A stretch of 10,616 bases of DNA from an archaeon (GTDB lineage: Archaea > Iainarchaeota > Iainarchaeia > Iainarchaeales > Iainarchaeaceae): positions 1 to 10,616 of the forward strand of contig JBBSVV010000046.1 of NCBI GenBank assembly GCA_038046625.1. Reading direction: 5' to 3'. The notes below the pieces were generated by a model that was not told the origin of the DNA, searched no databases, and saw only the letters and a list, made by a program, of their open reading frames with translations. Shown in pieces: positions 1 through 10,616 of the stretch (its first letter is position 1; each line of letters opens with the position of its first letter). The translations under genes were made by a program, and so were the position numbers.

Positions 1-53
1 GAAGGAATAGTAGTTGGTGCACACTGTATCTGAAGTGAATCTTCTTTGGATAT

Positions 54-92
54 AATGCCCGGAAATGGCTTTTTTTAGGCTATTCTGGCATT
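54..92 (+). terminator. Imperfect hairpin (AATGCC...GGCATT arms) containing a T7 run (70-76); possible terminator of an upstream transcript or part of the leader
   Basis: Pairing by eye of 54-71 with 77-92, with two bulges and G-U pairs that favour the + strand RNA. Oligo-T tracts are the usual archaeal intrinsic terminators. Function is inferred. Confidence 0.3.
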
Positions 93-117
93 CGCAGCAT
101 AGGCATTTATTGGTGAG

Positions 118-241
118 CCGTGTCTCCATCAAAGCAGCGAAAACCGCCGTAAGGCGGTAAATCCGTCAACGGAAAATGAAGACACCGGGACATGTAATTC
201 AGGTGTGGCTTCATTTTGGGTTGAAAGAGTTGAATTTGTAA
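118..241 (+). promoter_or_regulatory. Structured 5' leader of the ribosomal protein operon (putative cis-regulatory RNA)
   Basis: ACCGCC-GTAA-GGCGGT GNRA hairpin (143-158) and TCCG-TCAA-CGGA hairpin (162-173), enclosed by stem 118-129/176-188. An alternative long hairpin spans 173-217. It lies directly upstream of rpl3, which has no obvious SD. Confidence 0.5.
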
Positions 242-1291
242 ATGTCGGCGCATAAACCACGTTCCGGAAGCATGGGTTACTACCCAAGGGTCAGGGCAAA
301 GAAGCACCTGGCTAATTTTACCAGTTATCCGACTATCGAAGGCCCCGCAAAGCCGCTCAATTTTTTTGGTTACAAGGCGGGAATGATAAGCGTTTTCGCA
401 AAGAACGCGCACGAAAAAAGCGTTTCGTTCGGGCAGGACACAACGATGCCCGCAACCGTAATTGAGTGCCCGCCCGTAAAAATTTTCGGCGCGCGCGTGT
501 ACGGAAAAACGCATTATGGCCTGAAAGTCCTTGGAGAGGCAACGATTGACAAGGTGGACAAGCATTTCAGGAAAAGGCACGTTTCATTCAAAAAGAAGGG
601 AAAAAAGAAGAAGGAAGAAAAAAAATACGCGGGTTTCGGGGACCTTGAAAAATTCAAGGCTGAGGCGCAAAAAATTGTTCTGCTTGCGGAAATACGGGCT
701 TCTGAAACCGCGTTCGGGAAAAAGAAATCCGACATAGCCGAAATCACTCTCGGGGGCTCTCTGGAGAACCAGTTTGTTTTTGCAAAGGAAAAATTCGGAA
801 AAGAATTGCGCATCACCGATGTCTTCGGGCCGCAGCAATTCATTGATGTCAAGGCAGTTGACAAGGGAAAAGGTTTCCAGGGGCCAGTAAAGAGGTTCGG
901 GGTCAAGGTCCACAGGCCAAAGGCAAAAAAGCACCGTTACGTCGGAAGCATCAGCCCGTGGCACCCTCCTACTGTAATGTGGACGGTCCCGAGGCCGGGG
1001 CAAATGGGTTACCAAACGAGAACAGAGCTCAACAAAAGAATTCTCGCCATTGACAATGATGTTTCATTGGTGAATCCTTCGGGCGGGTTCTCGCAGTACG
1101 GAATAGTGAAGAGCGAGTATATTGTTGTGCTTGGCTCCATTCCCGGCGCACCGAAAAGGCCGATTTCAATGAGGGTTAACGTGAGGCCGATTGCACTTAC
1201 CCACAAAAAGTTTACTGACATCAAAATGCCTTTTGGGAACATTGAAGAAAAAAAAACCGCAAAGGAAACCGCGGAGATTGATGCGCAATGA
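242..1291 (+). CDS. rpl3: 50S ribosomal protein uL3 (archaeal type)
   Basis: N-terminal HKPRSGSMGYYPRVRA; motifs GYKAGM, KGKGFQGPVKRFG, GSISPWHP, GQMGYQTRTELNKRI, GSIPGAPKR. First gene of the cluster. Confidence 0.98.
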   Translation: MSAHKPRSGSMGYYPRVRAKKHLANFTSYPTIEGPAKPLNFFGYKAGMISVFAKNAHEKSVSFGQDTTMPATVIECPPVKIFGARVYGKTHYGLKVLGEATIDKVDKHFRKRHVSFKKKGKKKKEEKKYAGFGDLEKFKAEAQKIVLLAEIRASETAFGKKKSDIAEITLGGSLENQFVFAKEKFGKELRITDVFGPQQFIDVKAVDKGKGFQGPVKRFGVKVHRPKAKKHRYVGSISPWHPPTVMWTVPRPGQMGYQTRTELNKRILAIDNDVSLVNPSGGFSQYGIVKSEYIVVLGSIPGAPKRPISMRVNVRPIALTHKKFTDIKMPFGNIEEKKTAKETAEIDAQ

Positions 1292-2166
1292 AAGCAACTG
1301 TAATGGGTTTGGACGGCAAGAAAGCCCGCGAAATTGAGTTGCCGATGCAGTTCTCCGGGCAGATTGATGCACCGCTCATAAAGCGCGCGGTGCTCGCAAT
1401 CCAGTCCGCGCAGAAGCAGGCAAAGGCGCCTTACATTTTGGCGGGAAGGGACAACACCGCGGTTTACATTGGCGCAAGGGGAAAGCCGCAGGAGCACCGC
1501 ACCATAAACACGGAGCACTCCAGGAAACCCAGGATGAAGAACCACCGCGGAATAATTTCGGGGCGCGTCGCGGCGATTCCGGGCGTTGTCGGGGGGCCGA
1601 AAGCGCATCCGCCCAAGGTTGGGAAGATTTTAGAGGAAAAAATAAATGCAAAGGAAAAGAAAAAGGCGACCGCGAGCGCGATTGCCGCAACCGCTTCAAA
1701 GGAAACGGTAAGGGCAAGGGGCCACGTGTTCGAGGAAAAGGTTTCCTTTCCGATTGTTGTTGAGGCTTCTTTCGAGCAGCTCGAAAAAACCGGAAAGGTG
1801 AAGGAAACGCTGGAGAACCTCGGCGTTTGGGTTGACGTTGAAAAGGCGAAAGCCAAGAAGCAATTGCGCGCGGGAAAAGGGAAAAAGCGCGGAAGGAAGT
1901 ACAAGAAGAGGAAAAGCGTTTTGATTGTTGTCGCGGATTCGCAGAAGCCGTACAGGGCGGCAAGAAACATCGAGGGAGTAGACATTATTTCGGCGAGGAA
2001 CCTCAATGCGGATTTGCTCGCGCCGGGAGCGGTTCCGGGAAGGCTTACTCTCTGGACCGAGGGCGCATTGAAGGTTCTTTCGGGCGAGAAAAAGGAAATG
2101 AAATCAGCGAAAGTTTCTGAAGTTGAAAAAGTTGCGGTTAAGAAAATGGCGAAGGCTACGGCGTGA
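1288..2166 (+). CDS. rpl4: 50S ribosomal protein uL4 (archaeal type), Lys/Glu-rich C-terminal tail
   Basis: Motifs GGPKAHPPK, KINAKEKKKA..SAIAAT, RARGH, RAGKGKKRGRKYK, LLAPGAVPGRLTLWT. ATGA overlap with rpl3. Confidence 0.97.
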   Translation: MKATVMGLDGKKAREIELPMQFSGQIDAPLIKRAVLAIQSAQKQAKAPYILAGRDNTAVYIGARGKPQEHRTINTEHSRKPRMKNHRGIISGRVAAIPGVVGGPKAHPPKVGKILEEKINAKEKKKATASAIAATASKETVRARGHVFEEKVSFPIVVEASFEQLEKTGKVKETLENLGVWVDVEKAKAKKQLRAGKGKKRGRKYKKRKSVLIVVADSQKPYRAARNIEGVDIISARNLNADLLAPGAVPGRLTLWTEGALKVLSGEKKEMKSAKVSEVEKVAVKKMAKATA

Positions 2167-2168
2167 TT
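2134..2168 (+). repeat. 35-nt dispersed direct repeat, copy 1 (rpl4 3' end and junction)
   Basis: GCGGTTAAGAAAATGGCGAAGGCTACGGCGTGATT; 33/35 identical to 7070-7104. Confidence 0.9.
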
Positions 2169-2172
2169 CGTG

Positions 2173-2640
2173 ATGGCGGAAAAAAAGGCTGAGCACAAGC
2201 ATTCTCACGGCGAGAAAGGGCACAAACACGCTCATGAAGAGCATAAGCACGCCCATAAAGAAGAGAAAAAGGTTGAAGCTAAAAAAGAAGTTAAGCAGGA
2301 GAAGAAAGCCGAAGAGAAAAAAGCAGAGCCGAAGAAAGAGGTTAAAGGCAAAAAGACGAAAGAGGAAATCGAGGTGGAGCTTGAGAGCCTGAATGTTCTG
2401 AAGTATCCTTTGATTACGGAAAAAGCGGTTAACATGATTGAGGCGGAGAACAAACTTGTTTTTGTTGTCGATAACCGCGCAACCAAGGTTACTGTAAAAA
2501 AAGCGGTTGAGTCGCTTTACAAGGTGAAAGTCAGGAAAGTCAACATGCTGAAGGACATGAAGGGGAAGAAGCGCGCAATAGTGAGGCTCATGAAGGAATT
2601 CAAGGCCGGCAACGTTGCCACAAAACTCGGAGTAATTTGA
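2173..2640 (+). CDS. rpl23: 50S ribosomal protein uL23 with about 70-aa His/Lys/Glu-rich N-terminal extension
   Basis: Core LKYPLITEKAVNMIEAENKLVFVVD...KVRKVNML...GKKRAIVRL...ATKLGVI. ATG at 2173 (alternative GTG 2170). Syntenic. Confidence 0.95.
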   Translation: MAEKKAEHKHSHGEKGHKHAHEEHKHAHKEEKKVEAKKEVKQEKKAEEKKAEPKKEVKGKKTKEEIEVELESLNVLKYPLITEKAVNMIEAENKLVFVVDNRATKVTVKKAVESLYKVKVRKVNMLKDMKGKKRAIVRLMKEFKAGNVATKLGVI

Positions 2641-2654
2641 TTGGTGGTTTTGGA

Positions 2655-3374
2655 ATGGGCAAAAGACTGAAGACACAGAGAAGGGGTGCGGGAAGCCCGG
2701 TTTACATTGCGACAAAGCACGGAGTCGCGGTTCCGAAATACATTGATTATAATTACACGAAGGAACAGCTTCTCAAAGGTGAAATTGTAGAACTCATTAA
2801 TGACCCCGCAAGAACCGGAGTGCTCGCAAAAATAAGGTTCGACAACGGGATGGAAGATTACATGATTGCGGCGGAGGGAATTTACACTGGCCAGCGCGTG
2901 GAATTCGGCGCAAATGCAGCCCTTGAAGTCGGCAACGTGAAGCACCTGAAGGAGTGCATTGAAGGATGCCCGGTTTTCAACATTGAAATGGCTCCGGGAG
3001 ACGGCGGAAGCCTCGTGAAAACCTCTGGCGGTTATGCGCTTATACTTACAAAGGAGAAGGGCAAGGCATTGGTTAAGATGCCCTCCGGAAAAATAGTTGA
3101 AATGAATGCGAACTGCCGCGCAACAATAGGGTGCGCCGGCGGGGGCGGAAGGAAGGACAAGCCATTCGTGAAGGCAGGGAAGAAATACATTGCAATGAGG
3201 GCGCGCCACAAGAAATACCCCACAGTGAGGGGAGTTGCAATGAATGCAGTTGACCACCCGTTCGGCGGAGCGAACCACCACCCGGGAAAATCGAAATCAA
3301 CATCGAGGCATGCTCCCCCGGGAAGGAAAGTCGGGGACATTGCATCTTCGAGAACGGGAAGGAGAAAGAAGTGA
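2655..3374 (+). CDS. rpl2: 50S ribosomal protein uL2
   Basis: MGKRLKTQRRGAG start; DPARTG, GGGGRKDKPFVKAG, VRGVAMNAVDHPFGG, PPGRKVGDIASSRTG. Start set at ATG 2655 after GGTGG SD, not TTG 2637. Confidence 0.98.
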   Translation: MGKRLKTQRRGAGSPVYIATKHGVAVPKYIDYNYTKEQLLKGEIVELINDPARTGVLAKIRFDNGMEDYMIAAEGIYTGQRVEFGANAALEVGNVKHLKECIEGCPVFNIEMAPGDGGSLVKTSGGYALILTKEKGKALVKMPSGKIVEMNANCRATIGCAGGGGRKDKPFVKAGKKYIAMRARHKKYPTVRGVAMNAVDHPFGGANHHPGKSKSTSRHAPPGRKVGDIASSRTGRRKK

Positions 3375-3395
3375 CATTCTGTTTGAGGTGTATGC

Positions 3396-3800
3396 ATGGC
3401 TAAGGGAGATTTTACTTTCAGGGGAAAAACAATGGAGGAACTCAGGGGCATGAGCGTGCAGGATTTTGCAAAGCTCTGCACTTCGCGCACAAGGAGAACG
3501 CTGCGCAAGGGCATTGACGAGCACTTCATGAAGAAAGTGAAGCACGCGCACGAGGTTCTCGCGCAGGGAAAATTCCCAAAGCCAGTGAAGACGCATAACC
3601 GCGACATGATTGTCGTTCCCGCAATGGTTGGAATAACGGTTGCGGTTTTCATGGGCAACGGGTTCCAGAATGTCGAGGTAAAGGAAAAAATGCTCGGGCA
3701 TTACTTTGGGGAATTTGCGTTGACAAGGAAGAGGCTTACACACGGAAAGGCAGGAATCGGGGCTACGAAGAGCTCGACCGCGATAACGGCAAGAGGATGA
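3396..3800 (+). CDS. rps19: 30S ribosomal protein uS19
   Basis: FTFRGKTMEEL, VKTHNRDMIVVPAMVG, MLGHYFGEFALTRK, HGKAGIGATKSS. SD GAGGTG at 3385-3390. Confidence 0.97.
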   Translation: MAKGDFTFRGKTMEELRGMSVQDFAKLCTSRTRRTLRKGIDEHFMKKVKHAHEVLAQGKFPKPVKTHNRDMIVVPAMVGITVAVFMGNGFQNVEVKEKMLGHYFGEFALTRKRLTHGKAGIGATKSSTAITARG

Positions 3801-3807
3801 TGAAAAA

Positions 3808-4278
3808 ATGGTGAAGAAAGCGTATCAGGTCCAGCAGAGTTTTGGCCCAAAAAGCGCGAGGGCAATGGTGAAGAACAAGCCGGTTTCCCTGAAGTTCACG
3901 CTTGAAATAATTGCGAACGTGAAGGGAAAGCGCCTGGACAAGTCACTCGCGTGGATGCACAGGATCCTGAACCACGAGGAGTTCCTCCCTTTGAGAAGGT
4001 ACCACAAAAAGGTTGCGCACAGGAAAGGAGAGGCAAAAAGGTTCTCCAAGGCGGGAAGGTATCCGGAGCGCACAGTAAAGGCATTCATAGAGCTCCTGGA
4101 GCTCGTGAAGGCGAACGCGGATTACAAGGGCCTTGATTCGGACAATTTGCTGATTGCGCACGCATTCGCGTCACAGGGATTTTCAAGGTCCTCAAACCAG
4201 TCACAGGGAAGGATTGCGGGCAAGAGAAGGAAGAGCAAGGCAACGCACATTGAAATTATTGTTACGGAGGCGAAATGA
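3808..4278 (+). CDS. rpl22: 50S ribosomal protein uL22 (archaeal type)
   Basis: PLRRYHKKVAHRKG, AGRYPERTVKAF, VKANADYKGLD, THIEII. Syntenic between rps19 and rps3. Confidence 0.95.
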   Translation: MVKKAYQVQQSFGPKSARAMVKNKPVSLKFTLEIIANVKGKRLDKSLAWMHRILNHEEFLPLRRYHKKVAHRKGEAKRFSKAGRYPERTVKAFIELLELVKANADYKGLDSDNLLIAHAFASQGFSRSSNQSQGRIAGKRRKSKATHIEIIVTEAK

Positions 4279-4282
4279 TTAT

Positions 4283-5206
4283 ATGATTGAAAGGATTTTT
4301 ATCGAGCAGGGAATGAAAAAGCTTGAGCTGGACAGTTACCTCGCGAAGGAGCTGGACAAAGCAGGTTTCACGAAATCCGAAATCGTGAAGACTCCGTTGG
4401 TAACGAGAATCGTGGTTAATGTCACTAGGCCGGGGCTTGCAATCGGAAAGAGCGGAAGCAATATTGCGCAGCTCACCGAAACAATCGAGAAGCGCTTTAA
4501 GATAGACAACCCGCAGCTTGAGATAAGGGAAATTGAAAAGCCTGAATTAGACGCGCAGGCGGTTGCAAACAAATTGAAGGCGCTTATTGAGCGCGGATTC
4601 TCGTGGAGAAGCGTGGTTTTCAAGACTTTCAGGGACACGCAGGCCGCGGGCGCGCAGGGAATAGAAATTATCGTGAGCGGAAAAATCGCGGGAAAAGGGG
4701 ACAGGAAAAGGGCGCAGAGGATTGCTTGGGGTTACATGAAAAAGGTCGGGGAACAGGCGAAGCTTGTTGATTATGGCGCGACATCGGCACATCCGAAGGT
4801 CGGCGCAATAGGAATCAAAGTCAGGATTGTGAGGCCGGAAACAAAGTTCCCGGACAAAACCAGGATTCAGGATTATGTGAAGAAGATGGAGGAGAACACC
4901 GCGGCACTGGAAGCGGCTGATAAAAAAGCGAAAGAAGCTGCGGAGCCGCCGCAGGCTGCTGCGGAGAGCGCCGAGGAAAAGCCGGAAATGGAAGTTAAAG
5001 CGGAAAAGGGCGGAGAAAAAAAAGCGGAGCCGAAGAAAGAGGCGAGCAAAGCGAGCCAAGTCCCTGCGAAGCACAAGAGCATGCACAAAGAGGAGAAGGG
5101 CGAAAAGAAGGCGGAGAAAAAAGAGGTAAAGGCCGAGGGCGGAGAAAAAAAGGAAATTGTTTCCTTTGGAGAGAAAGCCGATGAAGAAGGGGAAAAGGAG
5201 GAGTGA
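4283..5206 (+). CDS. rps3: 30S ribosomal protein uS3 with about 110-aa low-complexity C-terminal tail
   Basis: MIERIFI start at 4283; the upstream part of ORF 4154 overlaps rpl22 and is spurious. KH motif RPGLAIGKSGSNI, PELDAQ, AGAQGIEIIVSGKI, GAIGIKVRI. Confidence 0.97.
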   Translation: MIERIFIEQGMKKLELDSYLAKELDKAGFTKSEIVKTPLVTRIVVNVTRPGLAIGKSGSNIAQLTETIEKRFKIDNPQLEIREIEKPELDAQAVANKLKALIERGFSWRSVVFKTFRDTQAAGAQGIEIIVSGKIAGKGDRKRAQRIAWGYMKKVGEQAKLVDYGATSAHPKVGAIGIKVRIVRPETKFPDKTRIQDYVKKMEENTAALEAADKKAKEAAEPPQAAAESAEEKPEMEVKAEKGGEKKAEPKKEASKASQVPAKHKSMHKEEKGEKKAEKKEVKAEGGEKKEIVSFGEKADEEGEKEE

Positions 5207-5211
5207 TTGCC

Positions 5212-5439
5212 ATGGTTAAGAAGCTTGCTGTTTTGAGGGACAATTCTGTCGAGGAACTGGAGGCGAAGATAGTGGATTTGAAGAACCTGCTTTCCAAGGA
5301 GAAGGCAATGGTTTCCTCCGGAACAAGGGCGGAGAAGCCCTCCAAAATAAGGAACACGAGAAGGCAGATTGCGAGGATTCTTACAATAATCAATGAAAAG
5401 AAAACTGCAAAAACGGCGGTGAAGGCAAAAAATGGTTGA
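5212..5439 (+). CDS. rpl29: 50S ribosomal protein uL29
   Basis: LRDNSVEELEAKIVDLK...EKPSKIRNTRRQIARILTIINEK. ATG 5212 after GGAGGAGTGA. Confidence 0.94.
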   Translation: MVKKLAVLRDNSVEELEAKIVDLKNLLSKEKAMVSSGTRAEKPSKIRNTRRQIARILTIINEKKTAKTAVKAKNG

Positions 5440-5734
5440 AATTGACAAGGTTACGGGCCTCCCGAAGGATCTTTTGGATTTCGGCGACATCACGAAGGAG
5501 TCGCAGAAAATCAAGGTCACGGAAATGATGAGGCGGTTCAGGAAATTCATGACCATTGTCAGCGGCCTTGAGGACGAGAAGGAAGCGAAGAGGCTTGGAA
5601 AGGAACTGAAGAGAAAGCTTGCGTGCGGCGGTACTGTGAAGGGAACGAAGATTGAGTTGCAGGGAAAGCATTCGGCCAAAGTCAAGGAAATTCTTTTGGC
5701 GAACGGTTACAGGGAGGAATTGATAGATGCTTAA
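5432..5734 (+). CDS. sui1: Translation initiation factor aIF1 / SUI1 homolog
   Basis: GLPKDL, RRFRKFMTIVSGL, LKRKLACGGTVK, IELQGKH. Position after rpl29 as in several archaeal lineages. Confidence 0.95.
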   Translation: MVEIDKVTGLPKDLLDFGDITKESQKIKVTEMMRRFRKFMTIVSGLEDEKEAKRLGKELKRKLACGGTVKGTKIELQGKHSAKVKEILLANGYREELIDA

Positions 5735-6029
5735 GGGGGAAAATTATTGCATCACCGCGGAAAACATCCGCGCGCACGAAATGATAGGCCTCAATGCGAA
5801 GGTTATTGGAAGCGCGGAAAGGAGCAGGATTGGATTGAGCGGAAAAATTGTGGACGAAACCAGGAACACGTTCGTAATTGAATCGCATGGAGTGGAGAAG
5901 ATTGTCCCGAAAGCGGAAGCCGTTTTCGAGTTTGAGCTTGGAAAGGAAAAAGTGAAGGTTGATGGAAAGGACATTTTGTATAGGCCTGAGGCGAGGACAA
6001 AGGCTTTGTGGAGGAATATGAATGCCTGA
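5727..6029 (+). CDS. rnp1: Ribonuclease P protein component 1 (Rpp29/Pop4 homolog)
   Basis: ITAENIRAHEMIGL, GLSGKIVDETRNTFVI, KIVPKAEAVFEF, VDGKDILYRPEAR. Canonical position before rps17. Confidence 0.95.
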   Translation: MLKGENYCITAENIRAHEMIGLNAKVIGSAERSRIGLSGKIVDETRNTFVIESHGVEKIVPKAEAVFEFELGKEKVKVDGKDILYRPEARTKALWRNMNA

Positions 6030-6306
6030 AAGCAAAAATGGGAAAACGAGGGCAATTAAGGTCAGGGGCGCGGTGCTCATTGGGAAAGTCGTGAGTTCGA
6101 AGGCGCCGAAAACCGTTACGGTTGAAAGGATACTAACCAGGTATGTTCCAAAGTACGAGAGGTACAAGAAAACGAAATCGAAAGTCCGCGCGCATAACCC
6201 CGAGAACATAAATGCCAAGGACGGCGACATAGTGAAGATAGGCGAGACAAGGAAAATAAGCAAGACGAAGAGTTTCATTGTGATGGAGATATTGAAGAAG
6301 GCTTGA
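6022..6306 (+). CDS. rps17: 30S ribosomal protein uS17
   Basis: VRGAVLIGKVVSSKAPKTVTVER, PKYERY, AHNP, GDIVKIGETRKISKTKSF. GGAGG SD upstream. Confidence 0.97.
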   Translation: MPESKNGKTRAIKVRGAVLIGKVVSSKAPKTVTVERILTRYVPKYERYKKTKSKVRAHNPENINAKDGDIVKIGETRKISKTKSFIVMEILKKA

Positions 6307-6320
6307 AGGGTGGTGTGGGC

Positions 6321-6719
6321 ATGAAGGCAATCAACGCGTCAATCGTAAGGTCACTGAACCACGGAAGCATATGTTTCTGTGCGGACAATTCAGGGGCAAA
6401 GGAGGTCAAAATCATTGCGGTTTACAAGTACCATGGAAGGAAAAAGACGCAGCCGCGCGGCGGGATAGCGGATCTCGTGAATGTTGTTGTGAAGAAGGGA
6501 AAGCCGGAAATCAGGAAGAAGGTTGAAAGGGCCGTTGTTATCAGGGTTAGAAAAGAATACAGGCGCCCTGACGGAACAAGAATAAAATTCGAGGACAACG
6601 CGGTTGTAATTGTCGATGAAAAAGGGTTGCCGAAGGGCTCCGAGGTTAAGGGAGTCGTGGCAAAGGAAGTCGGGGAAAGGTTCCCGAAAATAGCTGGAAT
6701 AAGTTCAGGGGTTGTGTGA
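6321..6719 (+). CDS. rpl14: 50S ribosomal protein uL14
   Basis: CADNSGAKEVKII, VVKKGKPE, RKEYRRPDGTRIKFEDNAVVIVD, PKGSEVKGVVAKEV. ATG 6321 after GGTGG. Confidence 0.98.
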   Translation: MKAINASIVRSLNHGSICFCADNSGAKEVKIIAVYKYHGRKKTQPRGGIADLVNVVVKKGKPEIRKKVERAVVIRVRKEYRRPDGTRIKFEDNAVVIVDEKGLPKGSEVKGVVAKEVGERFPKIAGISSGVV

Positions 6720-6721
6720 GT

Positions 6722-7102
6722 ATGAGCTCGAAGCCAAGCAAGAACAGAAAGAGGCATTACTCCAAGGAGCTGCACCTGATAGGCAAGGAGTTCAGCGTGC
6801 ACCTTTCAAAGGAACTTGCAAAGGAGCTTGGAAGGAGAAGCCTTGAAGTGAGGAAAGGCGACACCGTTAAACTTGTGAGGGGCGGAGAAAAATATGTCGG
6901 CAAGCAGGGCAAGATTGCTGAAGTGAACAGGAAAAAGAGGCAGGTGCTTATTGAGGGGCTTGTGAGGAAAAAGCTTGACGGAACCGAAAGGATGGTTCCT
7001 TTCAGGCCCAGCAATTTGATTATTATGGCCATTGATGACAAGGATGACCGCAGGCTGAAAGGAAAAAAAGCGGTTAAGAAAATGGAGAAGGTTACGGCGT
7101 GA
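6722..7102 (+). CDS. rpl24: 50S ribosomal protein uL24 (archaeal type)
   Basis: SSKPSKNRK, HLSKEL, KOW motif RSLEVRKGDTVKLVRG, PFRPSNLII, DDRR. Start ATG 6722 (alternative GTG 6716). Confidence 0.96.
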   Translation: MSSKPSKNRKRHYSKELHLIGKEFSVHLSKELAKELGRRSLEVRKGDTVKLVRGGEKYVGKQGKIAEVNRKKRQVLIEGLVRKKLDGTERMVPFRPSNLIIMAIDDKDDRRLKGKKAVKKMEKVTA

Positions 7103-7104
7103 TT
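7070..7104 (+). repeat. 35-nt dispersed direct repeat, copy 2 (rpl24 3' end and junction)
   Basis: GCGGTTAAGAAAATGGAGAAGGTTACGGCGTGATT; 33/35 identical to 2134-2168. Confidence 0.9.
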
Positions 7105-7107
7105 TGA

Positions 7108-7833
7108 ATGGCAAGCAGGGGAGAATCAAAGACAATGAAGAGCATTTCGGCTCCGAAGGCAAGGTACTTTTCGAGGAAAAAGAATGTTTTCACTGTAAAG
7201 GGAAGGCCCGGGCCGCACAACAGGGAAAATTCGGTTCCGTTGAGCTTCCTTTTGAGGGACGTGCTTGAGGCAACGAAGAACCTCAGGGAAACAAAAGCCG
7301 TATTGAAACAGGGCAAAGTTAAGGTGAACGGCGAAGCGAGGAAAGATTACAGGCTCTCTGTGGGCTTGTTTGATGTTGTGGAGATTGATTCGATGAAGAA
7401 AAAGTACAGGATTCTCTTTGACAACAAAGGAAGGATTTACGCCAAGGAAATAGAGTTCAAGGGAAAGGACTTCAAGGTTTCAAAGGTTACGGGAAAAAGG
7501 AAAGCGAAGGGCGGAAAAACATTCATAACCACGGGCGATGGCTTCACCATACCCATTGAAAAGGAAAAAATCGGTGTCGGGGACAGCGTGAAGATTTCCC
7601 TGCCGGAAAGAAAGATTGAGGAAGTTTATGAAATGAAGGCGGGCAGTTCCGTGTTCATTGTCGGCGGGGTCCACGTTGGCCAGAGCGCGAAGGTGCATGG
7701 AATTGTTGAGGGAAACATCCAGAGGCAAAGGCTTGTTTCGCTTGAAGGGGAAGGCAATAATTTCACCACTGTTGAGGACAACGTTTTTGTTGTCGGAAAG
7801 GGAAAGCCCGAAATCGAGGCATTGGGAAAGTGA
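7108..7833 (+). CDS. rps4e: 30S ribosomal protein eS4
   Basis: RPGPHNRENSVPLSFLLRDVL, GKVKVNG..RKDYR..VGLFDVV, FIVGGVHVGQ, FTTVEDNVFVVG. Syntenic. Confidence 0.96.
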   Translation: MASRGESKTMKSISAPKARYFSRKKNVFTVKGRPGPHNRENSVPLSFLLRDVLEATKNLRETKAVLKQGKVKVNGEARKDYRLSVGLFDVVEIDSMKKKYRILFDNKGRIYAKEIEFKGKDFKVSKVTGKRKAKGGKTFITTGDGFTIPIEKEKIGVGDSVKISLPERKIEEVYEMKAGSSVFIVGGVHVGQSAKVHGIVEGNIQRQRLVSLEGEGNNFTTVEDNVFVVGKGKPEIEALGK

Positions 7834-7839
7834 TTATGT

Positions 7840-8352
7840 ATGGCTGAAAATCCAATGAAAATTATCAGGGTTGGGAAGGTTACGGTAAACATGGGTGTCG
7901 GCCAGACGGGCGAGGAGCTCAAGAAGGCCGCAACCATACTGCAGAACGTTACCGGGGCAAAGCCAATCATGACCGAGTGCAAAGTGAAGCAGCCTACTTG
8001 GGGAATACGCGAGGGCCTCACAATCGGGACAAAGGTCACTTTGAGGGGGGAAAAGGCGGCCGCTTTCCTGAAGGGCGCATTCGCCGCAAAGGACAACAAA
8101 ATAAAGAAAAAGAGCTTTGACAAAACCGGAAACTTCGGCTTCGGAATAAAGGAGTACATTGATTTGCCGAAGGCAAAGTACGACCCAAAGCTCGGGATAA
8201 AGGGAATGGATGTTTTGGTTACGCTTGAAAGGCCGGGTTATCGCGTGAAGAAAAGGAAATTGAGGAAGGCAAAAATCGAGAAAGGCCACGTGATAAAGAC
8301 CGAGGAAGCGATTGAGTTCGTGAAGCGGAACTTCGGGGTTGAAGTTGTATGA
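7840..8352 (+). CDS. rpl5: 50S ribosomal protein uL5
   Basis: NPMKIIRVGKVTVNMGVGQTGEEL, WGIREGLTIGTKVTLRG, SFDKTGNFGFGIKEYID, YDPKLGIKGMDV..TLERPGYRV. Confidence 0.98.
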   Translation: MAENPMKIIRVGKVTVNMGVGQTGEELKKAATILQNVTGAKPIMTECKVKQPTWGIREGLTIGTKVTLRGEKAAAFLKGAFAAKDNKIKKKSFDKTGNFGFGIKEYIDLPKAKYDPKLGIKGMDVLVTLERPGYRVKKRKLRKAKIEKGHVIKTEEAIEFVKRNFGVEVV

Positions 8353-8507
8353 GCGAAAATAAGGTGAAAAGGGACTGGAAGGTCCAGCCGAAGATTTGCA
8401 AGAAGTGCGGTTCGCACAAGGGAGTCATAAGCAAGTACGGGCTTGGCATCTGCAGGAGATGCTTCAAGGACAACGCGCCTGCGCTTGGCTTCAGGAAGTA
8501 CGATTAG
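8349..8507 (+). CDS. rps14: 30S ribosomal protein uS14, zinc-binding type (52 aa; absent from the ORF track)
   Basis: Hand translation: MSENKVKRDWKVQPKICKKCGSHKGVISKYGLGICRRCFKDNAPALGFRKYD*. Two CxxC motifs and GFRKY end. ATGA overlap with rpl5; TAG at 8505-8507. Confidence 0.95.
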   Translation: MSENKVKRDWKVQPKICKKCGSHKGVISKYGLGICRRCFKDNAPALGFRKYD

Positions 8508-8522
8508 GGGGGAGTGATGAAA

Positions 8523-8915
8523 ATGGGCATGACTGATCCGATTGCAGACGCACTGACGAATCTCAAGAACCACGAGAATGCGGCAAAGAACGAGTGCATA
8601 ATAAGGCCGGCTTCCAAGCTGCTGAAGGAGATACTCAGGATAATGCAGGAGAAGGGCTACATAGGCACTTACGAGTTTGTCGATGACGGAAGGCAGGGAA
8701 TATTCAAGGTGCACCTCATAGGGAAGATAAACGACTGCAGGGCAATCAAGCCGCGCTATGCCGTGAAGAAGGACGAGTTTGAAAAGTACGAGAAAAAATA
8801 TTTGCCTTCGTACGATGTCGGCACGATTATAGTCACTACTCCTAAAGGGGTTGTCGCGCACAAGGATGCAAAGGAAATGGCTGTGGGAGGAAGGCTGCTC
8901 GCATACGTTTACTGA
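8523..8915 (+). CDS. rps8: 30S ribosomal protein uS8
   Basis: DPIADAL, IRPASKLL, GYIGTYEFVDDGRQG, GKINDCRAIKPRY, EKKYLP, IVTTPKGV, GGRLLAYVY. ATG 8523 is best spaced from the GGAGTGA SD (alternatives 8514, 8517, 8529). Confidence 0.97.
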   Translation: MGMTDPIADALTNLKNHENAAKNECIIRPASKLLKEILRIMQEKGYIGTYEFVDDGRQGIFKVHLIGKINDCRAIKPRYAVKKDEFEKYEKKYLPSYDVGTIIVTTPKGVVAHKDAKEMAVGGRLLAYVY

Positions 8916-8928
8916 AGTGATTTTTTTT

Positions 8929-9474
8929 ATGGCACAAAAGCTTGTTTCAAAGGTCGGGATTCCCGAAGGCGTGAAGGTTGACATGAAGGGCAATGACCTG
9001 AAGGTTTCTGCTTCGGGAAAGGAGAACGCGAGGAACTTCAAGTCCACTAACTTTGTATTCAAGAAGAACGGCTCCGAAATAGAGGTGTGGAGCAAGAGCA
9101 CGAGGCGCAATGTTGTTGCGGAGGCAAACGCTGTTGCTTCGCACATAAGGAACCTCATCACAGGCCTGAACAAGGATTACGTTTACAGGCTCGAGGTTGT
9201 TTACAGCCACTTCCCCATGAATGTTGCTGTGAAGGGGAATTACGTGGAGATAAACAACCTTTCGGGCGGAAAATTCCCGCGCAGGGCAAATATAATCGGA
9301 AGCACGAAAGTCGAAATCAAGGGAAAGGACATTACTGTGAAGGGGCAAAACAAGGAACATACTGGACAGACTGCCGCCAATCTTGAGCAGGCAACGCGCA
9401 TACGCGGCCGTGATGTCAGGATTTTCCAGGACGGGATTTACATTACATCAAAATCCGGAGAGGCAAAGGAATGA
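8929..9474 (+). CDS. rpl6: 50S ribosomal protein uL6
   Basis: IPEGVKV, SHIRNLITG, YSHFPMNV, KEHTGQTAANLEQAT, RDVRIFQDGIYI. Start at ATG 8929, not 8851. Confidence 0.97.
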   Translation: MAQKLVSKVGIPEGVKVDMKGNDLKVSASGKENARNFKSTNFVFKKNGSEIEVWSKSTRRNVVAEANAVASHIRNLITGLNKDYVYRLEVVYSHFPMNVAVKGNYVEINNLSGGKFPRRANIIGSTKVEIKGKDITVKGQNKEHTGQTAANLEQATRIRGRDVRIFQDGIYITSKSGEAKE

Positions 9475-9480
9475 TTTTTT

Positions 9481-10005
9481 ATGGCCGGCAAAAAAACCGA
9501 AGAGAAGAAAGCCGTTGCGAAGAAAGCTGAACCAAAAAAAGACGCTTCTGTGAAAGGCGAGGAAAAAAAGGAAGCGAAGGAACCGAAGAAAAAAAAGGAG
9601 AAGAAATCCAGGAAAGTTGCGGTGAAGAAGAGCAAGGAAGTTTTGGCCTTGAGGCGCAAGGTTCTCTCGAAATCCGGCCTGCCGATTTTCAGGGGAAGCT
9701 TCGGGCAGAGGATTATAAGGAAGAAGAGCATTGCGAAGTGGGACAAGTGGCGCGTGAGAAGGGGCATTGATGTCAAGAACGAGATACAGGACGGCAAGAG
9801 GCCCGGCCAGGGATACAGGAGGCCGAGGGAATTAAGGCACGTGCATCCGAGCGGGTTCCGCGAGTTCGTGGTGCGCACTTTGAATGACGTGAATGCGGTT
9901 CCGAGGGACCACGCAATAAGGATTAAGGCGGGCGTTGGAAAAAAGAAAAGGATTGTTATTGTGGACAAGGCCATTGAAAAGGGAATCAAGGTTTTGAATC
10001 CGTGA
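9481..10005 (+). CDS. rpl32e: 50S ribosomal protein eL32 (divergent) with about 50-aa Lys/Glu-rich N-terminal extension
   Basis: KWRVRRGID, GYRRPRELRHVHPSGFREFVV, AIRIKAGVGKKKRIVI..KAIEKGIKVLNP. Syntenic after rpl6. Confidence 0.93.
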   Translation: MAGKKTEEKKAVAKKAEPKKDASVKGEEKKEAKEPKKKKEKKSRKVAVKKSKEVLALRRKVLSKSGLPIFRGSFGQRIIRKKSIAKWDKWRVRRGIDVKNEIQDGKRPGQGYRRPRELRHVHPSGFREFVVRTLNDVNAVPRDHAIRIKAGVGKKKRIVIVDKAIEKGIKVLNP

Positions 10006-10018
10006 ACGGTGAAATGCG

Positions 10019-10459
10019 ATGAACGACAGGAAAGCAAAGAGAATGGCAGCGGTAATCCTGAAGGTCGGCAAAACGAAAATCTGGGTGAACCCGGAGGAAA
10101 AGGCAAGGCTCAAGGAAGCCATGACGAAGGAAGACATTAGGCAGCTTATCAAGGAAAACATAATTAAGAAGCGCAGGGGGAATCTGCACAGCAGGGGCAA
10201 GGCACGCTTGCTCGCCAAAAAGAAAAGCAAGGGAAGGAAGAGGGGAAAGGGAAAGAGAAAGGGCGGCAAGGCTGTAAGGGTGAATAAGAAGGAGAAGTGG
10301 GTCAAGAACGTGCGGGCGCAGAGGCAGTACCTGAAGGAGCTCAAGGCTTCGGGCGCAAAACTGAGCAGGACGCCGAGGGAAATTTACCTCATGATAAAAG
10401 GCGGATTCTTTAAGGGGAAAAAGTACATGCAGGCAATGGTTGAGGAGGCGAAAAAATGA
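10019..10459 (+). CDS. rpl19e: 50S ribosomal protein eL19
   Basis: KRMAAVILKVGKTKIWVNP, AMTKEDIRQLI, SRGKAR, KGRKRGKGKRKG, KEKWVKNVRAQRQYLKEL, YLMIKGGFFK. Confidence 0.96.
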   Translation: MNDRKAKRMAAVILKVGKTKIWVNPEEKARLKEAMTKEDIRQLIKENIIKKRRGNLHSRGKARLLAKKKSKGRKRGKGKRKGGKAVRVNKKEKWVKNVRAQRQYLKELKASGAKLSRTPREIYLMIKGGFFKGKKYMQAMVEEAKK

Positions 10460-10464
10460 TTTTT

Positions 10465-10616
10465 GCGAGCGAAGCGAGCCAACAGTTTCGGCTGTTGGGT
10501 GCGACGGCTACCTTCGGTAGACAAAGTCCCGCTATGCGGGACCAAGACCCTGCGACCTTGCAGAATCAGAAGATTCTGCGAGGCCTCGTCCCCGCAGGGG
10601 ACAAGGAGCAGGGGCT
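10465..10616 (+). other. Palindrome-rich structured element of unknown class downstream of rpl19e (runs off the window edge)
   Basis: Five consecutive hairpins (10479-10498, 10508-10520, 10526-10542, 10556-10583, 10584-10606), enclosing stem 10548-10553/10608-10613, and GCGAGC-GAA-GCGAGC at 10465-10479. Confidence 0.7.

Follow-up and report, generated by a model that had tools for sequence, protein, structure and literature searches.

A nested palindromic repeat, probably selfish DNA that keeps translational coupling, at a ribosomal protein junction of an Iainarchaeum-like archaeon

The hairpin array that follows rpl19e in a ribosomal protein operon of an Iainarchaeum-like DPANN archaeon is most probably (at about 80%, by our estimate) a copy of a non-autonomous, modular palindromic repeat of the Iainarchaeum family, tolerated there as selfish DNA with translational coupling kept. 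Genome comparisons show that the family is multicopy, lineage-restricted and polymorphic between sister species, and they show mobility in evolutionary time, nesting of units and preservation of the reading frame. The family is apparently undescribed; a literature search that covered titles and the beginnings of abstracts, with few subscription papers among them, returned no account of such repeats in Iainarchaeota.

Genomic context and folding of the hairpin array

The window, that is, the whole stretch of DNA analysed here, is the entire 10,616-nt contig C46 of genome G000 (0.99 Mb in 57 contigs, 85% complete). The contig carries the S10-spc ribosomal protein operon, of which it covers rpl3 to rpl19e; gene names without a profile scan are assigned from the sequence. 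Among the named records returned for the eL19 protein, that of Candidatus Iainarchaeum andersonii (L167; Iainarchaeota, DPANN) is the closest, with 95% identity. As a reference for empty sites, we used G001, a sister genome of the same genus that is ~93% identical to G000. The rpl19e genes of the two differ at 18 of 441 nt, the last 48 nt being identical, and the end of rpl19e in the window contains no foreign tract. The features discussed below are as follows.

10019..10459, plus strand: rpl19e (eL19), a 146-aa open reading frame with Pfam domains PF01280 and PF25476, whose TGA stop overlaps the next ATG
10443..10449, plus strand: GAGGAGG inside the end of rpl19e, 6 nt before the ATG at 10456, a putative Shine-Dalgarno-like motif by its sequence
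10456..10459, plus strand: ATGA overlap, the original rpl18 start and left edge of the insertion according to the G001 alignment
10456..10614, plus strand: reading frame that stays open over 53 codons as far as the contig end, from the list of open reading frames
10465..10479, plus strand: module A, the left end of the host unit (GCGAGC-GAA-GCGAGC, holding the GCGAAGC mini-hairpin), from comparison with other copies
10480..10542, minus strand: inverted nested 63-nt unit (21 codons) between module A and CAAG, from copy comparison
10480..10504, minus strand: family-defining end hairpin (TCG, four letters, a 5-bp stem, an 8-nt loop with CGAAA or CGCAA, stem)
10543..10555, plus strand: left arm of the host middle hairpin, which the 51-nt insert interrupts here and which is unsplit in G001 C23 and C13 and in G000 C48:14708
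10556..10606, strand-symmetric: 51-nt double hairpin (17 codons) with CCTTG/CAAGG ends and a central AGGCCT
10607..10616, plus strand: right arm of the host middle hairpin, then the contig end; its continuation is known from sister copies

An original prediction, made from the letters of the window alone, had described hairpins at 10479–10498, 10508–10520, 10526–10542, 10556–10583 and 10584–10606, a GCGAAGC mini-hairpin at 10469–10475, and arms at 10548–10553/10608–10613 that close a three-way junction. We found every one of these where it had been placed, and the minimum free energy fold reproduced the three-way junction; the prediction had missed the ATG at 10456, the open frame and the nesting of three units. 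It had also named a UUCG loop, which is present but closed by a U-G pair instead of the usual C-G. The element is truncated as described, although the cut is the end of the assembly, the window being a whole contig.

Folding of 10465–10616 is far better than that of shuffled sequence, none of 200 shuffles being as good in any of three settings: as plus-strand RNA (–80.4 kcal/mol, z –6.30), as minus-strand RNA (z –5.20) and as plus-strand DNA (z –7.19). With the element as query, Rfam yielded only four chance matches at E values up to 10, the best at 1.9 and none near its gathering score. The proposed preference for the plus strand holds for the window copy but does not extend to the family, in which one strand folds better in 35 and 37 of 75 copies (G-T 17 versus A-C 10, P 0.25).

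Three nested units behind the rpl19e stop codon

Comparison with other copies shows that the window element consists of three units, a host into which an inverted 63-nt unit and a 51-nt double hairpin are nested. The host unit has the order module A, CAAG with the middle hairpin, and end hairpin, the last being known from sister copies; in the window copy, the host end hairpin, any junction duplication and rpl18 lie beyond the end of C46. Module A is also found in independent inserts at the rpl19e–rpl18 junction of two further genomes, G013 and G021. The 63-nt unit comprises the conserved end hairpin (10480–10504) together with the hairpins at 10508–10520 and 10526–10542, and its boundaries are set by copies in which module A is directly followed by CAAG (G000 C57:6423, G001 C32:4997). 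A near-identical arrangement (90%) occurs at G001 C23:20025–20117, likewise just behind an ATG that overlaps a stop, and the unit folds well as DNA (z –4.9/–4.4). Because the 51-nt unit sits in the loop of the middle hairpin, the three-way junction of 10465–10616 is a product of nesting.

Empty sites in relatives and the missing rpl18

The G001 sequence is identical to that of G000 up to the ATGA at 10456–10459 and then continues into rpl18. The insertion point of the element is thus immediately after the ATGA overlap of rpl19e and rpl18. We fetched 30 of 41 rpl19e matches, which comprise the own locus and 29 relatives. In 20 of the 29, rpl19e and rpl18 overlap by 4 nt, in five the gap is within 13 nt, and in four (L007, L011, L028, L029) the genes are separated by different inserts of 49–136 nt, each of which is a stop-to-start mini-ORF. 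Within the same operon, G000 and G001 have reciprocal filled and empty sites at rpl2–rps19, rpl22–rps3 and rpl14–rpl24, and further filled/empty differences lie in frame in the tails of rpl4, rps3 and rpl32e.

The segment from rpl18 to rpl34e, 4.7 kb long in G001, is absent from G000, where it would lie between C46 and C40. The facing ends of these two contigs both fall within this repeat, and the smallest contig kept in G000 measures 5,050 nt. The segment is missing because it is flanked by repeats in which contigs end; a repeat module is present at 20 of 114 contig ends versus 1.2% of random windows. Profile searches of G000 for rpl18 matched uS11 alone, below the cut-off, with PF00861, and nothing with PF17144. 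Two metagenome scans for the missing right junction and two viral scans gave 0 matches each, and Logan contigs at the locus gave no continuation past 10616. C40 itself starts inside another repeat copy (G000 C40:1–126) just before rpl14e, where G001 has a plain rpl34e–rpl14e overlap.

Copies, modules and distribution of the repeat family

The original prediction had suggested genome-wide BLAST as a means of recognising a repeat. The element has 23 BLAST matches in G000 and 25 in G001, and 17 of 22 family genomes contain it; outside the family, weak matches occur in 2 of 18 more distant genomes. Together with the empty site in the sister genome and many presence/absence differences between G000 and G001, this multiplicity supports the REP/MITE-like insertion, one of the options of the original prediction.

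The end hairpin is the most characteristic module, with 55 pattern matches in G000 and G001 together versus 0–1 in three shuffles. Its exact-type pattern occurs 19 times in G000 and 25 times in G001 and in 17 of 22 family genomes, five being without it, as well as in 3 of 173 other genomes of the order (reversed control, 0). The hairpin has a sharp 3′ boundary, and its loop is conserved while the stems change, with 19 different stem words among 80 matches from all sources. Since perfect pairing was the selection criterion for these matches, the table of end-stem pairs is excluded as evidence of covariation. C-GAA-G mini-hairpins are stable in DNA, and C-GAA-G is the commonest loop (19 copies). 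The modules recombine freely and form ~42 clusters per genome with the motif set of this analysis.

End hairpins stop 2–3 nt from tRNA ends in one set (G001 C14:8960 and C26:21151; G000 C7:24803–24881, C7:33952 and C36:6030) and 1–7 nt from opposite-strand stop codons at five other sites, a spacing that suggests preferred target positions. The tail of uL10 (rplP0) contains an in-frame element in both genomes, made of different modules (G000 C57:6423–6537; G001 C32:4997–5061), and rps19e of G001 (L109:15680–16612) is a 311-aa ORF whose Pfam domain occupies the first 133 residues, with tandem repeat modules in the long tail. In the window, a short module-A remnant stands in frame in the lysine-rich rps3 tail (5042–5070); the equivalent G001 tail has 120 nt more of the element. 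Upstream of rpl3, window positions 107–180 show a small hairpin and then a GTCAACGG word that resembles another G000 repeat family, and positions 122–241 are absent from the G001 alignment. Diverged variants of the end hairpin were seen in two other families (L161 in G033 and L163 in G037), with mini-ORFs at five and two operon junctions, respectively. G000 also harbours at least four further palindromic repeat families (TATAGCA-ended, TATCAAAGGAC-ended, T-rich/A-rich triplex-like and GTCAACGG-ended; examples at C1:13733–13910, C4:9065–9158, C5:27–103 and C41:27111–27279), several of which also begin with CAAC or CACC.

A small double hairpin inside the repeat

At three sites, the 51-nt unit is present in one of the genomes G000 and G001 and cleanly absent from the other, with no duplication; it is mobile by itself. 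Its flanks read A^A in 39 of 41 pairs, and no circularly permuted form was found. The unit also lies inside two unrelated repeat families, the hosts being assigned by eye. It occurs in 30 of 215 genomes of the phylum, two of these matches looking like chance, and its depth is ~18-fold above that of the single-copy part. The two strands fold almost equally (–17.0/–16.9 kcal/mol), which fits DNA better than RNA. A genome of another family (G170; L219) carries 12 double hairpins of the 51-nt type with different stems and no match to the Iainarchaeum end hairpin.

Reading frame and translational coupling

The GAGGAGG motif before the ATG at 10456 also precedes the rpl18 ATG in G001. In the window, the nested inserts of 63 and 51 nt are both whole codons, and the old rpl18 ATG frame stays open; it could be a bridging mini-ORF or else extend uL18 at its N terminus. 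Its peptide resembles those of other copies (ASEASQ start), and the same frame with a stop at or near the next start is found in the copies at G001 C23:20038–20115, G001 C13:6124–6248 and G000 C53:7512–7654.

Such bridging was examined across 620 operon junctions from 22 genomes, 59 of which are widened by at least 45 nt over the median; one junction with Ns and 15 in-frame extensions of the next gene were excluded. Within windows chosen here, a junction was called bridged when it held an ORF with its start –8 to +18 nt from the upstream stop and its end no more than 10 nt from the downstream start. The widened family junctions are bridged in 21 of 25 cases, versus 4.6 with 1 nt removed, 6.6 with 2 nt removed and 6.4 after shuffling. 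A recognised module is present at 10 of the 25, with 9 of these 10 bridged; for widened junctions outside the family, the figure is 8 of 18. Of 16 inserts that fold strongly, 11 are bridged in the given orientation, but reversal still leaves 8 bridged, so the repeats are poor in stops anyway. A harsher null that allows at least one in three per site gives P 0.13 for 16 sites; because it conditions on the observed frame, we rely on the comparison with base removal and shuffling. Inserts of the 51-nt type range from 45 to 57 nt, and their length is divisible by three in 14 of 16 cases in the Iainarchaeum family repeat versus 4 of 16 in other repeats (P 0.001; one false match of 33 dropped). Since copies and genomes are related, these P values overstate the evidence. 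Module A reads in its GCG frame within an open ORF at 23 of its 30 matches, versus 7 for each of the other frames, and at 19 of 24 once six probable chance matches in ordinary genes are left out. Many copies are antisense, beside tRNAs or between convergent genes, and have no mini-ORF.

[quoted passage not shown] An untranslated hairpin block of 150–250 nt would therefore uncouple rpl18, whereas a mini-ORF would not.

Insertion footprint and search for a mobilising enzyme

Duplications at the insertion sites, quoted here for hand-checked sites only, vary in length. They measure ~29 nt at rpl22–rps3 and ~30 nt at rpl14–rpl24 in G001, and 40 nt at C3:38252, ~20 nt at C51:28771 and 7 nt at C3:12157 in G000; at other sites there is none. 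A junction duplicate puts the last codons and the stop of the upstream gene once more before the downstream start. At four sites (G000 C3:38252 and C51:28771, G001 C23:20038 and C43:41509), the copy on the end-hairpin side is closer to the empty allele of the sister genome than the working copy is, the difference at G000 C3:38252 being 0 versus 5 in 40 nt. The foreign look of these working copies suggests that the insertions came from another lineage, one end being precise and the other resolved by homology; on this point rpl14–rpl24 is ambiguous, and two of the four sites lie in more diverged regions.

An enzyme of the kinds proposed in the original prediction (HUH/RAYT/TnpA or GIY-YIG) did not emerge beside the repeat. 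No Y1 transposase gene was found in G000 (85% complete), and 9 of 23 family genomes have one; the Y1 loci fetched, from incomplete genomes, show neither an end hairpin nor a flanking repeat. TnpB scores over the cut-off in 3 of 23 family genomes, neither G000 nor G001 among them, and six loci checked are without the end hairpin, which is thus carried by none of the examined Y1/TnpB loci. The GIY-YIG search gave a single small gene, which stands alone and beside which no module of the repeat family was seen, and the reverse transcriptase profile PF00078 matched in 0 of 23 family genomes (63–95% complete). We considered a Y1 clade as the mobiliser on account of a 15-nt word in common with an end variant and rejected it: the word is part of a variable leader-hairpin arm, and the clade has its own, different ends. 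In the clade sample, which comprises 16 loci from 13 of 151 genomes of the order and one earlier locus, these ends (L135, L136, L137, L185–L199) read ACTGCG-hairpin-CCCGCAG on the left and GGGGTCATAGGGG-loop-CCCCTAT on the right, and a leader hairpin lies over the start. For the Iainarchaeum repeat, the exact ends, the duplication-free small unit, the hairpin-loop targets and the C-GAA-G loops point to an HUH-type single-strand DNA reaction.

Proposed mechanism and rival explanations

Under the selfish DNA reading, ribosomes that finish rpl19e would restart at the ATG at 10456, read through the hairpins and reach rpl18. To judge from other copies, they probably would do so via a second stop–start overlap supplied by a duplicated junction copy; an in-frame extension of uL18 seems an unlikely alternative route. 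Selection would remove copies that break coupling, so that the open frame would act as a survival filter, and the peptide of the mini-ORF itself is probably without function. More tentatively, copies may move as single-stranded DNA, handled by an enzyme of the host or one acting in trans, for which an HUH-type nuclease is the most plausible candidate; the end hairpin would be joined to the target, and homology, short or long, would resolve the opposite side.

Mobility may conceivably have come about with no dedicated enzyme, an option that we regard as doubtful though worth serious weight: in replication or repair errors, a stalled strand would switch to another hairpin copy and return slightly upstream, and the products would spread from lineage to lineage by ordinary recombination. 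The variable or absent duplications, the mosaic modules and tandem expansions, the empty outcome among the enzymes searched and the foreign look, at four sites, of the duplicated copy far from the end hairpin all agree with such a course. The 51-nt unit, however, with its exact ends, regular A^A flanks, lack of duplication and lack of a permuted form, looks like something recognised by an enzyme, as does the end hairpin with its sharp 3′ boundary and constant loop over changing stems. An enzyme-free origin would bear on mobility alone and would leave the frame filter untouched. Going further in the opposite direction, one can picture a two-tier DPANN mobile system with a putative single-strand DNA enzyme, in which a hairpin-joined host lands at the 5′ edge of ribosome-binding regions and carries a replacement gene piece between lineages, while a 45–57 nt unit hops into A^A loop sites of this host and of other repeats, probably as a closed dumbbell, the two together generating translated mini-ORFs and new ribosomal protein tails; taken as a whole, this picture is speculative and rather unlikely.

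The remaining alternatives concern what the element is. A once selfish repeat could have been domesticated and kept at highly expressed junctions, its hairpins or mini-ORF tuning mRNA stability, processing or protein ratio. The neighbours of G001 copies are indeed mostly housekeeping genes (ribosomal proteins, thermosome, TBP, ATP synthase, initiation factor; 50 ORFs scanned, being 48 of 78 neighbouring ORFs and two controls), some junctions carry an insert in G000 as well as in G001, the modules being different in certain cases, and the end loop alternates between GAAA and GCAA, which follow the GNRA rule of RNA loops. Yet sites turn over between genomes that are ~93% identical, the rpl19e–rpl18 junction is empty in 25 of 29 relatives, five family genomes are without the end hairpin, and folding has no strand bias; domestication is therefore improbable. 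The same empty sites largely refute a stand-alone ncRNA or cis-regulatory leader specific to the rpl19e–rpl18 junction, a reading with very little probability left even though the plus strand folds 6 kcal/mol better than the minus strand and the element lies in a ribosomal protein operon. It has no Rfam match and is not syntenic, and each of its modules recurs elsewhere in other combinations, one of them in frame in the uL10 tail. The regulatory or processing RNA and the novel ncRNA put forward in the original prediction are likewise not supported, as the neighbour genes are unrelated and the family as a whole shows no strand bias. An assembly artefact, in which a contig end was glued to a repeat, might be suspected from the way the contig stops inside the element and from the excess of modules at contig ends, and it is the least credible of all these readings. 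Single Logan contigs from three other runs in two studies (X2, X5, X6) run continuously from 9900 through rpl19e and across the element boundary to 10577, with one difference, which refutes a chimera for 9900–10577; moreover, frame and module order match those of sister copies. Positions 10578–10616 are covered by short overlapping pieces only, which leaves some doubt about which variant of the last hairpin is present.

Implications

If the selfish DNA reading is correct, such DNA would persist in the tightest and most expressed operons of a 1-Mb archaeal genome by means of intact stop-to-start frames. The pattern would lend population-level support to translational coupling in DPANN archaea, in which experiments are hardly possible. 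The 51-nt-type unit, with its 45–57 nt, exact ends and A^A target, gives the search for the mobilising enzyme a well-delimited minimal substrate, and it would rank among the smallest mobile units described if the two-tier system were true. The repeat also explains gaps and odd protein tails in these assemblies, such as the missing stretch from rpl18 to rpl34e.

Comparison with known systems

Several established element classes fit the repeat poorly. Compared with classical MITEs, the ends of the host unit are asymmetric, the duplication is variable and no matching IS end was found; a SINE-like retroelement would differ in having a reverse transcriptase, for which PF00078 found no match in the 23 family genomes. 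For a known ncRNA family, there is neither an Rfam match nor a conserved position among the 29 relatives. BIMEs and REPINs are combinations of hairpins, including inverted doublets. With REP/RAYT systems, as characterised in PMC3733652, the repeat shares short imperfect hairpins, their arrangement in mosaics and inverted doublets, a mostly intergenic location and restriction to a lineage. It differs from that description in the absence of a constant GTAG/CGTC stem-foot tag (GTAG in 3 of 80 matches, the four letters varying) and of a repeat-flanked Y1 gene, in the long duplications at some sites and in its archaeal host.

The closest functional parallel appears to be the mycobacterial interspersed repetitive unit (MIRU; Supply et al 1997, as cited in PMC12548453 and PMC3184786), which inserts at a start codon with a coupled ORF. 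Judged by these accounts, both are short, G+C-rich and palindromic, occur in dozens of copies without an enzyme gene and at filled and empty sites, and insert at a start codon within an operon, with an ORF coupled to the upstream gene by a –4 overlap (here the ATGA at 10456–10459). The stop of the MIRU ORF overlaps the downstream start; in the Iainarchaeum repeat, 21 of 25 family junctions are bridged, and the right end of the window copy lies beyond the contig. MIRUs are 40–100 nt long with a 4-nt repeat, whereas the Iainarchaeum repeats measure 60–250 nt with duplications of 0–40 nt, the window copy being over 150 nt long; a sequence link to the mycobacterial family would not be expected. 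Further differences are the archaeal host, the modular nesting and the second element moving inside the Iainarchaeum repeat, as well as a mini-ORF that borrows its start and stop from the host, in contrast to the fixed ones of a MIRU. By this analogy, the window element would seem to work like a MIRU without being one.

The Rickettsia palindromic elements (RPEs; ~150 nt), as described in PMC10969869, are likewise palindromic in-frame inserts in unrelated genes with a recurrent peptide, the counterparts here being the uL10, uS3, uL4 and eL32 tails. Unlike the RPEs of that account, most Iainarchaeum copies are separate junction mini-ORFs, and they are mosaic, with no fixed family consensus. The 51-nt unit in turn resembles SMR-A of Haloquadratum walsbyi as portrayed in PMC3119063: both are archaeal, have inverted terminal repeats, no target duplication and no coding capacity, and target palindromes of other mobile elements (the hosts here being identified by eye) with the mobiliser unknown. 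The two differ in that SMR-A is ~110 nt long, versus 45–57 nt for the two-fold symmetric double hairpin, a comparison made from the description in PMC3119063. By the same account, SMR-A targets PATEs and IS605-type ends, whereas the 51-nt hosts are three local repeat families that match none of the examined Y1/TnpB ends. The element in the window is of a kind already known from bacteria (MIRU, RPE, BIME) and from haloarchaea (SMR-A).
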